Source of the DNA: Octopus vulgaris
Lineage: Eukaryota
Assembly: GCA_951406725.2 (NCBI GenBank)
Contig: OX597825.1
Location: 85,064,001 to 85,128,000, forward strand
Direction: 5' to 3'
Length of the DNA: 64,000 nucleotides
Each line of letters opens with the position of its first letter. Positions within the stretch are counted from its first letter, which is position 1. The notes beneath the pieces were generated by a model, which did no database searches, was not told where the DNA came from, and worked only from the letters and a program-made list of their open reading frames with translations. The position numbers and the translations under genes were made by a program. Of this stretch, positions 1 to 64,000 are shown piece by piece.

Positions 1-329
1 ATTAACAAAAGAAATTTTAAAACAAAATATGAAAGGAAATATATTAAAATAAACCTGAAAGAATATGAAAGGAAGAGAGAAAAATCCCTCTTTCGCGATT
101 ATACTACATGAGGTAATACAAAGATATTCTGTCAGCATAATAGGTAAGAATGGCTGAAAAGCACTGGACTATAGCCAGAAAAGGAAGATCAAGTGATAGT
201 TCTTTAAGTTCAAAGTCAAAAGAGAATCTTTTCAACCAAATTCTAATGAGACGGGCCAACATTAATTCAGGGCTTTGTAATCAACAAAAACAAACGGCTT
301 TCAATATTATTGGACACCCTGTTCTTCCA

Positions 330-350
330 CACAGTTTGTGTGTGTGTTTG

Positions 351-394
<44 letters not shown>

Positions 395-511
395 AGAGAG
401 AGAGAGAGATAGAGAGATATATAGATAAATAGATAGATATAGATGTAGATACATACACATATACATTTACATATCTATGTATATACATGTATATTTGTGT
501 ATGTATACGTA

Positions 512-563
<52 letters not shown>

Positions 564-620
564 TGTGTGTGTGTGTGTATACACACGCACAAACATACAC
601 ACACACTCACGCTCACGCAT
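330..620. repeat. Compound microsatellite (TG/TA/GA/GATA/CA); representative of dozens of such tracts across the window
   Basis: Dinucleotide and tetranucleotide arrays seen directly. Confidence 0.95.
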
Positions 621-719
621 ATGTATACATATGTCCTAACAGATATGTCCACTTTGGCGATATACCAAGAGAATGACATGAACAAATAACAAATAACAAC
701 GCATTATAATGATAGACCG

Positions 720-1010
720 GGCGCAGTGTATAACAATGGTGTGACTACAGCAATCTAAGATACACTTATACAAACTGACAGGGAGATGAAAGCGAACCGC
801 CCAGATGAAATAATCAAAGAATACAATGAAAATCTTCGTACGTCATCATCCTTTTTCCTGACCAAAACATATTTCCAAAGCTTAAAAATAGAAAATAATT
901 GACCAAAATATTGAACCAAAAGAAACCGAAAACTGTTTCAGTTCTAGGAACTTTAAATGATACGAGTTTGAAAAAGAGTAAAATCAAATAAAGTCATAGT
1001 TGCACTCGGT
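720..1010 (+). mobile_element. Decayed R4/Dong-like non-LTR retrotransposon, restriction-like endonuclease region
   Basis: Translates to *DTLIQTDREMKANRPDEIIKEYN and later TVSVLGTL; compare the R4-clade motifs WD-x-IxTDxxIxxNRPDIVI and VPIVIGALG. Confidence 0.6.
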
Positions 1011-1424
1011 TGTTGTAGCTACAGACAAAAGCATAAAATCTCTACAAAGGCTGCCATATTTACAAATTTATAACGGCCCCACAAGATATTGTCCGAATAA
1101 TCTTCTCCCAAAATAATTCTTAGTCCGAATGATCTCCTCACGAATACTCAAAAGAATTTGCCAACCCTCAATGTTGCAATGTCGACAACTCCAGTTATTA
1201 TAATATATGCCACTCAAATACTTTGTAACGAAGTTTTACATTAAAATAGAAATGATTGAAATATAACAAAACGCATTTTTTAACTTATATGAATTTATTT
1301 CCCTCCACACAAAACATAACGATGTTCAGAAATATGAAAATAATTCAAGAGGTCGATTAAAGACTTGTTGGAACCTATTGAAAAAAAAAATACAGCGATA
1401 ATATTAATGCTAGAACCAATAAGC

Positions 1425-1634
1425 CTTTCTACTTTTGGCACAAGGCCTAACATTTGGGAAAGGGGAGTAATTGATTACATCGATCCTAGTAGCCGAGTGG
1501 TACTTGATTTATCGAACCCAAAAGGATGAAGGGCAAAGTCGACCTCGGCGGAATTTGAACTCAGGACGTAAACGGGTGAAATATCGTAACGGACTTCAAG
1601 CAGCGTGCTAACGTTTCTAACATATCACTGCCTT
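1425..1634 (-). mobile_element. SINE family A (tRNA-like head; central GCCTTTCATCCTTTCGGGGTCGATAA domain)
   Basis: Reverse complement matches the copies at 62948 and 25794. Confidence 0.85.
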
Positions 1635-1669
1635 ATAATGCTGTTACTAATAATGATAATAGATTCACA

Positions 1670-1868
1670 TTTTAGGCAACAATCTTGTGGGGAAGGGGTT
1701 GGTTGTTCCTGTCACTTTTAGTATTTGATTGATACTTTAGTTCGTCGACCTCCAATGCTGAAAGGCAAAGCTGAGTGTGGTTGTATTGAAACTCAGAACA
1801 TAAACATCTGGATGGCGTGAGTTTCAGCAGTATGTCGTTGCAATACGATGCTGTTGGATCGCCCCCTT
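1670..1868 (-). mobile_element. Older SINE A copy
   Basis: Degenerate gaaaggcaaag...gaaactcagaac segments. Confidence 0.6.
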
Positions 1869-1917
1869 AATAACAACAACAACAACCACGACAATTACAA
1901 CAACAATAACAATAATA

Positions 1918-2135
1918 ATGGATGAAATAAAGATTTATGCGGAAAATGAGAAACATTTTGTAAGTACACACTGTTCTCATTTTCTCAAATGATGCAGATG
2001 TGAAACTTGGGATCGAAAAGTGAGCTATTTTGAAAATGAAACAAGGACCATTGAAAAGAAAGGAAGGGATGGAAATGCTAAATGGGCAAACAATGAAAGC
2101 GGTTGAGAAATCTATCAGGGGTTTAAGTATTTCTG
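1918..2135 (+). mobile_element. Decayed R4/Dong-like reverse transcriptase fragment (domains 5-7)
   Basis: MDEIKIYAENE (compare YMDDLKLYAKNE), then FSNDADVKLGIEK*AILKMKQG..EGMEMLNGQTMK (compare FSxDIGMxFGxxKCAxLxMKRG); preceded by an AAT/AAC repeat. Confidence 0.7.
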
Positions 2136-2209
2136 ACTAAGCATTCTAAAGCATTGTGAAGTACCATGTAAATTTCTTACAAACTTCCAACATTTATTAT
2201 ATCAAAGGG

Positions 2210-2427
2210 AGGTAGCGAGTCGGCAGAATCGTTAGCACGCCGGATGAAATGCATAGTGGCATTTCGTCCGTCTTAACGTTATAAGTTCAAATATAAGTCG
2301 TCTTTGCCTTTCATCCCTTTCGTGATCGATAATATAAATACCAGTTGAACACTTGGGGCGACGTAATCGATTTAACCCAATCCCAGACTCCCTGAAACTG
2401 CTGGCCTTGGGCCAACATTTGAAACTA
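2210..2427 (+). mobile_element. SINE A copy
   Basis: ggcagaatcgttagcacgccgg head, gttcaaat B-box-like motif, gcctttcatcc domain. Confidence 0.8.
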
Positions 2428-2449
2428 AAATATTTTTACTATCCGACGA

Positions 2450-2760
2450 AGGATTTGTATGAATTAGCGTTTTAGACAAACCACACCTATGTACTTTCCG
2501 TTTCCCTTTCAGCTACTCATCCCACCATCTTCATGAAACTTCCACGAATCTATATTTCTATACAACGCTTTGATACCTCAGAGCCCAAATTCTATTCTCG
2601 TTTGAAAACTATTCATTTCAGCAAAAGTTATTTAGTTCGTTGGCTCCTTTCAGCCATAAAGTTTATAATTATGCCGGACTACCTTCTACAATGGCGAATC
2701 TGCTCATGTTTGTATGGTTTTTACTTTGTATCCTGAAAACCAATATGGTTGATGTGGTGT
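2450..2760 (-). mobile_element. Possible highly decayed RTE-type RT fragment; 2448-2520 is also similar to 4285-4355
   Basis: Weak peptide remnants (WALRYQSV..KY; compare ALxxQGVxxxY); internal similarity between two loci. Confidence 0.3.
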
Positions 2761-3105
2761 CAGTCTGATGTTAATTATCGTCCATTGTTGGTAGAGTAGA
2801 AGCTGCTTTCACCTATTTATAAAAGTTTCGATGCTTAGTTTGGGTTATTCTAAAGTAGATTGATGCTAATTTACATATCATGGCTATCAGACACACACAC
2901 ACACGAATGCACGCACACACACACAAGCATGCACACACAAATACGCGCACAGACACACACACACACACACATACGAAACTATATATGTCGAAACTTCGAA
3001 ATAACTCTAAGACGTCTTGTAAACTTCCAATATGTACTCGAAGTATAAAGTTTTTCTTCAGTTTAATGTAAAATATATATTCTAACAACAAGAATTAATA
3101 TATAA

Positions 3106-3455
<350 letters not shown>

Positions 3456-3540
3456 AGTTTCTTTATTGGCCACACAGGGCTGCACACAGATGGGACAAGT
3501 TACAAGGTAGGGCTTTTCTTTTGGGGGATGAAAAAAACAA
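3456..3540 (-). mobile_element. Short retroelement 3' end within the GATA array, similar to the SINE A tail
   Basis: Reverse complement ttgtcccatctgtgtgcagccctgtgtggccaataaagaaa resembles the SINE A tail ttgtccctccgtgtttagctccttgtaggcaacaaagaaa. Confidence 0.55.
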
Positions 3541-3699
3541 TGACAGACAGATAGATAGATACACACACACGCACACGTCAAGGTCACCAGCGCTTATCCC
3601 CACGCATATACACGTTCTCACATACACACGAACGGTGCACCTTCGTTTTTGGATCACCACTGTTTTTTTTTAATCTCCTCTTCTTCTTAGCTCTCCTGT

Positions 3700-3915
3700 T
3701 GGACTACCTCTGTCCGGCATTTGCCATGATTGATTGCTAGCCACTAAACCATTTTTAATTTTTCTCTCTGCTTATTTCTGTGTTCCTTTCTGTTGAAGAG
3801 GGTAGGCTCGAAACGTAAAAGACTTTCTTACATCCCGAACGTTAAACTAATACATCTGTTTGTTGTTTACACACCCGTCTTCGTCTTTTGCTTTCTATTT
3901 TTGTTAATTCCAACT
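3700..3915 (+). mobile_element. Family H1 short element with HHR-like motif (copy 1 of 5)
   Basis: cttt-CTGTTGA-agagggtaggctc-GAAA-cg-ta-aaag at 3786-3821; shares ctaatacatctgtttgtt...gtcttcgtctttt with the other copies. Confidence 0.8.
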
Positions 3916-4132
3916 ACACACACACACACACACACGGACACAGACGCATACACGTATACATAACTGAAAAGTGCCGGTTTTCAGTACTCAGTGTGACTCT
4001 TTCCTGATCATCAGCTGCTACAACTAGCTATACCTGTGAGTTCTGGTAATCAAAACTTTTCTGTTAGAATGTATCAAAGAATACTCTGCATTTCTATTGA
4101 GTCCTGTAATTTATTGCTTCTGGTGAATGTAA

Positions 4133-4205
<73 letters not shown>

Positions 4206-4419
4206 GCTTCGGTATTCTATTCCATTATACTCTGACACGAAGATTCCTTGCTAATTTCCGATATTTGTAATATTAAACACGTAGCTGGATTTGTATAAAT
4301 CAGCGGTTTCAGATAAACCATAACTGTGTGACGTCCATTTTGCTTCCAGCTAAAAATCCCACAAAATTAACAACAAAGCCCTGTACGATGTTAATAAATG
4401 TTTGCACATATTAGTCTAT

Positions 4420-4527
<108 letters not shown>

Positions 4528-5102
4528 CTATGTATGTGTTCATTCATTAACATCGTACCAGCTTATGTTAAGATTTATTCATTACTATCAAATTTGTTCT
4601 CCTGACAACTAGTCAAGCTCCTTGGCAACAACGCAACTTCCCTTTTCATTAGCAATGTTCCATCTTGTGGTATTCATATGTTTCTAGATATCAGTATACT
4701 CGCTTTCTGATCTAATTATTGAAACTCAACGTATATATTTAGCTGAGCATGTATAAGCTGTCTCTACAAATTTTTCTCTCATACTTCGAATACATCTCAC
4801 TTCTAAGTTTTCTCCGTTTCATTACAATGTATAGTTTTATCTGACCGTACATTGCTAACGTTTGTCATTTCTCCTCAATTACTTTCGATGTATCTTTATC
4901 TCCGCCAAACGCTATGAGTCTCTACGCGTTCACCAATGTTTAATGAAGGAAGCCTTTGCACATTTTTCGTCATTACATTGAAATGGAAATTCTTACTTCG
5001 GTGGATGGATTACATGCGTCAGAGGTATTAACGTAACGTGAAAGAGAGAGAGAGACAGAGAAGCAGTTAGAGAGAGAGAGAAGTAGTGAAAGAGAGACAA
5101 AG

Positions 5103-5146
<44 letters not shown>

Positions 5147-5280
5147 AATTTCTCATAGAATTTTTCATAATCCTGTTTTTGATATATTATCTCTCATTTC
5201 TAACTTCCTCCCCTCCTATCTCCCTCCCTCCCTCTTTCTTTCTCAATCTCTCTCTCTCTCTCTCTCTCTCTGGCACCCTC

Positions 5281-5319
<39 letters not shown>

Positions 5320-5369
5320 CTGTCGCTATATATACTGTTTGTTCATTTATAATAAGAAATATGTGTTCA

Positions 5370-5600
5370 CTTATAATAAGAAATTCATTAACCCCATGGG
5401 TTGCTGTATACGTGCGTAGAGTACAATTTTATTGTTCTTCCTAAGAGTAATATTAACAATTACTTCGAAGTTTCGCCCACTTAATCAATCTTCGGACGAT
5501 GGCTAAATTGGCCGAAACTTCGAAGTCAATCATATATTTCATGAAGAATTATAACACATTTTCCTACATATGTATATATGAATTTTTTGCGTAATAAGAT
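5370..5600. repeat. Degenerate fold-back centred on an HHR-like motif
   Basis: acttcgaagtttcgccca pairs with tggccgaaacttcgaagt; the + strand reads cggacga-tggctaaattggcc-GAAA-cttcgaag-TC. Confidence 0.65.
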
Positions 5601-5646
5601 AAAAAACCAAGGATGTAAAGATATTACAGCATTTATATATAGAAGG

Positions 5647-5696
5647 TCTTACAGCTGTTTCTAGGATATCCATTAATAATATTCCTTCATCGGAGA
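5647..5696 (-). ncRNA. Minimal type I hammerhead-like motif (U4->C)
   Basis: Reverse complement tct-CCGATGA-aggaatat...atatccta-GAAA-c-agct-g-TA-aga; stems I, II and a palindromic stem III can form. Confidence 0.6.
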
Positions 5697-5743
5697 CGGT
5701 GTGAGAGGAAAATTAACTCATAATTTGTTTAGATGTGATACAA

Positions 5744-5826
<83 letters not shown>

Positions 5827-5831
5827 GTATA

Positions 5832-6120
<289 letters not shown>

Positions 6121-6159
6121 ACATATATTAAATTGTGTGAAATTTGATTTAGTATTTCC

Positions 6160-6486
6160 GTCGGCGGAATTTGAACTCAGAATGTAAAGACAGACGAAAT
6201 ACCGCTAAGCATTTCGCCCGGCTTGCTCACATTTCGCCCGGCTTGCTTATTTCTTATTTCTTTGTTGCCTACAAGGAGCTAAACACGGAGGGGACAAACA
6301 AGGACAAAGTGATATTAAGTTGATTACATCGACCCCAGTGCATAAGTGGTACTTAATTTATCGACCCCCGAAAGAAGGAAAGGCAAAGTCTACCTCGGTG
6401 GAATTTGAACTCAGGACGTAAAGACAGACGAAATACCGCTAAGCATTTCGCCCGGTGTGCTAACGTTTCTGTCAACTCACCGTCTT
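6160..6486 (-). mobile_element. SINE A full copy (6248-6486) followed by a second partial head (6160-6247)
   Basis: Duplicated ggaatttgaactcag...gaaataccgctaagcatttcgcccgg. Confidence 0.9.
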
Positions 6487-7092
6487 ACAGACTCACACAC
6501 GAACGATGCTGCAGACCTTAATTTACTAAATAAATAATTTACTAAATAATTTACTAAAACGTGTTCTCCTAATATTTAGAAATATATACTGGACCTTTGA
6601 GCAGTTCTTAAATTTCGCATACCTTTCCCAACTTCCTACTGCTCTCAATAAAACGTGTTAGACACAGAAGCTTTCGCTACACTTAAACATGAATCTTTGT
6701 AGAAAGCCCAACGGCCTATCTACGACAACCTACGCTTCATTTCATACAGTCAAAAAGCGGCTTTTATAAATCTCAGTTATCACATCCCAGATACTGGTTA
6801 GATTTAAAGAATTTTATCACATTTTCTTGCGATTTTCCCTTTATTACCAGCGGCCACTGTGCATTGAAACTCAATGAAAATTTTAAAAAACCAATCGGAT
6901 TTTATATAGAACTCAACTAAATAGAGACTAATAATTTTGCGGAAACAGAAAACTCAAGTTCTTAACAGATGTTGCAGGGACGTAAACTCATCAGCATCGG
7001 TTATCAAGCGATGGCAGGGGGGCGTAAACACTTACACACGAACATACACCCACACACACATATATATATATATATATATACATATATAATAC

Positions 7093-7131
<39 letters not shown>

Positions 7132-7137
7132 CATACA

Positions 7138-7200
<63 letters not shown>

Positions 7201-7847
7201 GAAATGTGGGGTTTATTTCACAGATGAGCTAAAGGACGAAGAAAGCTGGGTAAGTGCTGTAACGGATTACCAGGGCCCCAAGTTTATAGCTGAGATGGGA
7301 GTTATGGATCCATTGTAGATTTCCAATATAGCAGATATATAATCGTTAAGGTGGACAACAAATGTTAAGGCAACACAAACATCTCAAGTCAAATATTGGA
7401 AAAATTCAAAGTCTTACACCAGTTTTTGAAATATCAAAAAATTTGAGATGTTCCCACGCCCTTTTCCACTCTCCTTATTCACAATTATGTATATATTTAC
7501 TTGGGTCAACTTGTCATCCGCATCTTATCCAAGAACCCAAAAGACCCAACACTCAGACAAATACGGGAGTACGTCCTTATAGATGAAACCTCACCAATAC
7601 TAAATAGGAAATATACATAGTAGATACCATACCTCCATACCCATAGTTTACGCAGGTAGAGTAGAATAGTTAGTGGACTGTTAGGTAGATAAATGTATGT
7701 ATGTGTGTGTGTATGCATTTTTTTCTCTTTGTATGTAAGCATATAGATATGAAATCAAACAGATCAACATACAGACGGATAGGTACATAAGTTACAAGAA
7801 CAGATAAGCATACATACCAATATATTATATATATATTATTATTATAT

Positions 7848-7891
<44 letters not shown>

Positions 7892-7922
7892 CGCAAATAT
7901 ATTATATATATATATATATTAT

Positions 7923-7995
<73 letters not shown>

Positions 7996-8370
7996 GTGCA
8001 TATTTTTATTTATGTATGAAAAGCTATTTGAAAACAGCAAATATTTCAAAGAGCGTCAACAACAAGTGAAATGATGCCAGAGGGCAAGTGACGTACATTG
8101 AATGTTGATGTAGTGAAAGCCAACAAAGAGTTGAACACAAACGCATCAACAATGCTGCTTATGAATAAGAGACGCAATAATCGCCGTGAATAGAACTGCT
8201 TCTATCTTACATACAGCGTTAACTATTTTATTAATGTATTACAGACAGACGTAGATACACATTCCTCAGCAAACTCCCACCCACGCGCAGACAAATATTC
8301 AGCGTATGTAAGATACAGGTCTTGTTTAATATATCTGTGCGTAAAACTATCTACCTATCAATCTATATTA

Positions 8371-8684
8371 TATCACCGTCATCATAGTGACCGACCAGGC
8401 TATCAGATGTGGTAACATATCGCTGGTCACAATGCGCTTCGCATTGTTTTAGCCTTCAACTGACGCCACCCCGCTGGCTAAGCGAGCAGGCCAACAGAAG
8501 AAAGAGTGAGAGAAATTTGTTGCGAAATAATACAGCAGGGATCACCACCACCTCCTGTCGGAGCCTCGTGGAGAATTAGGTGTTTTCGCTCAATAAACAC
8601 TCACAGCGCCCGGTCTGGGAATCGAAACCGCAATCCTACGACCGTGAATCCGCTGCCCTAACCACTGGGCCATTGCGCCTCCAC
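8371..8684 (-). mobile_element. SINE family B (tRNA-derived head gtggaggcgcaatggcccagtggttagggc...ggtttcgattccc)
   Basis: A-box and B-box-like motifs; closely similar copy at 52957-53246. Confidence 0.9.
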
Positions 8685-8781
<97 letters not shown>

Positions 8782-8904
8782 CTAAACCCTTTATGGACGG
8801 GAAGCTGAGGTAGTACCGTTAACCAACCTTTCCCACTTTTAATGTATGTATATTATATATATATATATACATATATATATATGCATATATATACTTGAAA
8901 TAAA

Positions 8905-9021
8905 TAGAAAAACAAAAGACGAAGACAGCTGTATAAACAACAAGGAGGTGTATTAGTTTAACGCTCGAGGAGCTGAGAAAATCTTCTACGTTTCGAGCCT
9001 ACGCTCTTCAAGAGAAAGAGG
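8905..9021 (-). mobile_element. Family H1 copy 2, between (TA)n tracts
   Basis: ctacgtttcgagcctacgctcttcaagagaaag. Confidence 0.8.
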
Positions 9022-9043
9022 AATATATATATACATATATATA

Positions 9044-9078
<35 letters not shown>

Positions 9079-9472
9079 TTATATATATATATATCTGCAT
9101 ATCCCAGCATTTAAGATTGGTATTTGGTTAACAGGGCTTCCAAACTGTTCACTGGCAGCACAAAAGAGCTTGAAATATAAACTAAAACCCTGTAATATAC
9201 TTAATGGCAGATTTGTTCTGTTAGTGATAACTGTGTGCAACATGTTTTGGTCAGTCCTTCATCTGGTACTTTGGCAAGGTGTACAGATTCTGTCATGCAT
9301 GAGTGAAGGACAGAGCGGAAGGCTACGTAGTCTAGCCATATTGTTAACGGTGATATCACTTGGCGTCTCCAATAACAGCTTTAGTGTGGAAGGACTGTTC
9401 AACATGATTGCAAACACCATTCTTTCTTCCTACCTGTTCATCACACCAAGTGTTTATGCCACACTGTTTTTA

Positions 9473-9505
<33 letters not shown>

Positions 9506-10676
9506 CTGTCTGTCTGTTTGTGTGTGTGTGTATGAATTTATATATAGACATATACGTAACAAGCATTGCAAATGTCTGCTTTTCTTTTAACTGCTAGTAT
9601 TATGTCGGAGTATATTTCTCATGGAGGGGATGCCTTTCGCGCGGTTTTATGAAATACAAGAAAACCCTCGTCTACGCTGGAGAAATCTATTAAACTTATA
9701 GACGGAACTCTGAAACACCACCGTTCACTGTCAGAGTAATGGTGATTACGGGGTGAACTTCAAAACTGACGTTTTGAAGCTACAATGTCGGTCGCTCAAG
9801 ACAGTGGCAAAATCGTCGTACAACCTTTTGTTATTTATATGTAATGACGTGAAACTGTCTCAATATCATTTCGTTTCTTGATTCGCTTTGTATTTTGTAA
9901 AGTTCGATGGCAATGGATATGTGGTGAAAACTCATATCCGCCCACAAGCAAGTATAAAAGTGAATCAGAGTAATCAGGCTAAATGTGACACAGATATCAT
10001 CCCAGAAGATGAGGCAAACACAATATACATGGTTATGGTGGATTATGCATATGTATGAAAGTACTTATGCACACTGCTCTTTTCAACTTCATATCCTTCC
10101 TACCATATCTAGCGCTCAATTAAGAACATTCACTTGTAAGAAAGATTTTCTCGAGCCCGCTTAACTTTCGACGTCAATCACTGCGCATATAACTCTCACG
10201 TTTACATATCTACGTGTTATTCTCTAAATAATGGCTTCAGACTGTACATATTTCGATAACTGCAGGCCGTATCTCATACATTTTTTTTCTTCAAATAGTC
10301 ATAGTCTCTCGTCTAGCTAAAGCTACAGGAAGCAATCATTTTATTTATCTTGGATTTATTCACTGAATAATCACATACGCGACAGCGAAACAACGAAATG
10401 CAAGCTGGTGGTGCTAAAACACTTTAAGATGTTATACTATGAATCTTGTAGGTTTTCTTCCGCCTGTTAATATAGACACGGACAGGAGAAAAGAAATTAT
10501 GTGCACAACCTGATCAAATTTGATACAACAAAATATTGACTGAAGTTCCGTCTTGGTTGAGCATCGACACGCATTTGGAAATTCTATTGCAGGGCTCCGA
10601 AACCAACATAATGCTGAACGAAACCAAGGAACATTTATATAAACTTATTTATCCTAATTTTCCTGTTTAGATATAG

Positions 10677-10757
<81 letters not shown>

Positions 10758-10809
10758 AATAAATATTTATATATATACACACACAAATATATATATATAT
10801 ATATATATA

Positions 10810-10840
<31 letters not shown>

Positions 10841-10968
10841 CATATATCTATATATACATACATATATATAGATACATTTATATATATATACATACATTTA
10901 TTTATATATACATATATTCATATATTTATATATACATATATACATATACTTGTATATATATATATATA

Positions 10969-11045
<77 letters not shown>

Positions 11046-11616
11046 ACATACATATATATATATAAATAAATATAGATATAGATATAGATATATACTTACA
11101 CGCATACACAGACACACATACACGTACATATATATATATATATACATACACGTAAACAGATACATACACCTGTTTTTTTTTCCTCAGTATTTCTAAATAC
11201 GAGAAATGAATACACTGCATTGTTATTTAGTGAAAATGCGTTACCTTTACTTGTAAACATAGATAACTACTTTCTGTTATTGAAGAATTCAATCATCTCA
11301 ACTGCAATTCCAATTTCGCCTCTTTTAATAAAACGTGATGGGAAATTCTAACGAGCTTAGGATTTGTAAATATTCAATGTAAAGCTTCCTAATCTACGTG
11401 GAATACATCTCTCTTTTCAAATTATGTGGGGCTTCAATGAAAGTGCATTCGTATGTGGGTGGATTCTGTGAGGAGATCTATTAAATCTTTCTCCACGCAC
11501 AGTAAACACATCACTGTGTGTATCTACTTAAGTCTTTGGGAAGGTTGGCAGTAGGTAGGTAGGTAGGTAGGTAGGTAGGTAAGTAGACAAACAGACAGAC
11601 AGAAAGACAGACAGAG

Positions 11617-11738
<122 letters not shown>

Positions 11739-12108
11739 GCATAGGCAGAAAGACACAGAGGAATGACCACAGACAAACAGCAGACAGACAGACTGACTGA
11801 TAACAGGCAGACAGACAGATACATAGATTGACAGACTGATACTTTAGGAGATAAAAGGTGCAGAGTTGAATAATTATTTTCTTATACACTGAAACACGTC
11901 TGAGTGCGTAATTCTACATTTATATACACTGTTATATATACATCGATTTTAGATATAATTGCATCGATACGTAGATTGGCAGATAGGTATGTATGTCCTT
12001 CGAAAATTGTGTACAGTAATACATATGTGTGTATGTGAGTGTGTGCGGTTGTGTGTACGTGTATGTGTACTTCTGTGTGTGTGTGTATGCGTATGTCTTC
12101 ATATAGAA

Positions 12109-12416
12109 GCACTCCGTCGGTTACGACGACGAGGTTCGTAGCTGATAGGATCGGTGGAATAGCTTGCTCGTGAAATTAATGTGCAAGTGGCTGAGTACTC
12201 CACAAACACGTGCATCATTAATGTAGTTCTCAGGGAGATTCAGCGTGACACAGAGTGTGACAAGGCTGTCCTTTGAAATATAAGTACAGCTGGGTGGACT
12301 GGAGAAACGTGAAATAAAGTGTCTTGCTCAAGGACACAACGCGTCGCCGGGAATTGAACTCACAACCTTACGATCATGAGCCGAATGCCCCTAACCACTA
12401 AGACACGCTCCTTCAC
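12109..12416 (-). mobile_element. SINE family C, tail type 1 (tRNA head plus CORE-like gtccttgagcaagacacttt)
   Basis: Reverse complement head tagtggttaggggcattcggctcatgatcgtaaggttgtgagttcaattcccgg. Confidence 0.85.
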
Positions 12417-12587
12417 ATGTGTCTTCATATACGCGCAAAACGTATACAGATATATTCAGTATATTTCACCATATGCACCTATGATGATATATACAGGTAT
12501 TTTTCTCCAGTTGGTGACGATGAGATGTCAGAATAGAATTTTCTACAATCTAGTAATTGCTGGAACCAGTAATAAATAGAATTTTAA

Positions 12588-12771
12588 AGGGCGAAATGCT
12601 TAAGCGGTATTTCGTCTGTCTTTTCGTTCCCGGTTCAAATTCCACCGAGGTGATCTTCGCCTTTCATCCTTTCGGGGTCGATAAATTAAGCACCAGTTTG
12701 GTACTGTGGTGAATCTAATCGACTGACCCCCTCCCAAAACATTTCGGGCCTTGTGCCTAGAGTAGAAAAGA
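12588..12771 (+). mobile_element. SINE A copy, 5' truncated
   Basis: gcctttcatcctttcggggtcgataaattaag. Confidence 0.85.
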
Positions 12772-12889
12772 ATTAATGAAATTTTAACGTCATTAAATCT
12801 CTGCAGTAAATATTTTATTGCAAAATAAATACTTATAAGATAAGACCACAAAAGAATATATATTACACTTTACAAGACTTCAAAACACT

Positions 12890-13360
12890 TTATAACAGGT
12901 GTTGATAGTGTCGTCCTTTGTTTTCAATACATAAGTTGACTCTTCTACACATGTTTTGAAATACATCTTGGAGAGTCTGATGCGGCATGGACAGTGTGAA
13001 GGTTATGATTGCGTCTTATACCTCATTAATGGTTTATCGTGCGATTCTTGTCCAGTGACCCCAGAAAAACAAGTCTGGCGGTGTTAAATCAGATGATCTT
13101 GGTGACCAAAGTCCCTTCAAAATAATCCGTTCACAGAAAAATTCACTGCGGATCGACGTTAAAGAACACCCTGTATTATTCCTTGTGTTTTCTGGAACCA
13201 TATTTATTCTGAAGACAATCTATTCAAGAACATCCTCCCCTTAACATCCCCAACCCTAAATTATTCGCTTCCCTTCCAAGATATAATTTCTCTCATAAAA
13301 ATAAGGCGAGCGATTTTGCAAATAATGTGATTATCACTTGCATTTCACACCCGAATTATC
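12890..13360 (-). mobile_element. Decayed Tc1/mariner-superfamily transposase C-terminus
   Basis: Reverse complement reads ..GLWSPRSSDLTPPDLFFWG...LQDVFQNMCRRVNLCIENKGRHYQHL; compare WPPRSPDLTPxDFFLWG...RxxxCIxxxGxHFxHL. Confidence 0.75.
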
Positions 13361-13643
13361 CTTAATTCATCTATGTAAATATGCGGATGCGATCGTGTGA
13401 ATTATCAATACATAATACACAGGCACACACACACACACTCAAACACACACATACACAAACACACACAAGCTCACACATACACAAACACACATATATATAT
13501 AAATGTAGAAATATATACGTATGTACACATTATATGGTTACCTATAAATGCAGTTACACATGCAAACACACACACACACATGTACATACAAACCTATTAA
13601 TCTATCTACGCATATCTATCTATCTGTCTGTCTGTCGGTCGGC

Positions 13644-13724
<81 letters not shown>

Positions 13725-13798
13725 AATAAATTCAGACAATTAAGTATTTAAGAATATGAAACTAATGGTTTCATATACATACAAACATACATACATAC

Positions 13799-14350
<552 letters not shown>

Positions 14351-14599
14351 AGTTTGTATGCATGTATGTATATTCACGTATGTTCATAAACACATACACA
14401 CATGCATAGCTAGTTAGCTGATAAATATAGATGTATATAGATTGATACGTAGAGAGGTATAGAGAGCTACCCAAACTTTTGCGCCCACAAAGCTAAATCC
14501 TAGTGGACAGTTCTTCAGACTCTATATGAATACAAATTCATATATATTAATGGAAGTGGTTGTTGCAAGATCTGTATTCCGGAGAGACCCAAAATTCTT

Positions 14600-14930
14600 A
14601 AGGATCTGAAGAAGCCTGGCGCATTAAACAGCAGTAAAGAAGTATTTTCCAAGTGTATTCTCTTAAAGCGCCACTTACTAGAAAATTGGACCTTCCAGTT
14701 GGATCATTATGCCTCTGCGAGTAAATAAGGGTTTTTTTCTGTCTTATTTCTTTCTTTAACACTTGCTCATTAACAATTTCTTCGTATTCCTCGAATCCTA
14801 AGCGTTTCCTCGCATCTGCGACGTAGATATCTTTAAATTTTGTATTCATACAGTGTCTGACGAGCTGTCCACAAGGCATTAGCTGCGTGGGTGCGAAATC
14901 ATGAGTAACTCTATGTCCAAGATATAAAAT
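14600..14930 (-). mobile_element. Possible decayed RTE-type LINE C-terminal fragment
   Basis: KFKDIYVADARKRLGFEEYEEIVNEQVLKK; compare KLxAFEMxxxRRxLxIxWxDxVxNEEVLxR. Confidence 0.35.
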
Positions 14931-14963
14931 TTCGTTGTAATATATATATATATATAGAGAGAG

Positions 14964-15074
<111 letters not shown>

Positions 15075-16065
15075 CAAACGGACAGATAGATAGAAAGATA
15101 GACAGAGATATGTGTTTTATCTATCTATATATGTGTGTGTGCGTGTGTGTGTGAGTGTGCGCGCTTCTCTGTGTACAGATATATGAATGCATATATTTAT
15201 GAATTTATTCATATCCATATCTGTGTGCGTGTGTGAGTTTGTGTGCGCACGCATTCGTACATTCGCACAAGCGTACACACACCTCAACATTCACATAACC
15301 ACAAAATAAATTTTCAGTTGGAACATCACACTACATCTCTAAACCACGCATTCATCGAATCTCCTGCAACGAAACAAATAAATCAATCGATTTCCTATCT
15401 ATAAATGAAATCAATTGTTAAACAGATAACGTTTTCTTATCATTGGAACGGGTGACATTGTTATGTAATGTTCTCCGACGTTCAAGTTCTAGGCATTTCG
15501 AAATAAACCAATGAATTCTACTGTTTGCAAATGAGTAAGAAATGGAATATTTCGTGCATATTAACCAAAGAAAAATAGATTAAACACTCCGTGAAATTCA
15601 AAAGGATTTGCGTTGTTATATTGCAAAATCAGTGGAGTTTATTTCGTATTGGAAAAGCGAATTGTTTTACCTTTGAGAATGGGCAAAACGTGAAACAGAA
15701 AATCGTAATTTGTGATTGTTTCAAGTTGAAAACAGATATGTTTATACGGCTCTGTTGTATTGTGTTGAGGTTCTTTGTTGATGTGGATGCAGTTTTGTAT
15801 AGCTCTGTATTGTCTTCCTCTTAATAAATCTCTCTATGCTTTCCTCCACAACGTCCCACCCTTCTCTATTCTCTCTCTTGCGCGCACACTCTTCTATATA
15901 TACATACGTATAAACAGATATATACCAATATATGCTCACACACACACACACTCATATATATATATATATATATATACATACCTAAATATGTATACACATA
16001 TATACACATGAGGATAGATGTATATATACATGCAAAGTATATCTGTATCATATATATATGTACGG

Positions 16066-16114
<49 letters not shown>

Positions 16115-17582
16115 TATATCTCTTGTATATACGTGTATGTATGCATATGTGTATATATATGTATATGTGTATTTGTACACTTATATATTCTGTACATACA
16201 TATACATATGCAAATGTATAATCATAGCGCGAGAAGTGTTTGCGTATATGAATATGTAGATAAAATGTTCTACACATCTGTGTGCGTGTGTGTGCGTACA
16301 TACGTGTAAATGTTTGTGTATGTGTGTGCTTGTGTGTGAGTGTTCGCACGTGCGCGCGTTTGTATAAGGCTGTGTAGTGGATTACGTTACTAATACCTAC
16401 AAATTGAAATTCATCCTCCAAAAAACACAAAGCAAAGAAAATGAAAACAAAAACCGAAGATGTAAAATATCTGTTCAATGTTGAGATAATTAGCGATTGT
16501 GTGAGTAAGAAGACCATGAAATTCGCTAATCTCGCTACCGAAAATGATGTTTCGAAAACAAGATTGAAGCTTGTTTCAGCTGAGAATGTAAAAATGAATA
16601 TAATGCTACATAAAGATGGCGCTGTAAAAAGCAGCAGCAGCAGCAGAGAAGGAAATGGCAGGTAAAGAGCCGCATTACTACTGTGAATTGTTGATGTTGA
16701 AAATTCTTCAGCAATTTATTTAGGAAAAAAAAAACAAATTACAGAAGAGAAACGCAAAAAATAAAATTCAAAGAAAGCAAATTCCAACCCCAACGGGGGA
16801 AAATGATCGAAAGTAGTTGATTCTGAAGGACATCTTTGTTAACACCTGTGATGCTGTGATTAGAGATAAATTATTTGGCGGATTCACACAGCCTACGTTG
16901 TCGATTATGTTGGCAGGTGGGATGAAAAGTCTTGTCCACAGGATATAAATACTTTCTTAAACTCAAATATGCGACTTTGTTTTGATAGAGGGTTATCGCT
17001 GTTTTAATTTACTTATTTGTCAAATGCCGCCAGCCAATACACATTTAACTTGACTTTCCTATCTGCACACAATGAAGATGCTACAGCGATTTCTCCATTA
17101 ACAGACAATTCAGATAACGAACATTTCTTTTTGTTACATTGACAACACAATATCTTAATTTATAAGGGAGGGTCTAAACTTTTTTGAATTGATACAGTAT
17201 ATATTACTGGTACTGAATTAACGGAATTAAACCGACAGAATATAGTGAGTTGTTTGCGATTCACATAACAACATTTTATATAATTAATCAAGCGAAAAAG
17301 GTGCGCTCCGCCTCTGCCATTGCCAGATGTTGCCCTGACACACACCCAGTAAAGCCTGCTCCTGCAAAGGAGAATCTACGTGGATAATTTGCTCGTAAGA
17401 AATAACAGCAAAAAAAAAAAAAAACAAATTTCCTCCTGATACGGTGTGACGGTGTATTTGAAGGAAACGTTAAAGGCAATGATGTGCCAGAAACATTCTA
17501 GTTACAAGAAAAACCAGATGGCCACCGCTGGTACGCATTTCATCATAGCATATATTATATATATATATATATATATATAAGG

Positions 17583-17817
17583 CACTTTATTTCACGTTGC
17601 TCCAGTTCACTCAGCTCTAGAAATGAGTTGCGACGTCACTGGTGCCAAGCTGTATCGACCTTTGTCTTTCCCTTGGATAACATCAGTGGCGTGGAGAGGG
17701 GAGGCTGGTATGCATGGGCGACTGCTGGTCTTCCATAAACAACCTTGCCCGGACTTGTGTCTAGGAGGGTAACTTTCTAGGTGCAATCCCATGGTCATTC
17801 ATGACCGAAGGGGGTCT
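17583..17817 (+). mobile_element. SINE C tail type 2, headless
   Basis: cactttatttcacgttgctccag...ggtgcaatcccatggtcattcatgaccgaagggggtc; homologous to 22881, 28714 and 34914. Confidence 0.9.
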
Positions 17818-17821
17818 TTAC

Positions 17822-18225
<404 letters not shown>

Positions 18226-18287
18226 ACATTATTCGTTCTCACTATCAAGACGTACACTCTCCCCCTTTAAAGGTATATGCGTGCGTG

Positions 18288-18337
<50 letters not shown>

Positions 18338-18929
18338 TGTCTGTCTGTGTGTGTTTGTGTGTGTGTACATTAGAGTATAACTCTCTTGTGGTTTCGAAAA
18401 TGATTTCCACTTCAAACGCTTTTCAGGTCTCAACTTCTTGTCGTCCAAAAACGTATCTCAAACAATAAGCATATAGATGAGAATTTAAAAAAAAAATATC
18501 ATGAAAAAAGCATGCAACAGCTATACTTGAATTCTCAGACAGGCTCGCTACTCTTGGAAATTATATTTTGGCAAGCATGAATATATTTCTGATAAAGAAT
18601 GTCCAGAAATATATTATCGAACAATGCTTTATGTCTTGTGTTCTTGGACAAAACATCAAATATAAAAGAAATAAAGTTAATATATACTGACCAAAGCTTC
18701 ATAGTAAACACACAGAAACTATCCCATCGGATATTCTATTATATATCTATAATTATATTGTCCCAACATCCCTTCTACATCGAAACAGTATTAATCTGAC
18801 CTTCTGACATTTCGGCGTAGAACAATATTGATCATTTAAGCAACGGAGAATATTATTAGAAATAATAATATTAATATTATTAGAATAACAAATAACGATC
18901 GTGTTATTTTTTTGTTACTTACATCATCA

Positions 18930-18994
<65 letters not shown>

Positions 18995-19255
18995 CAGATT
19001 CGATTTTGATCCTGTTTTTTTTTTGGCATCTTTGAAATTCCCGTATTGATTTTTCTTTGAATCTTTTGATATAACATCAATGTTGAATCAATATTATCGT
19101 CAAATAACCGTTATTGACAAGGAATATACATACACGCATATGTATTTAGATAGATAGACAGACCGACAGACAGACAGACAGATAGATAGATAGATCGGTA
19201 GGTAGGTAGACAGATAGATAGATTGACAAACAAACACATAGATAGATAGATAGAC

Positions 19256-19330
<75 letters not shown>

Positions 19331-19423
19331 CAGACAGAGACAGACAAACAGACAGATAGATGGAGAGTGAGTTAGATAAATAGATAGGTATATAGATATG
19401 ATACAAGGATTATATATTTATAT

Positions 19424-19730
19424 ACTTTTACTCGTTTCAGCCATGCGGTCGCGGTCATACTGGAGCACCAACGTGGTCTTTCTGATTTCCTCAGTTTGGG
19501 GTGTTTAACATCACATTCCTGTATATGCCTTCGTTCAAGCGGTTGGTACATTTGGTGTATAAAGGAGATTGACTCCGCTGCCCTCGTCTGCACCTTATGT
19601 CGGGCTGTTGGTTCCCCCAGTATTGTGGAGAGGTGGATGACTAGTTCGTTTCTGAAGACATCTACTTCCACCTTATACAGATTTCTTAATTTTTGTGACA
19701 AAGCATTGAAGAGCTGTGGACCTTTGACAT
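19424..19730 (-). mobile_element. 3' end of a CR1/L2-group LINE whose terminus matches the SINE D tail
   Basis: VKGPQLFNALSQKLRNLYKVEVDVFRNELVIHLSTILGEP (compare GPxLFNxLPxxIR...FKxxLDxxLxxIPDEP), then ggtgctccagtatgaccgc...ctgaaacgagtaaaag. Confidence 0.75.
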
Positions 19731-20444
19731 ATATTGTATGTGTGTCTGTGTGTGTACACAAACATATCTATATATACGTTTGCAGGATGGAGGGTTGAAT
19801 GTGACTCAATATTTGTGCGCAATGTATTTATTGATTTTTACATCAACAACTTGAGTTTGGTTCCTGTTGCAGATTTCAAAGGATCACATAGAGACAGTTC
19901 CTTTCAGACGACAACAAAAAATGTGCCGTCGCTTTATATTCCTTAACGCAACTGCTAGCATTCCCCTGACTCACCAGACAGAAATTCTCCCAAACACCCA
20001 GCCACTAATGCCGCCTCTACTTTATCGGACGAAATGTTATGTTTCTTAAAAGAAAAATAGCTTTATCTAAAGAAATTATGTAAGGTTATCAAAGACCATC
20101 ATTTCAAAAGTAATTACAAGGAGTTATTTGCGTTTGTAAAAGAACTCCATTTGTAAATATATCGAGAAATGCAAGAGATAAGGAATGGTGCACTGAATAA
20201 CATATATGAAAAATTTACGATAAACTTCATTTAACTTTAGCAACAGTAAACCCTCGAAGTAATCAATCGTTAGATGCTTTTGAAGAGAAGAAGTATTCCA
20301 TGAAGTTGAGAAAAGATTTCAGTTAATTAATTTTCAGGCTTAAACAAAATGAGAAGTGTGGACATATTCCCGGATTATTAAACTTCATCAGCAGGTCAGA
20401 ATATCTTAAATCCCGTTGGTCGAGTAGACAATTTAAGAAAATAA

Positions 20445-20622
<178 letters not shown>

Positions 20623-20767
20623 ATCGAAAAATACCTTAGGAATGAGAACCCAGGTTTGAAATTTCCCCAAGACACCTGATGAAGGTCGGAGGGTATATCA
20701 GCGAAATGTTGTGTTAACAACAAACAAGATGAGGACAAATATACGTCAAATGTAAATAACGTAAATA

Positions 20768-20770
<3 letters not shown>
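20623..20770 (+). mobile_element. Short Penelope-like terminal fragment with HHR-like motif at 20671-20715
   Basis: gacac-CTGATGA-aggtcggagggtatatcagc-GAAA-tg-tt-gtgtt; stem I gacac/gtgtt. Confidence 0.6.
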
Positions 20771-20807
<37 letters not shown>

Positions 20808-20971
20808 ATGTTGTTTGCATGTGTATATAAGTGTTGTCGTGTGGTAATACTAACAATTGCACACTTCTAAATAGAAAACCAGTCAGGATCACCTTTAGAC
20901 TAACATGAAAGTAACTATCAGTTGAAACTTTTTCTACCACTTCTCTTTTCATTTTCATATTCTGTTAAAAA

Positions 20972-21165
20972 CGGCTGCGGGCTGGCCGAATCGTTAGAAG
21001 GTCGGCCAACATGTTTAGCGGCATGTTGTCCTTCTTTACGTCCTGAATTTGAAGTTGACTTTGCGATTCATTCCTCCATCACCAAATAAATGAGTACCAT
21101 TTAATGAGTCGATTTAATGAATTTCCCCTTTCCACAGAATATGCTGGCCTCGCACCAATATTTTG
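20972..21165 (+). mobile_element. Older SINE A copy
   Basis: ggctggccgaatcgttag...gttgactttgc...tgagtacca...gctggcct. Confidence 0.6.
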
Positions 21166-22022
21166 TAAAAACACGAAGGAGTCACAACAAACATGACGGT
21201 TTAATATGTGTGCATGGGTAGTTTTTATGTAATAATACCTGTCTGCCTCAACGCACACACACACACAAGCCCACACACAAACATATATAATATAGTTAAG
21301 AATTCCATTTAATTAGCTGCATGTGTATAAAAATGCAAACATTTGTGTGTATGTGTCTTTATGTGGGGCATGTACAGGTTTATATATATATATACATACA
21401 CACATATATACATACACGTACACTCATATATATATACGTATGGGTATACATACACTTATTCCCATATATATGCATACACGTATATGTATGTCTGAGACAG
21501 AGAGAGAGAGAGAGAGAGAAAGAGAAAGAATAAGAGGAGAATAAAGACTATTAATTATGTATGTTTGCGTCTCTGATTAACTGTTTGTGTACGTGTTTGT
21601 ATATATATAAATATATACACACACACATACATATATATATATATACATGTATCTACGTATGCATGTGTTCGTGTGTGTGTGTGTGTGTGTCTGTGTGTAT
21701 GTACGTGTGTATATTTGTATATGTCTACATATTTATTTCTGCGTGTGTATGTATATTTATACATGCCTAAATATTTGTATCTACAGAATCCAGAAATCAA
21801 TAAATATTCTGACAAAATATCTCAATTATTTCCTATCTACTCACTGCCAATCCTCAAAACATATTTTTCAATTCTATTAACTCTTTGTCTTAAAAACAGA
21901 TACTCATGTATAATGTATATATGTTATATAATTTATATACATATATATATATATTATATAATATATATAGATATATATATATGTATATACACACACATAT
22001 ATATTATATATACACATATATG

Positions 22023-22083
<61 letters not shown>

Positions 22084-22389
22084 TTGTAATATATATTTAA
22101 TATATATATGTATATATGTGTATACATGTGTGTATAGCATTTTCTTTCCATCATTTCCCTCCTTCATATTTCTAGATATATTTGTAATTAAATGCCACTC
22201 TCTGTCTCAATACAATTCATTTGTCGTATCTTGTCTTCCTCTCCCTGTTTCTCCAAGTTTTCTTTCATTCCTGTATCTTATTCTTTATATCCACTTCTCT
22301 GTGTCTGTCTGTTTCTCTTTTTCACTTTGAATATATACAAATATATATATACATATATCAAAATAAGCAACAAGGATATCCAGAAGTAA

Positions 22390-22476
22390 TGCAGTACGAT
22401 CGTTTCATGTAACTCCATTTAATTGAGAAATGCAATCATTACATCAATTTAAAATGTAGACCAATCTTCAGCTGCA
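22390..22476 (-). ncRNA. Type I hammerhead ribozyme motif (inverted arm)
   Basis: Reverse complement tgcag-CTGAAGA-[~58 nt]-GAAA-c-gatc-g-TA-ctgca. Confidence 0.7.
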
Positions 22477-22608
22477 CTAATACATAAAATTTAATTAAAT
22501 TAAAACAGACGGGTACATTAGTATAATTATATCTAAAATCTTGGAGATTTAGGTATAATTATACTAATGTGTCCAAACGTTCTAATTTAATTAACTTCTA
22601 TGTCTTTG

Positions 22609-22695
22609 TGCAGCTGAAGATTTCTCTATATTTTAAATTGCTATAATGATTGCATTGTTCAATTAAATGGCGTTGCATGAAACGATCGTACTGCA
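22609..22695 (+). ncRNA. Type I hammerhead ribozyme motif (direct arm)
   Basis: tgcag-CTGAAGA(22614-22620)-[~58 nt]-GAAA-c-gatc-g-TA-ctgca; predicted cleavage after GUA at 22690. Confidence 0.7.
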
Positions 22696-22880
22696 TTACC
22701 TCTGGATATACTTGTTGCTTATCTTGGTTTTAATCACCTTACTTTGAAGTTGTATGCATAATACCGTACTAAATTCTGGTGCCTTTAACTTAAGTACCAT
22801 ATTCATCTGAATCTAAATTTTTGCTGAACTCATCTATCATACCCATATCTATCATACCCATATATTTATACGTATTCTTA

Positions 22881-23170
22881 GACACCCTTCGGTCATGACA
22901 GACCTAGAAATTTACCCTTCCAGGCAGAAGACCAGCAGTCCCCCATTCATACCGACCTCCCCCTTCCCACGCCACCGGTTTTATCCAAAGGAAAGGCAAA
23001 GGTTGATACAGCTTGATATTAGTAACGTCGCAACTCATTTCTACAGCTGAGTTAGCTGGAGCAACGTGAAATAAGTATATTGCTCAAAAACACAACTAGC
23101 AGCCCGGTCCGGGATTCGAACTCACAACCTCACGATCGTAAGCTCGACGCTCTAACCACAGAGCCTTCAC
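22881..23170 (-). mobile_element. SINE C tail type 2
   Basis: Homologous to 28714-29013. Confidence 0.9.
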
Positions 23171-23242
<72 letters not shown>

Positions 23243-25538
23243 TAGACATACATATTTAGTGTGTGTGGTTACACATATCTCTATGTGTGCACCTACCTTG
23301 CTGTTTTCTGTGTCTTCCTCTCTCTCCCAACTCTCTCTGTCCCTCTAACTCTCTCTATTTTTCCTTAGACTTCCTCCTCCCTCACTCTCTCACTTTCTCT
23401 CTCTCTCTTCATCTTTGCTATCATTTTCTGTTAAATCGACGAAGCCACCCTCTGTGTAACTAAAAGATTAAACGATATTTCAGCTGAATAGACATGTAAG
23501 ATTGTGTACACCTGTAAATCTATCCTTCGGTACCTAAGACTATGGAAAGTGCTTTGATACAACTCTATGTGTACTTTACCGAAATCTCATTACTCTCAAC
23601 GTTTCACGTGTGGTCAACAATCACTGTAAACGCTAACGTTTACTTCTAATGCAATTTTTTTTTTCGTGTATATTCAAAAGCCTGTTCCAATATTCATTAG
23701 TCTCCTGTGATCATCGATCTTCATTTGTATGGACGCTGGTTTAAGACATATTTCTCTCGTCTTCGCTCCTCTCAGCGTTTCATATTTAATTCGTTTGGAT
23801 TACATTTCATCACTGACAGAATCCAAAGAATGGTTTCATTTAAGCTCTGGTTTCATGTTCTTATTTATTCTGTTATACAATTTCCTTCCTTAGCCTGAAT
23901 CAATCGCCTTAAGTGTTGCTTTATGTGATAGATCTATAGAATTGTCTATCGATCCCTTACAAGGATCTAAACATTGATGAAATGTTCTTAACCAAATGGG
24001 TTTTATCATATTGAAATGAAATCTCGCCATAGTTGCAATGGGAATTGAAAGTACATTTTGCTTTGCGACTAATACTCAAAGATCTATTCTAGAATATCCT
24101 TTGTTTGTATTATCTTCAGCTGTACAGAGTGTCGCCTTTGGCATTGATATTGTTTAACCATGGGTCTGTCTGGATGGAACATGTAGACCTACGAACAACT
24201 CCTGTCAAAATATTATCATCCAGTTTTTGATGCAGGCAATGGGTATCAACTGGGGTCCATAGCACCTTTGGGAATCCCTATAAGATTTCATTGTTCAAAC
24301 TGTATCTGCAAGAAATTACTTCCATATCTACAGTCATCAAAATATTTTCACAATCTTTTTATACAATTCCATATAATATTTAATTATCGAAATATAACAG
24401 GTTGTTTTTATACAGGATCCATTCGAATAAAAACTGAATCAAAGCGATCATTAGATATCTCACCTTCCTCTAGAATAGTTTCGAATGATTTGAAGATTTC
24501 GTTACTAGTTCTTGCAGGGACTTTTGCGGTGTCAAACTAGTTAACAGTAACCTCAACGCCATTGAAATTAAATTCATAAACGTTTTCCAATATCTGTTTT
24601 TGTATTTGATATAATTACACCAGATAGGCACACTTAAAATGTACAAATACAGAGGTCATCGCCTCCAGTTTAACCTATTCTTCAAAAACGACCTTTCGTC
24701 ATTTCGGGATTCTCGAAAGAATCGGTTAATGACATATAAACATATATACAACATGTATATATGTATATATGTAAATATGTGTGTGTGTGTGTGTGTATGT
24801 GTGTCTGTGTGTGTGCCCGGGTAAATGAGTGTGTGTGAGAATGTATGTATATCTATATTTATGCATATGACTATCTATATCTATATCTATCTAGCTATAT
24901 ATATACATGCAAATGTATATTTATACATAAACGTATGTGTGTATATATAAGTGTGTGTGTGTGTGTGTGTATGTATGTATATAATTTACACATTTCAAGA
25001 TTTTCTTTTTGAAGTTTACTATTAGTATGTGGGTAATTTCCAGCAATAACTCAAAGAGGTAAAACAACAAACGCTACAATAACGAATGCAAGAAGAGATC
25101 AATAAAAGACTGACGTCACAAATGTATTTTTATCTTTTGGAAACGGATCTAACTTTAGTGCTTCAACTTGTGTACAATTAGAGGAATTAAGAAAAGAAAT
25201 ACTTTGTGAAAAATCCAGAAAAAAAATATTCGTGTTTCGAGTTGCGTGTTGCATGTATTACGGAAGTTGGAAAAGTATTAGCGGTGTGTGCAGTTGAAAT
25301 AGGAAACCTTCCTTACATAATGCTTACATGAGAGCGTTAAATCAATAGTGTATCGAATACACATACATAGCAAACACATAGACACTCACACCCACCTAGA
25401 AACACGTACGTACACTCGCTATGCTTACAACAGTTGAATAATTTCCTTTTACAATTTGTACAAGTGTGTTACTCTTAGTTTATATGTGTGTGTCTATGCA
25501 GACGAGGAGATACAAGTATTGTAGAAGATTACCACGCC

Positions 25539-25583
<45 letters not shown>

Positions 25584-25793
25584 AGCAGTTGTTTTTACGT
25601 TCACTTATAATAAAAACAATCTGAATCTAAGTTAAAGGGTTACTATATACATTTGTATAGGAAAAATTTAATATTCTTAAGCGAGAATATTATTGTGAGT
25701 GACTTCGAAATTCCAGCCGAAGTCTGTCCTTGCAATAGGCAATATGACAACATTTGCCCGCCATTTTCAGTACCAATAAAACAAGTCAAATGA

Positions 25794-26385
25794 GGACGGC
25801 GAGCTGGCAGAAACGGGCGAAATGCTTAGCGCTATTTCGTGTGCCGTTACGTTCTGAGTTCAAATTCCGCCGAGGTCGACTTTGCCTTTCATCCTTTCGG
25901 GGTCGATTACATAAGTACCAGTTACGCACTGGGGTCGGTATAATCGACTTAATCCGTTTGTCTGTCCTTGTTTGTCCTCTTTGTGTTTAGCCTTTTGTGG
26001 GTTGTAAAGAAATAGGTATTTCGTGTGCCGTTACGTTCCGAGTTCAAATTCCGCCGAGGTCGACTTTGCCTTTCATTCTTTCGGGGTCGATTACATAAGT
26101 ACCAGTTATGCACTGGGGTCGATATAATCGACTTAATCCGTTTGTCTGTCCTTGTTTGTCCTCTCTGTGTTTAGCCCCTTGTGGGTAGTAAGGAAATAGG
26201 TATTTCGTTTGCCGTTACGTTCCGAGTTCAAATTCCGCCGAAGTCGACTTTGCCTTTCATCCTTTCGGGATCGATTAAAGAAGTTCCAGTTACACACTGG
26301 GGTCGATGTAATCGACTTAATTCCTTTGTCTGTCTTTGTTTGTCTCCTCTATGTTTAGCCCCCTGTGGGTTGTAGAGAAAGAGAT
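25794..26385 (+). mobile_element. Head-to-tail SINE A trimer (period ~184 bp; restarts at ~26016 and ~26199)
   Basis: Three near-identical tatttcg...gttcaaattccgccga...gcctttcat..ttcggg...aaagaaata units. Confidence 0.95.
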
Positions 26386-26659
26386 AAAAATAAGTGAAAT
26401 AAGAGCGTTTTTCTAAGCGAGTGAACATCTTCCTAACCAAGGAATAAAACGATACCAATGATCCCTGCTTTGTTCCCCCTTTTTTACCTGCTTTTCTTTC
26501 CCCTTTACCTTTAGTTATTTGTCGAGGGATTGCAGACCGAAGTTCATAAATTTGCTTCGTCACGTCCTTAGAGCATAAAATCCATTCTCCTGCTCAAACT
26601 ATTTTTGCTTTGGTTGCTTTTAATATCTCGGAAATCTTTTTAAATATTAACATCCATAC

Positions 26660-26840
26660 TGCAAAGGGTGAAGCAGTTTGGAACCAGTGACATCGCAACT
26701 CATTTCTAGAGATGAGTAAAATGGAGCAACGTGAAATAAAGTCACTTGTTCAAGACAACACCCATCCCGGTCCTGGAATCGAATGCACGAACTCACGTCT
26801 CTAAAACCTATCTTCTTTTCACTGAGCCATAAGCTTTCAT
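26660..26840 (-). mobile_element. Partial SINE C
   Basis: gacatcgcaactcatttcta...ggagcaacgtgaaataaagt. Confidence 0.7.
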
Positions 26841-28100
26841 ATAAATGTGTGTGTGTGTGTGTGCGTATGTATATATACATGTATAAATATATAAATATGT
26901 GTATGTATATATAGATATATAGAGAGACATAAATGCGTGAGTGTGTGTATGTATTTGTGTATATATGGAAGTACTTATGTGTGCATGCACGTGTGCGTGC
27001 ATGAGAATGTGTAGTCAGAAACGGTGATAGTAGAAGATGGAATTATATATTCCATCAAGTTTGTCGTTATCAATAAACATAAATTTTACATGGCATAAAT
27101 TTTGCCAAAAGCTATTAATTTCACGCCTAAATGCTCTGGAAAATATAAAGTTGTTAAAATTAAATTAGACCAAAAATTTTCAAATGGTCACGAGATAACA
27201 TTTACATTAAAAAAAATCTGTTATCGTTTTCTGAATACGTGTGCGTGTGTGCTTGTGTGCGTTCGTGTGTGTGTGTGCGTACGTGTGTGTGTGTGTGCGT
27301 GTGTGTGTGTGTGCACACGTACGTGCGTTAGTGTGTGTATTTGTGCCTGAGCTTTACTTAGGTTCTTGAAAGTGTTCAAGCCTGTGGCAAAGAAAGTGAC
27401 AACACGTTTTTCGTTAAGTGAGTTGCCGGTGTTTGTAAATAGGAGGTCAATTTGGTGTGTTGGTTGAGCTGTCGTTGCACACAGCCAAGTGTGGTCATCT
27501 ATTCACCTAAAGAATCTCAAGTAGAGTGTCTTTGGAATGTCATACAAATTTTCAGTGTGTCGCTAATAGATTGGATTTAGAGAACCCGCGTTAATTTCTT
27601 TTACCTTTTCTCCGTGAAACCGAATATTTCTAGACTTCTGTGCAAATTTCTTAGTACGTAAAAATTTGTGTACCTAAAATGGTAGGTAAAGATTAGAAGT
27701 GATAGTCAAGTTAAAAGAGCTGTATGTTTCGCAATAATTCCCGGTAAATATCTTTTTCCTGGACATTTGATTGAACATTCACGCCCGCTGGGCAGCTGAC
27801 CTCCACAACAACACATTCTTTTCCCCCCCCCCCAATTCCAGTGTACAATATCAGGTCTGTTATGTTTTGAATTATGTATGTATGTATGTATGTATGTATG
27901 TATGTATGTATGTATGTATGTGCGTGTGTGTTGGGATTAAACGTAACGTTAACTTTCGTTATACTATGACATTCTTTTGTGATACTTGGTGATAGAGACG
28001 GAGTTTCATTTTAACGTTATCTTACGGACAACTGCATTGTGCGTATTGCGCATTATCACATACATACATACATACATTATCATATACATACACACATACA

Positions 28101-28225
28101 AATAATGAGAACGACAACGCATTGGTGTATAAATATTCTTTATTTGGTGCTCGAATAAACAATACTTTTATGAGAAGATCTATTCACATGAAACCAGTGG
28201 TTGCCTTGCTGATTCACAAATAAAT
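28101..28225. mobile_element. Family H3 fragment in inverted arrangement; homologs at 42174-42305 and 57085-57250
   Basis: catgaaaccagtggttgccttgctgattcacaaataaa vs atgaaaccattggtagacttgttaactcacaaataaa; 28101-28149 resembles the reverse complement of the family 3' part. Confidence 0.5.
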
Positions 28226-28254
28226 TGTACATGTTTATATATATGTTTAGAGAG

Positions 28255-28400
28255 GGAGAGAGAGGGAGAATTCACAAAAAAAGACGAAGACAGGTGGTGT
28301 ATTAGTATAACGCTCGGGAAGCGAAAAAGTCTTTAACATTTGGAGCCTGAAAGAAACAAGGAGAGAAAATAAAGAATGCGTAGTGGCTAGCGATCTATAT
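28255..28400 (-). mobile_element. Family H1 copy 3 (internal deletion)
   Basis: gggagaattcacaaaaaaagacgaagacaggtggtgtattagtataacgctc. Confidence 0.8.
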
Positions 28401-28657
28401 ATGCAGTGAGGAGGAATTTGAAATTTCCTTGCAATACACTTTATGGGCATGTTAAATTTTACTCTCAACTTTCCATATACTTACACAAATAGCAAATTAC
28501 TTGTTGTCACAAAGTTGCAGGTGTTGTCGTACATTATACAAACACCGATTAAATAACTGAATAAAATTGCATGAAACTTCTAGTATTGAACACTTGAACT
28601 TTATTGAGAGAAGATACACCCACAAACTCACATAAACACACCATACACACACACACA

Positions 28658-28695
<38 letters not shown>

Positions 28696-28713
28696 ATATA
28701 TATATATATTGGG

Positions 28714-29013
28714 GACCCCTTCGGTCATGACTGACCGTGGGTTTGCACCTAGAATGTTACCCTCCGAGGCACAAGTCTGGGCAAGATTGTTTATGGAAGA
28801 CCAGCAGTCGCCCATGCATACCGGCCTCCCCTCTCCACGCCACCAGTGTTATCCAAGGGAAAGGCAAAGGAACCGATACAGCTTGGCACTGTGACGTCGC
28901 AGCTCATTTCTACAGCTGAGTGAACTGGAGCAACGCAGCCCGGTTCGGGATTCGAACTCACAACCTCACGATCGTAAGCTCGACGCTGTAACCGCTGAGC
29001 CATGCGCCTTCAC
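28714..29013 (-). mobile_element. SINE C tail type 2, near full length
   Basis: Reverse complement head gtgaaggcgcatggctcagcggttacagcgtcgagcttacgatcgtgaggttgtgagttcgaatccc. Confidence 0.9.
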
Positions 29014-29098
29014 ATGTATATATATATATATATACATAGTTAAGGACCATATTCATGTGAATTCTTTAGAATTCACTAGAATCTCAATTACTTAACCG

Positions 29099-29150
<52 letters not shown>

Positions 29151-29991
29151 AGATAGATAGATTTTACTATCGTTGGAGGAGAGGCTTATAATCATATGCG
29201 TCTTCATTTCCACATCTGGACCTTGTGTTGCGTCGTATCCTTCGGCAAAGCACTTCATTTCGTTTTATTTCAATTTTCTCGGCTGATGATCGGTACCAAC
29301 CTACTGATTATACAGACAACACCCATTCTAATTTTTACATGCTCGAAGTTTCCTCAGTTCAAAGTTTAGGAGGATTGAAAGAATACCTGTGTTTACCTGC
29401 AAGAACAACTGCGAATATAAATACATGCAAATTATCATACAGAACACTTGAATTCCATTAAAAGAAAATATACACACACACACAAACATACTGCATATAT
29501 CTACCCACATTCACTGTCAATACACATACAACATCAATACTGAAACTTAAAATCCACCTATATATTCCACAGCGTATTCTAATTTCAAATTTCAATTAAT
29601 ATTTCAAGACGGTCTCGTCAAGTATACCTTCACGTCATATTTTCTCGGCGATATTTAAAAAGTTTAAGAAATGAAAATTTTTCTTTTTACCTTTGTTTGA
29701 ATATTAAAGACTCGATATATATTTTTTAATCAATATACCTTCTTCGATGTTTATGCATTGTGTAACTAAATTTATCGAAGAATTCAGGGAAATTTCTTTT
29801 CTTCAGCTTCGTAATTATTGTTGTAATTATTTTTACAGCATTTATACCGGTGTAGGTCATGTATTATTCAACACATCTCTAAACGTCTGCCAGTGTTTAG
29901 CAACAGATTCAAGCAAAACAGATTTACGAACACACATAAGCACACTTGCACACACAAATAAAACCATCCAAGAAAATATGTCCACATATAT

Positions 29992-30047
<56 letters not shown>

Positions 30048-30103
30048 TATGTATATATATATATATGTGTATATATATATATATGTATGTATATATATAC
30101 ATA

Positions 30104-30165
<62 letters not shown>

Positions 30166-30555
30166 ATATATATATATATTACGCGTGCATATATATGTAT
30201 ACGTGAGAATCGTTCCTGAATAGAATTTCAGAAAATGCTGATGGAAATTTGTCTAGTAGAATCATAAGACGAGGTTAATTGTTCAATCGAAGTGTAGCAC
30301 TCTGTAATAACATATTGCAGAGATCTAGGCATATAATTATCACGCTTTACAATGCAAGGAGGCAGGCGTTGATTGGATGCAACGCAGAGACGCCGTCATC
30401 TCTGCATTCAGCAGCAGCCGAACAAGTGAATATATTATGAGAAAAAGAACAAAAAATATATGCGTGAGTGTATAAATATACATATATATGAATATATATA
30501 TACATATTCATATATGTGTGTATATACATATATATGAATATATATATACATATTC

Positions 30556-30592
<37 letters not shown>

Positions 30593-30630
30593 CATATATA
30601 TATATATGTGTGTATTTATATATATGTGCT

Positions 30631-30663
<33 letters not shown>

Positions 30664-30778
30664 GCAGTTATATATATATATGTGTGCATATATATGTATA
30701 TACATGCAGATATATATAAACGTATATATATATATATATGCATATATATATGTGCATATATATATATATATACATATA

Positions 30779-30833
<55 letters not shown>

Positions 30834-31119
30834 CACTTTACGGCCAGTTGCTATGAATAATTAATGGAAATTGCTGTAACCTTTGAAGTTTGACGATTTC
30901 ATAATCCTATTACTAAGACTTCTACAATTAACTCTGCTGCTCAACTTGAGATCTTGGTTGCTCTTGGTTGAGCTCTTGTAGAATGGGTTCAACACATCGT
31001 GATGTGATTCTGCGCACTTTTGAGTGGCGGAGATGGTGGGGGGTTAGATGTTACGTCGTTGCAGGTATACATAACTAGGTGTATGCATTTGTGATTATCA
31101 GTTCATGTGTCTGTATATT

Positions 31120-31520
31120 TTAAATTTAATTTTATTTTATTTTATTTTATTTTTTTGGCTCTAAAAGCAAAAGCAAGGTCATGTAGGGGGACATGGAGTT
31201 ATGTACAGGGTGGTGTTCGTGCAAAGAGTTCTGGCCATTTCTGGTCAAGAGCGACTTGGAACCAAGCGGTCGTCGGCATCTTCACTATCTCGTCCGGCAG
31301 CTTATTCCACGGATCCGCAACCCGGACGGAGAAAGACCCTCTCCTTCGATTGAGATGAAATGGTCGTAGATAGAGCTTTTCGGAGTGACCCCGCAGTGAA
31401 GAACAGCTCTTTCGAGAGGTTGCACTTTCCGCTTATGATTTTGAGAGCGAGAATGAGATCACCACGGCGTCGTCGCTTATCGAGAGAATAAAGGTCGAGC
31501 GTCTTCAGCCTTTCTTCATA
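31120..31520 (-). mobile_element. CR1-clade LINE 3' end (ORF2 C-terminus, short UTR, (AAAAT)n tail)
   Basis: YEERLKTLDLYSLDKRRRRGDLILALKII..., frameshift, LRGHSEKLYLRPFHLNRRRGSFSVRVADPWNKLPDEIV. Confidence 0.9.
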
Positions 31521-31584
31521 TCTATCACTCACTCTCCCAATCTACCTATCTATCTATCTATCAATTTATCTATATATCTATCTA

Positions 31585-31641
<57 letters not shown>

Positions 31642-32884
31642 GTCTGTCTCTCTATTTATATTTTTATCTGTTATCTTTTACTTGTTTCAATCATTAGACG
31701 ATGTCCATGCTGATATATTCATAATAGAAAATCAGATACGTCAAATTTGGACCCGTCGAATTCTAAGATAAAAACTAAAAAAAGCCGTCAGAAGTACATA
31801 GATTTTCCTTTTAGTAAAAATATTGTGATAATTTGTTCTTGGAGTGATGTATATTTTAAACAAAAGTCTCTTGTTCAATCACGTACGGGCGTACAGGATA
31901 CACCCATAACAATATCTCAAAGTCAAGCGAAACGAATCAGCTTGTAGAAGATAGAAAACAGTGGATTCCGATATTCTGTCGTTATTTCAGCTCATCCGCA
32001 CTGTATAATCGAGTTACCCTGGAAATAAATTCGAATCGCCTGTCTCAGGTGTATTTGGATAGTATATATATGTATATGTAAGCGCGTATACGTGTGTGAG
32101 CGCGTATAGGTGGTGCGTGTGTGTGTTTGCGTGCGTGTTTTTGTGCGTACGTGAGTGTGTGCATATATGTAAATATATTGATGGTGAATATATACAATTT
32201 GCAAGCTCAATGAAACTTGTTTCTCTGCATAAAGTGATTTTATAGAGCGCGGAATAATTACAAACATAAATTTATGTTAACAGTTGTAACATATTGAAAT
32301 ATAAAAATGGTTCACATGAAAAGTCTCTCGGAAATACACACTGTCTAGACTTTATGCATATATTAATATATTCGCCTTCGAATACGACTTTGAGTTTCAA
32401 AGTGTCCACTATAGAAGAATAAAACTGTTATGACATCCTCAGCCGGTTGTAAGCGATGCAGACTGGGATAAAACGAAAACTGAAAGGATAGGATATTAAT
32501 TGACATTTGAGTCTCATTAGTGTACAAAATATTTCATAAGAATGCCCGACTCTTCGAAATAAGTTAATAGTTACCCATAATGTGGCAGTTGAAAACATCA
32601 CAATTCAAAGATATGTTTTATATACAGGAGAAAATATCTATTATATAAATAAAACGATTATGAAACAGCTGTATACAAATGGTGCACACTTCTAGTCTCT
32701 CACTTCGATCGATCATCTGTTTAGCTAAAATATACTCCACCATTGTAATTCGTGGATTGTCACACGATGGACTGCTCCAGGCTTAACTACGGTACATCTT
32801 GTTAGTCCTGCATTGACGGAGAGCTTCATGTAAGCTTTCTTTGATTTATTGAATACTTATATATACATATACATATATATAAAT

Positions 32885-33065
32885 AGGGGGAGAGTTCACG
32901 AAAAAAACAAAAGACGAAGACAGGTGGTGTAGAAAACAAACAGGTGTATTAGTATAGCGCTCAGGAATTGAAAAAGTATTTAACGTTTCGAGCCTACGTT
33001 CTTCTACAGAAAGGGACACAGTAAGAAACAAGGAGAGAAAAAATGTGTGTAGTGGTTACCGATGT
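32885..33065 (-). mobile_element. Family H1 copy 4
   Basis: taacgtttcgagcctacgttcttctacagaaagggacacag. Confidence 0.85.
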
Positions 33066-33112
33066 ACATATCTATACATATCTATAAATATATGTATAAA
33101 AACACATACATA

Positions 33113-33145
<33 letters not shown>

Positions 33146-33437
33146 GTGTGTGTATGTGTGTGTATATGTGTGTACATACAGTGAGAGAGAGAGAGTGGGA
33201 GAGAGATCTATCAGTAGATAGATATATGTGTGTGTGTGTGTGTGTGTGTATGTAAATATGCATTACTATTTTTTATATCTTTCCATTTACCAATGACGAC
33301 AATGTTTTCATAGCTTATTCTTCATTTTGTTTTTCATATCCCTTTACTCTTTGGTAGATATAGACTGATCGATAGATAACAGATCAATATTAGCAACGTT
33401 TCAAAGAATATCGAGGATTTGAATTCAACTCGTATGG

Positions 33438-33448
33438 AACTACTACTA

Positions 33449-33511
<63 letters not shown>

Positions 33512-33553
33512 ATGATGATGCTGATGCTGCTACTACTACTACTACTACTATTA

Positions 33554-33618
<65 letters not shown>

Positions 33619-33620
33619 GC
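33438..33620. repeat. Stepwise trinucleotide array CTA>CTG>ATG>CTG>CTA>TAA>TTA
   Basis: Seen directly. Confidence 0.95.
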
Positions 33621-33660
33621 AACTACCTTGCATCAATGTGTGTGCGTATATGAATATACA

Positions 33661-33724
<64 letters not shown>

Positions 33725-34792
33725 TTGTATGTATGTATGTATGATTGAATGTATACTTGTGTGTGTATGTAGGTAGGTAGGTGTGTATATTCCATCGTGG
33801 CAAAATTGTATTAACATTTAACGTCATGTTTTATACTTATATGGAGATAGATGAACAGAGATAATAACCGGTTTTACGACATGGAATATATGAGAGATCT
33901 AAAGGAAATAATAAACACCTGGAAACAATGAATGGATTTTTTTAAAATAAGAAACTACGTAATAACTGCATCAGGAAGAAGAACATTTTAGGTGCATCAC
34001 GGTGTTTTGGTGCATCGAACATATTTCACATCGATCGAAATGCATTAAAACCGAACCCTTCGCTTCACTTCGGTTATTACGTTAAATTCATAATTATATA
34101 AAATTTCCTGTTTGCAATGAATTTATTTTTAATGTCTTTTTTATTTTTTGTCATTATTATTTTTCTTGTTTTTTTTTTCTTGTAAGAAATTACTTTTAAA
34201 ACTAATTTTCTGTTTTCAGAAAATATTTTGCAAAAAGATTTTGGTGGAAGGAAAATGACACAGCATGTGAAAAAAAATTGTTGTTTTTTCTTCTGTATAC
34301 AAATGTGTACTTCGTTCGGTCAAAAAGAATTATAATATAAATTAATATTTTCAGTCGTTTCAGGAGATATCGTATACGACGTTCTTATTGTTGTTGTTGC
34401 AATTATTATTGTTGTTGCTACATAACTCTAGCTAAAATTCGGTGGTGCTGAGTTATATTAAAAGGTTTCCTATCGTTCAAGATGCCTTGAAAATATGTAA
34501 AAGAATCAAAAACCGCAACAATATTATAATGCAGCACATTTTCCCCCATCTTCCTCAAACGAATATTTCAGAGGGTCTTGATGGTACTCTGCGAATTAAT
34601 GAAGATATATCTCTCCAAGTATCAGGTCGTGCAACCGCAAAGAGGGTTAATCGTTGGCTTGTTGTTTATGTCTTTCTAAGCTGACAAATCTTATCCCGAG
34701 ACAGGAATAAATCCTAAAATTTTCTCGTACATGGAAACCTAAGGTCTTCGGCACTTTAATAAACCATATGATGACAAAAGAAATTCTTGCAT

Positions 34793-35115
34793 GGCGCAGA
34801 GTCGGGTGCGTGGTAAGAGGTTTTCTTCCTAACCACATGGTTCAAGGTTCAGTCCCACTGCATTGCAACTTGAACAGGTGTCTTCTACAGACGCGGGGCG
34901 ACCGAAGCCGGGTGACACTTTATTTCACGTTTCTCCAGTTCACTCGTGTGTAGAAATGAGTTGCAACATCACTAGGGGCCAAGCTGTATCAGCCCCTTTG
35001 CCTTTTCCTTGGATAACATCAGTGGCATGAAGAGAAGAGGCTACAACCTAACCTGGACTTCTGCCTTGGTGGGGAACTGTCTAGGTGCAATGCCAAGACC
35101 ATTCATGTCCGACGT
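34793..35115 (+). mobile_element. SINE D head (34793-34909) joined to a SINE C type 2 body (34914-35115)
   Basis: aaccacatggttcaaggttcagtcccactg, then gacactttatttcacg... Confidence 0.75.
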
Positions 35116-35625
35116 AGGGCGGGGCGCCTCCCTCTGTATATGGTTACCTAAATATGTATCTGTGTATTCATGAATACGGATTTATGTATGTATATATGCA
35201 TGCACATGTGTATATATACGTGAGTGTATACATGCAGGTATTTTCTCGGTGGCATATAAAGCGACTGCTACCTACCTTTCTAGTTTATAGGTGATTTATA
35301 TAACAAATACTCGTCATGTTAGAAGTAACTGATATTTTGTATGGCTGGTGATTTGAATAATCTACAAGGAATGTAGATGTCCCACGAGGTAAATTATTGT
35401 AAACATTCGTACATTTTTTATGTGGAATATTTGCGGTCCAGTCACTACGATACTTTAATTTACTAAAACACGTTCTCATAGCACTGACTAACAGCTCTAT
35501 CGAGACATTCTGTGATTAAAAAGCTTGCTAAGATAACAATAGCTGTAGACTAATTACATGTGCGTTTTACATACATACACACATTCATTTACATACATAC
35601 ATATCTACATATATCTACATATATC

Positions 35626-35682
<57 letters not shown>

Positions 35683-36515
35683 GTGTGTGTACATATACGT
35701 ATGTATACTCACATACACACACATAGATATAGTCATATATATTAATACACACATGCACACATAGTCCCAAAAACACATACAGTCTATCGCAAATATGTAC
35801 ATGTATATCTTATATACATAGATACACACATACATACATACATACATACATACGTACACATGCATACGTAGACATGTGTATGTAAACACACACATACACT
35901 AACATATATATGTGTGTGTGTATGTGTGTATGTATGTATGTATGTATGTATGTATGTATGTATGTATGTATGTATGTATGTATGTATGTATGTACGTATA
36001 TATGTATGTATGTATGTATAATCTTTTACACGACTAGTTTTTCGTCGCCGTCGTCTTACAGACCCACCTTGGACTATAGATTTCTTCCAAGTTTATATTC
36101 TTACACAGGAATATAAACATATCTAAGATCTTGTAATTCAAAGCTAAAGCAAACATTAACTTTTCGTTCTCTGTATTTTCCATAACCATCAGACTTCCGC
36201 CGTTCCCTCGAGAAATTAGTCCACCAGTATGTTGCTTTCATTAGGCACTAAATTCAATGATTGAAAGAACTACAAAATGCTAAGTAACGACACCAAGTGA
36301 AATAAATAGAGATTTTAAGAAGTTTATTAAGAATTATAGCCGTTGTTTTAACAACTTTTGCAGAAGTTTCTTGATTTTAAGATCACTTTACTAAATCAGT
36401 TCTTTTTTGTGAATCTTGTAATAAATTTTTCCAACGAGACGTAAATACGCATTTAAAATAAATAAATTTGTCTGCGTCAGTGTGTGAGGTGCATGCCTGC
36501 ATATGTGTATGTATG

Positions 36516-36577
<62 letters not shown>

Positions 36578-38039
36578 TGTATGTATGTATATACGTGTGG
36601 GGGTGTCTTGTGGGGGTGGGTATGGATGTGTCTGTCTGTCTTCGTAGGAACAGAAATCCTTATATATACTGAAATACTTATGCGTATCTCTGTACACATG
36701 TACATATACAAATACACACATGCACGTACATTTCGACATACACCATCGCATACACACACACATATACACGTATATGTATATATATACATACAAACCAATT
36801 TATACATATATATATACATAAATATGATGCACATATATACACACACACATATATATATATACATACACACATACACAGACACAAAAACACGCATGCATAC
36901 ACACAAACAAACAAACACATACAGACACACGCACACACACACATATATATAAGAAGTGTATAAAGTCACAAATGACAGAGAAATAGTTTAATGAAATTTG
37001 ATATAGCAATATGCAAATTCAGATATCACAACAAATTGTTTCGTAGCTTAAAAACATTTAAAGGATTTATATTGTTATATTTCATAAGAAATAAATTGCT
37101 CACAAGTCTGTATTAATGCAGAAATGTCTACGATGGCAAAGTCCCTTGACTGTAGTCGCTTCTTACGTCCAAAACAAAAGCAGCAGATCTACTTGCTTTT
37201 TGGTCCAAACAACAACATAGAGTCTTCCCTTTTGCCTAAGTCTCTTTGATATTGACACAGAGACTCTCCAAGAGAGCCATGTCTTTTATTGTTGATTCGC
37301 TTTCCTCGTCGCAATAAAGGAAACAAAAGCATATCTTCTGAAGTGAAATTTTTCGGAAATGGAAAAGGAAAACAAACAGCAACAGAATGCAAACTTTGGT
37401 ATGTCCTAAGTTTTATTGATAAAACTTTGCGAAAAAAAAAACAGTGGATTCTTTAATGTATGAAAGGAAAGTCATGAGGACCATGTAATCAATAGCTGTC
37501 GCAGTTGTCATCGAGTCTTTTTCGTTCTACATTTCATCTGTCAACATCCAAAGAGGACATTCCGTTGACAGAAACGTCCAAATTTTCATGGCAAAGAACC
37601 AAAATACGGCACAAAAATTGGATGTCAAAGAATGAACTGAGCACGAAATATTTTTGATGTAAGAAAACAAGACAACTAAATACTTTTACGTGATCATTTG
37701 GTTTTCTGGAAAGAGTAGCGAAACCTCCCTCTGATCACAGACTGTTATCTTGACAAAGGAGAGTACAGGTTTTATCACGCAGTCCAAGACTGATCAATAG
37801 AGTTCCTTATTACAGATCAAATGTGTTTCATTATTGATTGAAGGACGAAACAACAACTGCTGTAAAAATGGTTATAGTAGTCGTATTATAAAGCAGTTCT
37901 CATGGAAAAGGGAAGAAGTTACACAATATTTTGTCTTTTTCGAGAACAGATTAGGTGACTAATTGAATCTTGATGACGATAATTTCGTAAGTATGGAGGT
38001 TTGCAGATTATTTATGAATTCCCAAAGAATAAAGACATC

Positions 38040-38340
38040 AAAACAGTGTTTCTCTGACTAATCCTAGACCCCACTCATACGACCTCTGATTGTGAAAGAT
38101 GCCAATGAAAAGATTCTGCAACTCTTCCTGTTATAGGAAATAAAGTTTACATTTTAAAATCTTTATAACCATCTTGATATCATCCAGAAGAGATTCGATC
38201 CTAAACCTGCGCTCTTTCAATTCCACACATCGAAATACATTACATGAGGAATTGTGCATTTTTTTAAAAGCAGGAACCCAGAAATATTTCCAGTGGAACG
38301 CATCATTTGAACGTATGACGGGTTGTAGAATACAAAAATC
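38040..38340 (+). mobile_element. Possible very old mariner transposase C-terminus
   Basis: LRSFNSTHRNTLHEELCIFLKAGTQKYF; loosely like GxxFxxxxEVxxxLxxFFxSKxxxF. Confidence 0.25.
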
Positions 38341-39189
38341 GTTGTACACACTCACTCTTAAATACATTCCAGCAGATTTGAAGATGAAGTGGTTTACTGC
38401 TGTATTTCGTTTTTGGAGAACTTCAGGCGATGTGTGTTAGAAGCACACTCTTTTCACTGACATAGTGAGACTTTGAATCACCGCTGTTACGGCATCGTTA
38501 TGCCATGTCAGTGAAAACTACCCCATGTTTTGTGAATGTAAGCCACACAACTCGTCCTTCTTTATAACATTCATCAAATCCACCGGAACGAGTTGTCCAT
38601 CATCATTTGATCCTTTCTGTTTTATGTGCTTATAATAATCTAAATGATCGACATCAAATTATAATTCCATCCAGTTTCTGCTGCACCAACAGATGCATCT
38701 CTGCATTTCTTGAGTGTCATGAGAGATTCTCATTTGAAATCATCGAATGACCTTTGTATATATTTTGATTAGCTTTACAACGTCTGTGCTTTAGTTTCTT
38801 TGATGTTTTCGTTTAACTTTGTCCTTTATGGTGTGCCACAGATGCATGTGATGTGAGTTGCGTTACTTCATTGTGTCATATTGTTTTATAAATGTTGTGT
38901 GTGTAGCGTTGAGTGATGAATGGGTAAAGTGATTGGTGTGTGTGTGTGTGTGTTTGTTTGGTGCCGTCTGTTTCAGTTGGACAAAAGTGTGTTGTCTATC
39001 TGTTTTGTGTGCTGTAATGTGTTGTAACATACACACACTCACACACTTACACACAAACCCGGTTAACACTTTCCCAGTCAATTCACCTAACTCCGGAGAT
39101 GTAGGTAACTGGAGATAATTAACATGGCATAAGTCAACTTAAATATGTCATTAACTATCTCCATTACTAATTACTGTAATTAAAATGTC

Positions 39190-39650
39190 TCATGATGCCA
39201 GTGAAATCGACGATGAAAGCAATGATGGCGACATCGACCACGACAACAATGATGAGAATACCACGACGATATGACTGACATGGATGATGGAAATGATGAT
39301 GACGGTGGTGATGATGATGATGATGATGATGATGATGACGGTGACGACGATGAAGGTGATGATGATGATGAGATGAGGATGATGAAAACGATGAGGATTA
39401 TGATGGTAGTGGTGGCTGTGGTGGCGTTGCTTGTTGTGGTGGAAGTGATGAAGATGATGATGGTGGTGATGATGATAACAATGATGATGACGATGAACAG
39501 GAGGAGGAGGAGGAGGAGGAGGAGGAGGATGATAACGATGACGATGATGATGATGGTGGTGCTGGTTGTTGTGGTGGAAGCGACGAAGATGATAATGAAG
39601 ATGATGGTAATAATGATGGCGATGATGATGATGATGCCGACGATGACAAC

Positions 39651-39697
<47 letters not shown>

Positions 39698-39750
39698 CGA
39701 TGATGATGATGATGCTGTTCATGTTGGTGACGGCAGTAAATGTTTGATGT
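39190..39750. repeat. Degenerate (GAT/GAC/GGT/GAG) trinucleotide low-complexity block; similar block at 41245-41390
   Basis: Seen directly. Confidence 0.9.
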
Positions 39751-40279
39751 TATTGTTGTTATCAGGAGAAGATAAGTGTTAATGCCGGCAGCAGAAGAAA
39801 ACGGTGTTAGCAAGGAACACCCAAAACGTGAAGAGATAACCGAACGAATGAGAGGCGGCGGGGTACGGCGGCGGAAACCAGCTTTCACAAACAAAAAATA
39901 TACATGTGTGTGTATATACATGTGTATACGTCTATTAATTATGACAAGGATATATATATCCGTATGTGTATGCGAGTGTGTACAATCTGGTAACAATAGA
40001 TATGTTATGTGTGTGTATGTTACTAAATGCATGTGTGTTTAAATGTAACATAATGTGTATAAACAGGTGTGTGTGTGTGTGTGTGTGTGTGAGTGCATCA
40101 TGTAATGGCCATAAATACATGTGTGAGTGCCAGCGCGCGCGATTGTGTGGCAGAATATCGATAAACATGTCTCACTCCATGTGCGTTCGAGTGTTATAAA
40201 GCCGAAGTATACATGTTACAGAGTTTTAAGGTTTGCACGATTATACATATACATATAAATACATGTGTGTGTGTGTGTG

Positions 40280-40317
<38 letters not shown>

Positions 40318-40423
40318 AGTATGTATGCATAAACGCATGTGAGTCTGCACGCCCATGTACGTACACATCGTACCTATGTACAGATACAAATGGAATGTTC
40401 ATATATAGATACACATATACTCC

Positions 40424-40455
<32 letters not shown>

Positions 40456-41499
40456 CGTGTGCGTGTGTGTATGTATATATATATGTATATATATATGTAT
40501 ATATATATGCATATATATATATATATATATGTATGTAAATATATATATGTACATATACATATATATTTATATACGTATATATGTATAATTGTGCATATAC
40601 GTATATATATGTAGTTATAAGTATTTAAATGTATGTATACGTGTGTGTGCGTGTGTGTGTGTGTATGAAACATACATATATGCATATATAGATACATATT
40701 TCATGCATGATCATACGATTAAGGCATCCGCCATTTAATACGATATGAAAACAGCCAAACTAGCCTGAAGAAAGTACAACAGTCTCAATAGATTGTGGGT
40801 GTATATGTATATTCGTATTTATGAAGGTATGCATATATATATGTATATGTATGTGTGTGAATTTGTGGTTGTGTCTATATATGTCTGTTTTCGGTCTGAC
40901 TGTATGTATGTACGTACGTATGTATGTGTCTATGTATGTATGTGTTTTGTTTGAATGTTTGTTTCACTATTTTTGTTTTTGTTTGTGCCTGTAGTATGAA
41001 AGGTAATCAAGGAATTAGCCTAATTAAACGGCGAATGAAATAATGCAATAAAGAAAAGAGATAACGAGGGAGATAGAGAGAGAGAGATATTGGGGGGGAT
41101 AATAAGGGCAGGAGCGTTGCTTGGTGACGGTGTGAGGGGCAGTATGAAAGAAAGATGAAAGAGGCCAAGTAATGAGAAATGGCAGATATATAAGAAATCT
41201 ATAACGCTGTGAATATAATGGAATTGGTACGTTGTTTGTTGTAGGTGGCGGCGGCGGTTGCGGCGGCGATGATAATGATGTTGATGATGATGATGGTAGT
41301 CATGTTGGTGGTGGTGATGGTGGTGTTGGTGGTGGTGATGGTGGTGGAGCTCATGCTGGTGCTGGGGGCGGTGGTGGGGGTTATCGCTGTTGTTTCTATT
41401 GAATTTCCTTACCTAGCCATATTCTTCATCATTTCTAAAGTAGAGTGTTGCTCATCGGTCATTCCGTACAAAAAAAAAAAAACGTAGGAGAATGTAGGA

Positions 41500-41715
41500 G
41501 CCATCGAGGGATGGTCTACTCTGTAGTCAGACCTGCTAGACATAACAGCCAACATATACCACAGATCAAATACCGTCATCATTCATTACAAAGAAGAAAG
41601 GAGTGATTACGTAATGTATTCGTATGTGCATTAAAAGTGTGCTCTTCATGCCTGGAACGCCTTTGTTTATAAAACTGCGTTATTAGGGTTGACTGGAACT
41701 AAATATCAACAATTA
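41500..41715 (+). mobile_element. Old interspersed repeat (gacctgctagacataacagcc...); related segments near 37690-37860 and 43490-43620
   Basis: Shared ctgctaga-a-ata-cagccaa and tgcctggaacgcctttg-like motifs. Confidence 0.45.
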
Positions 41716-42103
41716 TATAGAATATATGTCCAGGTCGTCTAAGATTTAAAATGTGATAAAATCAGAGCTGTTATTTATATATATATAATACTGATAGGTT
41801 TCGAAGAAAAACGACTACACGAAGAATAAATAGGGGTAAAGTGAAAAGAAAACAGAAGATGCACAAAATGTTCTATTACACCCAACAACGTTTGGAAATC
41901 GGTATTCACTCAAAGCCAGTCATCAACTCTGACGATACCGGTATGACTTTAAATCTCTATAATGATTAATAACAGAGATTTATATACTTCATAATTCCAC
42001 CACAAATAATCGAATTGTATGTATATATCTTTGATTTTCTTTAAAAAAAGCTATTATATTTCATATCTAATGTCCATTTACTCTGTTTTCTTTTTAGTTT
42101 TCC

Positions 42104-42148
<45 letters not shown>

Positions 42149-42302
42149 ATGTATGTCTGTATGTATGTATGTAGTTCCAGAATGGAGAGGGATACCAACA
42201 CTTCCGACTTGAGCAATTGTAAAGATCCCCTCATATGAAACCATTGGTAGACTTGTTAACTCACAAATAAAAAATATCTATCCAACAATGCGGTGTTGAT
42301 CA

Positions 42303-42367
<65 letters not shown>

Positions 42368-42388
42368 TTATGTATGCATTTATATATA

Positions 42389-42441
<53 letters not shown>

Positions 42442-43027
42442 CAATGTTTCCTATGAGCTAAATCTTACTTTGCGACGCTAAAAGATAGAAAGGAAAATGC
42501 GAAAGAAAATAAAGTGAATAGAGAGGAAGTGACGTCAGTTAGATAGGAAAGAATTGAAACAAACTCCATTTTATTTCTCGAGTGCAAGAAAAGACGCAAA
42601 ACCGAAAATTTAAAATTTATTTAAAATTTTTATGAAACATGCATGTATCTAAATTAAATATACTTTTTCAATTACTGAACAAATTAGATTCGTGAATATT
42701 CATTCACGAATTACTGAACTTTGTTCTCTACATGTGTTCGTGCAAAGAGAGTTTGAACAATGCATTTTTGCTCCCTCTGTGATCACATTCTTATAATGTT
42801 TGTTACGTTTACTGTTTGCCTTCGCCAACATCCATCTTCCTTCCTAATTTTATTATGAACACAAATATTGTTTATAATGGAACCATGAGTATAACTTACA
42901 TCCTCTACTCCGATGTATGAAACTCAATTACCAAAGATCTGTTACAACCAAAGTTCAACCTTACTTTTATATACAAAACATTACTGAAATAACACACACC
43001 GGCTTGGCTTTCTTTAGATACAACCTA

Positions 43028-43096
<69 letters not shown>

Positions 43097-43097
43097 G

Positions 43098-43160
<63 letters not shown>

Positions 43161-44319
43161 GTATATGTATATATTGCTTTACACACACACACACAAATAT
43201 ATATATATGGTTTTACATATACATATGTTTTGTTTTAACTTCAACGTGACATAAGATTTAACTTTGCTTCATGAAAAAGTCACGTGTGCTTTGAGAGAGA
43301 TTCGGCACGTGTGCTTTGAGAGACATTGTTGCCACGGTAACGGAACCTTTGACATTGCAGACGTTCCTCATATAGCAATTGCTAGGCGGAAATTCTTCCA
43401 TAACATCTCATTAGGGAAAGTTATATAATCCAACATCGACACAAATTTATATCAAATGATTTCCTCGACATAGTGTGCTAGGATACTCCGAGGTAAACGA
43501 TATGTAGACGTTGTATCTGCTAGAAATAAGAGGCAAAGCTTTCTTGAATTAAACCCTCAAGAAGATAGTTCTGCATATCATGAATTGTCACGCTTGAAAT
43601 ACCTTTGGTAACACTGTGTAACATGATTTTTGTGTTTGGGTAGCAACTGTTATTTCTAATTTACTTATCTTTAGAAAGTATGAAAAATAGTTAATATTTC
43701 CTTCAAACTCAGTTTTTGCTATGATATTTATTAAAACATCGCAACACATGTCTATGATGCTCCCCCATTACTCATGTTTGTGATGAGAAATGATGCACAT
43801 ATTGTCAGCCGCTGAGGGCCATGTTCAAATTGTCACGCAACTGACAAACAAATCTGTGGTACTAAGACCAATATTTGCGATAAAGATAGTTTTACTGCAG
43901 CGACTCAGCGATAAATCTTTCTGAAATGTAATGGAAAATAGGTCAGTTTCAAAACGTTGACGTCCAGATCACAAAAGCAAAGTTTGAAGGGAATAGTAGT
44001 AATTTCATTTGATTTCTAGATAGAAGCAAACAGGAAATAACACTCACAGACCAAAGGCAAATAATAAAAATCTTGTAATAGATTTATAGGGATTGACAGT
44101 TCCTCAGCACCTAAACAGCAATGACAACAACAGCGTCATCACATCGTGTTATCAAAAGCGAAATATGAAGCATAAGAATGTAGGGTATGACCAAAGTATT
44201 AGATCGTTACGGCAGCAGATTTACAATGCTACATGTCCGTATCAGAATTGTATAATATATCAAACAAAAGGGTTGTTATAAATAACTATATTACCTGTTT
44301 AACTAATAGTTTCAAATTC

Positions 44320-44470
44320 CTACACCAATCTAGCAAGTTGTGGGTGGGTGTTACGTTAAGTCGATTACACCAAACACAGTGTTCGACTACGAAACGGTAA
44401 AAGGCAAAGTCGATCTTGATGGAATTTGAACTCAGAAAGTAAAAACGCACGAAAAGATTCTGCAAGCCCA
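44320..44470 (-). mobile_element. Older SINE A copy
   Basis: aaaggcaaagtcgatcttgatggaatttgaactcagaa. Confidence 0.7.
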
Positions 44471-44494
44471 CTGTCTTGAAGATGGTTAAATAAT

Positions 44495-44908
44495 GAGTGG
44501 CTGTGTGGTAGGTAGCTTGCTTACCAACCACATGGCCCCGGGTTCAGTCCCACTGTGTAGTACCTTGAGCAAGTGTCTTCTACTATAGCCTCGGGCAGAC
44601 CAAAGCCTTGTGAGTGGATTTGGTAGACGGAAAGTGAAAAGCAGCCTGTCGTATATATGTATATGTATATATATATGTATGCATGTGTATATCTTTGTGT
44701 GTCAGTGTTTGTCCACCCAACATCGCTTGATAACTGATGCTGGTGTGTTTACGTCCTCCCAGTAACTTAGCGGTTCAGCAAAAGACACCGATAGAATAAG
44801 TACTAGGCTTGCAAAGAATAAGTCCTGGGGTTGATTTGCTCGACTAAAGGCGGTGCTCCAGCATGGCCGCAGTCAAATGACTGAAACAAGTAAAAGAGTA
44901 AAAGAGTA
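44495..44908 (+). mobile_element. SINE family D, full length (tRNA head, CORE-like accttgagcaagtgtcttctac, internal TA/TG tract, LINE-like tail ending in (GTAAAAGA)2)
   Basis: Partial copies at 34793, 46395, 46555, 62450 and 31670. Confidence 0.9.
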
Positions 44909-45459
44909 TTCTGTTATTTTATTGAAAATGTTTAGCGTTAATGGAGAATGTGGTTAAACAGTTAACAAAACTGTAGACAATGTACCGAATTATGATTAGG
45001 GATTTCAATATTTGCAAAAGCTGTTAAACCAAACTGTTTGTAACGAAATAACAATTATTCAGTGAATGAAAGATAGATGTAGTTAAACAAAAGAAAAAAG
45101 ATTAAGCCGTATGGTTTCTAGTGGTTATTTGTCAACAAATTTGAAGAAGAATTTTAGGCAAGATATTGGAACTGATAATGGCAAGCTTAGATTGTGAAAG
45201 AATAAAAAGCTGACAATGTAGTTCTCCTAATTGACAATGCATTTCTAAGTGGAATGTAAGAAATCTGCCTAAATACAGTTGAAGATCTCATTAGCGATGA
45301 GCTGCATGACGTAACTCCTTCAGATATCTTTGTAACATATTCTATTCCAACTGCTATGAACGGAATGTCTAAGCGTATATACTGCTGTAGAAACGCGAAA
45401 AGAAATTAAAGCATTTTCTTATAATCATCATCGTGATTATCTTATAATCATCATCATGA

Positions 45460-45955
45460 AGAAGAGAGCAGTGCATGCTGGGCTACACTGGGCTACAAAT
45501 GTACGAAGCCCAGTATACTCATCACGACTACCCATCTGATAAGGGTACACCAGGTACATTCATCACAAACATATGTGCGCGACACGATGACCTCATAGGA
45601 AGACAAACAGTGCATGACTTTGCAGGTGGAGCCCAGTTAGAATTTTTTTCAGATCGAGTAGCCCACCCTGCTCAAAAGGTCCCTAAATAAAGGTTGTTTA
45701 AGTATGTTGAACAAAACACTTATGTTTCCAAACTTGAATTATCCAAACCCCAAAGACTTCCTCTCAACGCATGGCTATGATGTTCCCCCACTACCTCTGC
45801 TCGTGATCTGAGATGCACATATCGGCAGCCACTAAGGGACATGCTCAGTTGGTTAGGGTCAAACAACTGACAAGCAAATCTGTGATATTGAGCAGAATAT
45901 TTGCTGTCGGCCATCTTTTATACCAAGACAAAACAATTTGAACGATAACACTTCT
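45460..45955. mobile_element. Unclassified interspersed repeat; diverged second copy at 43735-43885
   Basis: catggctatgatgttccccca...gatgcacatat...caactgacaagcaaatctgtg shared between the loci. Confidence 0.7.
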
Positions 45956-45987
45956 ATCATTTACACTGTGCGCGGTGCATCTATCTG

Positions 45988-46059
<72 letters not shown>

Positions 46060-46350
46060 CGAGACTAGAAAAACACCCAACAACTGATGAAGGGTCATTC
46101 TTTCTGTTGTTTGTCTTGTTTTCCATTTCTGTTTTTCGTTGTTCGAAAAAATAGTTCATATTCTATGTACACATACTTCGTATTTTTTGTTGTACCCGGT
46201 TGTGACGTCCTGTGCACACATGTGCATATATATATACGTATAGATGTAAGTATGTACATATCCGTATGTATACATGCATATATCTATATTATTTATATTA
46301 CTATATGGTTGAACGGCACGCATCCTATTCCAAGTAAGTTTTATCGACGC

Positions 46351-46387
<37 letters not shown>

Positions 46388-46394
46388 CATATAT

Positions 46395-46707
46395 ACGACG
46401 GGCTTCTTTCAGTTTCCGTCTACCAAATCCAATCACAAGGCTTTGGTCGGCCGTAGGATATAGCAGAGGACATTTGCCGAAGGTATGGCGCGCAGTGAGA
46501 ATGAGCCCGGAACCATGCGGTTGGTAAGCCGTTTATTACACAGTCACCTTTACTACGGGCTTCTTGCTGTTTCCGTCTACCAAATCCACTCACAAAGTTT
46601 TGGTAGGCCCGAGGCTATAGTAGAAGATACTTGCCGAACATTCGATGTAGCGGGACTGAACTCGGAGCCACGTGGCCGGGAAGGAAGCAAGTTACCATAC
46701 AGCCACT
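46395..46707 (-). mobile_element. Two tandem SINE D 5' halves (46395-46547 and 46555-46707)
   Basis: Repeated acgggcttct...gtttccgtctaccaaatcca. Confidence 0.85.
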
Positions 46708-47851
46708 TCAATGTGGGTCTGTTGTAGAAGACATTTGCCAACGTGTTGTACTAAGCTAATGTCCTTACCTCGCACCCAACTCTCTAACTCAGATTTATAG
46801 AAAACCTCTCTATAAATCACAAAGATTTTCATTTAGTCGGAAACTATCGTGTTATATTTATATCCGTAATCCTATTTCTATAGAATCTATTCTTTTATAA
46901 ATTTTCTGGAGATATTATCAGATCTACAGATTTGTCGACAGATCCATTATTGACCAGAAATTGATTGTATTAGAGATCAATTGATTTGCATAGTCTCATC
47001 AACAGATTACTTGATGAGATGCTGATATTGTGAATCAGAATCTATTATATTGATACAGACAGTAATTTGTTGATCAGTTTGTTTGGCTGATGTTGTTTTC
47101 CCCGCCACCTTTTGTTTGTTGATGTGGCGAGATATTTTCGGAGAAGAGGATTAGAGACAGCTATTTTGTTTCCAATCAAACATAACAGACGTTTTTGGTA
47201 GCTAAACAAATTTATTGTGCATCATGATGATATAACGATGACGGGTCAATGTCTGGGAAAGGCAGGGACGTTGTGAGGGGGCAGACTGACAGTAAACAGA
47301 CATATATACATATACATCTATTATATAATACATAGATTGTTAGCTTACTAGCTTACATATGTATATATATGAGTGTGTGTGTGTGTTTGCGAGCATACAG
47401 ATACATATATGTATGTGTGTATGTATTTATGTATGTACGTACGTGTGTATGTATGTACGTATGTATGTATGTATTATGTACGTATATATGTATGTATGTA
47501 TGTATGTATGTACGTATGTATGTATTATGTACGTATATATGTATGTATGTCTGTATGTATGTATGTACGTATGTATGTCTGTATGTATGTATGTATATAT
47601 GTATGTATGTATGTTTGTATGTATGTATGTATGTATCTATACATGTATGTATAACGTTGTAACTGTTTTGTATGCGCGGCATGGGACTTCATAGTATGAT
47701 GTCATAGAGCAAAATTTATTAAAATGCAAGTTGATCTCATTGAAACCCATGTAAATAGGCGCACACATACAAACACAGAACGCACACATATAGATATGCG
47801 CAAAGAGCTGAACTAACACACACACACACACATGCATACATGCACACTTAC

Positions 47852-48004
47852 AGTATTTCGTCTGAGTTCAAATTCTGCCGAGGTTGACTTTGCCTTTCAT
47901 CCATTCGGAGTGAATAAACTAAGTACCAGTTAGGTACTGAGGTCGATCTAATCGACTGGCTCTTCCCCCAAAACTTCAGGCCTTGTACCTAGAGTAGAAA
48001 AGGG
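47852..48004 (+). mobile_element. SINE A copy
   Basis: gagttcaaattctgccgaggttgactttgcctttcatcc...ggccttgtacctagagtagaaaag. Confidence 0.85.
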
Positions 48005-49064
48005 TTTTAAGCGAATGTATATGTGAATATGCGAGAATTTGTGTTTGCGTATCTGTATGTGCACGCGCTTGGGCTTTGCCTTGGTCCTAACCTCCTTCAT
48101 AATCATGGAAAATATTCCACCTCCAATTTCTAAGAAAACGTTCAGGCGGGTTTCAATGGGATGTCAACACAGATTTCTAGAGACTGTCGCCGATCAAAGA
48201 ATTGTATTAAAGTGGTAGAATATTAGAATTATCAAACAAGTGCTTTGAACTATTTGTTCCAGCTTTTAAACTTTCAGGATTCAAATCCTTCGGACGTCAA
48301 CAGGGCTTTACACGTTCAACTGTAAATTAACAGACCCCTTTCAGCCTTGTGTCTCAATTGCAAACTATAATTTACATAATTACAAAAGTGTTATCTTTAT
48401 AAATGCAATCAAATGGTTTCTAACTTGAACTGAGAAGAGTTCGCATCCCGGAATTGCAAAAAGCGAAAAACACATATTCCGCCGCGAACTTTAAGGGCGA
48501 TGATGTTTATCATTACAAATGGCCTGTGGTTGCCCAGATGACTACTTCCCATACAGGAGATAGAGAAGGGAGTTAGGCGATTGTGCATCAGGCATTTTCT
48601 TTTTACTTTGGCCAGCAGTGAAGCCGATCAATGTGATCCAGCCCTAAACAAATAAAACAAGAACTTCATTCTAGAAGTGAAATTTAGACGACTAAATATT
48701 ATGATACTGTAAATATTATGATACTGTTTTTCACCCTCGAAAGACACTTCTTATCATATTATACAGAATCTGTGCTTCGTAAACAGCAACTGGGTTTCAA
48801 TTGTGAATATATAATTTATTCCTGCAGTAATTTACTACGATATTGCTATTGAAATATAAGCAAAGATTTTATTCTCCTAATACGAAATCACTTACTGCGA
48901 AAACGGTCCCTCTCAATAGGTAGCCATTAGAATATTATTAAATTTCAATAGTAACAAATACTAGCTTTCATCTACCAAACAATACAACTGATCATATTTT
49001 TAATATGCAATACAGAACGAATCGAAGACTAGGAGCGTCCCTATACAAATAAAATATATATATG

Positions 49065-49119
<55 letters not shown>

Positions 49120-49300
49120 TGTATGTATGTATATATGCATATGTATATGTATATATTGTTATATATATATATATGTATATACATGTATGTATATGTTTAT
49201 ATGTCTGTACGTTTATATTTATGTATATATATATATATAGATAGATAGATAGATAGATAGATATACTTATATACATATACACACGTATGTACAGAGATAT

Positions 49301-49339
<39 letters not shown>

Positions 49340-49914
49340 CACACATATGCATACAAATATGTGTGTATGCGTGTATGTATGTATGTATTTATACATGTAT
49401 GTGTGTATGTATGTATGTATTTATACATGTATGTGTGTATGTATGTATGTATGCATGTATGCATGTATGTATGTTTGTGTGTATGTATGTACACAAGCAA
49501 ATACAGAGCGTACGTAATGGCTATGCATATTAGCAATATGCCAGCACATAAACTGTTCGCCTTTGGCTAGATGCAGTCTTCAGTTCCTGAAATCACGCTA
49601 TGCCATCATGAAAGTTCACCGTATTAAAGATATTCTCACAATGGAATCTTCTAAAATGATATCGCCTTTTGTCAAAGAAAACCAGTTTTTCACATGTCCG
49701 ACCACGGTTTTATTCTAGTTTCCTTTCATCAAAAGCAATTGCCAGCTCACCAGCGATCATCTATTCTCTCTCAATAAACATAAAATGCTAAGTGTGTGTG
49801 TGTATGTGTATGTATGTGTGTGTGTGTGTGATTGAGTGTGTTAACAGGGCAACAATAGAAAAACACACAAATACATACATGCGTCAGGATATATATATAC
49901 ATAAACATTCAATA

Positions 49915-49982
<68 letters not shown>

Positions 49983-50169
49983 TTGTGTGCGTTTATACAC
50001 ATAGATATAAGTATGTATATGTTTCTAGGCTTCAATAAATATGTGGACGTTATACGTTCGTATATCCTAATTTACATCTATGCACATGTGGGTATATGGG
50101 TCTCTATTCTAGTTAAGTATAAAATCTTATGCATAATTATGAGCATAACTATAGATACACACACACATG

Positions 50170-50203
<34 letters not shown>

Positions 50204-50215
50204 TATATACATATG

Positions 50216-50252
<37 letters not shown>

Positions 50253-50600
50253 GTATGTATATGTATATATATATGCCTTACCCCACCAAGTTTAGATATA
50301 TGGAGAGGTACATGTGATATATTCACATACTTCACATATATATAACAGCCGAATAACAAGGTGTTTTTCTCCAACGCTACGTTATGGGGTTAACGTTTTG
50401 AATTCCAAGATTATCGACCATGGTAAACGTGACTACAGCACAATCATCAAGGAACCATTAGAAAGACAAATGTTGGCAGCAATTCTATCGTCGGATCTGC
50501 TTTGCCATTCTTTCACATTGATCTACTTTGCTTGATAGAATGGTATGCTGCTACTGATATCGTTTCATGTCTAAACTTGCATTTCCGTTCTTATTTAAAC

Positions 50601-50921
50601 CTGAGGTTCTCAAACTTTCTGGGCCACCGCCCCTGCCCCATGGCCACATAATAAACACCGTCCCCCCACTACTATTCTTATGCATAAGTCAAAGTTTTAT
50701 ACTTTACTCACTTACATATACTATTAATTATTTGATCTTTAATATATTAGGTAATTTGTACCCACTACTATGAAAATATTATAAATTCTTAAGCGTCCCC
50801 CCAATCCACTGCTTTTCTACCAGTTCCTCCTTTTTCTCTATCTCCCCCTTATGCACCAGCATCCGCCTGAACCCTCTCGATATCCACCGGGGAGCGGTAG
50901 CCCCCACTTTGAAAACCTGTG
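50601..50921. mobile_element. hAT (Charlie-like) MITE
   Basis: Termini ctgaggttctcaaac and ctttgaaaacctgtg (compare CAGGGGTTCTCAAAC); flanks atttaaac (50593-50600) and atttaagc (50922-50929) form an 8-bp TSD matching at 7/8. Confidence 0.75.
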
Positions 50922-51044
50922 ATTTAAGCAGTGCAAAATATATAGGTGTTTAATAGCTGTTTTTCTGAGGCACATACCAGTATGTGCCCAGAAACACATA
51001 AGCCATATCGATACATATACCTTCAAAAAGGGACTCATATACGC

Positions 51045-51094
<50 letters not shown>

Positions 51095-51200
51095 ATGTGT
51101 GTGTGTACATATGTGTATATATATATGTATATGTATATATGTATATATGTATGTATGTATGTATGTATGTGTGTGTATCTGTATATATATATATATATAT

Positions 51201-51658
51201 AGGAAATCCGTTGGAAAAACAAAAACAGAACAGAGGCGGAGCAAAAACAAATCGAACTATGCTCCTAAGAGCCCATGGCGAAACCATGGGCTCTTAGGAG
51301 CATAGTTCGATTTGTTTTTGCTCCGCCTCTGTTCTGTTTTTGTTTTTCCAACGGATTTCCTATTTTCTTCCTGAAGAGAAAGACACAATATGGTCCCATT
51401 ATTCCATCGGATTTTGGTAATTTGTGCCTTTCGAAACACGTGTAGAATGAAATAAAACGATTTCTGTTCAATCTGCGTTCAGCTCCATTTCTTCAATTCA
51501 CCAATAATGTTCTAATTTCAATTATCCGCACCAACGCACGGTTGCAACACCATATGGTTGTACCTCCAACCGTGCTGTTTTACTGCTGTGATTTTTGCTA
51601 CTAAGGTATCGGTTAAACTTTTGATTAATCTACTACAAGATTATTCATCTTTCTATTT

Positions 51659-51660
<2 letters not shown>
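51201..51660 (+). mobile_element. Fold-back element in (TA)n: perfect 78-bp arms (51201-51278 and 51284-51361), loop CGAAA, HHR, ~200-bp tail
   Basis: No mismatch seen between the arms; (TA)n on both sides. Confidence 0.92.
51363..51452 (+). ncRNA. Type I hammerhead ribozyme with intact core
   Basis: ttttcttc-CTGAAGA(51371-77)-gaaagacacaa...ttgtgcctttc-GAAA-c-acgt-g-TA-gaatgaaa; predicted cleavage after 51444. Confidence 0.8.
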
Positions 51661-51717
<57 letters not shown>

Positions 51718-51859
51718 GAAATTTAATCATGTATCCATGATTAAATGTAATTTTCTACCATATGTCTGTTGATGAGACTTGCCTCTCTGTCTATCTACTT
51801 ACCCTCTTTGCAATGTCGATAAATGGAATAAGTATAAAAATGAATCATTTCAATTTAAC

Positions 51860-52104
51860 TAAAATATTCCATATGCAGCTAATGATTGCTCTACATTTTA
51901 ATACTGATGTAATACTTGCATTGTTTAATTAAATGAAGTCGCATGAAACGATCGTACTACACTACCTTTGGATATCCTTGTTGCTTATTTTGATTATAAT
52001 CACCGCATTCTGGTTTATATGGATAATACCATACCAAATTCTGGTGCCTTTAACTGGAGTACCATATTCAACTGAATCTAAATTTTTACTGAACTTATAA
52101 TACC

Positions 52105-52105
<1 letters not shown>
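51860..52105 (+). mobile_element. Family H2 direct copy, degenerate HHR core
   Basis: gcagctaatga...catgaaacgatcgtactac...ggatatccttgttgcttat...aaattctggtgcctttaact; ends at (TA)n. Confidence 0.85.
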
Positions 52106-52136
<31 letters not shown>

Positions 52137-52157
52137 GTATGTATGTACGTATGTATA

Positions 52158-52194
<37 letters not shown>

Positions 52195-52215
52195 GTATAT
52201 ATATATGTATGTATG

Positions 52216-52269
<54 letters not shown>

Positions 52270-52923
52270 CATACATACATATATATATATATACATATTG
52301 AGAGCATACTCGTACAGACATTTCTTTAAACAACTGTGTTTCTAGCTTTATATCGCAGTCACAAAATCACATGCAGTAAAAGACACACGTGACAAGAACC
52401 GCATCACCCCACCCTGTAACATACACAAATAATAGTACACAAACACATTAATGTTAGTATCTGTGTTATGCAGTGTTTAAGTAAATTTGTTTTCGCATGG
52501 ATATGAAATATGTGAACATCGGTGTGAATGTAACCGGAGGGTATTCGTTTTATCGATGGTATCGATCGATGTAAATATATGCATGTGTACACATTGTCAA
52601 TAAGCAATCGGCTTTGTCACTAGCAATAATGACACATTTTCACCGTGCATACGTATATGTATGCATACAAACGAGTATATATGTATACATACACACACAT
52701 ATATGTATATATACAGAAAAGGAAAGATAAATGACTTATTCGGTAATGCACTTAAAGTCAAGTGATACGTTTCTGTGTGTGCTTCTCTATGTAATACGTT
52801 TGTATGCATGTTCACTCACACATTCGTACATACTTATATGCATATATGAATATATACACACTTGCCTACATACATAAATGCATACATACATACGTATATA
52901 CATATATATAAACATATATATTC

Positions 52924-52956
<33 letters not shown>

Positions 52957-53246
52957 ACCGTGATCACCGTGACCGACCAATCTATCAGATGTTGCTACAC
53001 ATCGCTAGTCACAATGCGCTCCGCATTGTTTTAGCCTTCAAATGACGCCACCCCGCTGGTTAAGCGAGCAAGCCAACAGAAGAAAGAGTGAGAGAAAGTT
53101 TTGGCGAAAGCGAACAGCAGGGGTCGCCACCACCCTCTGCCGGAGCCTCGTGGAGTTTTAGGTGTTTTCGCTCAGTAAACACTCACAACACCCGATCCTA
53201 CGCCGGCGAGTCCGCTGCCCTAACCACTGGGCCATTGCGCCTCCAC
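52957..53246 (-). mobile_element. SINE B copy
   Basis: Closely similar to 8371-8684 with an internal deletion. Confidence 0.9.
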
Positions 53247-53313
53247 ATACATACATACATACATACATACATACATACATACATACATACATGCATACAT
53301 AATACATAAATAC

Positions 53314-53365
<52 letters not shown>

Positions 53366-54292
53366 GTTTGTATTTATGTATATATGTATGTATGTATGTA
53401 TGTGTGTATTTATCTATGTATTTATGCATGTATGTATGTATGTATGTATGTATGTATGGTTCATGGATATATGCATGTATATATTAATTCAAATCGTTAT
53501 ATGGAAAAGATGTTGTGTTGGGGTGTTTTCCCTGTTCTTTTCATAATTCTGTTTGAGTCGCTTCTGTATCGTTTAGCAACACTAACATTCGTTGGTCCAT
53601 TTGCATAATCCACGCGGGATCCTCCATTGTTTGTCTCCCTGTCTTGTATTCTATTGCCTGGCATCAGGGAAATCGTGTTGTTTTAAGATAGGTTTCAGTA
53701 AATTCCACGTTGCTTTCTTGTTTATCTTAACAAGTGTAAAAACAGAAATAGTATTACGACAACTTCTTGTGTGAAGGAAAAAATAACAATTCCTGTGAAA
53801 CATTTCGTACTTTTAAGTCTCTTAAGGTTTCTTTTCAATGGGAAAACCGAAAGATGAACAAATATCTCGTGCTGTGTCAATATGTATTAATGCTTTAATG
53901 CTGACATCTATTTGGCAGACCATCCTCGTACAAAAAGTACTTCGAAGTATTTCTCCAAAGTCTTCCAATTTCTTAGCGCCTATCGATGTTCTCATGAAGT
54001 AATATAGTGTCTCACCAAAATATGACATTGCAGTGTGTAATTTAGAATGAAAACGATAATGTGGCAGACGATCGAATGCTTAAATATCACAGATTTTAAA
54101 GACCTTTGAAACTAAGAGTTACACAGATGGTTGCTTTGGCACACACCTAATTTTGAACGTAAATATATATTTGTATTTATATTTTAGGGTCATTATATTT
54201 CATCTTTTCTGTGTCAAATTAATAATAAATTGGATAATAATAAATAATAAATAACAATCAATTCTCGTATATTCCATCATCCGCCTTTCATT

Positions 54293-54328
<36 letters not shown>

Positions 54329-54559
54329 CATTTAGTACACTATCGTATGAAGGAAATATAGAATGGTAAATGCATAAGTAGCTATATAAACTAGTCAGTA
54401 TAATGAGGGCGTGTTTGGCAAGAGAGGTTAGGGGTTAAATAAACATCCGCACACAGATAAGTACGTGATGAAAAAGAGCAAATTCTGATATAGTTTCACC
54501 TCATGGCTCACCACTAAACGTTGGTCGGTAGATCACCAGGGTTAGAGGGAAGGGTTTTA

Positions 54560-55322
54560 AGATGATAATAAAGTGGTTGTAAAAGATGAGCTTTTTTTTT
54601 TGTTCTGATGTATTTCAGAATTTCCTTCACATTTTTCGATTTTTTGGTTCAATTTCCACCGATCGACCTTTTTCAGGTTTCAAATAATGTCGATATCCTT
54701 CTCCTCTAGCCTTGCCTTTATTCTGTCGTAGATTGCCTTTTGCCCATCTGTCATGTCACCATTAGTTTTAATGTCTTCTTCCAAATGGGAAACATTTAGA
54801 TAGATGTCTCTCATCGAGCAAGCTATCACTGTTCCTTTCCTTTGGTTTATTAGAGATTTCACCTCTGTTTTCTGTTATAAGATTACTCCTATCAGCAGAA
54901 ACTGTATCTTCATCGTTTCCTCTGCTGTTGTTTTCCAATACCCGTGTTTTGATAGATTCGAACTCTAATTCTGTGAACCAGCGATATTTTCCTTATTACT
55001 CTAGCTTCATCACATAATCTCTGTTCCGTGAGTTGAAACAATCCTCTTTCTCTCCATTGATCATATATATACGTTGCCGGTATCCCCTACTGAGAATACC
55101 ATATTCGTCTACAGTGTTGCCCAGGGAATAACACTTCATGACTACAGCATTGGCTTGTTTGCTCCATCTACGCTGTGTGTGTTGGTCCCTTGCTGCATAA
55201 CGACAGGCAGGAGTATCTCTGAGCTTGCTGGGTGCAACACTGTCACCTTCAAGGGCTTCAGTTTCATTGCCACCATTATTCACAATATTTTGTTCTTTTA
55301 TTGTCACTCATATGAGGTAGCG
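54560..55322 (-). mobile_element. Decayed R4/Dong-like element, N-terminal ORF region
   Basis: RRWSKQANAVVMKCY...RGYRQRI, then WREKGLFQLTEQRLCDEARVI and WFTELEFESIK across frameshifts; begins right after (TAA)n. Confidence 0.7.
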
Positions 55323-55384
<62 letters not shown>

Positions 55385-55388
<4 letters not shown>

Positions 55389-55655
55389 TAGTTTTATTTT
55401 TATAGTGTGCTTTCACTTCACTACGGAGCGCAGCTCTGTGTGCCATGGTAATAATGTGCTGTGATTTGTTGTGATGCTCTGATGGTTATTGTATGGAAAG
55501 TGTTCTGCGTAGGATGTGTGCAGTGCCTAGTAGTGCAATTTTCTGTATGGTATATGTGTTTGTAAGTCTGGTGTTTTTGTTATGTATTTGTCTGAATATT
55601 TTTTATCATGCCTAATGCGCCTACTATGATAGGAATTGTTTCTGTTTTTAGATTC

Positions 55656-55657
<2 letters not shown>
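55385..55657 (-). mobile_element. 5'-truncated Dong/R4-like element 3' end embedded in (TAA)n
   Basis: WNLKTETIPIIVGALGMIK, then IQKIALLGTAHILRRTLS; (TAA)n on both sides (55323-55384 and 55658-55735). Confidence 0.85.
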
Positions 55658-55727
<70 letters not shown>

Positions 55728-56164
55728 CATTATTATTCATACACACATGCACACACAGATGTAATATGCATACATAGACACGGCCTCCTAGTGTGCTAAG
55801 CGCTTCCTCAAACCAACAGATGTTATGCAAGATTGTTATAAATTGGATATACTCATTTGCATATCTTTCCAAGCGAGGGATTGTTATTAATTAAGCTATA
55901 TATAATTCAATCACAACACAGTGTGAATGAGAATCAATTAAGTAAATTTGAATATTAGAAAATCGTTCCGCATCGTGCCCCACATTCTAATAAGTCTACA
56001 TCTTTGACGAGTAACCTACTAAACATATATGTACACACACACAGTTATATATATATATATATATATATATACACGCTCGTACACCCAAATATATACACAC
56101 ACAGATAGATGGAGAGAGAGAGATTAATAGACTAGTTAATAGACTATATATTATTCATATAAAT

Positions 56165-56552
56165 ACGGTGTACATTTAAACACATAAGAGGTAACCATCA
56201 TAGGATATCTGGCACGCTAGAAGGAATAGCCAAAATCCAAACTATTATTAGGAATAAATTTCGAAGGGAACCACCGCGGAAGCGGTGGATTTCAGGAGTT
56301 GTTATATATAAGCACGGGAGCGTGCTGGATTGCCTCATATTTATATGTTTAATCTTGGCGTACATGTTCATGAAGGCGCCGCCTATCAAATAATTTTATT
56401 CGCTAATATAGAGCCAGAAACTATAGTCCACAAGATGGATGGTAAATGTTTTTCACTTTCATTCCCTTCAAAATGTATCCCTAATAGCGGTTTGAATTCA
56501 GGCTAGCCTTTTAGCGTGCCAGGTTACCTCTTATGTGTTTAGATATACACTG

Positions 56553-56553
<1 letters not shown>
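56165..56553. mobile_element. Element with ~90-105-bp imperfect terminal inverted repeats (56165-56270 and 56462-56553)
   Basis: aaacacataagaggtaacc..ctggcacgcta pairs with tagcgtgccaggttacctcttatgtgttt; internal hairpin ccaccgc-ggaa-gcggtgg. Confidence 0.75.
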
Positions 56554-56593
<40 letters not shown>

Positions 56594-56596
<3 letters not shown>

Positions 56597-56801
56597 AGAG
56601 TTCACGAAAAAAAAACAAAATACGAAGACAGGTGGTGTACAAAACAAACAGATGTATTAGTATAACGCTCAGGAATAGAAAAAGTCTTCTACGTTTCGAG
56701 CCTACGCTCTTCTACAGAAAGGGACACAGAGAAAAACAAGGAGAGAAATAAGGAGAGAAAAAATGTATGTAGTGGCTAACGATCTATCATGGCGAAAGTG
56801 C

Positions 56802-56803
<2 letters not shown>
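56594..56803 (-). mobile_element. Family H1 copy 5, between (TA)n tracts
   Basis: Reverse complement gtcccttt-CTGTAGA-a-gagc-gtag-gctc-GAAA-cg-ta-gaagac. Confidence 0.88.
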
Positions 56804-56851
<48 letters not shown>

Positions 56852-57016
56852 GAGTGTATTTTACCTTGTTAACAATTAACACGGATAAATGAATGAATAG
56901 TTACCAAGGCAGCAAAAATCTCACAAGTAAAGATGTTGTAACTCCTTGTTACATATGTAGAAACATATGTAGAAAGTAAAAATACTTGTTTAAACCTGCG
57001 TTAACTCCATTTTTTA

Positions 57017-57085
<69 letters not shown>

Positions 57086-57428
57086 TATCTGTTGATTAAC
57101 AAAATGTAAACGAGTACTAACTCCATATGTTGCGGGTTTGATAATTGCTAAGAGTTTTATCGGCATAAAACCAATGTTAGCCTTGTTATTCCAATAATAA
57201 AGAATATTCACTCATCTTTGCGGTGTTGACCACTCAGTTTCATTGTTAAAATATATATATATATAAAATATGTGTCTGTGAATATATATGTGCGTGTGTG
57301 TGCGCGCGCGTGTATATATATATGCGTGAGAGCGCACGCGTGAGTATGTGTGTGTGCGCGCACGTGAGTAAGGAATATATATATACATATGTATGTGTGT
57401 GTATAGCTTATATACTGTATGTATGTAA

Positions 57429-57465
<37 letters not shown>

Positions 57466-57961
57466 CATCCCTATATATGTGAGTGTGTGTTTACTTGTGC
57501 GTGTGAACGTGTACGTGCTTCTGTGTATGGGTGTGTATGTAAGCGTCTGTATGTATGTACAACGTAATACAGAGTTATACAAAGTATTAGACAATGATCT
57601 TAGTTAAAGCTGTCTGTATTCTCTAAGAAAGCTTTTAAAACGAAAAAAGCAAAAAATTAACAAATAGGAAATAGGTTAAATACAGAAGAGAAATATCTGA
57701 ATACGATATAACAGTAGAATGGAACTGAAAGATGAAAAAAGAAAAATACTTATTTAAGAAATTTATAATTGAATAGGAGAATGATTAAAAAAATTATGAA
57801 CACAAAACTTTTCTTTTTCATGAAATTTTAAGAATTATATAAGAAAATTTAAATTAAAATTCACATTCGCATAGTACTCTGTTTTATATTGATATATATT
57901 TCTATTATTGTCATGTGTGTGTTAGGGGATATATGTCTGCATGTGAGTGACTGTGTGTATG

Positions 57962-58022
<61 letters not shown>

Positions 58023-58150
58023 GCATATATATAAACATATACATATACGTATGTATATAAATGTGGAGACATGTGTACACAAACACATACACTCCGATAC
58101 ACACACATACATATATATATATATAGATAGATATGCGTGTGGGTGTTCAT

Positions 58151-58192
<42 letters not shown>

Positions 58193-58198
58193 ATATAC

Positions 58199-58229
<31 letters not shown>

Positions 58230-58661
58230 TGTATATACATATATATATATACGCTTACATACACACACATATACATATCTGAGTTTTTGAACAAGTGTGT
58301 ATGTGCTCGTCTAAGTCAGAGAGAGAGAAAAAATGAAAATGAAGGAAAGAAGGAAGGAAGGAAGAAAGGAAGAAAGAAAGTCTAACAGCTGTTAGAGATC
58401 CATGATAATATTGGTAGATGTAGTTCATCTCAATATACTGTCATAGAATTACATCATCAAACATTATTATGAGTCTGTAAGCCTCAGAAACAGCTGTTGG
58501 GCTTATAACACATTTCTTCCCCGCCTTTCATTTTCTCTGTCGTTTATAACCTGGATATGGTGGATCTATCATTATAAATATATCAACATATTTGTACTTA
58601 AATATTTCATCGTCTGAAAGATTCCATCTTTTGCTTTCTCTAGTTTTTCACGTGCACATAT

Positions 58662-58726
<65 letters not shown>

Positions 58727-59366
58727 TATGTATGTATATATATATATGTATATATATACATATATATATATTTATATATATATATATTTATATTTATTTA
58801 TATATATATATGTGTGTGTGTATGAATGTATGTATGTATATATATATGTGTGTATGTATGTATGGATGTATAACATATATGTGTGTGTGCTCGTGAATGT
58901 GTAGTATATGTATATTTTGCCATGTTATGTTATATCTATTAGTTCTATATTGAATTGACATATCTGATATAGTACTCATATATAATTTACACATTACACT
59001 TCTGTAACTCACATATTAATTTTTGTTCAATATTTTCCCACTTATAATGCAATGCTTTTTATCAACACTTATATTGAAGTAGCTCGAATCAGACTTACGC
59101 ATCATTTGTACAAGGTAGACATCTTGAATTTAAAGCGATTTTGTTTTAAAACCAACATACATTCTAATAGCACAAATGAAACCTCTAGATGCATTTAAGA
59201 AGAAATAAAAATAAATGTAAAATTTTATTGAGGTTTCCTAAGTGGTGTTTTTATCGCAGACATCTTTGCCACACACACACAGATTCCATAGAGGCCATAC
59301 ATGTACACAAATGTATTCAGTATGTCGAATTTTTTCTGTGTGTAAATACATCGATACATATGTGGA

Positions 59367-59400
<34 letters not shown>

Positions 59401-59689
59401 GTATCACTGTACACATACGCACACATTTATATACGCACGCATAGATACGTGTATGTATATATGTTGTGTATGTATGTATATGCGCATGTGAGGCGCAAAG
59501 TGAACTAGCAGTCTGAGAAAATACCTCACAATTCCGTACCAGTACTTTTGATCTAATTTGAAATCCGGCTGAGACTTACAGGAGGGCGTGGGGTTGGGAG
59601 AAAACTATATGAGAAACATCCAGAGAACTCGGTATATCTGCCTTCTGATTGTAAAACCCCAGCAACACCGGCACCAAACTGTTATCAGG

Positions 59690-60240
59690 TTCTGTATTAA
59701 CACACAGTTGGTGATCTTCGGGAGAATCATTTATTTAGTCTAGTGTCACGAAGACGAACTTTCTGGGGACGGATTCATAACCTTGCATGACAACGAAAGC
59801 GTTGAGAGTTATCTAGGCACATACGTCCAATACGATACATCGATGTAACTGGGTGAAGGACAGACAGTCATTTACCGTTAAGTGACCAGTGACGGCACGG
59901 AAGTTAAGAACATCAAGATCAGATGGCTTATAACCATAGCACCCACGACTCCCCATAACTGCCCTCAACTCTCGAAAGATAACTTGAGACTGTAGATAGG
60001 CCTCTTTCTGGATTCGTTCGAGGACAGTTTCGTGACTGCGATGTTAGAAGACCATAAGCTTTTCGAATGATAATCGATAAACATGAATTGCCCGCCCACG
60101 TATGAGTTAGAAATGATATTTAATTGTTTTGCACACGATCGGATTGTAAAATCATCGGCCCCGTGAGTTTCTCGGCGATTATTTGCCCTCTGGTAAATAA
60201 TCGTTCATGATCAGAATTTATTGGACCACCTCACTCGTAC
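59690..60240 (+). mobile_element. Possible decayed L1/Tx1 apurinic endonuclease region
   Basis: GC-richer stretch; IRWLITIAP (compare FRLIxVYAP) in plausible spacing; many stops. Confidence 0.3.
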
Positions 60241-60450
60241 TTACACCCTCTTATCGGAGAAAATCTCAGTTTTTTTTTGTGGCCACAGATCGGATATGTA
60301 GACAATTGTCAATGAAATATGTGTCAGTAATATTATGGGCCACAGCCCACCGTATATTTGATTTCTTGCTCTCTAAAGTATGTTCATAATAAACGATGCA
60401 TCCTGCTTAATTCAAACACACAAATATACGTATGCACATACATACACTCA

Positions 60451-60708
60451 AAAGGTAAAGTAAAGCTACATTCGCGAGTCCTGCTGACTCGTGAGGGCCG
60501 GTTTCCCGGTTTCATGGCGTATAGATTCCCCACGTAAAGGGGACGTCGGCCCGTCGTAGAGTTGCTCCTTTTTGGCAGTTCAGTAGACTGTGGCAACGTG
60601 AAATGAAGGGTTTTGTTCAAGAACACACTGCGTCGTTCAGTCCAGAAATCGAAACTACAATCTTACTAATGATGAGGCCAACGCGTTAACCACTAAGCCA
60701 CGGGTCTC
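60451..60708 (-). mobile_element. SINE C-related copy, tail type 3
   Basis: gcaacgtgaaatgaagggttttgttcaagaacaca...taaccactaagccacg with a distinct tail. Confidence 0.75.
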
Positions 60709-60884
60709 AACACACATATATATGCACACACAGAAAAACATATATGGGCACCCACGCGTGTGTGTGTGGGTGTGTGTATGCACTTTGTGTATTCCTGTGA
60801 TTGCGAGAGCATAGTTTACTTCTACATACAATGATGCAATACATATATATATATATGTGTATGTGTGTGTATGTATATACATAT

Positions 60885-60969
<85 letters not shown>

Positions 60970-61833
60970 GTATACGTATATATATACATATATATACGTA
61001 TATATATGTATATATATACATATATATACGTATATATATGTATATATATATTTATATACACATATATACACATACATATACATATTTACACAAACATATA
61101 CACACACACAAATAGACAAATTTATATATTTACATACATGCACGCGTACATGCGTGTATATACACAGCTGTATAAATAATGGAATGACATATACACATAT
61201 ACACACATAAATATATACATATATACACACATTTTTGGTTACGTCTACTGATATGGGATATAAATAATAACAAAATTGCGCTTAACAGATAAGTCGACCG
61301 AGATATCTTGGTATGTGTATGTATGTGCGTGAATGTGTGTGTAGGTATTATGTATGGGTATGTATATAAACATGTCTGTGTAGATATGTACGTTTATGAG
61401 GTAGCCGTATCTTGGCCTGTATACTTTGAAAGTGAGTGTATGTATCTGTGTCCACACATGGATTCGCAGTTTACTGATACGTGTGTAGAAATATTACGTC
61501 TAGATATCTTGGTATGCATTTGTATATATATATATGAAACACTAATATCTACCAGTAATTTTTATATTTGTTAATTACCATCTTTAATTGTGTAATTTAT
61601 GTTTGAATGTTTCTAAAGAATTCAGGAAGCTCGTTCAGAAAGAGAATTAGAGGCGATAATCTTTACTTGAAATTTTATCACAAAAATTAGTAGAATGATT
61701 TATATATGAGTGTGTATGGCATCCATCTACCTTCTCTTCTCTACTTCGTTCCTCTTCCTTTCATATCCGCCTCTCCTTCCTCTCTCCGCTTAGTCTTTCC
61801 GCACTCTCCCTGTCTCTCTTTTGATATATATAC

Positions 61834-61900
<67 letters not shown>

Positions 61901-62028
61901 TACAAATATCAATATATTCGTGTGTATGACGTTATCTCATAATGTTCTGTTTTATATGTGCGTGTATATGTATAAATATCTATGTGTTAATATAATACAC
62001 ACATAGATCTATATCTACTGCGTATGCA

Positions 62029-62070
<42 letters not shown>

Positions 62071-62449
62071 TATATATGTTTCGCTGTACGTATGTATATG
62101 TAAGTATGTGTATATATATGTTTGTGTGTGGGTGTATATATCAATATGTGTGCATCACAATCTTCGAAACAATGGCAGCATTATCTTTGCAGGTGTTATG
62201 GCAATGAATTACAGATGATTATGATTATTACCGTATCATTCTTTGAGAAATCGCTAACAATGCCATGGGTCTGTTGAATGTTTAACAGAAATCAATGATT
62301 AAGTTGAAAGAAAGCCAGGAAGAATAGCAACTAAGATTAAATTCTATTAACAGACTAATTCTTATACATTCACTCTCTTACCGATTCCAAACATTTTTTC
62401 CCCTTATGCACATCAATATACATACGTACGTACAAACATATTTTTTATC

Positions 62450-62640
62450 TGTTATTTATTTATCATTAGACTACGGCCATTCTGGTGCAACGCCTTGGAA
62501 AATGTTAGTCGAACGAATCTATGCCACTGCTTACTTAATTTAAGCCAAGTCCTATTTTTATCAGTCTTTGGCCGATCCGCTAAGTTAAGGGGTGTGACCA
62601 CGCCAACATGGTTTGTGAAGCGGGGATAGAGGACAAACAT
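62450..62640 (-). mobile_element. SINE D 3' half
   Basis: gtctttggccgatccgctaagttaaggg... Confidence 0.65.
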
Positions 62641-62848
62641 AGACACATACAAACAGACACACACACACACCATATGTGTGTTTGTGTATGTGTATACATA
62701 CATACATACATACATATACATATATATATATATATATATTGTTGTATTTCGGGATGGTCTTTTTTTTGCCAAATAAACACACGCACTGTATAGTTTTTCT
62801 TCACTCGTTTATTACTGTTCTTATTTCAATATTTTAACTCATGTACAT

Positions 62849-62893
62849 TGTCCGGAAATCTTTCGTCTCGCATCTGTGACCTTTTCAGCGACA
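62849..62893 (-). ncRNA. Degenerate HHR-like motif
   Basis: Reverse complement tgtcg-CTGAAAA-ggtcacagatgcgagac-GAAA-gatt-tc-cggaca. Confidence 0.4.
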
Positions 62894-62947
62894 CTTTTCG
62901 TTTTCGCGCATGCTCTTGCTCCACTTACTCCATTCTGTCAGAATTAA

Positions 62948-63133
62948 GGCGGCAAGCTAGCAGAAACGTTAGCACGCCGGGTGAAATGCCTAGCGGTATT
63001 TTGTCTGCCGCTACGTTCTGAGTTCAAATTCCGCCGAGGTCGATTTTGCCTTTCATCCTTTCGGGGTCGATAAATAAAGTACCAGTTACGCACTGGGGTC
63101 GATATAATCGACTTAATTCGTTTGTCTTTCCTT
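62948..63133 (+). mobile_element. SINE A copy, young-looking
   Basis: ggcggcaagctagcagaaacgttagcacgccggg...gcctttcatcctttcggggtcgataaataaagtaccag. Confidence 0.92.
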
Positions 63134-64000
63134 CAGGTTCCATCAGTGAATGTTTGAAATGTTTGGCAAACGTAGTAGGGGATTTTTTTTTGCAACATGA
63201 ATAACTGACACCGATTGAAAAAATACCATAAATAACAACTAGAATTTTTAGAACAGGTAACAAATGGTTTTCCTTATTGCAGTTCACGAACTGCGATCAC
63301 CTGATAATTAGTTTTCTCAATTGAGCCGTTGTGTTATAGAATTTAATTATTTCGCTTTTGTACAGAGAATTATTCTACCATGTGAAACGAATTAACGAGA
63401 AGCTCAATAAAACGAACGCTAATATGTTGTTAAAGCTAATATATTGAAATATAAATAATTATGGTTCCACACAGAGTTCAATTTGAATTAGCCATGAATG
63501 CTAGGTGGATCAAATTATTTGGTGTAAACTAATTATACGTGAGAGAAGACGCGAAGCGAAGTTCCTAGTTCACGTTCCCTAGATGTTATTTATACATAAA
63601 TACAAATATATACATACGTACGTATATGACCACAGACATGTTGGCATAGAGTACTATTCATTAACCCAGATAAAGAATACTATCCCTTATAATGTTTGTC
63701 GTTGATGCAAGCGTGGAGAAAGAAATGGTTATTTTATTTGAGAAAATGTAAAGAAGCAAACTTTTATTTTATTTCTTTTAGAAAAGATCTTAGCAATAAA
63801 TATACGGTGAAATACAAACCACGTAGATATTCATTATGCATACAAAATGGCTACGAAACAGCCTAGACTCAGCTGTGACAGATCACGGAACCATCGAGTA
63901 GAATTCCAGTGGAGATTTTGAACTAAACCAAGACCCATACCAATTCGACAGAAAGGCTAAGGAAGAACTCTCGGTAGGCTGCATGAAGAGACTTAAAGAA

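What the first reader, a model, noticed from the sequence alone, without database searches (positions are those of the whole stretch)
51201..51660. Perfect fold-back plus intact hammerhead ribozyme module inserted in (TA)n
Seen: (TA)n, a perfect 78-bp hairpin with a CGAAA loop, then immediately an intact type I HHR core (CUGAAGA, long stem II gaaagacacaa/uugugccuuuc, GAAA, stem III c-ACGU-g, GUA triplet, stem I), then a tail containing another hairpin (gcacggttg...caaccgtgc, ~51536-51575), then (TA)n. No ORF. Established: Penelope-like elements carry minimal type I HHRs with palindromic stem III in their pseudo-LTRs and often have inverted 5' ends. Inference: this is a recent, possibly still mobile, non-coding ribozyme retroelement; identical arms imply a young age.
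Basis: partly seen in the sequence, partly recalled or inferred. Interest (0 to 1): 0.8.

Follow-up and report, generated by a model that had tools for sequence, protein, structure and literature searches.

The report
Folded-back Penelope stub with hammerhead
This 460-base insert in a TA repeat is the cut-off tail of a longer, abundant repeat, joined head to head to a short reversed copy of itself and carrying a hammerhead ribozyme motif; it is likely a dead leftover of a Penelope-like jumping gene, a known and ordinary arrangement.

Summary
In detail: (TA)n, identical inverted arms (51199-51278 / 51284-51363), a complete type I hammerhead motif (predicted cut after 51444), a tail hairpin, (TA)n. 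The reading as a self-contained mobile non-coding element does not hold. In all 4 public runs laid, the family goes on upstream of 51284 (1401 more letters in one contig). In 3 of 4 the five 'loop' letters are the reverse complement of that upstream sequence. So the hairpin is a head-to-head join of a short inverted copy and a 5'-truncated direct copy of a longer repeat. The repeat body is abundant (800-1085 contigs in 3 of 4 runs); fold-back joints are at near single-copy depth. Two other unrelated fold-backs beside (TA)n lie in the same window, one with a second hammerhead family. This anatomy is described for endonuclease-positive Penelope-like elements; the hammerhead pattern and (TA)n target fit the Hydra clade best. 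The link to an RT/GIY-YIG frame could not be tested. The monomer is predicted nearly inactive, a dimer active. One hint of more: inverted arms end within 3 bases of each other in 4 of 5 other joints. New member of a known kind; modest interest.

The parts
51048..51201 (.). Left (TA)n-rich microsatellite, the likely target
   Evidence: shares 3 letters (ATA/TAT) with the arm end
51202..51283 (-). Short inverted copy of the parent repeat: 5 letters from upstream of 51284 (the 'loop', 51279-51283) plus the stretch equal to 51284-51360
   Evidence: loose ends before 51284 end in the reverse complement of the loop in X1, X11, X17; one letter differs in X5
51284..51661 (+). 5'-truncated direct copy: 3' end of a longer, abundant repeat
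   Evidence: 8, 1085, 800 and 893 contigs laid in X1, X5, X11, X17; family goes on upstream in 4 of 4
51361..51454 (+). Type I hammerhead motif, Hydra-like pattern; predicted cut after 51444
   Evidence: pattern compared with File S2 of PMC8557442
51436..51443 (+). 8-nt self-complementary stem III/loop III that would pair two copies into a double hammerhead
   Evidence: (duplex -10.3 kcal/mol)
51508..51511 (+). Alternative 3' end of the family: other copies run into (TA)n here
   Evidence: table 7: X11 (1 and 2 contigs), X17 (2 and 6 contigs)
51536..51575 (+). Hairpin in the 150-nt 3' extension, beside AC-rich letters
51662..51716 (.). Right (TA)n
   Evidence: X1 record 3 also runs into (AT)n behind 51664

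Best explanation
The insert is a 5'-truncated 3' end of a longer, abundant repeat joined head to head to a short inverted copy of the same repeat, and it is likely the dead product of one insertion of an endonuclease-positive Penelope-like retroelement, probably of the Hydra type, into a (TA)n run. Shown: the two-copy anatomy, the longer parent, the templated loop, the (TA)n flanks, several 3' ends on (TA)n. Inferred: the element's endonuclease nicked both strands of (TA)n; its reverse transcriptase started internally on the RNA at two sites (near 51661 for the right copy, near 51360 for the left); both cDNAs stopped near 51284 and were joined at a short natural palindrome (CCATGG), by fold-back priming of the left cDNA or by end joining. 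The hammerhead is the element's usual 3'-end passenger. It is predicted to cut only as a dimer or with protein help, so it is probably silent in this lone copy. The mobile unit would be the parent (at least about 1.8 kb), not the fold-back.
For: Parent continues upstream in 4 of 4 runs; X1 record 1 has 1401 letters before the part matching 51284-51345 with no difference; X1 record 3 matches 51316-51664 with no difference, then (AT)n. Loop equals parent sequence reversed in 3 of 4 runs. Run X5 holds 5 other joints in which the same inverted arm meets the sense strand at other places (51284, 51324, 51364, 51452, 51476), each at depth 33-44, so such joints form repeatedly and are not amplified. 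Two unrelated fold-backs with a one-sided tail beside (TA)n are in the window: 13883-14105 (97% arms) and 22359-22726 (87% arms), the second with another hammerhead family. Literature: inverted 5'-truncated copy at the 5' end, one-sided tail, (TA)n bias, no visible TSD (PMC8557442); head-to-head joints at palindromes (PMC3846280); both strands cut and extended, internal RT starts, protein-assisted HHR (PMC11167929); Hydra elements target (TA)n and carry CUGAWGA(G/U)...(C/U)GAA-AC-NN..NN-GU-H hammerheads near the 3' end, one with an inverted 5' copy. Folding: active monomer -14.4 against -16.2 kcal/mol for the free fold, stem III pair probability 0.02; active dimer -43.9 against -44.1 for the free dimer.
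Against: No RT or GIY-YIG frame was seen: the 1401 upstream letters could not be read and no genome is held. The offsets between 3' ends (150 and 300 nt) are longer than the 30-40 nt tail in print. No loose end on (TA)n at 51360-51363 is among those shown (91 not shown). No tandem pseudo-LTR arrangement was seen. Rfam does not call the hammerhead, the fold is no better than shuffles, and no compensatory changes were tested. The published Hydra-1_Obim hammerhead differs in sequence from this one. The exact joint of this locus is not listed in any run laid.
Confidence: 0.75

Rival explanations
1. Same insertion mechanism, but the parent is a non-autonomous, non-coding hammerhead element (a longer internal-deletion form, or a short RNA started inside the 3' repeat) moved in trans by a Penelope-like protein.
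For: Non-autonomous PLE derivatives and PLE-derived retrozymes are in print. In 4 of 5 X5 joints the inverted arm ends within parent positions -5 to -7, as here, which would fit a fixed RNA 5' end (chance 0.002-0.07 by the assumed detectable range). No coding frame was seen.
Against: Copies that go on upstream exist in 4 of 4 runs. Summed depth rises gradually from 51284 to about 51470, as for scattered 5' truncation (the tool warns depth is no copy number). Joints are listed only where local depth is low, so the clustering may be a listing bias. No tandem units as in retrozymes (one search shows none here).
Confidence: 0.16
2. The 460-base fold-back plus hammerhead is itself a young mobile unit.
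For: Identical arms, full core, clean (TA)n ends; X5 has one near-identical joint (two extra letters behind 51283).
Against: Depth over the left-arm bin is 239 in X5 and 0 in X1, X11, X17, against 100,000 or more on the body in X5 and X17; the 5 joints differ from each other; a transcript of the whole would form a 77-bp duplex; one hammerhead cannot release a unit.
Confidence: 0.04
3. The perfect palindrome is a sequencing or assembly artefact.
For: Arms have no mismatch; no listed run holds all sampled words (best 0.92), and the share of words special to the joint is 0.09; the exact joint is not listed.
Against: The loop letters come from parent sequence that is not otherwise at this locus, which a fold-back chimera of this locus could not supply; like joints stand in X5; older fold-backs with diverged arms lie in the same window.
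Confidence: 0.03
4. A MITE or fold-back DNA transposon that happens to hold a hammerhead-like motif.
For: Long inverted repeat in TA-rich flanks.
Against: The arms are not terminal (300 letters lie outside on one side), the family is one-sided with 3' ends on (TA)n and runs on upstream; the motif is rare by chance.
Confidence: 0.02

Closest known systems
[quoted passage not shown] 2021, PMC8557442; e.g. Penelope-13_HM, Hydra-1_Obim, Hydra-1_cRog)
   Same: (TA)n target; sense-strand type I hammerhead about 100-425 nt from the 3' end; core and 4-bp palindromic stem III of the same pattern; a 5'-truncated inverted copy at the 5' end is recorded for Penelope-13_HM.
   Different: Stem II is longer, with a 33-nt inner part; sequence differs from Hydra-1_Obim; the protein, which defines the clade, was not seen.
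Insertion units of endonuclease-positive PLEs in general (Penelope/Poseidon, Neptune; PMC3846280, PMC11167929)
   Same: Head-to-head inverted copy, joint at a short palindrome, one-sided 3' extension, several 3' ends, AT-rich target, no clear TSD.
   Different: 3' ends are 150 and 300 nt apart, not 30-40; the inverted arm stops before the hammerhead; no tandem pseudo-LTR seen here.
Minimal PLE hammerheads (Cervera and de la Pena 2014, PMC4209133)
   Same: Type I, long helix II with G10.1-C11.1, palindromic helix III, predicted to need a dimer; U-rich 5' and AU-rich 3' flanks.
   Different: No bulged letter between 9 and 10.1 in the best fold; helix III is present (2 bp and a 4-nt loop); helix I may reach 9 bp.
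Non-LTR retrozymes (PMC7229834; bioRxiv 10.64898/2026.07.22.740005)
   Same: Non-coding stretch with a type I hammerhead, AT-rich, PLE-related.
   Different: Not tandem, one hammerhead, part of a longer repeat, has an inverted arm.

Membership tests
Type I hammerhead ribozyme | Core CUGANGA, GAAA, UH with three helices in type I order | tested here: met
Type I hammerhead ribozyme | Match to an Rfam hammerhead model | tested here: not met
   the long stem II insert may be the cause (inference)
Type I hammerhead ribozyme | Compensatory changes across copies | not tested
   copies could not be fetched; one search lists no frequent change in the core letters, but most contigs are over 90% alike, so this says little
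Type I hammerhead ribozyme | Self-cleavage after 51444 | not testable with these tools
   only folding energies
Endonuclease-positive Penelope-like element | Frame with PLE-type RT and GIY-YIG endonuclease in the full-length element | not testable with these tools
   no genome; upstream letters of X1 record 1 not readable; none in 101 of 278 window frames scanned
Endonuclease-positive Penelope-like element | 5' truncation with inverted 5'-truncated copy at the 5' end | tested here: met
Endonuclease-positive Penelope-like element | Sense-strand hammerhead near the 3' end | tested here: met
   motif starts 151 and 301 nt before the two 3' ends
Endonuclease-positive Penelope-like element | Optional 30-40 nt tail at one end | tested here: inconclusive
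   optional extension exists but is 150 nt
Endonuclease-positive Penelope-like element | Partial tandem forming pseudo-LTRs | not testable with these tools
   needs full-length copies
Hydra clade | (TA)n insertion and Hydra-like hammerhead pattern | tested here: met
   (compared by eye)
Hydra clade | RWK and DKT motifs, CxCX5C linker, no CCHH in the endonuclease | not testable with these tools
   protein not in hand; features
Naiad clade | (TA)n target but no canonical hammerhead | tested here: not met
   a canonical core is present
Non-LTR retrozyme | Head-to-tail tandem units of a few hundred bases, one hammerhead each | tested here: not met
   no 'goes back' joint listed
MITE / fold-back DNA transposon | Inverted repeats at both termini | tested here: not met
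   right arm ends 300 nt inside the insert

The most novel reading that the evidence does not exclude
The inverted arms of this family end at one fixed point 5-7 bases upstream of 51284 because a short (about 385-nt) non-coding hammerhead RNA starts or is processed there. That RNA would be copied on both target strands by a Penelope-like dimer from three start sites about 150 nt apart, making a solo-3'-repeat, SINE-like parasite. The family would then be a young, thousand-copy natural record of two-strand priming by Penelope-like elements.
Probability: 0.15. Interest if true: 0.55.

Novelty: new member of a known kind. Interest (0 to 1): 0.27.

Why it matters
As one locus it is ordinary: the arrangement is in print and the window holds two more of the kind. 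Its value is as a handle on a young, abundant family in three organisms. How Penelope-like elements make head-to-head inversions is still open (PMC8557442). A family with many single-copy joints and at least two 3' ends can test fold-back priming against two-strand priming by counting arm ends genome-wide. It also gives a natural long-stem-II hammerhead that Rfam misses.

Tried and rejected
No own genome is held, so copy number and linkage to a frame could not be counted in the assembly. Run search: no RNA holder listed; X1 is only guessed to be RNA, so nothing is claimed on expression. An 18-letter exact scan of JGI metagenomes gave 35 loci, 35 of 35 chance matches without further likeness (one search was a script error). 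Exact window patterns found 0 in genome contigs and 0 in viral contigs. A looser hammerhead pattern gave 12 viral and 98 genome loci; 6 of 112 matches had stems I and II, none of this family and none beside a recognisable PLE frame on inspection of frames of 150 aa or more. Pfam on 101 of 278 non-repetitive window frames: 2 weak hits under cut-off, no RT or GIY-YIG. The 48-codon open frame 51516-51659 found no homologue among longer proteins (weak evidence). Rfam microRNA and snoRNA matches are all far below cut-off and reflect the long hairpin; rejected. No tRNA. Motif searches of the supplements of PMC8557442 and PMC4209133 found 0 matches to this family (line breaks may hide a match; one file of PMC4209133 was not searched). 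Earlier notes of this scan: none by sequence or place, one similar case in another genome by words. Naiad, retrozyme and MITE readings rejected as in the membership table.

Full report
What is there. Between two (TA)n arrays (51048-51201 and 51662-51716) lie 460 bases. The first 160 are a perfect inverted repeat: arms 51199-51278 and 51284-51363, 80 bp with no mismatch, 77 bp without the three letters shared with (TA)n, five letters between. Right behind is a type I hammerhead motif with every core letter: stem I 51361-51370 with 51445-51454, CUGAAGA at 51371, a ten-pair stem II round a 33-nt inner part, GAAA, an 8-nt palindrome at 51436-51443, predicted cut after 51444. My descriptor finds only this match on both strands of the window; 100 resampled windows gave 0.04 on average (descriptor written after seeing the motif). 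Against it: Rfam has no hammerhead match at gathering score or at E up to 10, and the region folds no better than 73 of 200 shuffles. The tail hairpin is real. No long frame lies on either strand.

The window is eukaryotic, very rich in microsatellites (165 rows) and without recognisable genes in 101 of 278 frames scanned. It looks octopus-like to me; that label is recalled from the repeat landscape and comes from no call. If right, Penelope-like elements fill 6.83% of the Octopus vulgaris genome in 190 families (PMC13282606, supplement row seen).

The decisive result is. No own genome is held. Of 24 runs listed, 20 hold 68-92% of the sampled words, in 8 studies, three coded organisms and one wastewater metagenome; several are only 21-74 million letters. 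I laid 4 of them (X1, X5, X11, X17; four studies) on 51262-51668. They gave 8, 1085, 800 and 893 contigs. In 4 of 4, contigs go on upstream of 51284 with one shared sequence; X1 record 1 has 1401 such letters. That sequence ends in the reverse complement of the 'loop' in X1, X11 and X17 (one letter differs in the X5 row). So the loop is templated, and the fold-back is an inverted copy (parent -5 to +77) joined head to head to a direct copy (+1 to +378). X1 record 3 matches 51316-51664 with no difference and runs into (AT)n; it overlaps record 1 by 30 letters, so I infer a parent of at least about 1.8 kb identical to this copy. Other copies end on (TA)n at 51508-51511 (X11, X17). The best DNA holder may be the source of the window, so X5 is not surely independent.

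The fold-back is not amplified. X5 holds five other joints in which the same inverted arm meets the sense strand at 51284 (two extra letters), 51324, 51364, 51452 and 51476, at depths 44, 33, 40, 39 and 34; the body of the repeat has summed depths of 100,000 to 1.3 million there. The left-arm bin has 239 in X5 and 0 in the other three runs. The tool warns that summed depth is no copy number; taking the joints as single copy, I estimate hundreds to tens of thousands of copies for the body and at most about 6 for left-arm joints (rough inference). The exact joint of this locus is not listed; an exact contig would show in no table of differences, and table 8 is cut (2778 rows not shown). No run holds all words (best 0.92), and words special to the joint are 35 of 382, so the joint is probably absent from X1.

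The same build recurs in the window with unrelated sequence: 13883-14105 (arms 97% alike, about 110-nt tail, then (TA)n) and 22359-22726 (arms 87% alike, tail to about 22860). The second carries another hammerhead family in both arms, with a decayed non-inverted copy at 51874-52112. All three joints lie next to short palindromes. Diverged arms show that such structures are genomic and age.

How it likely works. Shown: anatomy, longer parent, templated loop, several 3' ends on (TA)n, repeated single-copy joints. Inferred from known Penelope-like biology: the endonuclease nicks (TA)n; reverse transcription starts inside the RNA; both strands are extended (PMC11167929, parts 1-2 of 4 read, which also report a predicted dimer, a protein-assisted hammerhead not needed for insertion in vitro, and no RNA ends at the cut site). 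The top strand here reads antisense through the loop and then sense, which fits fold-back priming of an antisense strand (proposed in PMC3846280, passages seen). The 300 letters beyond the arm need a second cDNA primed at the right (TA)n; plain end joining of two cDNAs fits as well. Folding predicts the active monomer 1.8 kcal/mol above a fold that hides the core, with stem III pairs at probability 0.02, while an active double hammerhead is within 0.2 kcal/mol of the best dimer fold. This agrees with PLE hammerheads being inactive as monomers and weak as dimers (PMC4209133, parts 1-2 of 4 and part 2 of supplement 2 read). A lone copy is therefore probably silent.

Comparison. Inverted 5'-truncated copies, one-sided tails and (TA)n bias are standard for endonuclease-positive PLEs (PMC8557442: passages, section 11, part 2 of the supplement and search hits; PMC8969392, passages). 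The Hydra table shows (TA)n targets and hammerheads with the same core and a 4-bp palindromic stem III; Penelope-13_HM has an inverted 5' copy. Hydra-1_Obim has a different hammerhead sequence. Naiads lack the canonical motif. Retrozymes are tandem (PMC7229834, passages; bioRxiv 10.64898/2026.07.22.740005, part 1 of 5 and passages; its supplements are closed and might list related families). The defining RT-endonuclease frame was not testable, so 'works like a PLE insertion' is better supported than 'is a Hydra member' (I put the clade at about even odds). I found no description of this family in paper searches (listings and abstracts) or motif searches of two supplements; Repbase and Dfam could not be searched and may well hold it.

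What does not fit. The 3' ends are 150 and 300 nt apart, not 30-40. The left arm's end at 51360-51363 is not among the loose ends shown (91 hidden). In 4 of 5 X5 joints the inverted arm stops 5-7 bases upstream of 51284, as here; chance is 0.002 to 0.07 for a detectable range of 20 to 8 positions. But joints are listed only where they reach 5% of local depth, and my stretch began at 51262, so this is a hint. If real, it marks a fixed RNA 5' end and a short non-coding template.

Verdict. Observation confirmed; interpretation partly supported. New member of a known kind, interest 0.27; the bolder reading has probability 0.15 and would deserve 0.55.

Noticed in passing
window 13883-14217: Unrelated fold-back (arms 97% alike, 10-nt centre) with a 110-nt tail between (TA)n arrays; the tail holds what may be a decayed hammerhead core with a GGC/GCC stem and GAAA.
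   Followed up: partly
window 22359-22860 and 51874-52112: A second, older hammerhead family (6-bp stem I, long stem II region, palindromic stem III) in the Hydra-like pattern: in both arms of a fold-back at 22 kb and as a decayed direct copy 200 bases right of the finding. My descriptors missed it.
   Followed up: partly
window 5978-6120, 5462-5526, 50958-50998: Weaker inverted repeats (71-86% alike), the first directly beside (TA)n.
   Followed up: no
window 25833-26380 and 6246-6487; 8348-8780 and 52931-53348: SINE-like dispersed repeats; one family forms a 184-bp tandem of three units.
   Followed up: no
window 51578-51621: Public contigs show diverged subfamilies that differ in the tail hairpin region but keep its right arm; at 51405 and 51512 most family depth in organisms B and C has another letter, while X1 matches the window.
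   Followed up: no
L052, L088, L089: Contigs filed in one bacterial MAG carry dispersed type I hammerheads with the same 8-nt palindromic stem III, one locus with two of them about 2.4 kb apart; probably animal host DNA in the bin.
   Followed up: partly
L040:276-305: A hammerhead-like match with 4-bp stems I and II in a viral contig, overlapping a 275-aa frame that looks like a nucleotidyltransferase (label recalled, untested).
   Followed up: no
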